Source: a bacterium (GTDB taxonomy: Bacteria > Bacillota > Clostridia > TANB77 > RGIG9151). From it: 64,000 bases of DNA. Location: assembly GCA_963635575.1 (NCBI GenBank), contig CAVHFU010000002.1, positions 17,768 through 81,767 on the forward strand, read 5' to 3'. A program made the translations under genes and the position numbers. Below are positions 1 to 64,000 of this stretch, piece after piece (position 1 is the first letter of the stretch; every line of letters starts with the position of its first letter). The notes below the pieces were generated by a model. The model was not told the DNA's origin. It was given only the letters and a program-made list of their open reading frames with translations, and ran no database searches.

Positions 1-17883: not shown

Positions 17884-18588
17884 ATGTTAGAAAATTTTTA
17901 TAATGCTATACTTAATTTAATATATCCCGCAAGATGTGGATTTTGTAATGAAATTACAGGAACTAAACAGTTTATATGTGACAATTGCAGATATAAATTG
18001 AAACAAGAGTATACTAATCGCTGTGTATATTGTGGAAAAACCACACACTTAGCAAATGTTTGCAGGGAGTGTAGTGGTAAAAAGATATATTATGATAAAT
18101 TAGTGTTTTTTAATGAATATACAAAAGAATTTAGAGAGAAAATACATTCATATAAGTTTCACGATAAAAAATTTTATTATAATTTTTTCGAGGAACTAAT
18201 TTACGACAAATTATGCGGTATTGAAGCTGATATAATTATTCCTGTGCCTGTAAGTTGTGAACGGTTAAAGGAAAGAGGATATAATCAGTCTGCATTAATT
18301 GGAGAAAAACTTGCAAAAGACATGAAAATTGAATATAACGGTGAAATATTAATAAAAACAAGAAATAGCGAAAAGCAGAGTATGCAAAGTTTTTTAAAAA
18401 GGCGACAGTCTGTTAAGAATATTTTCCAAATTACCGATATATTAGAAATAAGAGGTAAAAAAGTAATTTTAATAGACGATGTATTTGCAACCGGTTCAAC
18501 AGCAAATGAGTGTAGCAAAGAGTTAATTAAAGCCGGAGCAAAAAGTGTAATTGTTGCAGTAATTTCGATAAGTCATACATTGAAATAA
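17884..18588 (+). CDS. comFC: ComF-family competence protein (ComFC-like phosphoribosyltransferase)
   Basis: N-terminal 4-Cys zinc finger (CGFC...CDNC...C..C). C-terminal PRTase motif VILIDDVFATGST. Confidence 0.7.
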   Translation: MLENFYNAILNLIYPARCGFCNEITGTKQFICDNCRYKLKQEYTNRCVYCGKTTHLANVCRECSGKKIYYDKLVFFNEYTKEFREKIHSYKFHDKKFYYNFFEELIYDKLCGIEADIIIPVPVSCERLKERGYNQSALIGEKLAKDMKIEYNGEILIKTRNSEKQSMQSFLKRRQSVKNIFQITDILEIRGKKVILIDDVFATGSTANECSKELIKAGAKSVIVAVISISHTLK

Positions 18589-18646
18589 TGGCTATATATT
18601 GCAAAGTATACAAAAATTAAAAAGTTAAAAAAATTACAGTTTCCTA

Positions 18647-18673
18647 TTAAGTATTTAAGATTTCTGCCGATAT
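18647..18673 (+). promoter_or_regulatory. sigmaD (sigma-28/FliA) promoter upstream of flgM
   Basis: TTAA - 15 nt - GCCGATAT: a perfect -10 match to the sigmaD consensus TAAA-N15-GCCGATAT. Confidence 0.55.
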
Positions 18674-18718
18674 ATTATTCACAAGGAGTAAAAGAGTTAT
18701 TTGAAAGAGGTGCTTAGG

Positions 18719-19006
18719 ATGAGAATTTCAGGAAATGTTTCAGCAGTAACAGGAATTTATACGAATGACAAAAAAATCTCTAAAGTAGAGAATGTTAATA
18801 AATTAAGTTTAGGGAAAGATGATATTAAAATTTCTAGTAAAGCTAAGGATTATACTACAGCTATGAATGCGTTAAAGGATGTTCCGGATGTAAGACAAGA
18901 TAGAGTTGATGAGATATCTGCTAAATTTGCAAAAAATGAATATAAAGTTTCCGGAGATGATATTGCTGATAAAATTCTAAACGGTGGTTTTGATGCATCA
19001 ATATAG
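18719..19006 (+). CDS. flgM: Anti-sigma-28 factor FlgM
   Basis: 96 aa; C-terminal ...RQDRVDEISAKFAKNEYKVSGDDIADKIL. Location after comFC, as in Bacillus. Confidence 0.65.
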   Translation: MRISGNVSAVTGIYTNDKKISKVENVNKLSLGKDDIKISSKAKDYTTAMNALKDVPDVRQDRVDEISAKFAKNEYKVSGDDIADKILNGGFDASI

Positions 19007-19108
19007 TAAAGTGGTTTTTGGGCGATGAGAATCGCCTTTTTTTCTTGCTTAAATATTTGACACATAGCATATAAATTTGATATATTACTGTGTACGGGGG
19101 TATTTACA

Positions 19109-19528
19109 ATGGAAAGAATAATGATTAACATAGACGGAACACAAAATTTCGGAAATGGAGAAGCTAATAATGTTGAGCTTACTACGGAAGGTGAACTTAG
19201 TGTTTCTGTAGATTCGTATACCTTAAAGTATAAAGAGAGTGAACTAACCGGGATGGAGGGCACTACTACTGAAATTACTGTTGAAAATAGCGGAATAGTA
19301 AATCTAATTAGAAGTGGTACCGTAAATTCTAATTTGGTTTTTGAAGAAGGAAAAAGGCATTTGTCTTACTACGATACAAACGATGGAGCATTTTCAATTG
19401 GAGTATTTGCTAGTTATGTGGATACGGTTTTAGAAAGAAATTATGGAGAAATATCTATAACATATGCCATGGATGTAGATGATAAACCAATTGGAGAAAA
19501 TGAGATAAGAGTAAGATTTAAGAGATAA
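19109..19528 (+). CDS. DUF1934 (YwiB-like) beta-barrel protein
   Basis: 139 aa; SELTGMEGTTTEI...SYYDT pattern recalled from YwiB-family proteins. Confidence 0.5.
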   Translation: MERIMINIDGTQNFGNGEANNVELTTEGELSVSVDSYTLKYKESELTGMEGTTTEITVENSGIVNLIRSGTVNSNLVFEEGKRHLSYYDTNDGAFSIGVFASYVDTVLERNYGEISITYAMDVDDKPIGENEIRVRFKR

Positions 19529-19543
19529 AAAACTAATTTTCTA

Positions 19544-19650
19544 TTGAATTTTATGGAAATATATAGTAATATATAAATATAATATGAAATTTATGGTTCG
19601 TACTATAAGTATGAAAGAGAAAAGAGACTGTTTCCCCAGTCTCTTTTCTT
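19544..19650 (+). ncRNA. Putative small antisense/antitoxin RNA (promoter through bidirectional terminator)
   Basis: TTGAAT - 17 nt - TAATAT promoter (19544-19572). ~70-nt transcript ends at hairpin AGAGACTGtttccccCAGTCTCT + T-run. Its 5' part UUUAUGGUUCGUACUA is complementary to the translation initiation region of the convergent peptide mRNA. Confidence 0.35.
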
Positions 19651-19658
19651 TTTCCCTA

Positions 19659-19733
19659 TTATTCTACTATTGATGTAAGTAATATTAAGATGAAAATAGT
19701 AAGTAGAATAACTCTTATGAATTTATGGTTCAT
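19659..19733 (-). CDS. 24-aa hydrophobic micropeptide (type I toxin-like): MNHKFIRVILLTIFILILLTSIVE
   Basis: Minus strand. TTGATT - 17 nt - TATTAT promoter at ~19775-19803, strong AAGGAGG RBS 7 nt before ATG, and a shared bidirectional terminator. A single TM helix with a charged end. Confidence 0.4.
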   Translation of the reverse strand: MNHKFIRVILLTIFILILLTSIVE

Positions 19734-19920
19734 ACTACGCCTCCTTTCCGTCGTATTTGCGACTACCGGTGGCAAACAAATAATACCATATATTGGAATA
19801 AAAATCAACCAATTTCTGTAATAATTGGATTAAAATTCTATGTAAAAAACTATTACTTGATAAACCACAAGTAAATGTGATAAAATATAATGTAAAATTG
19901 TAATTATAAGGAGAAAGTTT

Positions 19921-21726
19921 ATGCAACAAGACAAAATTAGAAATTTTAGTATTATAGCACATATAGATCACGGAAAATCTACATTAGCGGACAGAATGTT
20001 AGAACTTACAGGTGTTTTATCTAAAAGAGAGATGGAAGACCAGGTTTTAGATAATATGGATATAGAGCGTGAACGCGGAATTACTATTAAAGCACAAGCA
20101 GTAAGAATGCTTTATAAGGCACATGACGGTGAAACGTATGAGCTTAATTTAATAGATACCCCGGGACATGTTGACTTTAACTATGAAGTGTCAAGAAGTT
20201 TGGCTGCTTGTGAAGGAGCAGTTTTAGTTGTAGATGCTTCACAAGGTATAGAGGCACAAACTTTAGCTAATACATATTTAGCATTGGAAAATAATTTAGA
20301 AATATTGCCTGTTATAAACAAGGTTGATTTGCCAAATGCAAGGCCAGATGAAATTGCACATGAAATAGAAGATGTCATTGGACTAGAAGCTATGGATGCT
20401 CCTAGAATTTCAGCAAAATCGGGTCTAAATGTTGAGGCAGTTTTAGAAGAAATAGTAAAGAAAGTTCCGGCGCCAACTGGAGATGAAAATAAGCCACTAA
20501 AGGCACTTATATTTGATTCTTTCTATGATAATTACAGAGGTGCTATTTCGTATGTTAGATTAAAAGAAGGACAAGTCAAGGTGGGCGATACAATTTTAAT
20601 GATGTCTACTGGTAAAACATTTACAGTAACGGAAGTAGGATATTTTAGACCGGGGAGCTATATTCCGACAGATGTCCTAAAGGCAGGACAAGTTGGATAT
20701 GTTGCCGCAAGTATAAAGAATGTAAGTGATACACGTGTTGGTGATACAATTACTAATGCTAATAACAGAACAGATACACCACTAGAAGGCTATAAAAAGG
20801 CAGTACCAATGGTGTTCTGTGGAGTATATCCTGTTGATGGAGCTGATTATGAGAATTTAAAAATGGCGTTAGAAAAATTACAATTAAACGATGCAGCACT
20901 ACTTTTTGAACCAGAAACTTCTATAGCACTTGGTTTCGGATTTAGATGTGGCTTTTTAGGGCTTCTTCATTTAGAAATTATTCAAGAAAGATTAGAGAGA
21001 GAATATAATCTTAATTTAATTACTACTGCTCCGAGCGTTATTTATAGGGTTACAAAAACTGATGGTGAAGTGGGTATGGTTTCTAATCCAACTAATTTAC
21101 CTGCTCCACAGGAAATTGATTTTATGGAAGAACCTATGGTTAAGGCTTCTATTATGCTTCCAAAGGAGTTTGTAGGAAACATTATGGAATTATGTCAGGA
21201 CAGACGCGGAAATTATTTAAATATGCAGTATTTAGATGAAACCAGAGTTACATTGATTTATGAATTACCACTTAACGAGATTATTTATGATTTCTTTGAT
21301 GCATTAAAATCGAGAACTAAAGGATATGCTTCCTTTGACTATGAACTTATAGGATATAATCGCTCAAAGCTTGTAAAGTTGGATATTTTACTTAATAACG
21401 AAGTGGTAGATGCGCTATCATTTATTGTTCATGAGGATAAAGCGTATGTAAGAGGAAGAAAAATTGCTGAAAAATTGAAGGATGTTATCCCAAGACAATT
21501 ATTTGAAGTGCCAATTCAGGCAGCAATAGGTGGAAAAATTATTGCAAGAGAGACGATAAGTGCTATGAGAAAAGATGTATTGGCAAAATGTTATGGTGGA
21601 GATATCTCAAGAAAGAGAAAACTACTTGAAAAACAGAAAGAGGGAAAAAAGAGAATGAGACAGGTTGGTTCTGTTGAAATCCCTCAAGAGGCATTTATGT
21701 CTATCTTAAAACTTGACGATAATTAA
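19921..21726 (+). CDS. lepA: Elongation factor 4 (LepA)
   Basis: [21 protein letters not shown]1 motif, DTPGHVDF; 601 aa. Confidence 0.9.
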
Positions 21727-21745
21727 ATGAAGGAGAAAGGTTAAT

Positions 21746-22480
21746 ATGATGGAAGACATAGTTTTCGGAAGAAATTCCGTTATAGAATTATTAAATTCAG
21801 ATAGAACAATTAATAAACTATTTATTCAAAAGGGAGAAAACTACGGGTCTATAAAAAAAGTAATAGATTTAGCTAGAGGCAAGAAAATTGTTATAAGTGA
21901 GGTACATAAGTCTAAGCTAGACGAAATGACGGAAGGGCAAAATCACCAAGGAGTCGTAGCTTTAACATCTCCTTATAAATACTGTGAAATTGACGATATA
22001 TTAAATGTGGCAAAGGAGCGTGGTGAAAATCCGTTTATCATCATATTAGACGGGATAGAAGACCCGCATAATTTGGGCGCTGTAATACGTACAGCAGAAT
22101 GTATGGGAGTTCACGGAATTGTAATTCCAAAGAGAAGAGCTGTATCTGTCACGAATACTGTCGCGAAAGTAGCAGCAGGAGCGTTAGAGTATATGAAGAT
22201 AGCTCGTGTTAATAACATAAATGACGCAATTGAAGAACTAAAAGAAAATGGTGTTTGGGTTGTTGGAACTGATGCGAGTGGAAAAGATAATTTGGCTGAT
22301 ATAGATATGGTCGGCTCAATTGCTATTGTAATTGGAAGCGAAGGCGAGGGAATGGCTAGTTTAACTAGAAAAAGATGTGATTTCTTGGCTAAAATTCCTA
22401 TGAAGGGCAAAATCACGTCGCTTAATGCTTCTGTTACTTGTGGAATGGTTATATATGAGGTTGCACGTCAGAGAAGATAG
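21746..22480 (+). CDS. rlmB: SpoU/TrmH-family 23S rRNA 2'-O-methyltransferase (RlmB-like)
   Basis: N-terminal L30e-like region plus SPOUT motifs ([28 protein letters not shown]). Confidence 0.7.
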
Positions 22481-22482
22481 AT

Positions 22483-24801
22483 TTGATGAAAGGAAGTTGT
22501 CAAATGGGACGAAAGATAAATAATAAGTCACAGGATAAGGGGCTTAAACAAGAGATTTTTGGTGTGGTAACTTGTTTCTGTTCGGTACTTTTAGCCTATG
22601 GGGTATTTTCCAGAGGTCATTCCGGTGCATGGGGAAATGCAATTGTTAATTTTTTCTTTGGTTTACTTGGAAATGTTGCTTATATTTTCCCATTTTTTAT
22701 GCTTATTTTCGGTATACAGCTCATTACTAAGAGTGCTAAGAAAAGAAATAGATTTTTTAAGTTTTCTATGTTTTTTATGCTAAGTGTTTCATTTTTACTA
22801 TTTTTAATTAATGAAAAAACTGTTAATAGCGAGGCTGGGCTTACAGCACTTGTTAAAAATTTATATATGCAAGGACAAATTCCGACTGGTGGTGGCGTTG
22901 TAAGTATTTTTGCCGCTCCGTTTATAAAGTTTTTTGGAATAGTATGGACATACATAATTTTTATTTGCACCATGATTGTTTGTGTTTTATTAATTACAGA
23001 GATTCATCCGGCTACTATTCTTTTATGGATTAGAGATAAGGCAAGTGAAATAAAGAATAGCGAAAATGAATATGTAAAAGATTTTGAAAACAATGAAAAA
23101 CCTAAAATTAAAAAGCCTGTTAAACTAAAAATTGATGATGTGCCTAATGAAATTCCAATTGAAAAGTTTGATTTGGCAAATCAAATAGGAATAGATGAAG
23201 TTAAAGATGGAAAGGTGGAGGAAGAGGAGAAACCTGTTTCGAAGCCACAAGAAGAAGTAAAGAAGGAAGAAATAAAAAATGAGAATAAGAAGCCAAGTGA
23301 TAATGAGCCTATTCCTACAATTAATATTGATACCGTAGAACCAGAAGTACCTAATTATGTGTTGCCTCCTATTGATATTTTACAAAAGCCAAAAGGTGTA
23401 GGTGGAGATAAATATAAAAAGGAGCTTGTTGCGACTGCACAAAAACTTCAAGATACATTAAATAGTTTTGGGGTTGCGGCGAACGTTGTAAATGTTAGTA
23501 GAGGACCTGCGGTAACAAGATATGAATTGGCTCCGGAGGCTGGTGTTAAAGTTAGTAAAATTGTTGGGCTTACGGATGATATTGCTTTGAATTTAGCAGC
23601 TCCTTCTATTCGTATGGAAGCGCCTATTCCGGGCAAGGCTGCTGTTGGTATAGAAATTCCCAATACTTCTGTAGATGCGGTGTTCTTAAGAGAAATTTTA
23701 GATACTAAAGATTTTAATGAACACCCTTCAAAGATTGCTTTTGGCCTTGGAAAAGATACTGCAGGTAAGACGATGATTGCGGATATAGCTAAAATGCCAC
23801 ACGTATTAATTGCCGGTGCCACAGGTTCTGGAAAGAGCGTATGCATAAATACTATTATTACAAGTTTGCTTTATCGTGCAAAGCCTAATGAAGTAAAACT
23901 TATCATGATTGATCCAAAGGTTGTTGAACTTGGAGTATATAACGGAATCCCTCATTTATTAATACCGGTTGTTACTGATCCTAAAAAAGCTGCCGGTGCC
24001 TTAAATTGGGCTGTACAGGAAATGGTAAACAGATATAATTTGTTCGCTCAAAAGGGTGTTCGTGATATGAAGGGATATAATGAGGCAGTAAAAGCTAATG
24101 GTGAGGACGGAGCACTACCTCATATTGTAATTATAGTTGACGAGTTGGCTGACTTGATGATGGTTGCACCTAATGATGTTGAAGATGCAATTTGCCGTTT
24201 GGCACAAATGGCAAGAGCAGCGGGAATGCATTTAGTAATTGCGACACAAAGACCGTCTGTTGATGTTATTACAGGTCTTATAAAAGCTAATGTTCCCTCG
24301 AGAATTGCTTTTGCAGTTTCGTCACAAGTGGATTCGAGGACTATTTTGGACATGGCGGGAGCTGAAAAGTTACTTGGAAAAGGCGATATGTTATTCTATC
24401 CAATGGGAGCTTCAAAACCTACCAGAGTTCAAGGTGCATTTGTTACTGATAAAGAAGTAGAACAAATAGTAGACTTTATTAAATCAAAAAATGAAGTTAA
24501 GTATGATGAAGATGTTTTGGAGAAAATTCAGAGTGGAGTGACGGGAACGGCTAAATCCGAAGAAAATGCAGAGGATGTTGATCCGCTGTTAAATGACGTA
24601 ATCTCAATGGTGGTCGAGCTTGGACAGGCTTCTACTTCATTAATTCAAAGAAGGTTTAAGGTTGGGTATGCAAGGGCGGCAAGAATAATAGACCAAATGG
24701 AAGAACGAGGCATAATAAGCGGGTTTGATGGAACTAAACCTAGACAGGTACTAATATCTAAAGAGAATTGGGAAGAAATGCAGGCTACAAGTAATAAATA
24801 A
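22483..24801 (+). CDS. ftsK: DNA translocase FtsK/SpoIIIE
   Basis: N-terminal TM helices, Walker A GATGSGKS, Walker [15 protein letters not shown]-terminal gamma winged-helix domain. Alternative start at 22504. Confidence 0.85.
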
Positions 24802-24815
24802 ATATAATGAGATAA

Positions 24816-24851
24816 AAAAGATGAAAATGTTAATTATTTTCATCTTTTTTT
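24816..24851 (+). terminator. Rho-independent terminator after ftsK
   Basis: AAAAAGATGAAAATGttaattaTTTTCATCTTTTTTT hairpin. Confidence 0.6.
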
Positions 24852-24968
24852 GCATAGGGTATTGCAATTTTTACAAAACAATGTATAATTATTATGGTAA
24901 CTAAATTTGTTGCTAGCCATTTTTTGGCGGACGTATTTAAAAATAATTATTTTTGGAGGATTTTTATC

Positions 24969-25304
24969 ATGGCACAGATCACTTTCACGACAAAGGCATG
25001 TTCTAATTGGATTCCTGCGACTAATAGGGTGAGTGCTAAGACACTTGCTACTTTTAATGAAATCGAGAAGGAGATAAAGAAAAATATAAAGAATAGAGGT
25101 CCATATCTCGAGCAATTTTTGTACGAGATGCGGGAAAATTTAAAAAGACCGGATTCTGCAACATGGCTTGAGGAAAACAGAAAGGAAAATAGAGAGTCAG
25201 TCTTCCTTATGCCCGATTTAGATCTGTTGTCAACGGATTCTAAAGAATTGCGTATCGAGAAGTTAATTATCGGTGCAAAATTAATTGAAGTAATTGAAGC
25301 TTAA
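24969..25304 (+). CDS. Hypothetical protein (111 aa)
   Basis: TTGCAA - 16 nt - TATAAT promoter and GGAGGA RBS before ATG 24969; the track ORF starts earlier. No recognisable motif. Confidence 0.4.
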   Translation: MAQITFTTKACSNWIPATNRVSAKTLATFNEIEKEIKKNIKNRGPYLEQFLYEMRENLKRPDSATWLEENRKENRESVFLMPDLDLLSTDSKELRIEKLIIGAKLIEVIEA

Positions 25305-25446
25305 TTTTTTACTTGAAATAACTTAGGGAAAAGTTGCATTAAATCACAATGCAATGTAAACTAAACAAGTAAAAATTATTACGCTATGATTCGAATTTAT
25401 TTCGAATTAAACCACCCCAACGATTATATATCAAGGAGGATTAAGT

Positions 25447-25734
25447 ATGTGGTGTTTTCTTAAGGACGAACTGTTAAAGGACATTGTTCCTACTATCGAG
25501 AAATTCACTGATGAGAGTGACAAGAAAAAGGCTGAGAATTTGGTAAAGAAGATTGATGATGTACTCGTTAAGACCGGAAGTGGTTATTCACTTGAGAAAC
25601 TTTGGCAATCTGATGTAGAATTTAAGAAAGAAGTAGAGTACTTCGTAACTAGCAAAGATCCGTACTTGGGATTGTTCGGCGAAAAGATTGTGTGGCTTGT
25701 AACAAAAGCTCCGCATTTTTACAACGAAGACTAG
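25447..25734 (+). CDS. Hypothetical protein (95 aa)
   Basis: AAGGAGGA RBS. Terminator GGAGCGACCgatAGGTCGCTC downstream. No recognisable motif. Confidence 0.4.
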   Translation: MWCFLKDELLKDIVPTIEKFTDESDKKKAENLVKKIDDVLVKTGSGYSLEKLWQSDVEFKKEVEYFVTSKDPYLGLFGEKIVWLVTKAPHFYNED

Positions 25735-25856
25735 TTTAATATTTGACTTAGGAGCGACCGATAGGTCGCTCTATTTTTCTTTAAAAAAATGTATTTACAA
25801 GTAAAAAAATATGGTACAATACTCTAGGAAGGAATTCATTATGGAGGTATTGTGTT

Positions 25857-26702
25857 ATGTCTAAATTTGATAAAATGTATTTAGATTTATGTAATAAGAT
25901 ACTTACAGAAGGAACTTATGTTCAAAATAGAACCGGAATTTCTACATATAAATTACCACATCAGATTTTACAGTTTGATTTGGCTGAGGAGTTCCCAATT
26001 TTAACAACCAAACAAGTAGCTTTTAAACATGCGGTACTGGAAATGCTATGGATATATCAAGTACAAAGTAATGATGTTAGTTGGCTAAAAGATAGGGGAA
26101 TTAAGATTTGGAATGAGTGGGAAATAGGCGAAGACGGAACTTATATGGGAAAGAATTTCGGTAAAGAATGGGCCGGGACGATAGGAACAGCATATGGTTG
26201 GATAGTAAATAAGTATAAACTTACTCAAAACTTAATTAACACATTAAAAAATAATCCTACTGATAGAAGGATGATAATGTCTTTATGGCAAAATGAATTT
26301 TTACCTACGGCGGCTCTTCCTTCTTGTGTTTGGAATACACAGTGGGATGTTACTGATGGTAAACTTAATTGCTTACTTAATGTTCGCTCTAATGATGTTC
26401 CGTTAGGAATGCCTTTTAATGTAACACAATATGCCGTTTTAATTCACTTACTTGCACATGTTACAGGATTAAAACCTGGTATTTTTACATATGTAATTAA
26501 TAATGCACATATTTATGAAAATCAAATTGAAGGAATTAAGGAGCAAATGAAACGCTTAGATAATGCCTTGCCTGCTCCTAAACTTTGGATTAATGAGGAA
26601 ATAGATGATTTCTTTAAATTCGATAATTCAAAAGAGCTAAAAGATATAAAATTAATAAATTATGAGCATTTAGGAAAGATTTCTATGCCGGTGGCGGTAT
26701 AA
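25857..26702 (+). CDS. thyA: Thymidylate synthase
   Basis: ThyA family features, including the Cys nucleophile region ...AALPSC...; 281 aa; followed by folA. Confidence 0.85.
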
Positions 26703-26714
26703 AGGAGAAAAAAT

Positions 26715-27209
26715 ATGATTAATATTATTGCTGCAATTGGCAAAAATAATGAGCTGGGTAAAGATAATAGCTTGATTTGGAATATTCCTAAAGATTTAAA
26801 GTTCTTTAGAGAGAAGACTAAAAATTCTATTATAGTTATGGGAAGAAATACTTTTAATTCTTTGCCTAGGATTTTACCGGGTAGAAAGCATATTATTTTA
26901 TCAAGTACAAATAATTTTAATAAAGAGATAAATGATGATGTAACAGTTATAAATAATAAAGAGGATTTAATTAATTTATGTAAGAAAATTAGTGAAAATA
27001 ATGAGGTTTTTATTATTGGAGGAGCTTCATTATACAGTATGTTTATAGATATTGCAGATGTTTTGTATATAACACACATAGAAAAAGTTGAAGAAGCAGC
27101 CGATGTATATTTTCCTAAAATAGATGAAGCTAAGTGGAAGAAAAATATTTTAGCAAATGATGAAGATAATAATATAAAATTTTCTTGGGTAGAGTACACT
27201 AAAATTTAG
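26715..27209 (+). CDS. folA: Dihydrofolate reductase
   Basis: IIAAIGKNNELGKDNSLIWNIPKDLKFFREKT...VMGRNTF DHFR signature. Confidence 0.85.
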   Translation: MINIIAAIGKNNELGKDNSLIWNIPKDLKFFREKTKNSIIVMGRNTFNSLPRILPGRKHIILSSTNNFNKEINDDVTVINNKEDLINLCKKISENNEVFIIGGASLYSMFIDIADVLYITHIEKVEEAADVYFPKIDEAKWKKNILANDEDNNIKFSWVEYTKI

Positions 27210-27227
27210 TGAAAGGAAGATATTATT

Positions 27228-28625
27228 ATGAAGAAAGTTGGTATTACCGAAACGATACTTCGTGACGGACATCAATCGCTTATTGCGACAAGAATGACTA
27301 CTGATGAGATGTTACCTGCATTAGAAAAGCTTGATGCTATTGGGTATAATGCATTAGAATGTTGGGGTGGTGCTACATTTGATGTATGTATGAGATTTCT
27401 AAAAGAGGACCCGTGGGTAAGACTTAGAAAGATTAGGGAAACAGTAAAAAATACGAAGCTACAAATGTTGCTTCGTGGTCAAAATTTACTTGGATACAAA
27501 AATTATTCGGATGATGTTGTTGAGTATTTCGTTAAAAAATCTATTTCAAACGGAATAGATATTATTAGAATATTTGATGCATTAAATGATTTTAGAAATA
27601 TTGAAACTGCAATAGAAGCATGTAAACATGAAGGCGGACACGCCCAGGCAACTATATGCTATACAACAAGTCCGGTTCACAGTATAGATGGATTTGTGGA
27701 AGATGCACGACGTTTATATAATATGGGTGCGGATTCTATATGTATTAAAGATATGGCTGGAATATTACTTCCGTATACTGCTTATGAGTTGGTTAAGAGG
27801 ATAAAAGAATATGTTAATTTACCTATTGAACTTCATACGCATTATACTGCAGGTACTGGTTCAATGACTTATCTAAAGGCTATTGAGGCGGGATGTGATA
27901 TAATAGATACAGCACTTTCTCCATTTGCGTTAGGTACTTCACAGCCTTCTACCGAAGCAATGGTAGCAACACTTAATGGAAATGAGTTTGATACAGGACT
28001 TGATTTATCTGCTTTTGCTGATGTTTCTAACTATTTTAATGGAATTAAAGAAAAATATATACAAAATGGAATGCTTGACTCTAAAGTTATGTCGGCAGAT
28101 TCAAATGTACTTATTTACCAAGTACCTGGTGGAATGCTTTCTAATTTAGTTTCACAGTTAAAACAACAAAATGCGATGGATAAGTTTAATGAGGCATTAG
28201 CAGAAGTGCCTAGAGTTCGTGAAGATATGGGGTTCCCTCCTCTAGTTACGCCTACAAGCCAAATTGTAGGTACGCAGGCTGTGTTAAATGTAATTATGGG
28301 TGAGAGATATAAGATGGTTACAAAAGAAACAAAAGGATTGGTAAGAGGAGAATACGGAAGAACTCCTGTACCTATTTCTGAGGAAATAGTGAAAAAAATT
28401 ATTGGTGATGAAACTGTTATTAGCTATAGACCTGCTAATCGAATACCGCCGGAACTTGATAAAATGCGTAAAGAAATGAATGAATATTTTGAGCAAGATG
28501 AAGATGTTTTGTCTTATGCATTATTTCCTAATATTGCATTAGATTTTTTTAAGCTAAGGCGTGCAGAAAAATATGGGATAGAATCAGAATTTACTGATTT
28601 TGAAAATAAAGTAACGATTATATAA
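27228..28625 (+). CDS. Pyruvate/oxaloacetate carboxyltransferase (HMGL-like, OadA/PycB/5S family) without a biotinyl domain
   Basis: ITETILRDGHQSL, HTHYTAGTG and further family motifs. 465 aa; ends before any AMKM biotin-attachment motif. Confidence 0.7.
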   Translation: MKKVGITETILRDGHQSLIATRMTTDEMLPALEKLDAIGYNALECWGGATFDVCMRFLKEDPWVRLRKIRETVKNTKLQMLLRGQNLLGYKNYSDDVVEYFVKKSISNGIDIIRIFDALNDFRNIETAIEACKHEGGHAQATICYTTSPVHSIDGFVEDARRLYNMGADSICIKDMAGILLPYTAYELVKRIKEYVNLPIELHTHYTAGTGSMTYLKAIEAGCDIIDTALSPFALGTSQPSTEAMVATLNGNEFDTGLDLSAFADVSNYFNGIKEKYIQNGMLDSKVMSADSNVLIYQVPGGMLSNLVSQLKQQNAMDKFNEALAEVPRVREDMGFPPLVTPTSQIVGTQAVLNVIMGERYKMVTKETKGLVRGEYGRTPVPISEEIVKKIIGDETVISYRPANRIPPELDKMRKEMNEYFEQDEDVLSYALFPNIALDFFKLRRAEKYGIESEFTDFENKVTII

Positions 28626-28639
28626 GAGGAGTTAAATTT

Positions 28640-30286
28640 ATGGGCAAGTTTTTTGGATTTAATGAAAATTATGTGGGATTATCTGATAATGAGGCGTGGC
28701 TTAGAGTTTACGACAAAGGTAAAAATTTAATGCCTATAAAAAACAAAAAAATTCAACACAAATATAATAATATGTTTAGAAAAAAGACTAAAGTTATAAG
28801 AAGTGGAATTTCAAAATCCGTAAAAACAGATTGCCTTGTTCCAGAGGATATAATTTTGGTTGAAAAAGGCGATTTTGTGCCTGTTGATGGCATTGTTTTA
28901 GAGGCAAACAATCTTTATATGGAAAATGATATTGGCTTTAGTTCTGCTAACATTGAAGTTGGAGAACAATATTATGATAAGGATAAGCCTGTTTACCAAG
29001 GGATGAAAGTAAAGTCTGGAAAGGGTTTAATTAGGGCGGAAAAGACAGGTACTGAGACTTTACTTGGAGAGCAGGTAAAAGAAATTGATTTATTTAACAA
29101 AAAGGAAAGTAAGACTGCGAAGAAGTTTCTCGTTTTTTCCGGAATATTAACAATTATACTATTTTTTATTGCTATTGGCATTCAATTCTTTAATTCTAAA
29201 GATTTCGGAATTGCTTTAAAATATGGTGTTATAATGCTTATTGCAGCTTTTCCGGTTAGTTTTTTAATTACAGTATTTATAAGAGTGTTTATGCAATTAG
29301 ATATTTTTAAGAAATTCGGGCTTGTATTAAAAAACAAAAAGTATTTATTTGATTTTAGGAAATTAGATATTATTTGCATAGATAAGAAATTTCTTATTCA
29401 AGATTTTACAAAGTACATTCAAGATATTTTTAATGCAGGAATTAGAGTTGCCGTTATTAGTGATACTTCTTTGGAGGATACATTAAAATCAGCAAATGAA
29501 GCCGGAATTGACACTAAAAATACGACATATTTTTCAGGTGATGAACTCGATAGAATGGGAAAAGACGAGTATGTAAAGGCTATATGTGAGGGAATAGTAT
29601 TTTATAATATAAGCCATAAGCAAAAAAGCAAAATTATAAAAACATTTGAGGAAGTAAAAATAAATGTGCTATGTGCTGGAGCCGGAATAGAAGATTTAGC
29701 AAGTATATGGGAAGCGTATATCGGACTTTCAAGCAATAGGACTAAAAGGAGTATAGATAGAGGATTGGCTGATTTGCTAATATCTGGGAATAATTTTTCT
29801 GCGGTATATAGGCTGGTAAAGAGCAGAATAGAATTTAGAAAGACAATTATTTCAAGTTTTAAGCTAAATGTTATTTTTCAGATTCCTTTGGCGTTTTTGA
29901 CTTTATTTGCTATTATAAGCAATATAAGTATTTTTAATTTTGCTTTTCATGTTCTAGTATTAGAGTTTATAATTATTCCGTTATTATTGATGTTTTCTGT
30001 TAGAGGCTACAACGAAAAAGAAATATTTGTTCCGTATGAAAACGAGCTAAAAATAAAGAGTATTGCTAAAATGATTGGCTCTGGCTTAATTATTTTAGCT
30101 ATTTTGACTGTGGGTTATGTTGGATTAAATGTTTTAATTGAGAATGAATTCATAAATGTAAGTATTATTGTTGTAATGTTAACACTGTTCTATTGGATAT
30201 GCAGTAAGTTAAATCAAAAGGTAGTTAAAAAAAACAAAGAAGTGAATAAAAAGGAAGTAAAAATAAAAGAACAAACCATAATTTAA
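28640..30286 (+). CDS. Degenerate P-type ATPase homologue (pseudo-pump: lacks TM1-2, N-domain and catalytic motifs)
   Basis: Cation_ATPase_N-like GLSDNEAWLRVYDKGKNLMP, actuator-like VPEDIILVEKGDFVPVDGIVLEANNLYMEND. TGES is replaced by SSAN, DKTGT by DKKFL, and GDGxND by GAGIED. Confidence 0.55.
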   Translation: MGKFFGFNENYVGLSDNEAWLRVYDKGKNLMPIKNKKIQHKYNNMFRKKTKVIRSGISKSVKTDCLVPEDIILVEKGDFVPVDGIVLEANNLYMENDIGFSSANIEVGEQYYDKDKPVYQGMKVKSGKGLIRAEKTGTETLLGEQVKEIDLFNKKESKTAKKFLVFSGILTIILFFIAIGIQFFNSKDFGIALKYGVIMLIAAFPVSFLITVFIRVFMQLDIFKKFGLVLKNKKYLFDFRKLDIICIDKKFLIQDFTKYIQDIFNAGIRVAVISDTSLEDTLKSANEAGIDTKNTTYFSGDELDRMGKDEYVKAICEGIVFYNISHKQKSKIIKTFEEVKINVLCAGAGIEDLASIWEAYIGLSSNRTKRSIDRGLADLLISGNNFSAVYRLVKSRIEFRKTIISSFKLNVIFQIPLAFLTLFAIISNISIFNFAFHVLVLEFIIIPLLLMFSVRGYNEKEIFVPYENELKIKSIAKMIGSGLIILAILTVGYVGLNVLIENEFINVSIIVVMLTLFYWICSKLNQKVVKKNKEVNKKEVKIKEQTII

Positions 30287-30310
30287 TTGTTATGGTTTGT
30301 TCTTTTAGGG

Positions 30311-30667
30311 TTAATTTTTTATTTTTGGTCTGAATATTAATCCAACTAAGAAACTAAAGAAGATAGCAGCACCTACTCCGGCTGCAGTAGCTTTTATTCC
30401 GCCTGTGAATATTCCTAAGAAACCATAGGTTGAAACTTCTTTGAATACTCCTTTTACTAAGGAATAGCCGAATCCTGTGAGTGGCACGGTTGCACCTGCT
30501 CCGCCGAATTTTACAATTGGTTCGTATATACCTATTGCTGTTAGAATTACACCTGTAACGATGAAAGTCACTAAAATTCTTGCTGGTGTTAATTTTGTTT
30601 TGTCAATTAATATTTGTCCGATGGCGCATATTATGCCGCCGGTTATGAATGCAGTTAAATATGACAT
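30311..30667 (-). CDS. spoVAE: Stage V sporulation protein AE (SpoVAC/SpoVAEB family membrane protein)
   Basis: 118-aa Gly-rich polytopic protein. Third gene of the spoVAC-AD-AE arrangement. Confidence 0.65.
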   Translation of the reverse strand: MSYLTAFITGGIICAIGQILIDKTKLTPARILVTFIVTGVILTAIGIYEPIVKFGGAGATVPLTGFGYSLVKGVFKEVSTYGFLGIFTGGIKATAAGVGAAIFFSFLVGLIFRPKIKN

Positions 30668-30679
30668 TGTTATACCTCC

Positions 30680-31684
30680 TTAATTTTCTATTGAAATTGC
30701 GTGAGCTATTCCGGAAATTGATTCTCCTTGTTGAATTGCAGTTGTACTCATAAGTGCACCGGTTGCGACAAGAAGAATTCTGTTTAATTCTTTTTTCATT
30801 AATTTTTCATAGAGGTATCCGCAAAATACTGTTCCGCAACAAGCACATCCGCTACCACCCGAATGAGTGTCCTGTTGTGATTTGTCAAAAATTAAGATTC
30901 CACAATCATTGTATCTGGTTTTTATATTTATCCCTTGCTTGTAGAGCATATCTTTTACAATTTCGCCACCGATATGTCCTAAATCTCCAGTTACTATTAA
31001 ATCATAATAATTTGGGTCTCTGCCTGTTTCCGTTAAGTGTGAATATATCGTGTCTGCTGCTGCCGGAGCCATTGCCGCTCCCATATTATTTGCATCTTTT
31101 ATGCCCATATCTACGATTTTTCCGATTGTTACATTTGTTATTTTAGGTCCAATATTATCTGTTGATATAATTGCCGCTCCCGAGCCTGTTACTGTCCATT
31201 GAGATGTTGGCGGACGTTGGTTCCCTAGTTCTAGTGGGAATCTAAATTGTCTTTCTGCCGAGCAGAAATGACTAGAGGTTACAGCTAAAATATTGTTTGC
31301 GAATCCGCCATCAACTAGCATTGAACCCACAGCCATAGATTCTACCATTGTGGAACAGGCACCATATAATCCGATAAATGGTATTTCACTATCTCTTATT
31401 GCATACGACGATGAAATACATTGATTTAATAAGTCCCCGGCAAGGACATAATTAATGTCATCCGGAGTTTTTTGAGCTTTTTGTAAAACTTTGTTTATAG
31501 TTTCTTTTGCCAGTTTTGATTCTGTTTTCTCAAAGCTTTTTTCACCCCAGTACTCATCTTCTAAAATATAATCAAAGTATTTCTTAAGAGGACCTTCGCC
31601 TTCTTTTTTACCTACAATGGAGGCTGTTTGTATAATGTGTGGTGTACTGTTTAGCGAAACAGTACTTTTTCCCAGTCTTTTCAT
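30680..31684 (-). CDS. spoVAD: Stage V sporulation protein AD (thiolase-fold)
   Basis: 334 aa; ketoacyl-synthase-like fold (GLYGACSTM, CSAERQFRFP). Flanked by spoVAC and spoVAE. Confidence 0.8.
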   Translation of the reverse strand: MKRLGKSTVSLNSTPHIIQTASIVGKKEGEGPLKKYFDYILEDEYWGEKSFEKTESKLAKETINKVLQKAQKTPDDINYVLAGDLLNQCISSSYAIRDSEIPFIGLYGACSTMVESMAVGSMLVDGGFANNILAVTSSHFCSAERQFRFPLELGNQRPPTSQWTVTGSGAAIISTDNIGPKITNVTIGKIVDMGIKDANNMGAAMAPAAADTIYSHLTETGRDPNYYDLIVTGDLGHIGGEIVKDMLYKQGINIKTRYNDCGILIFDKSQQDTHSGGSGCACCGTVFCGYLYEKLMKKELNRILLVATGALMSTTAIQQGESISGIAHAISIEN

Positions 31685-31701
31685 AAAGTGCTCCTTTCTG
31701 G

Positions 31702-32148
31702 TTATAGGTTAAATATAAAATAGAGAAAACCAACTACGATAGATGAAGAGATACCGTAAACAAGCACGGGACCTGCAACTGTGAACATTTTTGCACCGAG
31801 TCCCATTACAAGACCTTCAGATTTATATTCCATTGCCGGAGAGGCAATAGAATTTGCAAATCCGGTAATTGGAACTACCGAACCGGCTCCGGCACGTTTC
31901 CCAATTGCGTCATATAAGTCAAACGCGGTTAAAATTATAGCAATTAGTATAAGAAGTATAGAAGTAATTGCTGAGACTGTGTCTTTAGGTAATCCACGAG
32001 CTGTAAAAAAGTTAGTTATAAATTGACCTATTATACATATGATTCCTCCAACTACGAATGCCCAAACCATATTTTTTGCAAGTGGACTGTTTGGAGATTT
32101 TTTATCTACATACTTTGAATATTCGACTTGCGTAAATTGCTTATTCAT
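31702..32148 (-). CDS. spoVAC: Stage V sporulation protein AC
   Basis: 148 aa from MNKQF; the track ORF is longer. SpoVAC/AEB family. Confidence 0.65.
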   Translation of the reverse strand: MNKQFTQVEYSKYVDKKSPNSPLAKNMVWAFVVGGIICIIGQFITNFFTARGLPKDTVSAITSILLILIAIILTAFDLYDAIGKRAGAGSVVPITGFANSIASPAMEYKSEGLVMGLGAKMFTVAGPVLVYGISSSIVVGFLYFIFNL

Positions 32149-32167
32149 TTTTATAATCCTCACTTTC

Positions 32168-33550
32168 CTAAATTGTTAGTATTCCGTTTGGAGTGTTTAT
32201 TATTATTAAAATATCCTCTTCATTTCCTGTTTCTGCGTTTATATAAACAATAAAGTCTCTATCATTTACTTTACCTGTGAATTCATATACTAAAACTTCT
32301 GTTTTTACTTCTGTTGGAATTATTGCTAGTCCTGAACTTTTGGCATTTAGATCTTTATTTATTAGTTCTTTTGCTTGGGCTTCTGTAATTTTTGGAGTGG
32401 TTATGTCACGTTTATGATGTGAAAATAAATATCCTGCTGATTCAAAGCCTAATGTTTCTCCGCTATCTAGAGCGACAGATACTTTTACTAAGTCGGCATA
32501 TACGGTAACATTATCTTGTCTATACGCAAAGTTTATTGTTGCAATGTTATTTTGTTCTATATAATAAGTTGCTTCCATACTGTCAAGTCCGCGAGAAGAG
32601 AGAAAATCTTTAGCTTTTTGTTTTGCATCATCTATAGATAAGGTCTTATCTTTTACATCACGATTGTAGAGCATCCATATTACATGTCCGCCAACTTTTG
32701 AAATATCCATATTTGCTTCATTATCGTCAGTTAGTTTTGCAGTAATGCTATAACAAGGAATTTTTGAATTGTTTGAGTCGCTAATTGAAATTATTTCTTT
32801 TACTTTATTTTTTCCTAGGAAAGTTGTTGCTATATTTTTTGCTTCTTCGGCAGAAATAGGATTTCCGGTTATTCCTCTTGGCTCCATATTGGTTATATGA
32901 TCGGAAAAAGGTCCGTCATAAATAAGCCCGGGATAATCTTGAAATGTGTCAGAGACTTGTTCAAATATATTTGAATTATCTGTTTGATTGACTTGTTTAA
33001 ATGTTGATGAGCCTTTTTTCTTTATTTCGTTCCAATACATTCTACCTCCTCCGATTTGACCGGATAACTCAGACATACTGTTTTGAAGTTTTGTAGCATA
33101 GTTGGATAGGGATTTTATTTGAGATAGTTGCTCATCAGATAATGCTTTTTGCTCAATTGTTTGCATTGTAAGTGCATGGGAAAAATCACTTGTTTGGGAT
33201 AAAAATTTTGATGTTTGGGCGATTAGATTTTGCTCAATTGGAAGTTGTACTAAATTTGTTTTTGCTAAATTTGATTGACGCCATATTTCACTCATTGTTT
33301 TTGCCCCATGTACAGGGTCTTTACTTACTAATGCTTTGGCGAGTAATGTGTCTATATTTTCAACATAAGCGGCCAGTTCATAAAATGCATGGTTATAACC
33401 GTTTTCTAAAGCTTGTTTGTTATCGTTTCTTATTTTAAAAATGTAGCCGAGTAGAATAAGTATTATAAGAAAACTGGTTATTACAATAGTAAACATATGT
33501 CTGTCTCTTAATCTGTTTCTCCAGTCTTTTAATTTTTCAGTAAAATTCAT
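32168..33550 (-). CDS. ypeB: Germination protein YpeB (PepSY-domain)
   Basis: N-terminal TM, then ENGYNHAFYELAAYVENIDTLL...EIWRQSNLAKTNLVQLP..FLSQTSDFSH, collinear with Bacillus YpeB. PepSY-like C-terminal repeats. Confidence 0.65.
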   Translation of the reverse strand: MNFTEKLKDWRNRLRDRHMFTIVITSFLIILILLGYIFKIRNDNKQALENGYNHAFYELAAYVENIDTLLAKALVSKDPVHGAKTMSEIWRQSNLAKTNLVQLPIEQNLIAQTSKFLSQTSDFSHALTMQTIEQKALSDEQLSQIKSLSNYATKLQNSMSELSGQIGGGRMYWNEIKKKGSSTFKQVNQTDNSNIFEQVSDTFQDYPGLIYDGPFSDHITNMEPRGITGNPISAEEAKNIATTFLGKNKVKEIISISDSNNSKIPCYSITAKLTDDNEANMDISKVGGHVIWMLYNRDVKDKTLSIDDAKQKAKDFLSSRGLDSMEATYYIEQNNIATINFAYRQDNVTVYADLVKVSVALDSGETLGFESAGYLFSHHKRDITTPKITEAQAKELINKDLNAKSSGLAIIPTEVKTEVLVYEFTGKVNDRDFIVYINAETGNEEDILIIINTPNGILTI

Positions 33551-33731
33551 AAGCTTAATCCTCCATAAAGTTTCTTGTCCTAACTATTTTTAACAAAAAA
33601 ATATAAAATATACATTAGTGTATTGCTATTTAGAGAAGGATTATGGTAAAATAAAAAAGGGTCCCAAAGTAAGAAAAACTTTGGAATTTTTTTAGGCAAA
33701 AATAAGTGTTAAGAAGGGGAGGAATAAAAGT

Positions 33732-34358
33732 ATGGAACCAATAGTTTTAACTCATCCGTTGGTAAAACACAAACTTGCAATATTAAGGGATAAGAATTCA
33801 GGTACTAAAGAATTTAGAGAGATTGCATCGGAACTTGCTACAATGCTTTGCTACGAGGCCACAAAAGATGCTCCGCTATATGAAACGGAGATAGAAACAC
33901 CGATTGCAAAAATGAAAGCGCAGAAGTTAGATGAAGATAATTATGCATTTTTACCTATTTTAAGGGCAGGAATGAGTATGGTAGATGGAATATTAAATAT
34001 TATTCCAAATGCAAAAGTAGGTCATATAGGATTATTTAGAAATGAAGAAACATTAGAACCTACACAATATTACTTTAAAGTTCCTCATGGAATTGAAAAC
34101 AGAACAGTAATAATACTAGATCCAATGATAGCAACAGGCGGAAGTGCCTGTGATGCGATTCAAAGTCTAAAAAATATAGGAGTAAAGAAAATAAAATTTT
34201 TAGCAATAATCGCTGTACCGGAGGGATTAAAGAAAATCCAAGAAGCACATCCAGACGTGCAGATCTATTGCACAAGCATAGATAGTCACTTGAACGAAAA
34301 TGGTTATATTGTACCGGGATTAGGGGATGCCGGTGACCGTATTTACGGAACTAAGTAA
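33732..34358 (+). CDS. upp: Uracil phosphoribosyltransferase
   Basis: LTHPLVKHKLAILRD...ILRAG...IILDPMIATGGS; 208 aa. Confidence 0.9.
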   Translation: MEPIVLTHPLVKHKLAILRDKNSGTKEFREIASELATMLCYEATKDAPLYETEIETPIAKMKAQKLDEDNYAFLPILRAGMSMVDGILNIIPNAKVGHIGLFRNEETLEPTQYYFKVPHGIENRTVIILDPMIATGGSACDAIQSLKNIGVKKIKFLAIIAVPEGLKKIQEAHPDVQIYCTSIDSHLNENGYIVPGLGDAGDRIYGTK

Positions 34359-34514
34359 TATTTCGGCTAAAATCACTTTTTCGTTCCCTCGTGTATCGTA
34401 AATACACGTCGGTTACTGCAAAAGCAATTTTAGCACGAAATCTTACTTAGTTAGCACATAAAGATTTTTCGGCTAAAATCACGCCCCAATTTATTTTAAA
34501 AAGGAGACAGGATT

Positions 34515-35252
34515 ATGAAGTATAAAAGAGTTTTGCTTAAGTTAAGCGGTGGCGCCTTATCTAAGGATGAAAGACATGGCTATACAAGAGAGGCCCTAGA
34601 GCATATTACTGATGAAATTATTGCTGCAGCTAATGCAGGGATTGAAGTTGCGATTGTTACTGGCGGAGGAAATATTTTTAGAGGTAGAGTTGCTGATGAA
34701 TGGAATTTTGAAAGAGCTGAGGCTGATAATATAGGAATGCTTGCTACAATTATGAACAGCTTAATGTTAAGAGGAGCTTTAACTGCAAAAGGAATGGAAA
34801 ATGTAAGAGTTATGACTTCAATTCCTATGAATACAGTTGCAGAGCCATACATAAGACTAAAGGCATTAAAGTATTTAGATAGAGGAAGAGTTGTAATTTT
34901 TGGTGGTGGAACAGGAAATCCTTTTGTTACTACTGATTATACTTCTATTCAAAAGGCTTTGGAGATTAGAGCAGATGTTGTTTTAATGGCTAAAGAAGGA
35001 GTAAATGGTATATATACAGCTAACCCTAAGGATGATCCAAATGCTAAGAGGTATAAAACAGCTACTTATGAAGAAGTTATTGCAAAGAAACTTCAGGTGG
35101 CTGATCAGTCAGCATTTATACTAGCTAGTGAGTATAAGATGCCTATGTATGTGTTTGATTTTGATGAAAAAGATTCTGTTGTTAGATTGTGCAACGGAGA
35201 GAATATTGGTACATATGTTGGTGAAGATTGCGTAACGGAAATGTACGAATAG
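34515..35252 (+). CDS. pyrH: UMP kinase
   Basis: KRVLLKLSGGAL...VAIVTGGGNIFRG; 245 aa. Confidence 0.9.
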   Translation: MKYKRVLLKLSGGALSKDERHGYTREALEHITDEIIAAANAGIEVAIVTGGGNIFRGRVADEWNFERAEADNIGMLATIMNSLMLRGALTAKGMENVRVMTSIPMNTVAEPYIRLKALKYLDRGRVVIFGGGTGNPFVTTDYTSIQKALEIRADVVLMAKEGVNGIYTANPKDDPNAKRYKTATYEEVIAKKLQVADQSAFILASEYKMPMYVFDFDEKDSVVRLCNGENIGTYVGEDCVTEMYE

Positions 35253-35340
35253 ATATTTACAATGAATTTTAGGAGAAGTTAAATGAAAAAGCTTGGCTAA
35301 AGCAAAAAAATAAGAAGAACTTTGAAGTTCTTCTTATTTT

Positions 35341-35427
35341 TGGTGCGCGAAACCGGAATCGAACCGGTACGGTATCGCTACCGCAGGATTTTAAGTCCTG
35401 TGCGTCTGCCTGTTCCGCCACTCGCGC
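35341..35427 (-). tRNA. tRNA-Leu (anticodon TAA), long variable arm, CCA encoded
   Basis: Reverse complement reads GCGCGAGTGGCGGAA...CTTAAAATC...extra arm...GGTTCGATTCCGGTTTCGCGCACCA. Confidence 0.85.
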
Positions 35428-35623
35428 ATGAACATATAATATCACATAGTCGTTTTGTTGTCAATTGGGAAAATAAAAAAAACAAAAAAATTATTGACAT
35501 TGGGAAAATAAAAAAACAAAAAAATGTGCCCAAATATAAATAGTTAACATTAATGTTGCTAGAATACAGTAATACAGTGAAAAAATGAAAATATAAAAAA
35601 ATAAAAAAAAAATTAAAAAAGTG

Positions 35624-35650
35624 TTAAGAAAAAAAAAATAAATACGATAA
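35624..35650 (+). promoter_or_regulatory. Possible sigmaD-type promoter for flagellin
   Basis: TTAA - 15 nt - TACGATAA (CGATA core of GCCGATAT), ~95 nt upstream of fliC in an A-tract-rich region. Confidence 0.3.
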
Positions 35651-35745
35651 AGGAATTGTAAAGGATATAAAGATGTTAAAAATGGATGTTCAAAAAATGG
35701 ATGTCAAGGAAGAAAAAGACGGTAAAAATTAAGGAGGAATTAATC

Positions 35746-37182
35746 ATGAGGATTAATCACAACATTTCGGCAATTAATGCCCACAGACAATTATCATCAA
35801 ATCAAAGTGCTACATCAAAGTCATTACAAAAATTATCATCAGGCTTAAGAATTAACAGTGCAGCTGATGATGCGGCAGGACTCGCTATAAGTGAGAAAAT
35901 GAGAACACAAATCAGAGGTTTGGAGAAAGCTCAAAGTAATGCACAAGACAGTATATCTTTGATTCAGACTGCAGAAGGAGCTTTACAAGAAGTAAGCAAT
36001 ATTTTGCAGAGAATGAGGGAATTAAGCGTTCAATCTATGAACGGTATTCTTTCCGAAACTGAAAAGGATGCAATATCTGCTGAAATGACGCAACTTAGAC
36101 AAGAAGTCGATCGTATTGCAGAAACAAGTAAGTTTAATAATACATATCTTCTCAAAGGCACACTTGGTATGACTACAAATACTGCAACATCAAGTGTTTA
36201 CACGACTAATTCCGTTACTGGCAAGGCTGAATTGATGAATGGAATAGTTGGCTTAGATGTAGCGGCTGCTGAGAAGAATACAGCATATACAATTTCAGTA
36301 GGTGATACAACAGTATACAATGCTTCTACTAAAGATGATGCGGAAGCTAAATATGTTATACCTACTTCAGCAGATGGAAATACTCAGACAGTTACAGGAG
36401 CTGATGGTTTCACAGAAGACAACGTTGGCAAATGGATAGGAACAGATGGTAATGAGTATACAGGTACAGACCCCGTCACAGATGGTGCTAAGTATGTTAT
36501 ACCTGCAGATGCTGATGGTAAGACAATTAAAGACGATACTGAAGGAGTAAGCGGAAAGTCTGGCTGGGTAAAAGCTGAGACATCTCAAGCTCTTCAAATC
36601 ACATATACAGATATATCTGGTAAAGAGGTAACAGCAACAAGTACGGTTGATGTAACTTCTACGTTCTCAGGTTTTATTGGATTCACAGATGAAAATGATA
36701 ACGATTCGGGTATAAAAATTCAAGTAGAAGAGATGGATTTAGCTGAATTAGACGGTAAGGTTATTAATACGTCGGATGGAGGAAAGACGAACCTTCATAT
36801 TGGTGCTAACTCGGTTGATGCTCCGTTGAAGATTGAAATACCTGATTTAAGGGCGAGAGCGTTGGGGATTGAAGATTTAAATGTAAATACAACAAATGAT
36901 GCAAAACAAACTTTGGATAAAATAGATAATGCACTTACAACATTAAGCTCCGCAAGAGGTAATTTGGGTGCATACCAAAACAGACTTGAATACACATTAA
37001 ATAGCTTGGCAGCTTCTGCTGAAAACTTAACAGCAGCTGAATCAAGAATCAGAGATGTTGATATGGCTAAGGAAATGATGAGCTATACACAGGCTAATAT
37101 TCTTAACCAATCTGCTACTGCAATGCTTGCACAAGCAAATCAACAACCTCAAACAGTATTACAATTGTTACAAGGATTATAA
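35746..37182 (+). CDS. fliC: Flagellin
   Basis: MRINHNISAINAHRQL...LSSGLRINSAADDAAGLAISEKM N-terminal and ...LGAYQNRLEYTLNSL...MLAQANQQPQTVLQLLQ C-terminal flagellin domains, with a hypervariable central region. Confidence 0.85.
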   Translation: MRINHNISAINAHRQLSSNQSATSKSLQKLSSGLRINSAADDAAGLAISEKMRTQIRGLEKAQSNAQDSISLIQTAEGALQEVSNILQRMRELSVQSMNGILSETEKDAISAEMTQLRQEVDRIAETSKFNNTYLLKGTLGMTTNTATSSVYTTNSVTGKAELMNGIVGLDVAAAEKNTAYTISVGDTTVYNASTKDDAEAKYVIPTSADGNTQTVTGADGFTEDNVGKWIGTDGNEYTGTDPVTDGAKYVIPADADGKTIKDDTEGVSGKSGWVKAETSQALQITYTDISGKEVTATSTVDVTSTFSGFIGFTDENDNDSGIKIQVEEMDLAELDGKVINTSDGGKTNLHIGANSVDAPLKIEIPDLRARALGIEDLNVNTTNDAKQTLDKIDNALTTLSSARGNLGAYQNRLEYTLNSLAASAENLTAAESRIRDVDMAKEMMSYTQANILNQSATAMLAQANQQPQTVLQLLQGL

Positions 37183-37273
37183 GTTTAGAAATTGAAAGCT
37201 CGGTTAAAAAGCCGGGCTTTTTTCTTGATTAAAAAAAATAAAAGTGATAGACTAAGACTCGAGGAGATAACAA

Positions 37274-39508
37274 ATGAAAATAGTTGTAAATAATAAAAAT
37301 GAAAAAATTCCTAAAGAGTTAATAGAAGCTTGTAATAATGATAAAATAGTGGCCAAGGTTTTTTATAACAGAGGAATAAGAAATATAAAAGAATATAATG
37401 AAATTGTGAATGCTGATAATTATACTCCATATAATCCAAGTGACTTTCCGAGGATAAAAGAGGCTTGTGAAATAATTAGTGACTCTATAAAAATGGGAGA
37501 GAAAATTGCTGTATATGGCGATTATGATGTTGATGGTGTTACTGCTACATCGGTACTGGTTTTAGCATTAAAAAAACTTAATGCAGATGTTATATATCAT
37601 GTGCCGGATAGATTCTCAGAAGGGTATGGAATGAATGAGAATGTAGTAAGAGAATTGGCTAAAAGTGGAGTTAAGACGATTATAACTTGTGATTGTGGTA
37701 TTTCTAATTTTGATGAAATAAAATTGGCTAAGGAGCTTGGAATTAAGGTTGTTTTGACAGATCATCACACTATCGGAGACGATGTGCCTAATGCAGATGT
37801 TGTAATAAATTACAAAATGTTAAATGTTGAACATCCGGCGAGAAATATATCCGGTTGCGCGACTGCATATTATTTGGTATTAGCATTAAATGATTATTTA
37901 GGAAAGAAATCTGATGATTATACAGATTTAGTGGCACTTTCTACTATTTCTGATGTTATGCCACTAAGAGGTGAGAGTAGATTTTTATTCCAAAGAGGGT
38001 GCAAAAAACTTATTGATGGAGAACGACTAGGTGTAAGAGCATTATTTAAATATCTGTCTTCGCCTGTTACAAATGCAGACGATATAGGATTTCAAATTGC
38101 TCCTAGAATTAATGCTGTTGGGAGAATGGATACTGCAAGAACTGCTGTTGAGCTTTTCTTGACAGGAGATGAAAAATTGGCGGATGAACTTGCGCTTAAA
38201 ATTAATCAGTTTAATACAGAAAGAAAAAACATTCAAAACGATATTTATGAACAAGCAAAAGAACAGGTAGAGACGAAGAAACTTAACAAAAAAATTCTTG
38301 TTTTGTATGGGGAAGATTGGCATCATGGAATTATTGGAATTGTTGCCGGTAAGATATGTGAAGAGTATAAAAAGCCTTGTATAATTTTAACTACTAATGA
38401 TGATGGAGAAACATTGGTTGGGTCTGCACGTTCTACTGAGCATCTTAATATTTATGAAACATTAAAGAGTTTTAGCGAGGATTTAGTTAAATTTGGTGGA
38501 CATTCTCAAGCAGCAGGTCTGTCTCTTAAGTTAAAAAACTTAAACAAATTTACAAAAGAAATTGAAAATTATGCTGATTTATATCTTGAAGATGATTATG
38601 AAGAAAAAATATATGTAGATGCATTGTTACCGTTTGAAAGTGTAAATGAAGAATTGTTTGAAAATCTGAAACTGGGAGAGCCATATGGCGAGGCTTTTTC
38701 CACTCCTGTATTTGCAATGAATAATGTGGTTATATCTAAAGAAACTATAAATCAAGGTAAACATCATTTTTTGGTGCTAAAAGATGAAATGAAAAATGAG
38801 ATAGGAACAACTTTATGGAATTATGGCCCTGAAAAATTAGAAGGAAAAAAATGTACAATTATTTTTGGGATTTTCAAGGATACGTATAAAGAGAGAAATG
38901 AAATTAAGATTAAAGTTTACGAAATCTTTTTTGAGGATATTGAAATTGAAAATAATAAAATAGAAATAATTGATAGAAGAAATATATCTATTGAAAATGT
39001 AATGCAAGAATTTAAGAATTCCGAAATATATTATGAAGGCCCTATAATGTATAAGCCTAATTTACCTACGATAAATTGTAGTTATGATGAAAGAGTTAAT
39101 TCTTTGATATTGTATTCTTTGCCGAAAAGTAATAAAATCTTTAATAGAATTCTCGAGGATTTACATCCTGAGAAAATAATCTTGAATTATTCATACTTGC
39201 CTAAATATGATGTGGATAGTTTTACAAAGATGTTTTTAGGTGTTATAAAAAATGCAGTTAGAAATAAAAATGGGATTATTAGTATTGGTAAATTTGCTGA
39301 GATAATGCAAGTAGAAGAAGAATTTATAAATACTTTTAGCAAATTGCTTTCTGATTATGGGTATTTTGATTTTTGCAATATTGATGATTTTGAGATTAAG
39401 TACGAAATAAAGAAAAAAAATAAGAAGGATAATAAATTCTTAGAAAAGATAGTTATTAGGTATTTACATGAAAAAGAAGAATACGTAAAATATATGCTTA
39501 GTAAATAG
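37274..39508 (+). CDS. recJ: Single-stranded-DNA-specific exonuclease RecJ
   Basis: DHH motifs (IAVYGDYDVDGVTA, TDHH) and DHHA1 (GGHSQAAG). Confidence 0.8.
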   Translation: MKIVVNNKNEKIPKELIEACNNDKIVAKVFYNRGIRNIKEYNEIVNADNYTPYNPSDFPRIKEACEIISDSIKMGEKIAVYGDYDVDGVTATSVLVLALKKLNADVIYHVPDRFSEGYGMNENVVRELAKSGVKTIITCDCGISNFDEIKLAKELGIKVVLTDHHTIGDDVPNADVVINYKMLNVEHPARNISGCATAYYLVLALNDYLGKKSDDYTDLVALSTISDVMPLRGESRFLFQRGCKKLIDGERLGVRALFKYLSSPVTNADDIGFQIAPRINAVGRMDTARTAVELFLTGDEKLADELALKINQFNTERKNIQNDIYEQAKEQVETKKLNKKILVLYGEDWHHGIIGIVAGKICEEYKKPCIILTTNDDGETLVGSARSTEHLNIYETLKSFSEDLVKFGGHSQAAGLSLKLKNLNKFTKEIENYADLYLEDDYEEKIYVDALLPFESVNEELFENLKLGEPYGEAFSTPVFAMNNVVISKETINQGKHHFLVLKDEMKNEIGTTLWNYGPEKLEGKKCTIIFGIFKDTYKERNEIKIKVYEIFFEDIEIENNKIEIIDRRNISIENVMQEFKNSEIYYEGPIMYKPNLPTINCSYDERVNSLILYSLPKSNKIFNRILEDLHPEKIILNYSYLPKYDVDSFTKMFLGVIKNAVRNKNGIISIGKFAEIMQVEEEFINTFSKLLSDYGYFDFCNIDDFEIKYEIKKKNKKDNKFLEKIVIRYLHEKEEYVKYMLSK

Positions 39509-39520
39509 GAGGATGAAAAG

Positions 39521-40624
39521 ATGAAGAAATTTGTTAGTATTATTTTAAGCGTTTCACTTATTTTTAGTTTTGCTTTTGCAAATACAGAAGCGAATGTATC
39601 TAAGTTTGATACTGAAAAATTGGATTTATTTAGACAACTAATTCAAGATTTATACTATAAGGACGTTACGGACGAGCAATTATACGAGGCAGCATTAAAA
39701 GGAATGTTTCAATCTTTAGATAGATACAGTACTTATTATAATGAAGAAGAAACCTCAGAATTTTCCACAAGCGTTTCCGGTACATATTCCGGAATAGGTA
39801 TAAAATTTGAGGGTTATAACAATTATATGAGGGTTGTAAAGGTGTTTGTAAATACACCGGCCTATAATGTGGGAATGTTGGCGGGAGATTATATCACTAG
39901 TGTAAATGGTCAAAGCATTGAAGGTTGGTCTTCTAATAAGGTTGCATCTTTAATTAGAGGAGAGGCAGGAACAACAGTAGATTTAGAATTACTTAGAAAT
40001 TCTAGTGAAATTATTAAAGTGACTGTTGAAAGAGCGAATGTTCAAGCAGAATCTTGCGATTTTGAAGTTTTGGGCGTTGATAGCGATATTGGATATATAA
40101 AAATTGAAGAGTTTAATGCTAGCACAGGAGCTGAGGTAAATCAATATTTACATACGATGAAAGTTTTAGGAATGAACAAGGTTATACTAGATTTAAGAGA
40201 TAATCCCGGTGGATATGTGGATCAAGCTATATTAGTTGCTAGAAACTTCGTTCCAAAGGGAGTTATTACAACATTAAAGTATAAAGATGAAAATAAAGAA
40301 ACTCAACACAGGTCATATTTGACTGAAAAATATTTTAAGGTTGTTGTCTTGGTTAATGGAAATTCCGCATCTTCTTCTGAAATTTTGGTAGGGGCATTAA
40401 AGGATACCGAGAGTGCTGTTGTTGTTGGAACAACCACATATGGAAAGGGAGTTTTCCAAAATGTATATAATCTAAAAGATGGTGGTTCTATAAAGATCAC
40501 AACAGGAGCTTACTATACACCTAACGGAACTTGTATTGATAAAATTGGCATAGTTCCAAATGTTGTAGTTGAGAATGTAGAAGAACAATTACCGAGAGCA
40601 ATTGAAGAAGTAAATAAATTGTAG
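39521..40624 (+). CDS. S41-family C-terminal processing peptidase with PDZ domain
   Basis: Signal peptide, PDZ region, LDLRDNPGGYV, and a catalytic Ser/Lys region. Confidence 0.75.
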   Translation: MKKFVSIILSVSLIFSFAFANTEANVSKFDTEKLDLFRQLIQDLYYKDVTDEQLYEAALKGMFQSLDRYSTYYNEEETSEFSTSVSGTYSGIGIKFEGYNNYMRVVKVFVNTPAYNVGMLAGDYITSVNGQSIEGWSSNKVASLIRGEAGTTVDLELLRNSSEIIKVTVERANVQAESCDFEVLGVDSDIGYIKIEEFNASTGAEVNQYLHTMKVLGMNKVILDLRDNPGGYVDQAILVARNFVPKGVITTLKYKDENKETQHRSYLTEKYFKVVVLVNGNSASSSEILVGALKDTESAVVVGTTTYGKGVFQNVYNLKDGGSIKITTGAYYTPNGTCIDKIGIVPNVVVENVEEQLPRAIEEVNKL

Positions 40625-40780
40625 CAAAGAATGGCTGTAAAAACGAGTTTTTTACAGCTTGTTTTTGCTATTCTTGTGAGAAAAAGTAATTGACCATTAG
40701 CGTTTTTAGTGATATTATGGTATATCATAATTTAATATTACAGTTTTTCGTAATATTTTAATCTTTAAGGGGGAGTAGGA

Positions 40781-42061
40781 ATGATAGATATTAATTTAAT
40801 CCGTGAAAATCCGGAAGAAGTTAAAGCAAAACTAGCTAAAAAATTATACGATGTTGATTTTACAGAATTTTTAGAGAAAGACAAGGAAAGAAAGTCCTTA
40901 AGATATGAGAATGACTCCTTAAAGTCCGAAAGAAATAAAACATCTGCATTAGTTCCACAATTGAAAAAAGAAGGAAAAGATGCTACTGAAATAATTGAAA
41001 ATATGAAAAAACTTGGTGACAAGATTAAGGAAAATGATGATAAAATTGCTGAAATTGAAGCTGAATTACAATATTTCTTAGATTGTTTACCTAATTTACC
41101 TGCTGATGATTTATTACCTGGTGGAAAGGAAAATAATAAAGAGATAGACAGATGGGGAGAGAAACCGGTGTTTGACTTTGAGCCAAAGAACCATGTTGAT
41201 TTAGCCGAAAGTCTTGGCTTAATCGATTATAAAAGAGGAGCTAAACTAGGGGGAAATGGTTTTTGGGTTTATAGACATGATGGTGCTAAGCTTGAATGGG
41301 CTCTACTAAACTACTTTATAGAGACCCATATTGCTGATGGATATGAATTTGTATTATTACCACATTTGCTTACAAGAAAATGCGGATATGGTGCAGGTCA
41401 ATTCCCTAAGTTTGCTGAAGATGTATATCATCTAGATGCAGATAGTGAAAATAGTACACACTTCTTATTACCAACTGCCGAAACTGCACTTGTTAATATG
41501 CACAGTGATGAAGTTTTAGAAGAAGAAGATTTACCTATTAAGTATGCCGGATATACACCTTGTTACAGAAAAGAAGCAGGAAGCTATAGAGCAGAAGAAC
41601 GTGGAATGATTCGTGGACACCAATTTAATAAGGTAGAAATGGTTCAATACACAAAACCTGAGGATTCTCCAAAGGCTTTTGAGGAATTAGTTAATAAGGC
41701 TGCTGCTTTAGTTAGAGGCTTAGGACTTCATTACAGAATTTCTAAGTTAGCTGCTGCTGATTGTAGCCATGCAATGGCAAGAACTTGCGATATTGAAATT
41801 TGGATTCCTAGTATGAATGATTATAAAGAAGTAAGTTCTGTATCTAATGCGCATGATTATCAAGCTAGACGTAATAATACAAGATATAGAAATAAGGAAA
41901 CAGGAAAGCTTGAGTATGTTCATACATTAAATGGTTCTGGACTTGCTACAAGTAGAATATTACCTGCAATATTAGAGCAATATCAACAAGCAGACGGAAG
42001 TGTTAAAGTGCCTGAAGTTTTAAGAAAATGGGTTGGTAAGGACTATATTGGAAGAGATTAA
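40781..42061 (+). CDS. serS: Seryl-tRNA synthetase
   Basis: MIDINLIRENPEEVKAKL coiled-coil N-terminus plus class II motifs; 426 aa. Confidence 0.9.
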   Translation: MIDINLIRENPEEVKAKLAKKLYDVDFTEFLEKDKERKSLRYENDSLKSERNKTSALVPQLKKEGKDATEIIENMKKLGDKIKENDDKIAEIEAELQYFLDCLPNLPADDLLPGGKENNKEIDRWGEKPVFDFEPKNHVDLAESLGLIDYKRGAKLGGNGFWVYRHDGAKLEWALLNYFIETHIADGYEFVLLPHLLTRKCGYGAGQFPKFAEDVYHLDADSENSTHFLLPTAETALVNMHSDEVLEEEDLPIKYAGYTPCYRKEAGSYRAEERGMIRGHQFNKVEMVQYTKPEDSPKAFEELVNKAAALVRGLGLHYRISKLAAADCSHAMARTCDIEIWIPSMNDYKEVSSVSNAHDYQARRNNTRYRNKETGKLEYVHTLNGSGLATSRILPAILEQYQQADGSVKVPEVLRKWVGKDYIGRD

Positions 42062-42109
42062 TCTTTGGGGCGAGTATAATCGCCCCATTTGAGTATTAGG
42101 AGGTTTTTT

Positions 42110-43873
42110 ATGGAAACGATATTAAATAAAATTACAAATATTTTAGGTAAGGCTTTTTGTGAATGCGGATATGATTTTTCTTACGGAAAGACTACAGTTT
42201 CCGGAAGACCGGATTTATGCCAATTCCAATGCAACGGAGCTATGGTTGGTGCGAAAGCATACAAAAAAAGTCCAATGCAAATTGCAAATGAAGTTATAGA
42301 AAAAATGGATAAAACTTTGTTTGAAAAGGTTGAAATTGCACCTCCCGGATTTATAAATATGACGTTAACAGACAATGCGATAGTTGAGACAATCTTAAAG
42401 ATGGAGGGCGATAATGATTTAGGAATATGCAAAGTAAATGATAATGAAACTGTTGTTGTTGACTATGGCGGACCTAATGTTGCAAAGCCTCTTCATGTAG
42501 GGCATTTACGTTCTGCGATTATTGGTGAGGCTATAAAGCGTATGGCAAAAGCACTAGGCTACAATGCAATTGGTGATGTGCATTTAGGAGATTGGGGACT
42601 TCAAATGGGACTTATTATAAGCCAATTCGCTGAGGAAAACCCGGATAGCAAGTATTTAGATGAGAATTATACCGGTGAATATGAAAAATTAAATATTTCT
42701 ATGGATTATCTAAATGAAATTTATCCAAAGGCAAGTAAAAGAAGTAAAGAAGATGAAGAGTTTATGGCTATTGCACAGAAGGCTACTTTTGATCTTCAAA
42801 ACGGTAGACGCGGATATGTTGCTCTTTGGAAAGAAATTATGAGAATTTCAGTTACCGATTTAAAAGGAAGCTATGATAAGCTTAACGTAAGCTTCGAATA
42901 TTGGTATGGAGAAAGCGATGCGGATAAATATATTCCTGATATGGTAAATAAGTTTATTAAAGATGGTTTTGCATATGAGAGTGAAGGAGCTTTGGTTATT
43001 GATGTTGAAAAACCGGACGATAAAGCACCTATGCCACCAATTTTAATTAGAAAGAAAAATGGGGCACAAATTTATGCAACTACTGACTTGGCAACAATTG
43101 TTCAAAGAATGCAGGATTTTAATCCAAGCATGATTTTATATGTTGTAGATAACAGACAAGGATTACATTTTGAACAGGTATTTAGATGTGCAAGAAAAAC
43201 AGGAATTGTACCTTCTAATGTAATTCTAGAGTTTGATGGATTCGGTACTATGAACGGAAAAGACGGAAAGCCATATAAGACAAGAGAGGGCGGAGTAATG
43301 AAATTACATGACCTAATTGAAACGGTATGTGGTTCTGCGTTAAGTAAAATGGAAGAAGCTAAAACGGGTGTAGATTTATCTGATGAAGAGAAAAAGGAAA
43401 CTGCACTAAAAGTTGGAATTGCTGCTCTTAAGTTTGGAGATTTAATAAATTATAGGTCAAAGGATTACATATTTGATTTGGATAAATTTATGTCATTTGA
43501 GGGAAAAACAGGACCTTATCTACTTTATACAAGGGTTAGACTTAATTCTATTTTAAATAAGGCTAAGGAAAGAGGCTTTAAGGTCGGAGAGATAGGTTTA
43601 CCACAAACTGATGTTGAAAGAGATATAATGTTAAAAATCTCTACTATGAATGAAGTTTTATGGCAATCATTTAATGATAGAGCTCCGAGTGGAATTTGCG
43701 AAAATGCTTATCAAATTGCGTCACTTGCTAACAGATTTTATTATGAAAATAAAATTTTGTCTGAAGAAGATGAAACAAGACGAGGAAGTTTACTTGCATT
43801 AAGCCGATTCATATTAAGAGTTTTAAAATTACATATGGATATTTTGGCAATAGATGTGCCTGAAAGAATGTAA
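42110..43873 (+). CDS. argS: Arginyl-tRNA synthetase
   Basis: Class I HVGH motif (PNVAKPLHVGHLRSAIIG) and anticodon-binding C-terminus. RBS AGGAGG before ATG 42110. Confidence 0.9.
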   Translation: METILNKITNILGKAFCECGYDFSYGKTTVSGRPDLCQFQCNGAMVGAKAYKKSPMQIANEVIEKMDKTLFEKVEIAPPGFINMTLTDNAIVETILKMEGDNDLGICKVNDNETVVVDYGGPNVAKPLHVGHLRSAIIGEAIKRMAKALGYNAIGDVHLGDWGLQMGLIISQFAEENPDSKYLDENYTGEYEKLNISMDYLNEIYPKASKRSKEDEEFMAIAQKATFDLQNGRRGYVALWKEIMRISVTDLKGSYDKLNVSFEYWYGESDADKYIPDMVNKFIKDGFAYESEGALVIDVEKPDDKAPMPPILIRKKNGAQIYATTDLATIVQRMQDFNPSMILYVVDNRQGLHFEQVFRCARKTGIVPSNVILEFDGFGTMNGKDGKPYKTREGGVMKLHDLIETVCGSALSKMEEAKTGVDLSDEEKKETALKVGIAALKFGDLINYRSKDYIFDLDKFMSFEGKTGPYLLYTRVRLNSILNKAKERGFKVGEIGLPQTDVERDIMLKISTMNEVLWQSFNDRAPSGICENAYQIASLANRFYYENKILSEEDETRRGSLLALSRFILRVLKLHMDILAIDVPERM

Positions 43874-43879
43874 AATCAA

Positions 43880-44395
43880 AAAAGATTTCCTTTCCACCGC
43901 TTTATTTATTATCCTTATCGATTGGCTTCTTTCAGTTTACTCGATTGTTTTGCCTTGGATATATAACGAAAATAAAGCAGTTTGATACGGTTTTTGTTCA
44001 ATCCGCTTTTGATAAGTATAAAATTAAGGTTACGATTGAACAGCCTGGCAAAGATAGCATTGTCATTACTCCATATAAAGGATAAAAAACCTGCAGTTGA
44101 GTTCTATCTTCTGCAGGTTTTTACTCATATTTTGTTATAATCATCTTCTTCATATCTTTATGTTTATTTTTACTTGAAAATACACTCGGATTTCTAAAAG
44201 GAAATTTCTTTAATTTATTTATACATTTGATCTATTCTACTTACCGCTTTATCAAGCTCAATTGCATTTTCCATATTTTCATATCCTTCATCTTTCATTT
44301 TCATAAGTTGTTCTTCATTTATTATCCCCTTTAGATCAAGCAATAAAAGAAGGATTGATTACAATTAATCCTGCAATGATTGTCAATTTTCAATC
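43880..44395. pseudogene. Decayed gene fragments, including a tyrosine-recombinase N-terminal remnant
   Basis: No intact ORF. A plus-strand fragment ...LDQAIKEGLITINPAMIVN resembles the integrase core-binding motif. Other short stop-interrupted pieces; internal terminator at ~44085-44120. Confidence 0.35.
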
Positions 44396-44397
44396 CA

Positions 44398-45687
44398 TTA
44401 TCTATTCATTTCATATCTTGTACTTGGTCCATTTCCGATTTTGACTAAAACACCATTTTCAACTAATTTATTTAATATTGTTGAGGTGGTTGTCTTTTCT
44501 TTATTAATTAGTGTTTGAGCATTAATTCTTGTTATAGAGCCATTCTTTTCAATATATTTTACAATTATATCCATGTCACCCTTTCTATTGTTTTGTATAG
44601 TAACATTATTCAATGATATTTTAGGTAATCTTACAACAAATGATGACGGCAATACATTTATCTCAAAATTTAATTCAATCTTATTATAATATGATTTTAC
44701 TCTTCTTAATCCACTTCCTATTGCTTCTACCCTCTTTATTCTCATAAAAATAGATTGCAAGTAAGGATTTCTTGAAGTTGATAGACCTGCTAGTATATCA
44801 TCAATTGTTATGTTTCCATATAAAGATCCAAAACTAATAACTTCTATTCCGTCATTTTTATATAAATTAAGTATATTAGATGTTAATGTTCCATAATCTC
44901 TGTGTATAAGGGAATTTAGCACTATTTCTCTTAAAATAAAGTCTGGATATTCTTCAATATCTTCTCTAACGCTCGTGTTAATCAATCCATATGTTGCTGT
45001 ATTATTTTTTAAATAATCAATTATAGTGTCATAAATTTCCAAGACTGATCCTTTAAATTCTTTCCTATCTAAAAAATTATTCTTTTCATTTGATTGATAC
45101 ACAGCTAATTTGAATGTAAATGGATTTTGGTCAGAAAACAATAATCCTAAGTTTGTATATTTTTGATTTGCAGTAAAATGCAAATTTTCTTTTATATTAT
45201 TTTCACTTATATTAATATTATTTTCTTCTAAGGCTTTACTAATATAATCAAAAGTTAATTCCTGATTGCTTGAAATTGATGTTTCAAATGATAGACTACT
45301 ATTTTTTATTATCATTTGTTTCACTGTTTCTTCTGTTGCTGGGATCGAACATGAGCCAGTTCTTAAGTATGTCCCTTTTACAATTCCTTTTTCTTTAAGA
45401 TAGTAAATATCAATTCCTTTTGAAACTTTTATAATAATATATTCTTTATCTTCAATTTTTTCTGTATTTATCGAAATAAAAATTCTAGCATCTGGAGATA
45501 TATTTGTTCGTATGCCATTAGAAATCTTTTCTTCAATGTCCTTGCAATTATCCAGTCCTATTAAATTTCCATTATCATCATATCCAATATATATGGTCCC
45601 AGAATTTGTGTTCAAAAAAGCTATAATCTCTTTATATATTTTTTCTGTATAATTTTCTTTAAATTCTATTGATTCATTCTTATTCAT
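44398..45687 (-). CDS. AlbA_2 (Schlafen-like) + HATPase_c_4 domain protein (RecG-C-terminal-like putative regulator/defence ATPase)
   Basis: N-terminal ESIEFKENYTEKIYKEIIAFLNTNSGTIYIGYDDNG (AlbA_2). Central REIVLNSLIHRDY (HATPase_c_4). C-terminal wHTH. Start at second ATG with GGAGGT RBS. Confidence 0.6.
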   Translation of the reverse strand: MNKNESIEFKENYTEKIYKEIIAFLNTNSGTIYIGYDDNGNLIGLDNCKDIEEKISNGIRTNISPDARIFISINTEKIEDKEYIIIKVSKGIDIYYLKEKGIVKGTYLRTGSCSIPATEETVKQMIIKNSSLSFETSISSNQELTFDYISKALEENNINISENNIKENLHFTANQKYTNLGLLFSDQNPFTFKLAVYQSNEKNNFLDRKEFKGSVLEIYDTIIDYLKNNTATYGLINTSVREDIEEYPDFILREIVLNSLIHRDYGTLTSNILNLYKNDGIEVISFGSLYGNITIDDILAGLSTSRNPYLQSIFMRIKRVEAIGSGLRRVKSYYNKIELNFEINVLPSSFVVRLPKISLNNVTIQNNRKGDMDIIVKYIEKNGSITRINAQTLINKEKTTTSTILNKLVENGVLVKIGNGPSTRYEMNR

Positions 45688-45948
45688 GCTATTTACCTCC
45701 ATTTCATATCGTTCAATCGCTCAAAAATATCGTTCAACCGTTCAATCGTAGTATAACACATTTATTGTAAATTATACAGATATATTTAAAATATTGTAAC
45801 AAAAGAGATATTCGCGTAAATTGAAAAATTAATTTTCTCCCATTCTATATCTTCCATCCCAATGACTGTCAAATCCACCTAAAGTAGGGTAGAAACCAAA
45901 AAAATAAAACCTTACAAGCCGTACGCCTGTAAGGTTTTATCAAATCTT

Positions 45949-46025
<77 letters not shown>

Positions 46026-46146
46026 ATGTTTACTATAATAGAATATCACTGTTTTGTTATATTGTCAATAACTATCGTAAAAAAATTACCGGCGTGGTTT
46101 TGGCATCGATATATTACAATATATGAATAGTAAAATAAAATGTTAA

Positions 46147-46713
46147 TTACATTTGATTAATTGTTACAGTTAAAGTGTCGTTATCTATACTGGCGGAGAT
46201 TTTTAAATTACTGTTACTATTATTTTTTATTTTTAAGTCTTCAACATCATAAGATACTGATGCGTCTTTTCCATCTTCTACATATGTGACATCTCGGCTA
46301 TGCTGATGACGTTCGGTTATTTCAAGTCCGGCATTTAATGCAGCGTTATATAATGTAGAACTGATTTGGCATACTCCACCACCGTATCCATCTATTTTAT
46401 TTCCATGCCCATCAAAAATTATAGCTTTTTTGAAACCTGTTTCTTCGGTTCTTGGGCCAATTTGAAAATTAAAAGAAAATTCTTCCCCTGCTTTTATTGT
46501 TGCCCTGTTTAGCTTTTCTGTTCCTACTTTTATATTATTTAATCTTTCTGGCTTTTTGTCTGTAATTTTCGTTGAAAATGTTCCATAAATTTTTTGCGGT
46601 GTAGGTGTTGCTAACTGGTTGGTTTTATAATTTATTTGTTCATTATTGCTGCTGTTATTATTACAGCCTGTTAGTAAAATTATGACTATTATTAAAACTG
46701 ATAAAATTTTCAT
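46147..46713 (-). CDS. VanW-family lipoprotein
   Basis: Lipobox LLTGC; GGGVCQISSTLYNAALNAGL VanW-domain motif. Confidence 0.6.
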   Translation of the reverse strand: MKILSVLIIVIILLTGCNNNSSNNEQINYKTNQLATPTPQKIYGTFSTKITDKKPERLNNIKVGTEKLNRATIKAGEEFSFNFQIGPRTEETGFKKAIIFDGHGNKIDGYGGGVCQISSTLYNAALNAGLEITERHQHSRDVTYVEDGKDASVSYDVEDLKIKNNSNSNLKISASIDNDTLTVTINQM

Positions 46714-46834
46714 ATATTTAAATTCCTTTCACTATTTTAATTGTATTTTTAGTAATTTTCATAAAAAAATACATAGAAACAATTGGACGAACATAGAATG
46801 TACTGTGATACAAGTTTGAAAGCGAGGTATAAAA

Positions 46835-47671
46835 ATGGAACAGACAGTCCGAAGAATAGAGAGTCCATACAGAGTTCAAAATAGAAGAAGTGAATCGACG
46901 GAAAAAATCCTTAAATACTGGTCAAAGTTTATTATTCAGACAATAATAAGTGCCGTGATATTGGTTGCGTTTTTATATTGTAGAAGTGTAAATGCAATAA
47001 CTACTTCTACCTTTTGGGAAAAAACAACTGCAATTTTGGAGAATGATATTAGTGTTGAGGATATGAAAAATGGAATTGAAAAGGGAATGGAATATGTTAA
47101 AATTATAGTTCCTAAAATTTTAGAAAGTGAAGAAATAAAAAATAAAGAGATACCAAATGAAAATCAAAATGCTAATGATAATTCCGAAAATAATACGGAT
47201 ATAACGGAGCAAACTGAAAATGATAAAACTTATGATACAAAAGATATGGCACAAGAAGAGAAAGATATATATGATATTTTAAATGTAATGACGGTGTTAA
47301 GACCTGTAAACGGTGAAATTTCTTCATCTTTTGGCGACAGAATTGACCCTATAACAAAAAAGGCGGGAGTACATACAGGAACTGATTATGCAGTGGCAGT
47401 TGGAACGCAGGTAAAGTCCGCTATAACAGGTACGGTAGTTGAGGTTGAGAAGAATAATGCTTCATTTGGAAATTTTGTTAGAGTGAAAAATTCGGATATA
47501 ATTACAACATATGCACATTGTTCTACTATAAAGGTTAAAGAGGGCGACAAAGTAAAACAAGGGGATATTGTTGCACTTTCGGGAAATACCGGAAAAACCA
47601 GTGGACCACATTTGCATTTTGAAGTTAGTAAGGATGGCAGACTTATAAATCCGGAGAAATTAACCAATTAA
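46835..47671 (+). CDS. M23-family (LytM) metallopeptidase with N-terminal TM anchor
   Basis: HTGTDYAVAVGTQV...GNTGKTSGPHLHFEV intact HxxxD/HxH metal-ligand motifs. Confidence 0.75.
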   Translation: MEQTVRRIESPYRVQNRRSESTEKILKYWSKFIIQTIISAVILVAFLYCRSVNAITTSTFWEKTTAILENDISVEDMKNGIEKGMEYVKIIVPKILESEEIKNKEIPNENQNANDNSENNTDITEQTENDKTYDTKDMAQEEKDIYDILNVMTVLRPVNGEISSSFGDRIDPITKKAGVHTGTDYAVAVGTQVKSAITGTVVEVEKNNASFGNFVRVKNSDIITTYAHCSTIKVKEGDKVKQGDIVALSGNTGKTSGPHLHFEVSKDGRLINPEKLTN

Positions 47672-47687
47672 AAGAGGTCGTGATTTA

Positions 47688-48101
47688 ATGTTGTTTAGAA
47701 TTAACAAGGTATATGTCTCTATCAGTATATATTTTTTTGCAATGATTATTTGGGTTATATTTTTTCATAGAGTTAACGAATTTATATATTGCCTTGGTGC
47801 ACTTTTTCTACATGAATTAGGACATATTTTTATGATTTATCATTTGAAAGAAAAAATAAGTGTGTTTTATATAATTCCCTTTGGCTTTTCTTGCAGGTTA
47901 AAAAATCAAAGTAAAATAAAAAAAAATAAGATATTTAAAATAATATTGGCAGGTCCTGTAATGAGTTTTACTGTTGCAGGACTTGTTTTTTTATGGACAA
48001 AGGAATTTGCATTAGTGAATTTGATTATTGGGATTTTTAACCTTATTCCGATAGGAAATTTAGACGGTGGAAGAATATTTAGAATTTTAATGCAAAGTTA
48101 A
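47688..48101 (+). CDS. Small M50/site-2-protease-like membrane metalloprotease (SpoIVFB-like core, no CBS domain)
   Basis: HELGH within a TM helix and NLIPIGNLDGGRI (LDG motif). Only 137 aa. Confidence 0.5.
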   Translation: MLFRINKVYVSISIYFFAMIIWVIFFHRVNEFIYCLGALFLHELGHIFMIYHLKEKISVFYIIPFGFSCRLKNQSKIKKNKIFKIILAGPVMSFTVAGLVFLWTKEFALVNLIIGIFNLIPIGNLDGGRIFRILMQS

Positions 48102-48136
48102 AGAAAATGTGTTACAATAAACATGGTGATTTTTGA

Positions 48137-49126
48137 ATGAAAGATATAGTTTGTTTGGCAATCGAGAGCAGTTGTGATGAAACTTCGGTTGCAATAGTAA
48201 AGAATGGTAGAGAAGTATTATCTAATATAATTTTTTCTCAAATAGATATACATAAGAAATATGGAGGAGTTGTTCCTGAGATTGCATCAAGACAACATAC
48301 GGAATGTATAAATATTGTAGTTGAGGAAGCTTTAGAAAAAGCAAATATGACTTTTGATGATATAGATATAATTGGAGCTACATATGGACCCGGTTTAGTC
48401 GGAGCATTACTTGTCGGTTTATCTGCTGCAAAAGGGATTGCATATGCTACCGGAAAACCGCTTGTTCCTGTTAATCATATAAAAGGACATGTTTTTGCTA
48501 ATTTTATAGAAAATAAAGAACTTGAACCACCGTTTGTATGTATGATTGTTTCGGGTGGGCATACACATATTGTTAACGTAAAAAGCTATTCTGAATTTGA
48601 AATATTGGGTAAAACTATGGATGACGCTATTGGGGAGGCTTTTGATAAGGTTTCTCGTACTGTAGGTCTCGGATATCCGGGAGGACCTTTAGTTGATAAA
48701 TTGGCTAAAGAGGGACAAGATGTATGTAATTTTCCTAGACCAACTTTTGAAAATTTAAATTTCAGTTTTAGCGGAATAAAGACTGCTGTAATTAATTATA
48801 CAAACAAGCATAAGGATTTTAATGTTGCTGATGTTTGCAGAAGTTTCGAGGAAGCGGCGACTGATGTAATTATTACTAATATAAAAAGAGCAATTAAATT
48901 GACTGGTACTAAGAAAATTGCTTTGGCCGGTGGTGTTGCAGCAAATTCAATGCTAAGAGAAAAAATGAGAAATCTTGCAAACGAAATGAATGTTGAATTT
49001 TACTGCCCAAGTCCGGTGCTTTGTACTGACAATGCTGCTATGATTGGGTGTGCTGCGTATTATGACTATCTAGATGGAAAGGTTGCAGATTTAAAAATTA
49101 ATGCTATCGCAAATTTGAGCTTATAA
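48137..49126 (+). CDS. tsaD: tRNA N6-adenosine threonylcarbamoyltransferase
   Basis: [21 protein letters not shown]; Kae1/TsaD family. Confidence 0.85.
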
Positions 49127-49149
49127 ATATGTTTTAAGAGGTGGAGAAT

Positions 49150-51297
49150 ATGGCGAAGTGGAATCTGGTTGAACGCGAGAAAAGGATGAACAGAGAAATG
49201 CGAAAGAAAGAAAAAAGTCAAAAAAAGAGTAAAAGAAATATAGGTTGCTCTATTGTTATGGGTTTTATGCTGGTGGGAATCTTTGCTGGTATAGGCATAT
49301 CAGTAGCAGCGATTATGGGAATTATTACGAATGCTCCTACAATAGACTTAAGTGATTATACTATAACTAGTATATCTACTGTATTTTATGATAAAGACGG
49401 AAAAGAAATTGATACTGCGCATAGTGGAGAGAATCGAACACTTGCATACTTAGAAGAGATACCTAAATATCTTCAAGATGCGTTTATTTCTATTGAAGAT
49501 GAGAGATTCGAAGAACATAATGGGATAGATATAAAAAGAACATTGGGTGCCATTTATTATTGGATTAAAAATGGTGGAAAAGGTACTTATGGCGGAAGTA
49601 CAATAACTCAACAGCTAGTTAAAAATATGACACAGGATAAAGCAAGTAACGGAATAGAGGGTGTATATAGGAAAATTCGTGAGTGGTGGAGAGCGTACAT
49701 GCTTGAACGTGAGCTCACTAAGGATCAAATATTGGAATTATATTTGAATACAATTTGTTTTGGCAATTCTACATATGGGGTAAAAGAAGCCGCTAATTTA
49801 TATTTTTCAAAAGAACCTTCGGAGCTTACATTAGCAGAATGTGCATTGCTTGCCGGAATAACAAACAGGCCTACATATTATGATCCATTTACTAATTTAG
49901 ATCATGCAAAGAGCCGACAAAAAGTAATTTTAGCTAAGATGCTAGAACTTGGAAAAATAACTGAATCTGAGTACCAAGCAGCAATAGAAGAGGAGATTGT
50001 TATTAAAAAAGGTGGAAACACATCGGTATCAGTTCATTCATATTTTGTTGATGCAGTTATTGAAGACATAATTTCTGATTTAGGTACTCAAAAAAATATG
50101 ACAAGACTAGAAGCGTCTAATCTTATTTATGGTGGAGGATTAAAAATTTATACTACTATGGATTCGGACATTCAAGCTGCTATTGATAAGATATATGTTG
50201 AAGATGAAGAAACCGTATTTGCTGCATTTAGTAATCTATCAGAACAACCCGAATCGGCCATGCTAATTATGGACTACAAGACAGGTCATATTGTCGGAAT
50301 GGTTGGTGGCCGTGGTAAAAAGAAAGATATGAGAGGTCTAAATCGTGCAACACAATCAAAACGTCAACCAGGATCTACAATAAAGCCTTTGGCAGTATAT
50401 GGACCGGCGATAGAAGATGGGAAAATAACTGCAGCAACAATTATATCGGATACACCTTTGACGGTTGAAATTCCGGGAAGTAAGCCGTGGTCCCCTAAGA
50501 ATTGGTATTCAGCGGGATTTTACGGAAATATCACGGTAAGATATGCGATTGAACAGTCATGCAATGTTCCGGCTGTTCGTGTGCTTCAAATGATAGGACT
50601 TGATAGGGCGTATAATGCCTTGCTTTCGGAGGGAATAACCACTCTTACAAAAGAGGATTTAAACTATGCACCACTTTCACTCGGTGGTTTGAGTGAGGGA
50701 GTTACTGTTAGAGAATGGACCGGTGCATATGGAATGATAGCAAATGGTGGGGTTTATATAAAGCCAATAACATATACAAAGGTTGAGGATACAGACGGAA
50801 CAATATTACTACAAAATAAGCGTAAAGAATCAAGAGTATTTAGTTCAGGAACGGCATACGTTTTGACTGACATTATGAAGGGAGTTGTAAGCAGAGGTAC
50901 GGCACGTTCTGCAATACTTGCCAATAGCGTTGCTGCTGGGAAAACAGGTTCTACATCTGCTACTAAAGATAAATGGTTTGTTGGATATACACCATATTAT
51001 GTAGGAGCAGTTTGGGTAGGATATGATACCCCTAAAGAAATGACTGTGGGGGGAGAAATGCCTAAGCAGGTTTGGAAAAAGGTTATGGATATAATTCATA
51101 AAGATTTACCTAAAATTGATTTCCCTGTGCCGGATGATGTTGAGTATGTAAGCGTTTGTAAAGTGTCTGGAGCAAGAGCTTTAGAGAGTTGCGGAGATAA
51201 TGTGAAATCAGAAATATATGTAACAGGTACAGCACCTAGCAGTTATTGTACTTATCATTCATCTGCATGGGTGGGTTATTATCCTGAAGGCATTTAA
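49150..51297 (+). CDS. Class A penicillin-binding protein (PBP1A; transglycosylase + transpeptidase)
   Basis: TM anchor; GT51 motifs (EDERFEEHNGID, GGSTITQQL); transpeptidase STIKP and KTGS. Confidence 0.8.
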   Translation: MAKWNLVEREKRMNREMRKKEKSQKKSKRNIGCSIVMGFMLVGIFAGIGISVAAIMGIITNAPTIDLSDYTITSISTVFYDKDGKEIDTAHSGENRTLAYLEEIPKYLQDAFISIEDERFEEHNGIDIKRTLGAIYYWIKNGGKGTYGGSTITQQLVKNMTQDKASNGIEGVYRKIREWWRAYMLERELTKDQILELYLNTICFGNSTYGVKEAANLYFSKEPSELTLAECALLAGITNRPTYYDPFTNLDHAKSRQKVILAKMLELGKITESEYQAAIEEEIVIKKGGNTSVSVHSYFVDAVIEDIISDLGTQKNMTRLEASNLIYGGGLKIYTTMDSDIQAAIDKIYVEDEETVFAAFSNLSEQPESAMLIMDYKTGHIVGMVGGRGKKKDMRGLNRATQSKRQPGSTIKPLAVYGPAIEDGKITAATIISDTPLTVEIPGSKPWSPKNWYSAGFYGNITVRYAIEQSCNVPAVRVLQMIGLDRAYNALLSEGITTLTKEDLNYAPLSLGGLSEGVTVREWTGAYGMIANGGVYIKPITYTKVEDTDGTILLQNKRKESRVFSSGTAYVLTDIMKGVVSRGTARSAILANSVAAGKTGSTSATKDKWFVGYTPYYVGAVWVGYDTPKEMTVGGEMPKQVWKKVMDIIHKDLPKIDFPVPDDVEYVSVCKVSGARALESCGDNVKSEIYVTGTAPSSYCTYHSSAWVGYYPEGI

Positions 51298-51314
51298 GAA
51301 AGGATAAGATTAAA

Positions 51315-51482
51315 ATGTATCATGAAGTAGGAGCTATAATAAAATTGAAAAAACAACATCCCTGTGGATCAAGCGAGTGGGAAGTTTTAAGAAATGGTGT
51401 GGATTACAAAATAAAGTGCGTTGGCTGTGGACATGTTATTCAAATTCCAAGGATAAAACTTGAAAAAATGATTAAAAATTAA
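51315..51482 (+). CDS. DUF951-like zinc-ribbon small protein (55 aa)
   Basis: MYHEVGAIIKLKKQHPCGSSEWEVLRNGVDYKIKCVGCGHVIQIPR; CxxS...CxxC pattern. Followed by a terminator. Below the ORF-track size cut-off. Confidence 0.45.
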   Translation: MYHEVGAIIKLKKQHPCGSSEWEVLRNGVDYKIKCVGCGHVIQIPRIKLEKMIKN

Positions 51483-51550
51483 GTTTAAAACAAAAAACAT
51501 TCTTGTAATAATACAGGAATGTTTTTTGTTTTGCAGTGTGTAATTACTTA

Positions 51551-51679
51551 TTAGCAATTGTCACAACCGCATCCACATCCGTTGTTTCCTAAGCTGTTGT
51601 TATTTCCACAGCAGCAGCAAACAATGATAAGGATAAGTATAATCCATAGGCATCCGTTGCCACATCCACAGTTTCCCAT
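51551..51679 (-). CDS. YjcZ-like tiny Cys/Gly-rich transmembrane sporulation peptide (42 aa): MGNCGCGNGCLWIILILIIVCCCCGNNNSLGNNGCGCGCDNC
   Basis: AGGAGGTG RBS on the minus strand 8 nt before ATG. Cys/Gly-rich ends flank one hydrophobic helix, as in the 'tiny TM' sporulation peptide family of Bacilli and Clostridia. Confidence 0.5.
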   Translation of the reverse strand: MGNCGCGNGCLWIILILIIVCCCCGNNNSLGNNGCGCGCDNC

Positions 51680-51762
51680 TAAGTTTTCACCTCCTGTGTC
51701 TTACGATAGTATATAGTATGTAAAAAACAATCGGAGTGTTACAAAATGGGAGGGAAATTTAA

Positions 51763-52809
51763 TTAATTTTTAAAAACCCATTTTACTTGTATTCTAAAAC
51801 TAAGAAGAAATAAAATTATGTCTATTAGCATCTTCGCAAGTACCTGATTAAAACTTAATCTTGTTGTGAGTAGGTAGATACCTGTATATGATAACATTAT
51901 AGTAATAGCTACTAAAGTGTAATATTTAACTATGCTTTTCTTTAATCTTGCCTTTGTATTAAAAACTAATTTCCTATTTAAGTTGAAATTAATAAATGAT
52001 GAAATTAGTCTGGCAACAACAGTCGCTATAAGTAATGAAAGAGCATGAGGTAGAAAAGCAAAAACAGCTCCTAATAAAATAAATAAAGCATAGTCGCAAA
52101 GTATAGATGAGAAGGAAGAACACATAAATTTAAAAATAACTTTGTAGATACTGAAGGAATCTGTGAGTGGATTAAAGTTACTTGTTGTGTTCCCATTTAT
52201 GTATACAGTTTCAATCGGAACTTCCATAATTTTTATTCCGTATGCCTTTGTGTCTAGGAGCATGTTGGTCTCAAATTCAAATTTCTCTCCTAAAGTATTA
52301 ATTAGTTTCTCAACGAATGTTAAAGGGATTGCTCTGAGTCCTGTTTGGGTGTCACTAATATTTAAATCGCAAAATAATTTAAAAGCAAGTGAAGTAGCCT
52401 TATTACCCAATCTACTTTTATTAGGTACATCATGTTGATTAAAATTTCTAACACCTAAAACTAATTTTTCTGGATTTTCTTTTAATGCTTTGGCACATTT
52501 TACAACATCTTTTACTTTGTGTTGATTGTCAGCGTCTAAAGTAACAACACCTACATCGTTTGGAAAATGCTTTAAGAAGTATTTAAAACCTGTTTTTAAT
52601 GCTCGTCCTTTTCCTAAATTCTCTTCGTGAGTTATAAGAACACAGTTCTTGTTTTTCTTTACTTTATCGAATAGATTCAAGAATTTTGAATCAGTCCCGT
52701 CATTTATAACAATTATATGTTTGAAACCGGCTTGCACTAATCCTTCTATGACTGTGTGAAATTTCTTGTCAGGATTATATGCCGGAATTATTGCTGTTAT
52801 ATTATCCAT
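51763..52809 (-). CDS. Bifunctional family-2 glycosyltransferase / GtrA-like membrane domain protein
   Basis: N-terminal GT2 (AIIPAYN...VINDGTD...LDADNQH), C-terminal four-helix GtrA-like domain. Confidence 0.7.
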   Translation of the reverse strand: MDNITAIIPAYNPDKKFHTVIEGLVQAGFKHIIVINDGTDSKFLNLFDKVKKNKNCVLITHEENLGKGRALKTGFKYFLKHFPNDVGVVTLDADNQHKVKDVVKCAKALKENPEKLVLGVRNFNQHDVPNKSRLGNKATSLAFKLFCDLNISDTQTGLRAIPLTFVEKLINTLGEKFEFETNMLLDTKAYGIKIMEVPIETVYINGNTTSNFNPLTDSFSIYKVIFKFMCSSFSSILCDYALFILLGAVFAFLPHALSLLIATVVARLISSFINFNLNRKLVFNTKARLKKSIVKYYTLVAITIMLSYTGIYLLTTRLSFNQVLAKMLIDIILFLLSFRIQVKWVFKN

Positions 52810-52813
52810 AATT

Positions 52814-54187
52814 TTAGCCCTCTATAAGTTCTTCGGCGATTTTATACACATTTCCGGCACCTATTGTGAGTAGTATGTCTCCAGATTGCAGGTTATTTTT
52901 AAGATAATTTTCTATATCAAAAAAATCTTTTATATAGATTGCATTATTTGAAGTTTTTTGTATTTCATTTACTAAATCTTTAGAATTTATTTCTCCGGTA
53001 TCTTTTTCGCGTGCAGCATAGATGTCTGTAATTATTACTTTATCTGCATTATAAAAAGCATTCGCAAATTCATTTAAAAGCGCTTTTGTTCTAGAATAGG
53101 TGTGAGGTTGGAAAACGCACCAAACCTTTTTCATATTCCTGTTTTTGGCTGCAAGTAATGTTGCTTTTATTTCGGATGGATGATGAGCGTAATCATCGTA
53201 TATTTCAGCACCGTTTAATAGTCCTTTTTTTTCAAATCTTCTTTTTGCACCACAAAAAGTTTTTAATGATTCAATTACTTTTGATAAATCCAATTTATAT
53301 ATATCACATACTGCAATACATGCAAGAGAGTTATATATATTGTGCATACCAGGAACACTTAAAACAACTTCAGATATAAATTTATTATCTATATATAAAT
53401 TATAATATGTTTTGTCTCTTTCAAATATTATATTTTGTGCAGAATATTTTGCCATATTTTTTATTCCGAAAGAAATGATATTACATTTTGTATTTTTAAA
53501 TAATTCATATGAATTTTTATCATCCGCATTAAGCACGGCAAAGCCATTACTTGGCAATTTATCCAAAAATTTTTGAAATGATGATTTTATATGATTTATA
53601 TCTTTATAATAGTCTAAATGGTCAACTTCCACATTTAAAACAACAGAAACTTTAGGAGAAAGTTCTAGAAAACTTTCAACATACTCACAAGCTTCAGTAA
53701 TTAAGAAATTACTTCGACCTATTTTATAATTTCCATCAATTAGTGGTAACTCTCCGCCAACAGTAATAGTTGGGTCTTTTTCACATTCTATAAAAGCGGT
53801 AGAAATCATTGAGGTTGTTGTGGTTTTTCCGTGAGTTCCTGCAACAGCAATTGTGTCATGGAAAAGTCTTGTGATTTCTCCGAGTAATACAGACCGCTCA
53901 ATTAAAGGAATATTTTTTTTAGTCGCTGCTATGTATTCGGGATTATCTTTTTTTATTGCTGCCGTAAAAATTACAGCAGAAGCATTTCCTATATTTTCTT
54001 CGTTATGACCTATTGTTACTCTTATATTATTTTCTCTTAATTTTTTTATAATATTACTATCATTTGCGTCGGAACCTTGAACTGTATACCCTTTGTTCTT
54101 TAAGATTTCGGCAAGCCCGCTCATACTAATTCCGCCAATTCCTATCATATGTATAGTCGCTGGTGGTAAAATTTTATTTAAAAACAT
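52814..54187 (-). CDS. murC: UDP-N-acetylmuramate--L-alanine ligase
   Basis: IHMIGIGGISMSGLAEIL, GTHGKTTTT; GGAGG RBS before ATG 54187. Confidence 0.85.
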   Translation of the reverse strand: MFLNKILPPATIHMIGIGGISMSGLAEILKNKGYTVQGSDANDSNIIKKLRENNIRVTIGHNEENIGNASAVIFTAAIKKDNPEYIAATKKNIPLIERSVLLGEITRLFHDTIAVAGTHGKTTTTSMISTAFIECEKDPTITVGGELPLIDGNYKIGRSNFLITEACEYVESFLELSPKVSVVLNVEVDHLDYYKDINHIKSSFQKFLDKLPSNGFAVLNADDKNSYELFKNTKCNIISFGIKNMAKYSAQNIIFERDKTYYNLYIDNKFISEVVLSVPGMHNIYNSLACIAVCDIYKLDLSKVIESLKTFCGAKRRFEKKGLLNGAEIYDDYAHHPSEIKATLLAAKNRNMKKVWCVFQPHTYSRTKALLNEFANAFYNADKVIITDIYAAREKDTGEINSKDLVNEIQKTSNNAIYIKDFFDIENYLKNNLQSGDILLTIGAGNVYKIAEELIEG

Positions 54188-54393
54188 AAGATACCTCCAA
54201 ATCAAATAGTATATGTATATTATATATTCTTATGAATATATTATTCAATAGGTTGAAAAAAAGTTACGTGTTTTATTTTGGCAGCATTTATTTGCATAAG
54301 AAAAAATGAAAAAAATTTACAAATTTCGGAAGGTTTTTTTAAAATTATGTAGAAATATAGCAATATAAAAATAATCATAAGGTGGTGCACATT

Positions 54394-54696
54394 ATGGAAG
54401 TAACAAACGTAAAGGTAAAAGTAATGCATACTGAAGGTAACTTAAAGGCTTATGCAACAATCACTTTCGATGATGAATTTGTTGTAAAAGATATTAAGGT
54501 TATTGACGGTAAAAAAGGTATATTTATTGCTATGCCTAGTAAGCCAATTAAAAACAGAAAAATTGAAGATGTAGAAAGTACTGAAGAAATGGAAAGATTA
54601 CACAAAGATATTGCACATCCTATTAATCCACAAGCAAGAGAGAAGATTCAAACAGCCATATTAAAAGCTTATGAAGAAGCTCTAAAAGCTGAATAA
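54394..54696 (+). CDS. spoVG: Septation/sporulation regulator SpoVG
   Basis: MEVTNVKVKVMHTEGNLKAYATITFDDEFVVKDIKVIDG... canonical SpoVG N-terminus. Confidence 0.85.
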   Translation: MEVTNVKVKVMHTEGNLKAYATITFDDEFVVKDIKVIDGKKGIFIAMPSKPIKNRKIEDVESTEEMERLHKDIAHPINPQAREKIQTAILKAYEEALKAE

Positions 54697-54737
54697 GAAT
54701 TGAAAAATTAGTCCACCGGAGATTTCGGTGGACTTTT

Positions 54738-55565
54738 TTACCTTACTAATTCTAATAGAGGTTCAGACGAAACAGAAACTTTATTTTCAAAAATTTGCTC
54801 GATTGTATTTACTATTTTTTTATTGTAATTTTCGCTTTCAAAATGAAGAAACACTTTTTTTGGTGCAAGAGTAATTAGAGAACTTATTAATACATCTTCA
54901 TTATTTAGATTATTTTGTTCCTTAGTTTCGATAAACTCTTCAAAGCAACTTTCTGTAATATTTTTATTTCTTTCATTTAGTATTAAGTATTCACCATTTT
55001 CTTCAAATATAACGTGTAGTTTTGGACATCTGTTTTTTTGAGTTTCAACGAAAAACTTTAGCATATCTATAAATTCTTTGTATTCCTCTTGAAGTTTATA
55101 GTCTTCTACTACTTTTTGGATTAATTCAACTAACATTTTCTTATAATTTAGCAATCTAAACTGGACAAAACCAGAAAGATTTAAATAATTTTCTTCAGTT
55201 AAATATTCCAAAATATTTTGCTTTATTAAGAAACGCCTTTTTAGTAAAATTAACATTCTTAAAAAATCATTATCGTGATTCTTAATTAGTTTTATAGCGG
55301 TATTGAGAATATTAGATTTTTCAGAAGAATTGAAAAATGGATAATCAGAAAATATTAAATCTTTTAATAGGCGTTCTTCTTCAAAGTTAATAATATATTC
55401 TGTTAAAACTTCCGATACTTTTAGCTTTAAAAAAGATTCGTCATCTGAAAAGAAAATCAGTTTATTTTTATATGCTCTGCAAGAAAATTTTTCGCATCGT
55501 TCTTTTTTGGCAATGTCATGTATATAATTAAAATTGTTTTTAATATCAATAATAACCTTTTGCAT
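54738..55565 (-). CDS. ytxC: Sporulation protein YtxC-like
   Basis: 275 aa; YtxC-family pattern (…LSGFVQFRL…); sporulation gene neighbourhood. Confidence 0.55.
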   Translation of the reverse strand: MQKVIIDIKNNFNYIHDIAKKERCEKFSCRAYKNKLIFFSDDESFLKLKVSEVLTEYIINFEEERLLKDLIFSDYPFFNSSEKSNILNTAIKLIKNHDNDFLRMLILLKRRFLIKQNILEYLTEENYLNLSGFVQFRLLNYKKMLVELIQKVVEDYKLQEEYKEFIDMLKFFVETQKNRCPKLHVIFEENGEYLILNERNKNITESCFEEFIETKEQNNLNNEDVLISSLITLAPKKVFLHFESENYNKKIVNTIEQIFENKVSVSSEPLLELVR

Positions 55566-55962
55566 ATTGAACCCCCTGGAATTGGTACAATTTTTAACTT
55601 TAGTTTAAGTATGAATCAAAAGAATTCATATTATACTATGTTTAGAAATATATTAGTGTGAAACTAAAGATCCTCTAGCCTCAGCAACAAGTAAAAAGGC
55701 GATTATAAAAGCAGGTTAAGCTTTTTCAAGGAAGTTTATTTCTAAACACAAGTTACTTATCGGCATTTGTATAAAAAGCTTAAGCAAAAAATTATGACAA
55801 AAAAATCTTTTTTTTTTTATTAAATTATGTTTTTTGTTTACAAACGTGTTTTTTTTTATTACAATGAATGAGTATTGAATTATTGAAAAATATTGAGTTC
55901 TCTCAATGTTTATACTTTTAGAAAAAATAAAGAAAAATACATTAGAAGAGAGGAGCAAGAAA

Positions 55963-57282
55963 ATGAAGATATTGATGTTATCATGGGAGTATCCACCAAG
56001 AATAGTAGGAGGAATTTCCAGAGTTGTTTATGATCTAGCTCAAAATTTGGGTGAAAAAGGTAATGAAGTACATGTTGTAACATGTATGGATAAAAACACA
56101 AAAGAATTTGAAAAGGATAAGAATGTATATGTTCACCGTGTTCATACTGTCGGCCCTGATACAAAAGGTGATTTCTTAAAACAAACTTTGCATATGAATT
56201 TTGCAATGGTAGAAAGAGCTGTTGAAGTTATAAATAGCGTTGGAAAGTTCGATGTTATTCACGCTCATGATTGGTTGGTTGCATTTGCTGCAAAAACATT
56301 AAAACACGCTTATAAAACTCCGTTAGTTTGCACAATTCACGCAACAGAGCATGGAAGAAATAATGGAATTCATAATGAAATGCAAGAATACATTCATAAC
56401 AGTGAATGGTGGCTTACTTATGAATCTTGGAAGGTTATTTGCAATAGCCAATATATGAAGAATGAAATTACAAACATTTGGGGACTACCTGAATCAAAAA
56501 TAAGAATAATATTTAATGGTGTGGATGTTCACAAGTTTGATGGAATAGAAAGAGATTGGGAATTTAGAAGAAGATTCGCAATGGATAATGAAAAGATAGT
56601 ATTCTTCGTTGGAAGAATGGTTAATGAAAAAGGCGTTCAAGTTTTAATAGATGCGATGCCTAAGATTTGTCAATACTATAATGATGTTAAATTTGTATTT
56701 GCCGGAAAAGGTCCACTACTTGATGAATTTAAGGCAAGAGCTTGGGCTACCGGATATGCACACAAAACACTATTTACAGGATATATAAGCGACGAAGATT
56801 TGTTAAAATTATATAAATGCGTTGATGTGGCTGTTTTCCCTAGCTTATATGAACCATTTGGAATTGTTGCATTAGAAGGAATGGTTGCAAATGTTCCTAC
56901 AGTCGTTTCACAAGCCGGAGGACTTGGAGAAATAATTAACCACGGATATGATGGAATGAAGGCTTATACAGGAAATGCAAACTCGCTTGCAGATTGTATA
57001 CTTGAATTACTTCACAACCACAACAATATGACAGAGTCAATAAGAAATAATGCAATGAGAAAGGTGCATGAGATGTATAATTGGAATGGCATCGCGGACC
57101 AAACATATGCTGTGTATAAAGAAGTTGTTGAAGAAGCAAAGAATATTTCTTGGGAGAACACAGAATTAAAAGAAGGCCTAAAAGAATTAAATGATAAGAA
57201 GGTAATTCATACTGTTGTGGAGAATAAGACTACTGCTAAGAAATCTCCTAGGAAAAGTGAAAAGTTACAAAAAATCGGTTAG
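55963..57282 (+). CDS. GT4-family (GT-B, group 1) glycosyltransferase
   Basis: MKILMLSWEYPPRIVGGISRVVYDLAQNL... and C-terminal E..E GT4 motifs. Preceded by a ~400-nt untranslated region. Confidence 0.7.
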   Translation: MKILMLSWEYPPRIVGGISRVVYDLAQNLGEKGNEVHVVTCMDKNTKEFEKDKNVYVHRVHTVGPDTKGDFLKQTLHMNFAMVERAVEVINSVGKFDVIHAHDWLVAFAAKTLKHAYKTPLVCTIHATEHGRNNGIHNEMQEYIHNSEWWLTYESWKVICNSQYMKNEITNIWGLPESKIRIIFNGVDVHKFDGIERDWEFRRRFAMDNEKIVFFVGRMVNEKGVQVLIDAMPKICQYYNDVKFVFAGKGPLLDEFKARAWATGYAHKTLFTGYISDEDLLKLYKCVDVAVFPSLYEPFGIVALEGMVANVPTVVSQAGGLGEIINHGYDGMKAYTGNANSLADCILELLHNHNNMTESIRNNAMRKVHEMYNWNGIADQTYAVYKEVVEEAKNISWENTELKEGLKELNDKKVIHTVVENKTTAKKSPRKSEKLQKIG

Positions 57283-57458
57283 TTAATAAATAACATCTCC
57301 TAATACCGTAAATAGCTTTATTGTTTATAATGATATATTAAAAGGGGAACGAGTTAATATGTCGTTCCTCTTTTGTTTCAAAAATGTCTTGGGAGAGTTA
57401 ATGAAGTCTAATAGACTTAGATATTTTTAATAAAAGTTGAATTTAAGGAGGTAGTTTA

Positions 57459-59900
57459 ATGAAGGCAATTATTATGGCAGGAGGCGCAGGTTCAAGATTA
57501 AGACCACTTACATGTGGAAGACCAAAGCCTATAGTACCTATTATGAACAAGGCTGTAATGGGGAGAATTATTGAGTTATTAAAAAAGAATGGTATTACAG
57601 ATATAGGAGTTACACTTCAGTTTTTACCTGAAAAAATTGAAGATATGTTTGGCGATGGTAGTGAAATGGGAGTTAATATAAAGTATTTTATAGAAGACTC
57701 ACCGCTAGGAACTGCCGGAAGTGTTAAAAATGCCGAAGAATTTTTAGATGATACGTTCGTTGTAATAAGTGGTGATGCCTTAACAGATATAGATTTAACT
57801 AAAGCAATTGAATTCCACAAGTCTAAAAATACAATTTGTACATTGGTTTTAAAGGAAGTTGCTGTACCTCTTGAATATGGTGTAGTAATGACTGATGAAA
57901 CCGGAAAAATTACTAGATTTTTAGAAAAGCCAAGTTGGGGAGAAGTATTTAGCAATCTTGCTAATACAGGTATGTACATATTAGAACCAAAGGCTTTGTC
58001 ATATTTTGAAAAGAATAAGAAGTTTGACTTTAGCCAAGATTTATTCCCATTACTTATGAATGAGGGAAATGATTTATATGGCTACACAACAAGTGATTAT
58101 TGGTGTGACGTTGGAGATATAGGTTCATATATCCAATCGCATATAGATATATTAGAAGGAAAAGTAAATATTGACCTTGGCACTGAGTTTGAAAACAGAA
58201 ACGGAATTTATGTTGGCAAAAATGTTGAAATTGATCCAACAGCTAAAATTACTGCACCAGTAGTTATCGGAAACAATTGTAAAATTGGGAAAAACGTAGA
58301 ACTTCACGAATTTACAGTGCTTGGCGAAAATGTTGTTATTGATGATAACGCAACAATAAAAAGAAGCATTATTTGGCAAAATACACATGTTGGACCTAAT
58401 TCAAGAATTAGTGCAGGAATTTTGTGTTATGGAAATAACGTTAAATCAAATGTTACAGTTTTAGAAGAAGCTGTTATTGGTGATGAATGCCAAATAAAAG
58501 ACAGAGCAATTGTTAAATCCGGAATTAAGATTTGGCCGAATAAAATTATTCAAACAGCTACTGAGGTTAGTGAAAGCATTATTTGGGGAACTAAAGTAAG
58601 TAGAACTTTGTTTGGCAAATCGGGAATTACAGGAGAAATGAATGTTGAAATTACTCCTGAATATGCTGCAAAACTTGCAGTTGCATATTCATCTGTACTA
58701 AAACCCGGAATGAAACTTGCAGTATCAGCAGATAGTTCGGCTGCCGCTTCATTACTTAAAACTTCAATGTTAGCAGGTTCGGCTTCTACCGGAGTTGAAG
58801 TGTTTGACTTAGGGCACACAATGCTTCCGATAGTTAGAAATGTTATTAATTTCTTTGGCATGGATGGTGGAATTCATATTTCACTAGAGCCTCAGAATGA
58901 TAATAGAATAAGAATAAATTTCTTAGATTCTAAGGGAGTTAATATTCCAAGAGGACTTGAAAGAAAGATTGAAAACATGTTTGTAACTGGGGAGTTTAGG
59001 CGTATAAATGTTGAAAAGATTAAAGAGACAAATATGCTTGAAAACTATAATTATTTCTATATGCAAAACTTGTTAAACACATTAGATTTAGATGCCATTC
59101 GAGAGAATAATGTAAAAGTTGTAATGGGAAAATGTGACAATTTTGTGTATGAAATGATGGAAAAAGTGTTAAGAGATTTAAATTGTACAATTATCAATGA
59201 AAGAAGAGATAGTGGAGAAGATGATTTAAGTATCTTAAGTCAAAAGGTTGTAAACAATCAAGCTGATTTTGGAATTAGAGTAAGTAACGATGCTGAATCT
59301 ATGATTTTAGTGGATAATGAAGGAAATGTTATAAAAGATGATTTATATACTGCATTGCTTTCAATAATATCTGTTAAATTAAAAGAAGTAAATAAGATTG
59401 TTGTTCCGTTTACTACAACAGAAGTTATGGAACAAATCGCAACAAAGATAAATGCAGGAATTATTAGAACTAAAACAAGTCAGCAAGAACACATGAGTAC
59501 ATTAATTGCTAACTCTACTGCTGAAGCTAAAAAGAATTTTATATTAAATTATGACGTTTTTGCAGCAACAGCGAAGATTATAAATTACATTTCAAGAGAA
59601 AAAACATCTGTGGCTGACCTTGTAAAATCTATCCCTGAATTCCATTTAATTAAGAAGAATATTGATTGTCCTTGGGATGCAAAGGGAAAAGTTATGAGAG
59701 CATTAACTCAAGAAAAGACAGATAATAAGTTAGAATTATTCGAAGGTGTGAAGATTCATCACGACAAAGGATGGGTGCTTGTGTTACCAGACGCAGACGA
59801 ACCTGTATGTACAGTATATACCGAAGGTGTTTCTGCTGAAGTTGCTGAAAGCTTATCTGAAATGTATATAGATAAAATTAGAAACATTATTGTTCAGTAA
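57459..59900 (+). CDS. Bifunctional sugar-1-phosphate nucleotidylyltransferase (ManC/GDP-mannose pyrophosphorylase-like, with LbH) fused to phosphomannomutase/phosphoglucomutase
   Basis: [18 protein letters not shown]...GTAG N-terminal NTP-transferase, hexapeptide repeats, and a C-terminal PGM/PMM alpha/beta domain set. Confidence 0.7.
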
Positions 59901-59999
59901 TAATAAATTGAAAATGGATGCCCAAAAGCTTATTTAGGCATCCATTTTTTGTGTTTTTAAAACTTTATAGGCCGAAAGACCTATTTTATTATTTAAATA

Positions 60000-60028
60000 T
60001 TGCAAATGTGGAGAGAAAAGGATAATAT
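60000..60028 (+). promoter_or_regulatory. sigmaA promoter of the mraZ operon
   Basis: TTGCAA - 17 nt - TAATAT, downstream of the terminator of the previous gene. Confidence 0.45.
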
Positions 60029-60036
60029 AATCTTGC

Positions 60037-60062
60037 AAGTGGTTGAAAGTGGAGTGAAGTGG
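60037..60062 (+). promoter_or_regulatory. Putative MraZ operator: three AAGTGG direct repeats at 10-bp phasing
   Basis: cAAGTGGttgaAAGTGGagtgAAGTGGtac lies between the -10 and the mraZ start. It matches the (A)AAGTG[G/T] 10-bp-periodic MraZ box described for Firmicutes/Mollicutes. Confidence 0.45.
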
Positions 60063-60091
60063 TACGATGCTCCATGAAAGAGGTGAGAAGT

Positions 60092-60523
60092 TTGTTCATA
60101 GGCGAATATAGGCATAGTTTAGATGGCAAAGGCAGAATTATTGTTCCGGCTAAGTTTAGGGATGGCTTGGGCGATAAATTTGTATTGACTAAAGGTTTAG
60201 ACGGTTGCTTATTCGCATATTCGAAAGAAGAATGGGCAAATTTCGAAGAAAAAATCAAATCTTTACCGCTTACAAATAAGGACGCGAGGGCATTCGTAAG
60301 GTTCTTCTTTGCAGGAGCAGTTGAATGCGAAATCGATAAACAAGGACGTACATTGATACCACCAATGCTAAGAGAACATGCAGGATTAAATAAAGACCTT
60401 GTTATAATTGGCGTTTCTAATAGAGTTGAAATTTGGAGCCAAGACAAGTGGGACAGTTATAGCGAAACCGAGGATTTGGAAGCTGATGAGTTGGCTGAAA
60501 AAATGGCAATGCTAGGCATCTAA
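60092..60523 (+). CDS. mraZ: Transcriptional regulator MraZ
   Basis: [22 protein letters not shown] duplicated-domain MraZ. TTG start with GAGGTGAG RBS. Confidence 0.85.
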
Positions 60524-60552
60524 AAGAAAAGGTTATTTTAAGGAGTGTAAAA

Positions 60553-61488
60553 ATGGAATTTGTACATAAACCGGTACTTCTAAATGAATGCATTTGTAAT
60601 CTTAATATTAAACCAAATGGTATTTATTTGGACGGGACTTTAGGCGGTGCAGGTCATTCCTTAGAGATTGCAAAGCTGTTAAATAATGAAGGAACTTTAA
60701 TTGGAATAGATAGAGATATAACTGCTATAAATGTTTCACGCAGTAGACTTTCTGATGTGAAACCTACTGTAAATTTAGTTAACGACAATTATAAGAATAT
60801 AAAAGATGTATTAAGTAATTTGAATATTACAGGAGTAGATGGGATATTGCTCGACTTGGGAGTTTCATCTTATCAACTTGATACTCCCGAGCGAGGCTTT
60901 AGTTATCGTTTTGATGCTCCGCTAGATATGAGAATGAATACAAATGATGAACTTACCGCTGAATATGTGGTAAATCAATATACCAAAGAAGATTTAATAA
61001 GAATCTTTCGTGATTATGGCGAAGAGAAGTGGGCAGTGCGTATTGCAGACTTTATCGTAGATAAACGTAGGAATACTCCTATAAAAACAACATTTGAACT
61101 TGTTGATATTATAAAAGCAGCGATTCCGGCTAGTGCTAGAATTGATGGCGGTCATCCTGCGAAACGAGTATTTCAAGCCATAAGAATCGAAGTAAATGGA
61201 GAAATCGAGAGCCTCAAAAAGGCGATTTTTGATGCAATAGATGTGTTAAATCCAAAAGGCAGAATATGTATTATAAGCTTTCATTCATTAGAAGATAGAA
61301 TTGTTAAAGATGTTTTTAATGAGTCGGCTAAAGGATGTACTTGTCCGCCTGACTTTCCAAAATGTGTTTGCAATAAGAAAAAAACTGTAAAGATTTTAAG
61401 TAAAAAACCGATAATCTCTACGGAAGATGAGTTAAATGATAATTTGAGAGCTCATAGTGCAAAGTTAAGAGTTGCCGAAAAAATTTAA
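60553..61488 (+). CDS. rsmH: 16S rRNA (cytosine1402-N4)-methyltransferase
   Basis: HKPVLLNE...[11 protein letters not shown]...[14 protein letters not shown]; 311 aa. Confidence 0.9.
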
Positions 61489-61707
61489 GACTGTTAAAGG
61501 GCATCCCCCTTTTAACATATATACATAAGAAAAAAATAATTGATTTACAAAAGAAAAGTAAAACAAAGTACAAAAGCTAAAAAATAAAAAACTACAAAAG
61601 AAAAAAATCCTATAAAATTTACAAAAGAAGTTTTAAATTACTAAGGAAAAGACGGGGGCAACATTTGTAGCCCCTGTTTTAGTATTAATGTTATGGAGGT
61701 GAGAGCT

Positions 61708-62172
61708 ATGGCACCACTTAGGCAAGAAGATTATATGTATGAAGAATTTTTAAATGAGCCTGTAGCTCAACCCAAAAAGCACGAGGAACAAAAAAAGCAA
61801 GTTGTACCAAAGAAAAAAAATAAGGTTAAGAAAAAAGTTTTTTTAGGTATATTATCATTTTCTATAGCTCTCACGATAGTTTATCGTTATGCAATGCTTA
61901 ATAATATGAGTATGGAAAACACTAAATTAAAGAAGGAACTTGCTGAACTTAACAACGTTAACGCACAACTTCAATTAAAGGCTGAACAAAGTGTTAATTT
62001 AAGTTATGTTGAAGAATATGCACAAGAAAATTTAGGACTTCAAAAGCCCCAAAATTATCAAATTGAGTATATTAATGTAAATAAGCAAGATTTAATTGAT
62101 AATAAGGTTACTAATGAGAATAAAAATTGGTTTGAAGAAATATTATTTAATATCATTGAATTTTTTAAGTGA
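61708..62172 (+). CDS. ftsL: Cell-division protein FtsL-like (septum formation initiator)
   Basis: Basic cytoplasmic N-terminus, single TM (VFLGILSFSIALTIVY), then a coiled-coil. Sits between rsmH and the class B PBP. Second ATG with GGAGGTG RBS. Confidence 0.55.
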   Translation: MAPLRQEDYMYEEFLNEPVAQPKKHEEQKKQVVPKKKNKVKKKVFLGILSFSIALTIVYRYAMLNNMSMENTKLKKELAELNNVNAQLQLKAEQSVNLSYVEEYAQENLGLQKPQNYQIEYINVNKQDLIDNKVTNENKNWFEEILFNIIEFFK

Positions 62173-62297
62173 GTATTTTATTTGGCAGTAGCAAAGCTTT
62201 TACTACGTAGAATATGTAATCAGGCTTTATACCATTCAAATTTTAATACTCTTTTTTTCTACCTATACTAGAATAAAAGTGGAGGGTTTTGATAAAA

Positions 62298-64000
62298 TTG
62301 AAAAAGGATGCTATGAAACTTGGAATTAGAAAAAGGATGATTTGGTTATTTATTGGAGTTATAGTTTTATTTGTTTTGCTACTTGGGCGTCTTGCTTGGG
62401 TGCAACTTGTAAAAGGTGCATGGCTTCAAGGACTTGCGTATGAACAGCAAACAAGAGACAGGACAATAAGTTCAGCACGTGGCACTATATATTCATCTGA
62501 TGGAAAGGTACTTGCAATTAGTGCGTCTATGGAGACGATTAGTGTAATTCCTACACAGGTAAAAAATCCTGAGGAGTTGGCTAAAGAATTAGCTGATTTA
62601 TTAGGTCTTGAATATGGTAATGTTTATGAGAAAATTACATCAGAGACAGCTCTAGTGACAATCGCAAAAAATGTTTCAAAAGAAACTACCGATTTACTTA
62701 GAACCTGGATATCTGAGACAGAAACTGAAGGGGTAAAAATAGATGAATCTACTAAAAGATATTATCCTAATAATAGTTTAGCTGCACACGTTTTAGGATT
62801 TGTTGGTACAGATAATCAAGGCCTTTACGGAATAGAAAATGCATATGAGGATATATTAACAGGCATCCCGGGAAGAATTATTTCAGAAACGGATGGAAAA
62901 GGAAACGATATTCCTCTTAGTTCGGAACAATATTATGCTCCTCAAAATGGAAGAAATTTGGTACTGAGTATAGATTCATCAATTCAATATTTTGCTGAAA
63001 AGTATTTAGAAATTGCAGTGATAGATAATGCTTGCGAAAAAGGTGGAGTTGCAATAGTAATGAAGCCATCAACAGGGGATGTGCTTGCAATGGCGGTAAA
63101 GCCCGATTTTAATCCTAATGAAGCGTTTGGACCATATACTGATGAACAGGCTATTTCATGGGATGTTACTCCGACTGAAGAAAAGAGAAAAATTAGAGAA
63201 AATATATGGAGAAACAAGGCTATTTCTGATACTTACGAGCCTGGTTCTACATTTAAGGTTATAACAGCAAGTGCTGCACTTGATTCTGGAATTGCTACTT
63301 GTGATGAACATTTTAATTGTACCGGGTCAATTACAATTGGCGGGGCTAAAATAAAATGTTGGAGATATTATCGCCCACATGGCACACAAACATTAACAGA
63401 AGCTTTGGGCAATTCCTGTAATCCTGTTTTTATACAACTTGGACTAAAAATGGGTAAAGAAATTTTCTATAAATACGTAGATGCTTTTGGCTTTACTGAA
63501 AAGACCGGTATAGATTTGCCGGGAGAGGCTAGCGGTGTTTTTCATTCAATCCAAAAGGTTGGAGATACTGAACTTGCGACTGCCGCTTTTGGTCAGAGAT
63601 TTAATATCACTCCTATTGAATTAATAACAGCAATTTCGGCAGTAGCTAACGATGGAAAGCTTATGGAGCCGAGGTTGGTTAAAGAAATTAGAGACGATGA
63701 TGGAAATATTTTATCTACAAATGAACCTAAGGTGGTTCGTCAAGTAATATCTAAGCAAACTGCTGAAACTATTTGCGATATGATGGAAAAAGTAGTATCT
63801 ACGGGAACCGGCGGAAATGCATACATTGAAGGATATGATGTTGGAGGAAAGACAGGTACAGCAGAACAAGGAACAGGTGATGCCACTTGGTATGTAGCTT
63901 CGTTTGTGGGAATAGCACCTGCAAATAATCCAGAAATTGCGGTACTAGTGGCTTTGTTTGAGCCAAAGGGAGATAGCCATGGTGGTGGAGCTATTGCTGC
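62298..64000 (+). CDS. Class B penicillin-binding protein (FtsI/SpoVD/PBP2B-type), 3' end outside window
   Basis: TM anchor, PBP dimerisation domain, transpeptidase STFKVITASAALD (SxxK). dcw-cluster position. Start is TTG 62298 or ATG 62313. Confidence 0.75.
   Translation, partial: MKKDAMKLGIRKRMIWLFIGVIVLFVLLLGRLAWVQLVKGAWLQGLAYEQQTRDRTISSARGTIYSSDGKVLAISASMETISVIPTQVKNPEELAKELADLLGLEYGNVYEKITSETALVTIAKNVSKETTDLLRTWISETETEGVKIDESTKRYYPNNSLAAHVLGFVGTDNQGLYGIENAYEDILTGIPGRIISETDGKGNDIPLSSEQYYAPQNGRNLVLSIDSSIQYFAEKYLEIAVIDNACEKGGVAIVMKPSTGDVLAMAVKPDFNPNEAFGPYTDEQAISWDVTPTEEKRKIRENIWRNKAISDTYEPGSTFKVITASAALDSGIATCDEHFNCTGSITIGGAKIKCWRYYRPHGTQTLTEALGNSCNPVFIQLGLKMGKEIFYKYVDAFGFTEKTGIDLPGEASGVFHSIQKVGDTELATAAFGQRFNITPIELITAISAVANDGKLMEPRLVKEIRDDDGNILSTNEPKVVRQVISKQTAETICDMMEKVVSTGTGGNAYIEGYDVGGKTGTAEQGTGDATWYVASFVGIAPANNPEIAVLVALFEPKGDSHGGGAIA

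What the first reader, a model, noticed from the sequence alone, without database searches (positions are those of the whole stretch)
19544..19803. Compact convergent sRNA / 24-aa hydrophobic peptide locus with Fst/par-like type I toxin-antitoxin architecture
On the minus strand there is a complete mini-gene.

- TTGATT-17-TATTAT promoter, AAGGAGG RBS, and ORF MNHKFIRVILLTIFILILLTSIVE (one TM helix).
- A terminator hairpin (AGAGACUG…CAGUCUCU) that is shared bidirectionally.

On the plus strand, a TTGAAT-17-TAATAT promoter (19544-19572) drives a ~70-nt RNA ending at the same terminator. That RNA contains UUUAUGGUUCGUACUA (19589-19604). It is a near-copy of plus-strand 19723-19738, UUUAUGGUUCAUACUA, so it is complementary with one G·U to the AUG/initiation region of the peptide mRNA (…gcgUAGUAUGAACCAUAAAuuc…).

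Convergent transcription, a shared terminator and 5' direct repeats giving sRNA-mRNA complementarity over the start codon are the defining features of the Enterococcus par (Fst/RNA II) type I TA family. This locus is unannotated in the ORF track (peptide <60 aa).
Basis: partly seen in the sequence, partly recalled or inferred. Interest (0 to 1): 0.7.

Follow-up and report, generated by a model that had tools for sequence, protein, structure and literature searches.

The report
Small-RNA-controlled membrane peptide gene (toxin-antitoxin-like)
Between two housekeeping genes of an uncultured gut Clostridia bacterium sits a 265-base cassette with a 24-residue membrane peptide gene and an opposing small RNA that pairs across the peptide's start codon; it is built like the enterococcal par/Fst toxin-antitoxin system, but its peptide is unrelated to Fst.

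Summary
Window 19544-19808 contains two convergent promoters, one shared hairpin terminator (19613-19654), and a minus-strand ORF with a GGAGG ribosome-binding site encoding MNHKFIRVILLTIFILILLTSIVE. It also contains a plus-strand ~75-nt RNA whose 5' part can form about 23 bp with the peptide mRNA across its AUG.

I found four further sequence types of this cassette at the same site (DUF1934 gene | lepA) in related gut metagenome assemblies.
- **Conserved in all:** promoters, terminator stem, SD, 24-25-codon hydrophobic ORF, and a 5' anti-SD segment.
- **Pairing co-varies:** the sRNA-mRNA pairing region changes sequence but stays complementary. Eleven intermolecular pairs changed on both sides. 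Cognate duplexes are -22 to -28 kcal/mol, and 0 of 500 shuffles matched them in each variant. Between-clade non-cognate pairs are mostly near background.
- **Present or absent:** strains with 94-98% identical neighbours lack the cassette.

Best reading: a type I toxin-antitoxin-like module with par/Fst-RNA II architecture and a new, non-Fst peptide family. The peptide has no PXXXG motif, no charged tail, and no Pfam, NCBIfam or Rfam match. Transcription and toxicity are untested. It is a new member of a known kind and moderately interesting.

The parts
19544..19572 (+). Promoter of the small RNA: -35 TTGAAT (19544-19549), 17-nt spacer, -10 TAATAT (19567-19572). An alternative TGGAAA-18-TATAAT lies at 19554-19583.
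   Evidence: Read directly from the sequence. TTGAWT-17-TAnnAT is conserved in all five sequence types. The alternative promoter is listed.
19579..19657 (+). Predicted antitoxin-like small RNA, about 75-79 nt: a 5' hairpin that carries the target-recognition sequence, followed by the terminator hairpin. The 5' end is inferred from the -10 box and the 3' end from the U-run.
   Evidence: Fold of -31.5 kcal/mol, z = -8.6. No conserved ORF and no SD (read directly from the variants). No Rfam family matches.
19583..19606 (+). sRNA segment complementary to the translation initiation region of the peptide mRNA. It contains direct-repeat copy 1 (19588-19605).
   Evidence: (D2), (duplex of -27.8 kcal/mol, 0/500 shuffles as good; compensatory changes).
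19613..19654 (.). Shared bidirectional intrinsic terminator: stem GAAAGAGAAAAGAGACTG / CAGTCTCTTTTCTTTTTC with loop TTTCCC. It gives the two RNAs about 45 nt of 3' overlap.
   Evidence: The stem is conserved while the loop varies, and L068 has a compensatory A-U to G-C change.
19659..19733 (-). ORF for the 24-aa single-helix hydrophobic peptide MNHKFIRVILLTIFILILLTSIVE (stop codon included).
   Evidence: Homologues are 24-25 aa with an in-frame indel. Start, stop and SD spacing are invariant. Codon position 2 changes least. GRAVY is 1.6-2.1.
19716..19738 (-). Target site on the mRNA, nt 36-58 of the predicted transcript. It spans 5 nt upstream of the AUG through codon 6 and contains direct-repeat copy 2 (19720-19737).
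19740..19746 (-). Shine-Dalgarno sequence AAGGAGG, with 6 nt between it and the AUG.
   Evidence: GGAGG is invariant in all variants.
19768..19773 (-). Predicted 5' end of the mRNA, GCCACC. It acts as an anti-SD segment that pairs with GGAGGC.
   Evidence: The MFE and centroid fold. The consensus fold shows the five pairs kept in 5/5 sequences.
19613..19773 (-). Predicted peptide mRNA, about 161 nt: 5' anti-SD helix, small hairpin, start-codon hairpin, an ORF-internal helix (19702-19712 with 19658-19668), and the terminator.
   Evidence: -46 kcal/mol, z = -5.8; consensus structure, 5 pairs with compensatory changes; I7.
19780..19808 (-). Promoter of the peptide mRNA: -35 TTGATT (19808-19803), 17 nt, TG-n-TATTAT (-10 at 19785-19780).
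   Evidence: Conserved in all variants. It is a 79% inverted repeat of the sRNA promoter (I1).

Best explanation
This is a chromosomal type I toxin-antitoxin-like cassette built like the enterococcal par (Fst/RNA II) locus, but carrying an unrelated and very short peptide.

1. A roughly 161-nt mRNA is made from a near-consensus extended -10 promoter on the minus strand.
2. On its own, the mRNA folds so that its extreme 5' end (GCCRCC) pairs with the Shine-Dalgarno GGAGG, which keeps translation low.
3. A convergent small RNA of about 75 nt ends at the same hairpin terminator.
4. The 5' part of that RNA forms about 23 bp with the mRNA from 5 nt upstream of the AUG to codon 6, which should block ribosome binding. 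First contact could occur through the complementary terminator loops, as in par, or through the sRNA 5' hairpin and the start-codon hairpin of the mRNA.
5. If the sRNA falls relative to the mRNA, the 24-residue peptide is made. It has a positively charged N-terminus (MNHKFIR), a 17-residue hydrophobic helix and a C-terminal Glu. It would insert into the membrane and arrest growth or damage the cell.

Shown: the sequence elements, their conservation, the co-varying complementarity, the predicted folds, and the presence/absence polymorphism.

Inferred: that both RNAs are made, that the peptide is translated and toxic, and the relative RNA stabilities.
For: **Anatomy:**

**Homologous cassettes:** they occur at the same site in L068-L073, L002, L003/L045/L048 and L046/L047/L051/L052. 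nhmmer detects no other full copy in the 267 kb held, only a second sRNA-promoter fragment in L002.

**Conservation:** both promoters, the terminator stem, the SD, the AUG at mRNA position 41, the TAA stop and a hydrophobic 24-25-aa ORF are conserved.

**sRNA-mRNA pairing:**
- Cognate duplexes are -22.0 to -27.8 kcal/mol over mRNA nt 35-59 in every variant.
- None of 500 dinucleotide shuffles reached the cognate value in any variant.
- Between-clade non-cognate pairs are mostly near shuffle background (-8 to -18, rising to -21 for L068 sRNA on L003/L045 mRNA).
- Eleven of about 23 intermolecular pairs changed on both sides with the pair kept.
- In L046 the whole recognition sequence is different (TATGTAAAATT(T)CATATTGC) yet still duplicated.

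**mRNA structure:** the consensus fold keeps the 5' anti-SD helix in 5/5 sequences, and five pairs show compensatory changes. Single-sequence folds give z = -5.8 for the mRNA and -8.6 for the sRNA.

**Coding signal:** L002 versus L003 differ by 6 synonymous and 1 nonsynonymous change. L046 has an in-frame 3-nt indel. Codon position 2 changes least.

**Presence/absence:** over 30 contigs whose DUF1934 neighbour is 94-98% identical have only a 104-108-nt spacer. An unrelated cassette of the same design occupies the site in L049.

**Match to published definitions:** sizes fit the published type I TA range of mRNA 150-400 nt, peptide 20-60 aa and asRNA 60-200 nt. A 3' overlap that does not cover the ORF, combined with interaction outside the overlap, is the arrangement described for Fst/RNAII and SprA1/SprA1as (PMC8594479). 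The features conserved across par-like loci are listed in PMC7472228.
Against: - There is no expression data and no toxicity data.
- The peptide matches no known type I toxin family. It also lacks the charged C-terminal region typical of Gram-positive type I toxins (PMC6563280).
- The dN/dS signal is weak overall (0.52), and one alternative frame scores similarly (0.41).
- All homologues come from one narrow lineage and one chromosomal site. The compensatory changes therefore represent only a few independent events, and some could reflect recombinational replacement of a module that carries both repeats.
- No homologues were found in the JGI metagenome scan, the viral contigs, plasmids, phages or the protein database.
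- The window's own sRNA promoter is only 8/12 to consensus.
Confidence: 0.68

Rival explanations
1. The cassette encodes a non-toxic small membrane protein, for example a regulatory or anchoring mini-protein, whose synthesis is tuned by an antisense RNA. The RNA control would be the same as in the best explanation, but there would be no toxin-antitoxin behaviour.
For: The peptides of L002 and L003 give sub-threshold hits to the NCBIfam model for the stressosome-associated mini-protein Prli42 (18.9 and 16.6 bits against a cutoff of 27.5). The peptide lacks the charged C-terminal tail of most Gram-positive type I toxins. The locus lies in the core chromosome between housekeeping genes.
Against: - The window peptide itself gives no Prli42 hit, and that similarity is compositional (basic N-terminus plus a hydrophobic helix).
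- The cassette is dispensable and patchy among near-identical strains, and it is replaced by an unrelated cassette of the same design. This fits a selfish or accessory module better than a housekeeping mini-protein.
- Double silencing, through an intramolecular anti-SD plus a 23-bp antisense duplex over the AUG, is the hallmark of genes whose product must be kept off.
Confidence: 0.2
2. The element is RNA-only. The ORF would not be translated, and the region would be a bidirectional terminator with flanking antisense transcripts that regulate the neighbouring DUF1934 or lepA genes. The repeats would be maintained by gene conversion.
For: The DUF1934 gene has no terminator of its own before the cassette, so the hairpin also serves that gene. 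Empty sites keep a terminator with the same 9-nt stem. dN/dS is not decisive.
Against: - An invariant strong SD lies at optimal spacing from an invariant AUG.
- The stop codon is invariant, ORF length is conserved with an in-frame indel, and hydrophobic character is preserved.
- The sRNA targets exactly the initiation region.
- The anti-SD helix only makes sense if the SD is functional.
Confidence: 0.08
3. The region is a chance arrangement or a decaying remnant of a mobile element in AT-rich intergenic DNA, with no function.
For: Promoter-like hexamers are common in 30% GC DNA: 13 were found against 9.7 expected. The same site holds other insertions in relatives (L004, L063/L064).
Against: The whole cassette is conserved across five sequence types, with compensatory changes in three different helices and in the intermolecular duplex. 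No shuffle reached the observed duplex energy in any variant.
Confidence: 0.03

Closest known systems
par of Enterococcus faecalis plasmid pAD1 and its chromosomal relatives (Fst toxin mRNA RNA I / antitoxin RNA II)
   Same: It shares the convergent promoters, the shared bidirectional intrinsic terminator, and an sRNA on the 3' side that does not overlap the ORF. It also shares the direct DNA repeat that makes the sRNA 5' region complementary to the toxin initiation region, and the intramolecular 5' structure of the mRNA that hides the SD and the 5' end. The RNAs are a similar size to par RNA II (~65 nt) and RNA I (~210 nt); those two par sizes are from my own knowledge. The architectural features are taken from PMC7472228 and PMC8594479.
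   Different: The peptide is 24 aa against 33 aa for Fst (my own knowledge) and lacks both the PXXXG motif and the charged C-terminal tail. Its charge sits at the N-terminus. There is no Pfam or NCBIfam Fst hit and no Rfam hit for the sRNA. There is one long repeat instead of DRa plus DRb. There is no YUNR U-turn in the mRNA terminator loop (GGGAAA). The host is an uncultured gut Clostridia lineage.
SprA1/SprA1as (PepA1) of Staphylococcus aureus
   Same: The antisense RNA overlaps the 3' end of the mRNA but acts in trans through a separate 5' region on the translation initiation region (PMC8594479). The product is a short membrane peptide.
   Different: PepA1 belongs to the Fst family and has an arginine-rich C-terminus (PMC7472228). 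No sequence similarity was detected here.
Clostridioides difficile type I TA modules (for example CD2517.1-RCd8 and CD0977.1-RCd11)
   Same: These occur in the same bacterial class and consist of a small hydrophobic toxin plus an antisense RNA. They were likewise found without homology to earlier families (PMC6563280).
   Different: The C. difficile toxins are 34-59 aa with charged C-terminal regions, and they sit in prophages or next to CRISPR arrays. Here the peptide is 24 aa with no tail, and the locus lies between DUF1934 and lepA.
Ibs/Sib of E. coli (18-19-aa toxins; my own knowledge)
   Same: The toxin is a very short, almost purely hydrophobic peptide. Copy number and presence vary between strains.
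   Different: Sib is fully antisense across the whole ibs ORF (PMC8594479). The system is from Gram-negative bacteria. No sequence similarity was found.
Prli42 stressosome-associated mini-protein (NCBIfam NF033880)
   Same: It has a basic N-terminus followed by a single hydrophobic helix. The peptides of two homologues give weak hits.
   Different: The hits fall below the curated cutoff, and the window peptide gives no hit at all. No antisense RNA control is known for Prli42 (my own knowledge).

Membership tests
par / Fst-RNA II type I TA family | Convergent promoters for the toxin mRNA and the antitoxin RNA | tested here: met
   TTGATT-17-TGnTATTAT on the minus strand and TTGAAT-17-TAATAT on the plus strand. 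Both are conserved in five sequence types. This is sequence evidence only; no transcript data exist.
par / Fst-RNA II type I TA family | Shared bidirectional intrinsic terminator giving 3' complementarity | tested here: met
   The hairpin at 19613-19654 has A-rich and U-rich flanks on both strands. The stem is conserved with a compensatory change in L068, while the loops vary.
par / Fst-RNA II type I TA family | Direct repeats transcribed in opposite directions (DRa and DRb in par), making the sRNA complementary to the toxin initiation region outside the 3' overlap | tested here: met
   There is one long repeat (19588-19605 / 19720-19737) within a duplex of about 23 bp across the AUG. It co-varies in the homologues. 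It is a single block rather than two repeats. The unrelated cassette in L049 has two.
par / Fst-RNA II type I TA family | Intramolecular structure in the toxin mRNA that sequesters the SD and the 5' end (5'-SL and 5'-UH) | tested here: met
   The 5' GCCRCC pairs with GGAGGY in the MFE and centroid folds and in the consensus of 5/5 sequences. This is prediction only.
par / Fst-RNA II type I TA family | Fst-type toxin: hydrophobic domain with a PXXXG motif plus a charged C-terminal tail; match to the Pfam or NCBIfam Fst models | tested here: not met
   The window peptide contains no Pro and no Gly and ends in ...SIVE. No Pfam family matches at E <= 10 and no NCBIfam Fst hit was found.
par / Fst-RNA II type I TA family | YUNR U-turn motif in the terminator loop of the toxin RNA | tested here: not met
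   The mRNA loop is GGGAAA in the window and L068. The loops of the other variants were read by eye and are not consistently YUNR (sequences). The review notes that this feature is not universal in the family.
par / Fst-RNA II type I TA family | Antitoxin RNA matches the Rfam families of type I antitoxins | tested here: not met
   No match reaches gathering score in the window. At E <= 10 in 19000-20200 only chance hairpin hits appear.
Type I toxin-antitoxin systems (generic) | Short mRNA (150-400 nt) encoding a 20-60-aa hydrophobic peptide, plus a 60-200-nt antisense RNA that base-pairs with it (PMC8594479) | tested here: met
   The predicted mRNA is 161 nt, the peptide is 24 aa with GRAVY 1.71, the sRNA is about 75 nt, and the duplex is 23 bp.
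Type I toxin-antitoxin systems (generic) | The peptide is toxic on overexpression and the RNA neutralises it | not testable with these tools
   This requires expression experiments.
Prli42 mini-protein (NF033880) | Score at or above the curated NCBIfam cutoff of 27.5 bits | tested here: not met
   The window peptide gives no hit. The L002 and L003 peptides score 18.9 and 16.6 bits.

The most novel reading that the evidence does not exclude
The DUF1934|lepA intergenic site in this gut Clostridia lineage may be a cassette-exchange hotspot for par-type modules.

Strains whose DUF1934 protein is identical carry at least two family-A variants with different recognition sequences, an unrelated peptide/sRNA cassette of the same design (L049), and further variants that keep only the sRNA promoter (L076, the second copy in L002, L053). 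Close relatives keep only the terminator.

The par-like RNA scaffold would then be a reusable chassis into which unrelated peptides are fitted. Because DUF1934 has no terminator of its own, the antitoxin sequence would also be delivered in the 3' UTR of a housekeeping operon, tying toxin control to host transcription.
Probability: 0.3. Interest if true: 0.65.

Novelty: new member of a known kind. Interest (0 to 1): 0.5.

Why it matters

This locus would add a new peptide family that is among the shortest reported, from an uncultured human and animal gut lineage.

It also shows that the distinctive par-type regulatory design can be paired with a peptide that is not Fst-like. That design consists of a 3'-overlapping sRNA acting in trans on the initiation region through a direct repeat, a bidirectional terminator and a 5' anti-SD helix. 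The pairing bears on whether the design spreads by descent or is repeatedly reassembled.

The natural set of co-varying sRNA/mRNA pairs amounts to a ready-made set of orthogonal RNA regulators. The strain-level presence/absence at a fixed site gives a tractable case for asking what such chromosomal modules do.

Tried and rejected
- **Rfam:** no family reached gathering score across the whole window, and at E <= 10 around the locus only spurious hairpin and miRNA hits to the terminator appeared.
- **Metagenome peptide scan:** the three-peptide alignment matched 600 patterns, none confirmed by tblastn.
- **Metagenome DNA scan:** the pattern spanning the SD and 5' UTR gave five hits, all chance matches inside GC-rich coding DNA.
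- **Protein database:** the 49-aa extended ORF returned nothing, so gene callers evidently do not call this ORF.
- **Plasmid, phage and viral searches:** blastn against plasmids and phages gave only AT-rich chance matches in Borreliella plasmids. The viral-contig scans with the peptide alignment and a terminator-plus-ORF pattern found nothing.
- **Other peptide searches:** PADLOC and PDB sequence searches found nothing.
- **RNAcofold of the full RNAs:** this was uninformative. The 5' contact and the 3' terminator overlap cross each other, forming a pseudoknot, so the nested model shows only the terminator duplex.
- **dN/dS:** the ORF is too short for the value to be decisive.
- **Source record:** the look-up by the exact 135-aa protein P0011 failed.
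- **Plus-strand 29-aa ORF inside the sRNA (19584-19673):** I considered whether it is real and rejected it. It has no SD, and it is interrupted after 8 codons in L002 and 1 codon in L046.

Full report
**Setting.** The window is 30-35% GC. The finding lies in the 392-nt spacer between a DUF1934 gene (19109-19528, +; Pfam E = 1.7e-31) and lepA (19921-21726, +). Further upstream lie flgM and a comF-like gene. The closest public relatives are metagenome-assembled genomes labelled uncultured Clostridia or Eubacteriales, from human (Hadza) and animal guts.

On the minus strand:
- The promoter is TTGATT (19808-19803), 17 nt, TATTAT (19785-19780), preceded by a TG extended -10.
- The RBS is AAGGAGG (19746-19740).
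- The ORF runs from ATG at 19733 to TAA at 19661-19659 and encodes MNHKFIRVILLTIFILILLTSIVE (GRAVY 1.71).

On the plus strand:
- The promoter is TTGAAT (19544-19549), 17 nt, TAATAT (19567-19572).
- The hairpin at 19613-19654 follows, with A-rich and U-rich flanks in both directions.

The repeat is at 19590-19605 and 19722-19737, which is 1 nt off the stated coordinates. It occurs nowhere else in the 64 kb and extends to 18 nt (D2).

It has about 23 bp with one bulge and one G.U at the U of AUG, and covers mRNA positions 36-58 with the AUG at 41. Its energy is -27.8 kcal/mol, against -11.1 +/- 2.4 for 500 dinucleotide shuffles of the sRNA segment, none of which was as good.

**Comparative evidence.** I used the DUF1934 neighbour as an anchor. 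This retrieved syntenic loci from genome assemblies and, through exact-protein look-ups of its homologues, from many metagenome contigs.

The cassette occurs in five sequence types:

| Sequence type | DUF1934 identity to window | Peptide |
|---|---|---|
| window | 100% | MNHKFIRVILLTIFILILLTSIVE |
| L068-L073 | 95% | MNHKFIKVILLTILLLILLTTVAE |
| L002 | 93% | MNNRFIKVILLIILFLILLTTSVE |
| L003/L045/L048 | 91% | MNNRVIKVILLIILFLILLTTSVE |
| L046/L047/L051/L052 | 91% | MKFYIIPKVILLVILFLMLLTSVVE |

All five keep both promoters, the terminator stem, GGAGG, an AUG at position 41 of the predicted mRNA, a TAA stop, and a hydrophobic ORF of 24-25 codons. The single length change is an in-frame 3-nt indel.

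By contrast, more than 30 contigs whose DUF1934 protein is 94-98% identical to the window's have a spacer of only 104-108 nt. That spacer holds nothing but a small terminator. More distant relatives have other content there. The cassette is therefore a discrete, dispensable unit.

**Co-variation of the sRNA-mRNA pairing.** The recognition sequence differs between sequence types but is always duplicated:
- window: AAUUUAUGGUUCGUACUA
- L002: AAUAAAUCUAUU(A)UUCAUACUG
- L003: GAUAA(A/C)CCUAUU(G)UUCAUACUA
- L046: UAUGUAAAAUU(U)CAUAUUGC

Every cognate pair forms a duplex of -22.0 to -27.8 kcal/mol over the same mRNA positions (35-59). No shuffle out of 500 reached the cognate value in any variant. 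Between-clade non-cognate pairs are mostly near shuffle background, at -8 to -18 kcal/mol and reaching -21 for L068 sRNA on L003/L045 mRNA.

I tabulated the pairs by mRNA position. Eleven of about 23 intermolecular pairs show changes on both sides with the pair kept.

This is the strongest evidence that pairing of the small RNA to the initiation region is under selection. There is a caveat. The variants come from one lineage, so the number of independent events is small. Some could also be module replacements that carried both repeat copies together.

**Structure of the two RNAs.** The window mRNA (19773 to 19613) folds at -46 kcal/mol (z = -5.8). Its first six bases, GCCACC, pair with GGAGGC of the SD. 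It also has a small hairpin, a hairpin holding the AUG, an ORF-internal helix (GUUAUUCUAC with GUAGAAUAAU, joining the VILL codons to the VE-stop codons), and the terminator.

RNAalifold on the five types returns the same architecture. The anti-SD helix is kept in 5/5 sequences, and five pairs show compensatory changes, including A-U to G-C in the L068 terminator.

The sRNA folds into a 5' hairpin that carries the recognition sequence, followed by the terminator (-31.5 kcal/mol, z = -8.6). It has no SD, and its incidental ORF is not conserved.

**Coding evidence.** The ORF is too short for strong statistics. Overall pN/pS is 0.52, and one alternative frame scores 0.41. L002 versus L003 differ by 6 synonymous and 1 nonsynonymous change, and codon position 2 changes least (16 of 97 differences in codons 8-25). 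These results sit alongside the invariant SD, AUG and stop, the in-frame indel, and the fact that both silencing devices target the ribosome-binding region. Taken together, translation is the most economical reading.

**Comparison with known systems.** According to the Fst/Ldr review (PMC7472228), par-like loci conserve convergent promoters, a bidirectional intrinsic terminator, direct repeats that give complementarity over the initiation region, and intramolecular structures that hide the SD and the 5' end of the toxin RNA.

The T1TAdb paper (PMC8594479) describes one arrangement for Fst/RNAII and SprA1/SprA1as only among the families it lists. In those two families the antisense RNA overlaps the 3' end of the mRNA but not the ORF, and the interaction occurs outside the overlap.

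All of these architectural features are met here. The sRNA ends at about 19657, and the ORF stop codon occupies 19659-19661.

The toxin-level criteria are not met:
- The window peptide has no Pro or Gly, so it has no PXXXG motif.
- It has no charged C-terminal tail.
- It gives no hit to any Pfam family at E <= 10.
- It gives no NCBIfam toxin hit.
- The sRNA matches none of the Rfam families.
- The mRNA terminator loop (GGGAAA) has no YUNR motif.

The locus therefore works like par but cannot be filed as an Fst family member. It also differs from the C. difficile type I toxins, which are 34-59 aa with charged C-termini and are linked to prophages or CRISPR arrays (PMC6563280).

The only sequence lead is a sub-threshold Prli42 hit for two homologues. 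I treat this as compositional.

**Distribution.** No homologue was found outside this lineage and site. A scan of the window for other SD-preceded short hydrophobic ORFs returned three other short hits that I did not examine.

**The site is a hotspot.** Contigs that encode the identical DUF1934 protein (P0030) carry several different things downstream. Some have an L003-like cassette (L045) and some the L046-type cassette. L049 has an unrelated cassette of the same design: peptide MMQLILVVALYIIYLILKLIANV, its own hairpin terminator, and two sRNA/mRNA repeats reminiscent of DRa and DRb.

L076 has a DUF1934 gene 100% identical to the window's. It keeps the sRNA promoter but diverges immediately after the -10 box. 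The second copy in L002 does the same.

Empty sites retain a terminator whose 9-nt stem (AAAGAGACT/AGTCTCTTT) equals the cassette terminator stem. Either the cassette was lost around its terminator or it was assembled on a resident one. I cannot tell which.

**Verdict.** The best explanation is a par-type type I toxin-antitoxin-like module with a new, non-Fst 24-aa peptide (confidence 0.68).

The main rival is a non-toxic, antisense-regulated membrane mini-protein (0.2). The RNA-only and chance-or-remnant readings are unlikely (0.08 and 0.03).

It is a new member of a known kind, and interest is moderate (0.5). The comparative support is unusually clean for a computational type I TA call, and the cassette-exchange hotspot is worth following. 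The class and mechanism are well known, however, and function remains untested.

Noticed in passing
L049:1918-2207: An unrelated cassette of the same design occupies the same DUF1934-downstream site. It has a TTGACA-type sRNA promoter, a hairpin terminator CCGAGTG...CACTCGG, a minus-strand SD-preceded ORF encoding MMQLILVVALYIIYLILKLIANV, and two sRNA/mRNA repeats (GATGAGTTG and TTGCAACCA) that resemble par DRa and DRb. Its DUF1934 protein is identical to that of L045 and L046, which carry family-A cassettes.
   Followed up: partly
L076:1038-1090; L002:2256-2353; L053:1239-1277: The sRNA promoter, or at least its start, is retained, but the sequence after the -10 box is unrelated to the window cassette. 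L002 also carries a duplicated 3' fragment of the DUF1934 gene. The contigs end here, which suggests further cassette types or strain heterogeneity that breaks the assemblies.
   Followed up: partly
L063:1420-1750 and L064:1420-1572: In two contigs with identical DUF1934 protein (P0059), a segment of about 150 nt upstream of lepA lies in opposite orientations. It is flanked by inverted repeats (GTTTTAGAA..GTTAT.CAAATT). This may be an invertible DNA switch or a palindromic mobile element.
   Followed up: partly
L004:4420-4733: A different 313-nt insert sits at the same site. It has a 33-nt perfect-looking inverted repeat (AGTCAGACTATTATTATATGAAAATAGTATATATG) around a small hairpin, and no obvious peptide ORF.
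   Followed up: no
L001:4418-4450, and L015-L044, L067, L074: Cassette-free sites keep a terminator AAAGAGACT-AAAAA-AGTCTCTTT whose 9-nt stem is identical to the stem of the cassette's bidirectional terminator. Whether this reflects loss around the terminator or assembly on a resident terminator is unresolved.
   Followed up: partly
window 19544-19572 and 19780-19808: The two convergent promoters are 79% identical to each other as a 29-nt inverted repeat, spacer included (I1). This hints at a common origin or shared regulation.
   Followed up: no
window 19528-19613: The DUF1934 gene has no terminator before the cassette. Read-through transcripts of the upstream operon would therefore carry the antitoxin recognition sequence in their 3' UTR and end at the shared terminator. 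This is inference.
   Followed up: no
L046:1756-2133 (minus strand), also L047, L051, L052: The public gene call lists a 125-aa (123 aa in L051) minus-strand ORF with no Pfam hit. It overlaps the 3' end of DUF1934 and the cassette. It is most likely an annotation artefact in AT-rich DNA.
   Followed up: no

Follow-up and report, generated by a model that had tools for sequence, protein, structure and literature searches.

The 548-aa open reading frame analysed here, which we call X, probably encodes a catalytically dead descendant of a cation pump that is kept by selection as a membrane-anchored scaffold or regulator, and whose gene was ancestrally a sigma-D unit fixed against the spoVA operon. 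X lies in a 64,000-nt stretch of clostridial DNA (the window). Its homology, excisions, motif states, selection pattern, synteny and promoter motif were computed directly; L001–L022 are labels for the loci of its relatives. Few membrane machines are as well understood as P-type ATPases, and, to our knowledge, every P-type ATPase described combines the A, P and N domains with M1–M6. Our search of the literature for N-domain-less or pseudo P-type ATPases and for FUPA families found nothing relevant and no protein with the architecture of X; to the extent of that literature, X and its orthologues form an undescribed pseudo-pump family.

Ancestry and domain layout

Kinship of X with P-type ATPases, which an earlier note had read from the letters of the window, was confirmed far beyond chance by Pfam, NCBIfam, phmmer against PDB, and AlphaFold with Foldseek alike. 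The E1-E2_ATPase remnant proposed in that note was found by Pfam (PF00122, residues 45–213, E=4.4e-22, 78.9 bits where the cut-off is 28.1), whereas the hydrolase remnant was not, with no match of the Hydrolase/HAD models (PF00702) on X at E<=1 and none of PF13246. Thirteen NCBIfam P-type ATPase models matched in two stretches, each far below its own cut-off (TIGR01494 at 49.5 bits against 62.3), and no curated family cut-off was reached; TIGR01522 gave E=4.9e-22. Listeria LMCA1 was the top PDB match (E=1.7e-17), with residues 45–251 of X aligned to 110–337 and residues 260–444 to 535–715. The AF2 model (pLDDT 82.6, pTM 0.75) matched the Ca2+-ATPase structures LMCA1, SERCA and SPCA1 in Foldseek (E about 1e-22 to 1e-20, among them 3e-22; TMq up to 0.72) and was closer to E2-state pumps (TMq 0.64–0.72) than to E1 states (TMq 0.51–0.59), these values carrying a bias toward a pump-like fold because full-length pumps were included in the alignment behind the model. 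Judged from these matches, the ancestor of X is a P2-type (Ca2+-ATPase-like) pump. PADLOC models of anti-phage defence matched none of X, P0115 and P0116, and an exact look-up of P0001 returned no record.

Alignment to full-length pumps confirmed that M1–M2 and the N domain are absent. The missing M1–M2 hairpin amounts to about 57 aa (77 residues in pumps and 20 in X between q30 and q50) and the missing N domain to about 160–195 aa (163–203 residues in pumps against about 7 in X). The order A domain, TM, P core and C-terminal TMs had been recognized correctly before, but the additional loss of M9–M10 (about 57 aa), which leaves the six helices M3–M8, had been missed. These three clean excisions make up the size shortfall of X against ~832-aa pumps, preserve membrane topology and have edges that coincide with domain and hairpin boundaries. 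On this alignment X consists of an actuator (A) domain and a P domain without its cap, both carried on a six-helix M3–M8 anchor (Table 1). It resembles P2-type Ca2+ pumps (LMCA1, SERCA, SPCA1/PMR1 and ~830-aa bacterial forms) in the A-domain barrel, the Rossmann core of the P domain and M3–M8, and its M4 Pro, phospho-Asp, P-domain Lys and last hinge Asp align with theirs column for column. The cytosolic tail has pLDDT <50 over residues 528–548; tails of relatives reach about 80 aa and end in [DE]-[IM]-x3-4-[IMLV]-[IL].

Table 1. Features of X and its neighbourhood, in positions of the window
Feature	Position	Strand	Basis
Terminator	25751-25772		terminator scan
thyA	25857-26702	+	ORF list; Pfam label from orthologous locus L001
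folA	26715-27209	+	ORF list; Pfam label from orthologous locus L001
OadA-type carboxyltransferase (oadA), 465 aa, biotinyl domain absent	27228-28625	+	NF008985, Pfam HMGL-like + PYC_OADA
Shine–Dalgarno of X	28624-28631	+	sequence read directly
X, whole gene, stop included (548 aa)	28640-30286	+	ORF list
Residues 1-46, Cation_ATPase_N remnant fused to M2-to-A linker (M1–M2 excision site)	28640-28777	+	alignment
Residues 47-150, A-domain beta-barrel; SSAN at residues 101-104	28778-29089	+	Pfam, alignments, AF2
Residues 159-225, M3 + M4, M4 kink at invariant P205	29114-29314	+	AF2 helices 159-186, 189-225; alignments
Residues 226-256, P domain, N-terminal half, C246-I-D248-K-K-F251-L	29315-29407	+	alignments
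Residues 257-385, P domain, C-terminal half: VIS274DT, Q-K329, G-A348-G-I-E351-D352	29408-29794	+	alignments
Residues 386-524, M5–M8	29795-30211	+	AF2 helices 386-426, 431-453, 472-499, 503-524; alignment
Residues 525-548, Lys/Glu-rich cytosolic tail, ends ...KEQTII	30212-30283	+	sequence; AF2
19-bp bidirectional terminator hairpin, common to X and spoVA operon	30264-30307	both	terminator scan; sequence
spoVAEb	30311-30667	-	Pfam SpoVAC_SpoVAEB; labels in L001
spoVAD	30680-31684	-	labels in L001
spoVAC	31702-32163	-	Pfam SpoVAC_SpoVAEB; labels in L001
ypeB	32168-33550	-	labels in L001

Motifs, residual site and selection

The three motif readings made earlier were exact when X was aligned with full-length pumps: TGES has become SSAN, DKTGT has become DKKFL and GDGVND has degenerated to GAGIED, which was seen again in independent assemblies, with G[DASN]GIED in relatives. 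At the TGES loop, family members vary or have a deletion, and pLDDT in X is <50. TGD reads SDT, DPxR is also lost, and hydrophobic residues replace the membrane ligands of P2-type pumps, M4 reading FPVSF with Val for the cation-binding Glu of PEGL/PEEF and M6 having Ile at the Asp800 position. Lacking the N domain, TGES, DKTGT, TGD and the acidic M4 and M6 cation ligands, X would therefore have no ATP-driven transport cycle.

The claim that every catalytic motif is lost holds at the level of whole motifs but not of single residues, as D248, S274, K329 and D352 are kept at the positions of the phospho-Asp, Thr625, Lys684 and Asp707. This Asp/Ser/Lys/Asp set persists in 12 of 14 family members (D248 by itself also in 12, F251 in all 14) and is invariant in the nine closest orthologues, in which invariance covers only about 16% of the P domain. 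The second residue of motif I in X is Lys and the fifth Leu; over the family the DKTGT loop reads D-x-[KR]-F-[LI], the Gly usual at this site being replaced by a bulky Phe that never varies. The N-domain excision junction falls just after F251 (D248 codon at 29381-29383). The first Asp of motif IV (equivalent to Asp703, a Mg2+-ligand position) is Ala in the window and A/D/S/N/Y/L over the family. Intact genes are found in L019, despite changes of D to E, the D707 equivalent to S and the D703 equivalent to Y, and in L020, despite D to Y, K to N and the D703 equivalent to L; the catalytic site is thus dispensable for the family. The residual network probably stabilizes the P-domain fold and, because 12 of 14 members keep it, a ligand- or phosphate-binding role may persist in most of them, including the window copy.

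A first search gave nine clusters of X relatives, and an exhaustive scan of 1.84 billion representatives only six full-length short-form clusters, with E dropping from 9e-63 to 3e-45 at ordinary pumps. Full-length open X frames are present at 14 orthologous loci (527–621 aa, down to 23% identity, genomes of about 31% GC), all of them metagenome or MAG sequences from a small clade of uncultured gut Clostridia, and the short forms are monophyletic in a tree rooted on full-length pumps. The best-scoring full-length pump comes from a Gram-negative organism. We considered decay in situ of a full-length Ca2+ pump beside spoVA, and rejected it on finding no P-type ATPase beyond spoVAEb in 63 other spoVA loci.

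Ratios of dN/dS were obtained by the Nei–Gojobori method from unsaturated pairs, synonymous sites being saturated between most X pairs. Values for X were 0.12–0.20 (0.165 at dS 0.28, 0.195 at dS 0.07, 0.14 at dS 0.90) compared with 0.03–0.05 for the neighbouring carboxyltransferase, and X is the fastest-evolving gene of its neighbourhood. By region, dN/dS was 0.05–0.07 for residues 1–150 (N-terminal segment and A domain), 0.06–0.15 for the P domain, 0.12–0.29 for M3–M4 and 0.15–0.27 for M5–M8. Among the nine orthologues, residues 1–46 are the best-conserved part (48% invariant positions) and the A domain has 34%; the membrane helices have 3–10%. Purifying selection is concentrated in the cytosolic head (about 0.06) and weaker in the helices (about 0.2–0.27), and the membrane domain, among the most conserved parts of P2-type pumps, is the least conserved part of X. 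The dN/dS comparison across orthologues suggested in the earlier note thus detected purifying selection and, together with the 14 intact orthologues, upheld the view that the gene is kept rather than dead. L022, a locus close to L010 (SpoVAEb 95% identical), has lost X and carries at that site a small ORF unrelated to it; a search there for a remnant of X found none, only 78 nt beside dnaG matching L010. At least one lineage does without X.

Gene neighbourhood and promoter

Identification of the upstream neighbour as a biotin-less carboxyltransferase was correct, and the gene is of the OadA type (NF008985, 804 bits against a cut-off of 718). The gap before X is 14 nt and not 15 as first counted, and X has its own Shine–Dalgarno, AAGAGGAG, which overlaps the carboxyltransferase TAA stop (28623-28625) and lies 8 nt ahead of the ATG. 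In the window thyA-folA-oadA-X is a predicted transcription unit, with oadA probably co-transcribed with X. The pairing proved not to be general among relatives. X is preceded by a divergent dnaG in L010, an SLH-domain gene in L017 and argS in L020/21, and the loci without oadA upstream include the deepest branch; the 174 nt before X in L015/16 are non-coding, and the flank of L006 is too short to judge. In L019, oadA is set apart from X by a hairpin resembling a terminator and by a promoter of sigma-D type. On the tree rooted on full-length pumps, the tight oadA-X fusion is a derived state with at least two origins.

Downstream, X stands tail-to-tail with spoVAEb-spoVAD-spoVAC wherever the flank can be read, even at 23% identity; in tblastn across the loci, no neighbours other than the spoVA genes accompany X in all family members. 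Outer neighbours vary, with oadA, dnaG or argS on one side and ypeB-sleB or CBM53-amidase-SpoIIP on the other. In the window, the 5' arm of the shared terminator hairpin begins inside the last codons of X. No homology of X to SpoVA proteins was found. The absence of a P-type ATPase relative at all 63 other spoVA loci indicates that only this clade has the pairing.

In all six relatives' loci with a free upstream region, T[TA]AA-N15/16-G[CA]CGATA lies at -29 to -49. Written as TAAA-N15/16-GCCGATAT, the motif is of sigma-D/FliA type and agrees with the SigD consensus TAAA-N13-16-GCCGATAW (PMC3865298). Exact GCCGATA was observed five times, with one further variant, against 0.034 expected by chance. 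The same motif also precedes flgM in the window, and is absent within 500 nt of the window copy of X, so that regulatory inference rests on the relatives, where transcription of X would depend on SigD. Sporulation promoters were also sought upstream of X; the sigma-F/G/E/K patterns gave no match.

Proposed role, alternatives and related systems

We propose that the three excisions cut a Ca2+-ATPase-like pump down to X, whose cytosolic head would hold or sense a partner, with M3–M8 as membrane anchor. Ancestral X would have been a separate unit of the sigma-D (FliA, flagellar sigma factor) type, tail-to-tail against the spoVAC-AD-AEb operon of the Ca-dipicolinate channel; in the window lineage, the sigma-D promoter would then have been lost and X captured behind the carboxyltransferase as thyA-folA-oadA-X. 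Selection on the N-terminal segment and A domain, relaxed on the helices, makes X most likely non-enzymatic. We infer its lack of activity, its scaffold role and its dependence on sigma-D, and argue for the scaffold by elimination combined with the selection pattern. The suggestion of a repurposed, non-pumping membrane partner therefore stands as far as a maintained, non-pumping protein is concerned, whereas partnership with the carboxyltransferase is unsupported across the family. X is like other pseudoenzymes (reviewed in PMC10211241) in having an enzyme fold without catalytic motifs, purifying selection and a probable role as scaffold or regulator.

The neighbours of X suggest other roles. 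X could be an accessory to the SpoVA Ca-dipicolinate channel or take part in spore Ca2+ handling, as a Ca2+-pump relic kept to partner SpoVAC/AD/AEb structurally. In favour are a tail-to-tail adjacency that is invariant while outer neighbours change, the ancestry of X among Ca2+-ATPase-like pumps, the absence of any P-type ATPase relative from the 63 other spoVA loci, and the reported importance of the Ca2+-ATPase YloB in sporulation (PMC12999246). YloB, from Bacillaceae, belongs to the superfamily branch of X and is also tied to spore Ca2+/DPA biology (PMC12999246), but it is a complete active pump, whereas X has no pumping machinery, a tie to sporulation that is positional only and, in relatives, a sigma-D-type promoter with no sporulation pattern. 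We regard this accessory role as possible though unlikely: the genes are convergent and therefore not co-transcribed, every cation-binding carboxylate of X is lost, in L002/3 and L009 barnase-barstar or other small genes interrupt the X–spoVAEb adjacency, and L022 has spoVA without X. In addition, only -4 to 47 nt separate X and spoVAEb in six distinct loci (the window, L010, L017, L018, L019 and L020), and packing this tight leaves few neutral breakpoints, so that adjacency could persist without function. The convergent layout might itself be the conserved feature, with sigma-D-driven X transcription reading into spoVA and spoVA transcription into X, so that antisense interference separates motility from sporulation and the protein is secondary. 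Convergence in all loci, the opposing programmes of X (sigma-D) and spoVA (sporulation), and the 4-nt stop-codon overlap in L019 and L020, which leaves no room for a terminator, fit this idea; the strong bidirectional terminator in the window, the genes inserted in L002/3 and L009, and purifying selection on the protein, strongest in defined domains, make it very improbable. Service of X as membrane partner or anchor of the biotin-less OadA, in a modified oxaloacetate-decarboxylase-like complex, is a rather improbable reading. It draws on oadA lying directly upstream in 9 of 12 distinct loci with an informative flank, with gaps of 11–33 nt in 8 of those 9, on the close junction in the window (strong Shine–Dalgarno, no terminator between the genes) and on L004, which reads oadB-oadA-X (OAD_beta, E=1.4e-152). 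Against it are the three sites without upstream oadA (L010, L017, L020/21), the hairpin and promoter that part the genes in L019, and the derived fusion of at least two origins. OadA is also 79–99% identical where X is 29–90%, which with the unequal dN/dS gives no sign of co-evolution. Neither OadB nor a biotin carrier was found in the window or elsewhere in related loci, oadB being adjacent only in L004, and OAD Pfam families gave no match on X. Separately, the invariant A-domain sequence Q-G-M-[KR]-V resembles the biotin-carrier 'MKM' motif. We rejected a biotinylation mimic here: L010/L006 have Arg for the Lys, and the sequence is no more than the standard pump motif (S/Y)GT.V..G.

Other alternatives concern the protein itself. 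The core of HAD-superfamily phosphatases carries the motifs DxDxT, S/T, K and (G)DxxxD. The P domain of X is like capless (C0) HAD phosphatases and receiver domains in its Rossmann-like fold, in having no cap over the site and in the Asp, Ser/Thr and Lys of the first three motifs and the Asp of the fourth; it is unlike them in its altered motif I, in the unconserved first Asp of motif IV and in sitting in a pump-like membrane protein. The capless domain might thus be a working HAD-type site, a receiver-like phospho-acceptor or phosphatase serving as conformational switch and fed by a small phosphodonor or partner kinase, not by its own N domain. Retention of the four residues, a P-domain dN/dS matching the low A-domain value (0.06–0.07) and exposure of the site by removal of the N domain (the cap) speak for it. 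We nevertheless think this improbable, given the variable Mg2+-ligand position, the bulky Phe in the loop, the missing TGD and TGES, the undetected Hydrolase/HAD models, and the intact genes of L019 and L020 that lost two or three core residues. A further version, in which the Asp248/Ser274/Lys329/Asp352 site still binds phosphate or a phosphodonor and drives movement of the A domain and M3–M6 that gates or regulates a membrane partner, perhaps seated in the groove vacated by M1–M2 (e.g. the SpoVAC/AEb Ca-DPA channel), would make X a pump-derived membrane signalling module and couple the motile (sigma-D) state to control of the spore channel; we consider this a long shot. At the other extreme, X might be a decaying pseudogene or a gene-call artefact, open by chance, as its lost catalytic motifs, its fast evolution relative to its neighbours and its absence from L022 could suggest. 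This view has almost no probability left and is already refuted by the present data: the frame is full-length at 14 loci even though synonymous sites are saturated between most pairs, dN/dS is low overall and lowest in the head, X has its own Shine–Dalgarno and relatives have conserved promoters, and the excisions respect domain and hairpin boundaries.

For a selected scaffold or regulator, an A domain, P domain and M3–M8 under purifying selection show that part of the pump architecture is stable alone, and X is a natural minimal construct for structural study of A–P–membrane coupling. As far as the searched literature shows, it extends the list of enzyme classes that have yielded pseudoenzymes to P-type ATPases. 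A conserved head on a membrane part that is free to vary suggests protein binding and a possible regulatory link in spore-forming, flagellated gut Clostridia. Genes of this type will be wrongly annotated as cation pumps by automatic methods.

Other P-type relatives without an N domain also give one continuous match to the X profile: P0155 (692 aa), P0151 (699 aa) and P0196 (679 aa). Unlike X, all three keep M1–M2 and M9–M10, and P0155 keeps DKTGT, TGD, GDGIND, TGE and PEEL. They lie in unrelated contexts and outside the X clade by score, and are therefore independent events; P0155 occurs on four contigs, including the NCBI MAG GCA_017461235.1, and adjoins an ECF sigma factor.

Derivation of X from a cation pump

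Profile searches bear out the proposal of the earlier note that X, the 548-aa ORF, is related to P-type ATPases. Pfam placed E1-E2_ATPase on residues 45-213 (E=4.4e-22) and found nothing else of note, 13 NCBIfam P-type ATPase models matched in two stretches, all far under their curated cut-offs, and the top PDB sequence match was the Listeria Ca2+-ATPase LMCA1 (E=1.7e-17), with X 45-251 aligned to LMCA1 110-337 and X 260-444 to LMCA1 535-715. This two-block alignment leaves ~200 pump residues without a counterpart in X. The PDB alignments and an alignment with 30 full-length pumps reproduced exactly the changes that had been read from the sequence, namely TGES to SSAN, DKTGT to DKKFL and GDGxND (GDGVND in the pumps) to GAGIED, the last of which is also present in two independent assemblies of the same species cluster. 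TM1-2 are likewise missing as claimed, and so is the nucleotide-binding (N) domain: from the N-terminal 'GL..EA....G.N.L' segment to the actuator (A) domain X has 20 residues against 77 in full-length pumps, and its phosphorylation site is followed after ~7 residues, not 163-203, by the second half of the phosphorylation (P) domain. Helices M9-M10 are also gone (~57 C-terminal residues), and the three deletions together cover the size gap to ~832-aa relatives. In place of 'IPEEFP', the cation-ligand motif of M4, X has 'FPVSF', and in place of 'ELIIDP' in M6 it has 'EFIIIP', so that the cation ligands are, judged from sequence, lost. X fails six of seven defining features of a functional P-type ATPase, does not belong to the OAD or SpoVA protein families in membership tests, and resembles a pseudoenzyme that descends from P2-type Ca2+-ATPases.

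An AlphaFold2 model based on the alignment with the 30 pumps (mean pLDDT 82.6, pTM 0.75) contains two N-terminal helices, an A-domain barrel (strands 49-135), long helices at 159-186 and 189-225 (the latter kinked at P205), a Rossmann-type P domain and further helices at 386-426, 431-453, 472-499 and 503-524. The six membrane helices are predicted counterparts of M3-M8, and paired removal of hairpins would leave both termini and both soluble domains cytoplasmic. Foldseek returned only P-type ATPases as top PDB matches (LMCA1 E=2.8e-22), with query-normalised TM-scores of 0.64-0.72 for E2-type states and lower ones, 0.51-0.59, for those of E1 type. Since the input alignment already contained full-length pumps, the model indicates compatibility with the pump fold and is no independent proof.

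The claim that every catalytic motif has been lost holds for motifs but not for residues. D248 (the phospho-Asp), S274 and K329 (Thr625 and Lys684 in full-length pump numbering) and D352 (the last hinge Asp) align with invariant columns of real pumps and are invariant in nine close orthologues; across 14 family members the Asp is kept in 12, Ser/Thr in all, the Lys in 13 and the last Asp in 13. The Mg2+-ligand position (Asp703) is Ala in the window and A/D/S/N/Y/L across the family, the second residue after the Asp is K/R instead of Thr in 12/14, and the loop Gly has become an invariant Phe. Two intact genes lack several core residues (Asp to Glu, last Asp to Ser and Asp703 equivalent to Tyr in locus L019; Asp to Tyr, Lys to Asn and Asp703 equivalent to Leu in L020). 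Given this variable ligand position, the altered loop and these intact genes, we infer that the retained residues form a fold-stabilising network of salt bridges and hydrogen bonds. It is a minority possibility that most members retain a site for phosphate or a ligand, and a receiver-like phospho-switch is quite improbable.

Maintenance of the family and distribution of constraint

A first homology search returned nine short-form clusters (527-600 aa, 37-100% identity), below which there was a sharp drop to full-length pumps (<=28% identity over ~40% of the query). When 1.84 billion cluster representatives were scanned exhaustively with an HMM, the short form appeared at full length in only six clusters (P0006, P0112-P0116; E 5e-271 to 9e-63), next to two fragments; ordinary pumps started at E=3e-45 and matched in two stretches. 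No member is named in any source searched. DNA was recovered for 14 distinct orthologous genes, which are monophyletic relative to full-length pumps and open in every case (527-621 aa). Values of dN/dS for X were 0.195, 0.165 and 0.14 at dS of 0.07, 0.28 and 0.90, respectively (neighbouring carboxyltransferase about 0.056, 0.03 and 0.03). The open frames and low ratios thus show no decay among orthologues, in line with the earlier view that this is not a dead gene, and leave a pseudogene next to no probability. X is nevertheless the fastest-evolving gene of its neighbourhood, being 37% identical in L010 (SpoVAEb 90%) and 26% in L020 (ArgS 68%, SpoVAD 77%).

Constraint is unevenly distributed, as judged from invariance in the nine closest orthologues and regional dN/dS on pairs with usable dS. 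Invariant positions make up 48% of the N-terminal segment (1-46) and 34% of the A domain (47-150; dN/dS 0.05-0.07 over residues 1-150), 16-17% of the P domain (0.06-0.15), 3% of M3-M4 (0.12-0.29), 10% of M5-M6 and 6% of M7-M8 (0.15-0.27 over M5-M8). The ion-binding helices of active pumps rank among their most conserved parts. In X the order is reversed, head over helices, as expected if transport has been lost and function is carried by the cytosolic head.

The C-terminal tails (window, L010, L015, L017-L020) are Lys/Glu-rich and 20-80 aa long. A tail-end motif, [DE]-[IM]-x3-4-[IMLV]-[IL]-COOH, occurs in 13/14 members and might act in docking or autoinhibition; the exception, L004, stops right after M8.

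Genomic context and possible roles

Directly upstream lies the gene for an OadA-type carboxyltransferase of 465 aa lacking the biotinyl domain (NF008985, 804 bits; cut-off 718), at a distance of 14 nt and not the 15 first reported. The Shine-Dalgarno sequence of X, AAGAGGAG, overlaps the stop codon of the carboxyltransferase gene, and thyA-folA-oadA-X is predicted to be one transcription unit. The pairing had been taken as a sign of partnership and is real in this genome: oadA abuts X here and in L007, L001, L008, L002/3 and L009 (gaps 11-14 nt), and also in L018 and L004, the latter with a genuine oadB ahead of oadA (OAD_beta E=1.4e-152). However, no such pairing exists in L010 (where dnaG-sigA runs divergently instead), L017 (where an SLH-domain gene lies) or L020/21 (argS, 244-nt gap); the 174 nt 5' of X in L015/16 are non-coding, and in L019 a hairpin and a separate promoter intervene between oadA and X. 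As the tree shows no fusion in the basal clade (L017+L020) or in part of the second, the tight junction is derived and arose at least twice. The two proteins also evolve at very different rates, and the 64-kb window holds no oadB or biotin-carrier gene. The pairing is therefore weak evidence for shared function, and OadA is a distinctly unlikely partner.

Wherever X has its own upstream region (6/6 loci), T[TA]AA-N15/16-G[CA]CGATA[TAG] lies 29-49 nt 5' of the start codon; these upstream regions, 1249 nt together, contain five exact GCCGATA (0.034 expected) and, in L006, the variant GACGATAT. The flgM promoter in the window (TTAA-N15-GCCGATAT, 27 nt 5' of the gene), of textbook sigma-D/FliA type, served as calibration, flgM (encoding the anti-sigma-28 factor FlgM) being a classic sigma-28-dependent gene. 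GCCGATA has one other occurrence in the window (TTAA-N15-GCCGATAA), 191 nt 5' of a YtxC-like gene; the match may be fortuitous, or the gene could be a second target of sigma-D outside the flagellar set. At the flagellin gene the sequence is TTAA-N15-TACGATAA. The motif 5' of X relatives equals the SigD consensus TAAA-N13-16-GCCGATAW (PMC3865298). It was found within 500 nt of X in none of the eight oadA-abutting loci, window included. Loci from both branches of the deepest split carry it, which indicates that it is ancestral, and X probably depends on SigD in these relatives. The dnaG-X intergenic region of L010 has a strong sigma-A-like promoter (TTGCAT-N17-TACAAT) and a sequence resembling an SD, with a masked run of N directly following them.

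X is tail-to-tail with spoVAEb-spoVAD-spoVAC, the Ca-dipicolinate channel operon, in every locus with a readable downstream flank, while the outer flanks of the block differ on both sides. The stop codons overlap by 4 nt in L019 and L020, and the gap is 20 nt in L010, 24 nt in the window, 47 nt in L017 and L018 and 261 nt in L004; small genes are inserted in L009 and L002/3 (barnase-barstar). Among 80 other spoVAD loci (61-82% identity), none of the 63 with >=1.5 kb beyond spoVAEb had a P-type ATPase relative there, short or full-length, and L022, with the gene order of L010, has a small unrelated ORF at the position of X and no detectable remnant of it. X is thus clade-specific and losable. 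Invariant adjacency and Ca2+-pump ancestry would suit a SpoVA partner, but the convergent arrangement, the sigma-D-type promoter, the inserted genes and the loss in L022 make this unlikely, and very tight packing without safe breakpoints offers a neutral alternative. A purely antisense 'layout' function of the convergent genes is very improbable indeed.

We consider it probable that X is a pseudo-pump serving as a non-catalytic scaffold or regulator, anchored in the membrane and acting through its conserved A-domain/N-terminal head. It was probably expressed alongside late flagellar genes ancestrally, and captured secondarily into the thyA-folA-oadA unit in the window's lineage.

Other N-domain-less proteins and further features

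No account of N-domain-less or pseudo P-type ATPases turned up in the literature searched, whose coverage was incomplete; this is no more than absence of evidence. The family should surprise pump specialists, although it is limited to a small uncultured clade and dispensable. A profile search also returned N-domain-less relatives that keep M1-M2 and M9-M10 (proteins P0155, 692 aa, loci L102 and L103; P0151, 699 aa; P0196, 679 aa) and are independent of X. P0155 retains DKTGT, TGD, GDGIND, TGE and PEEL; it occurs on four contigs, including NCBI MAG GCA_017461235.1, next to an ECF sigma factor operon that is divergent. N-domain loss therefore occurred more than once, and a pump whose motifs are intact but which lacks an ATP-binding domain is itself a puzzle.

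Coordinates of features in the window and in fetched loci
Feature	Sequence	Coordinates	Strand	Remark
X	window	28640..30286	+	548 aa; ORF listing
C-terminal tail of X	window	30212-30283		
Terminator	window	25751-25772		bound of thyA-folA-oadA-X unit
Hairpin	window	30264-30307		bound of same unit
flgM promoter	window	18647-18673	+	
flgM	window	18701-19006		Pfam FlgM E=6e-17
Second GCCGATA motif	window	55757-55783	-	
YtxC-like gene	window	54738-55565	-	Pfam E=7e-58
Masked N run	L010	9816-9915		100 nt
Ribonuclease (barnase-like) and barstar genes	L002	5567-6176		between X and spoVAEb
Ribonuclease (barnase-like) and barstar genes	L003	3690-4299		between X and spoVAEb
Three small ORFs	L009	5864-6889		between X and spoVAEb
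ORF, ~85 aa	L022 (close relative of L010)	9379-9833	-	Cys/His/Trp-rich; G+C above surroundings
tRNA-Leu(TAA)	window	35341-35427	-	between pyrH and flagellin gene
Direct repeat, ~40 nt ('gggaaaataaaaaaacaaaaaaat...')	window	35440-35530		after tRNA-Leu(TAA), 5' of flagellin promoter
Two very large adjacent genes	window	758-8483	+	1664 aa and 904 aa; GH94 supersandwich/catalytic and glucoamylase-like domains
Schlafen/AlbA_2 + HATPase_c_4 protein	window	44398-45702	-	GC 27.7%
tRNA-Met	window	45949-46025		

The two very large genes resemble those of cellobiose/cellodextrin or cyclic beta-1,2-glucan phosphorylase-type enzymes. The Schlafen/AlbA_2 segment, low in GC, with reversed GC skew and adjoining tRNA-Met, may be a small integrated island.
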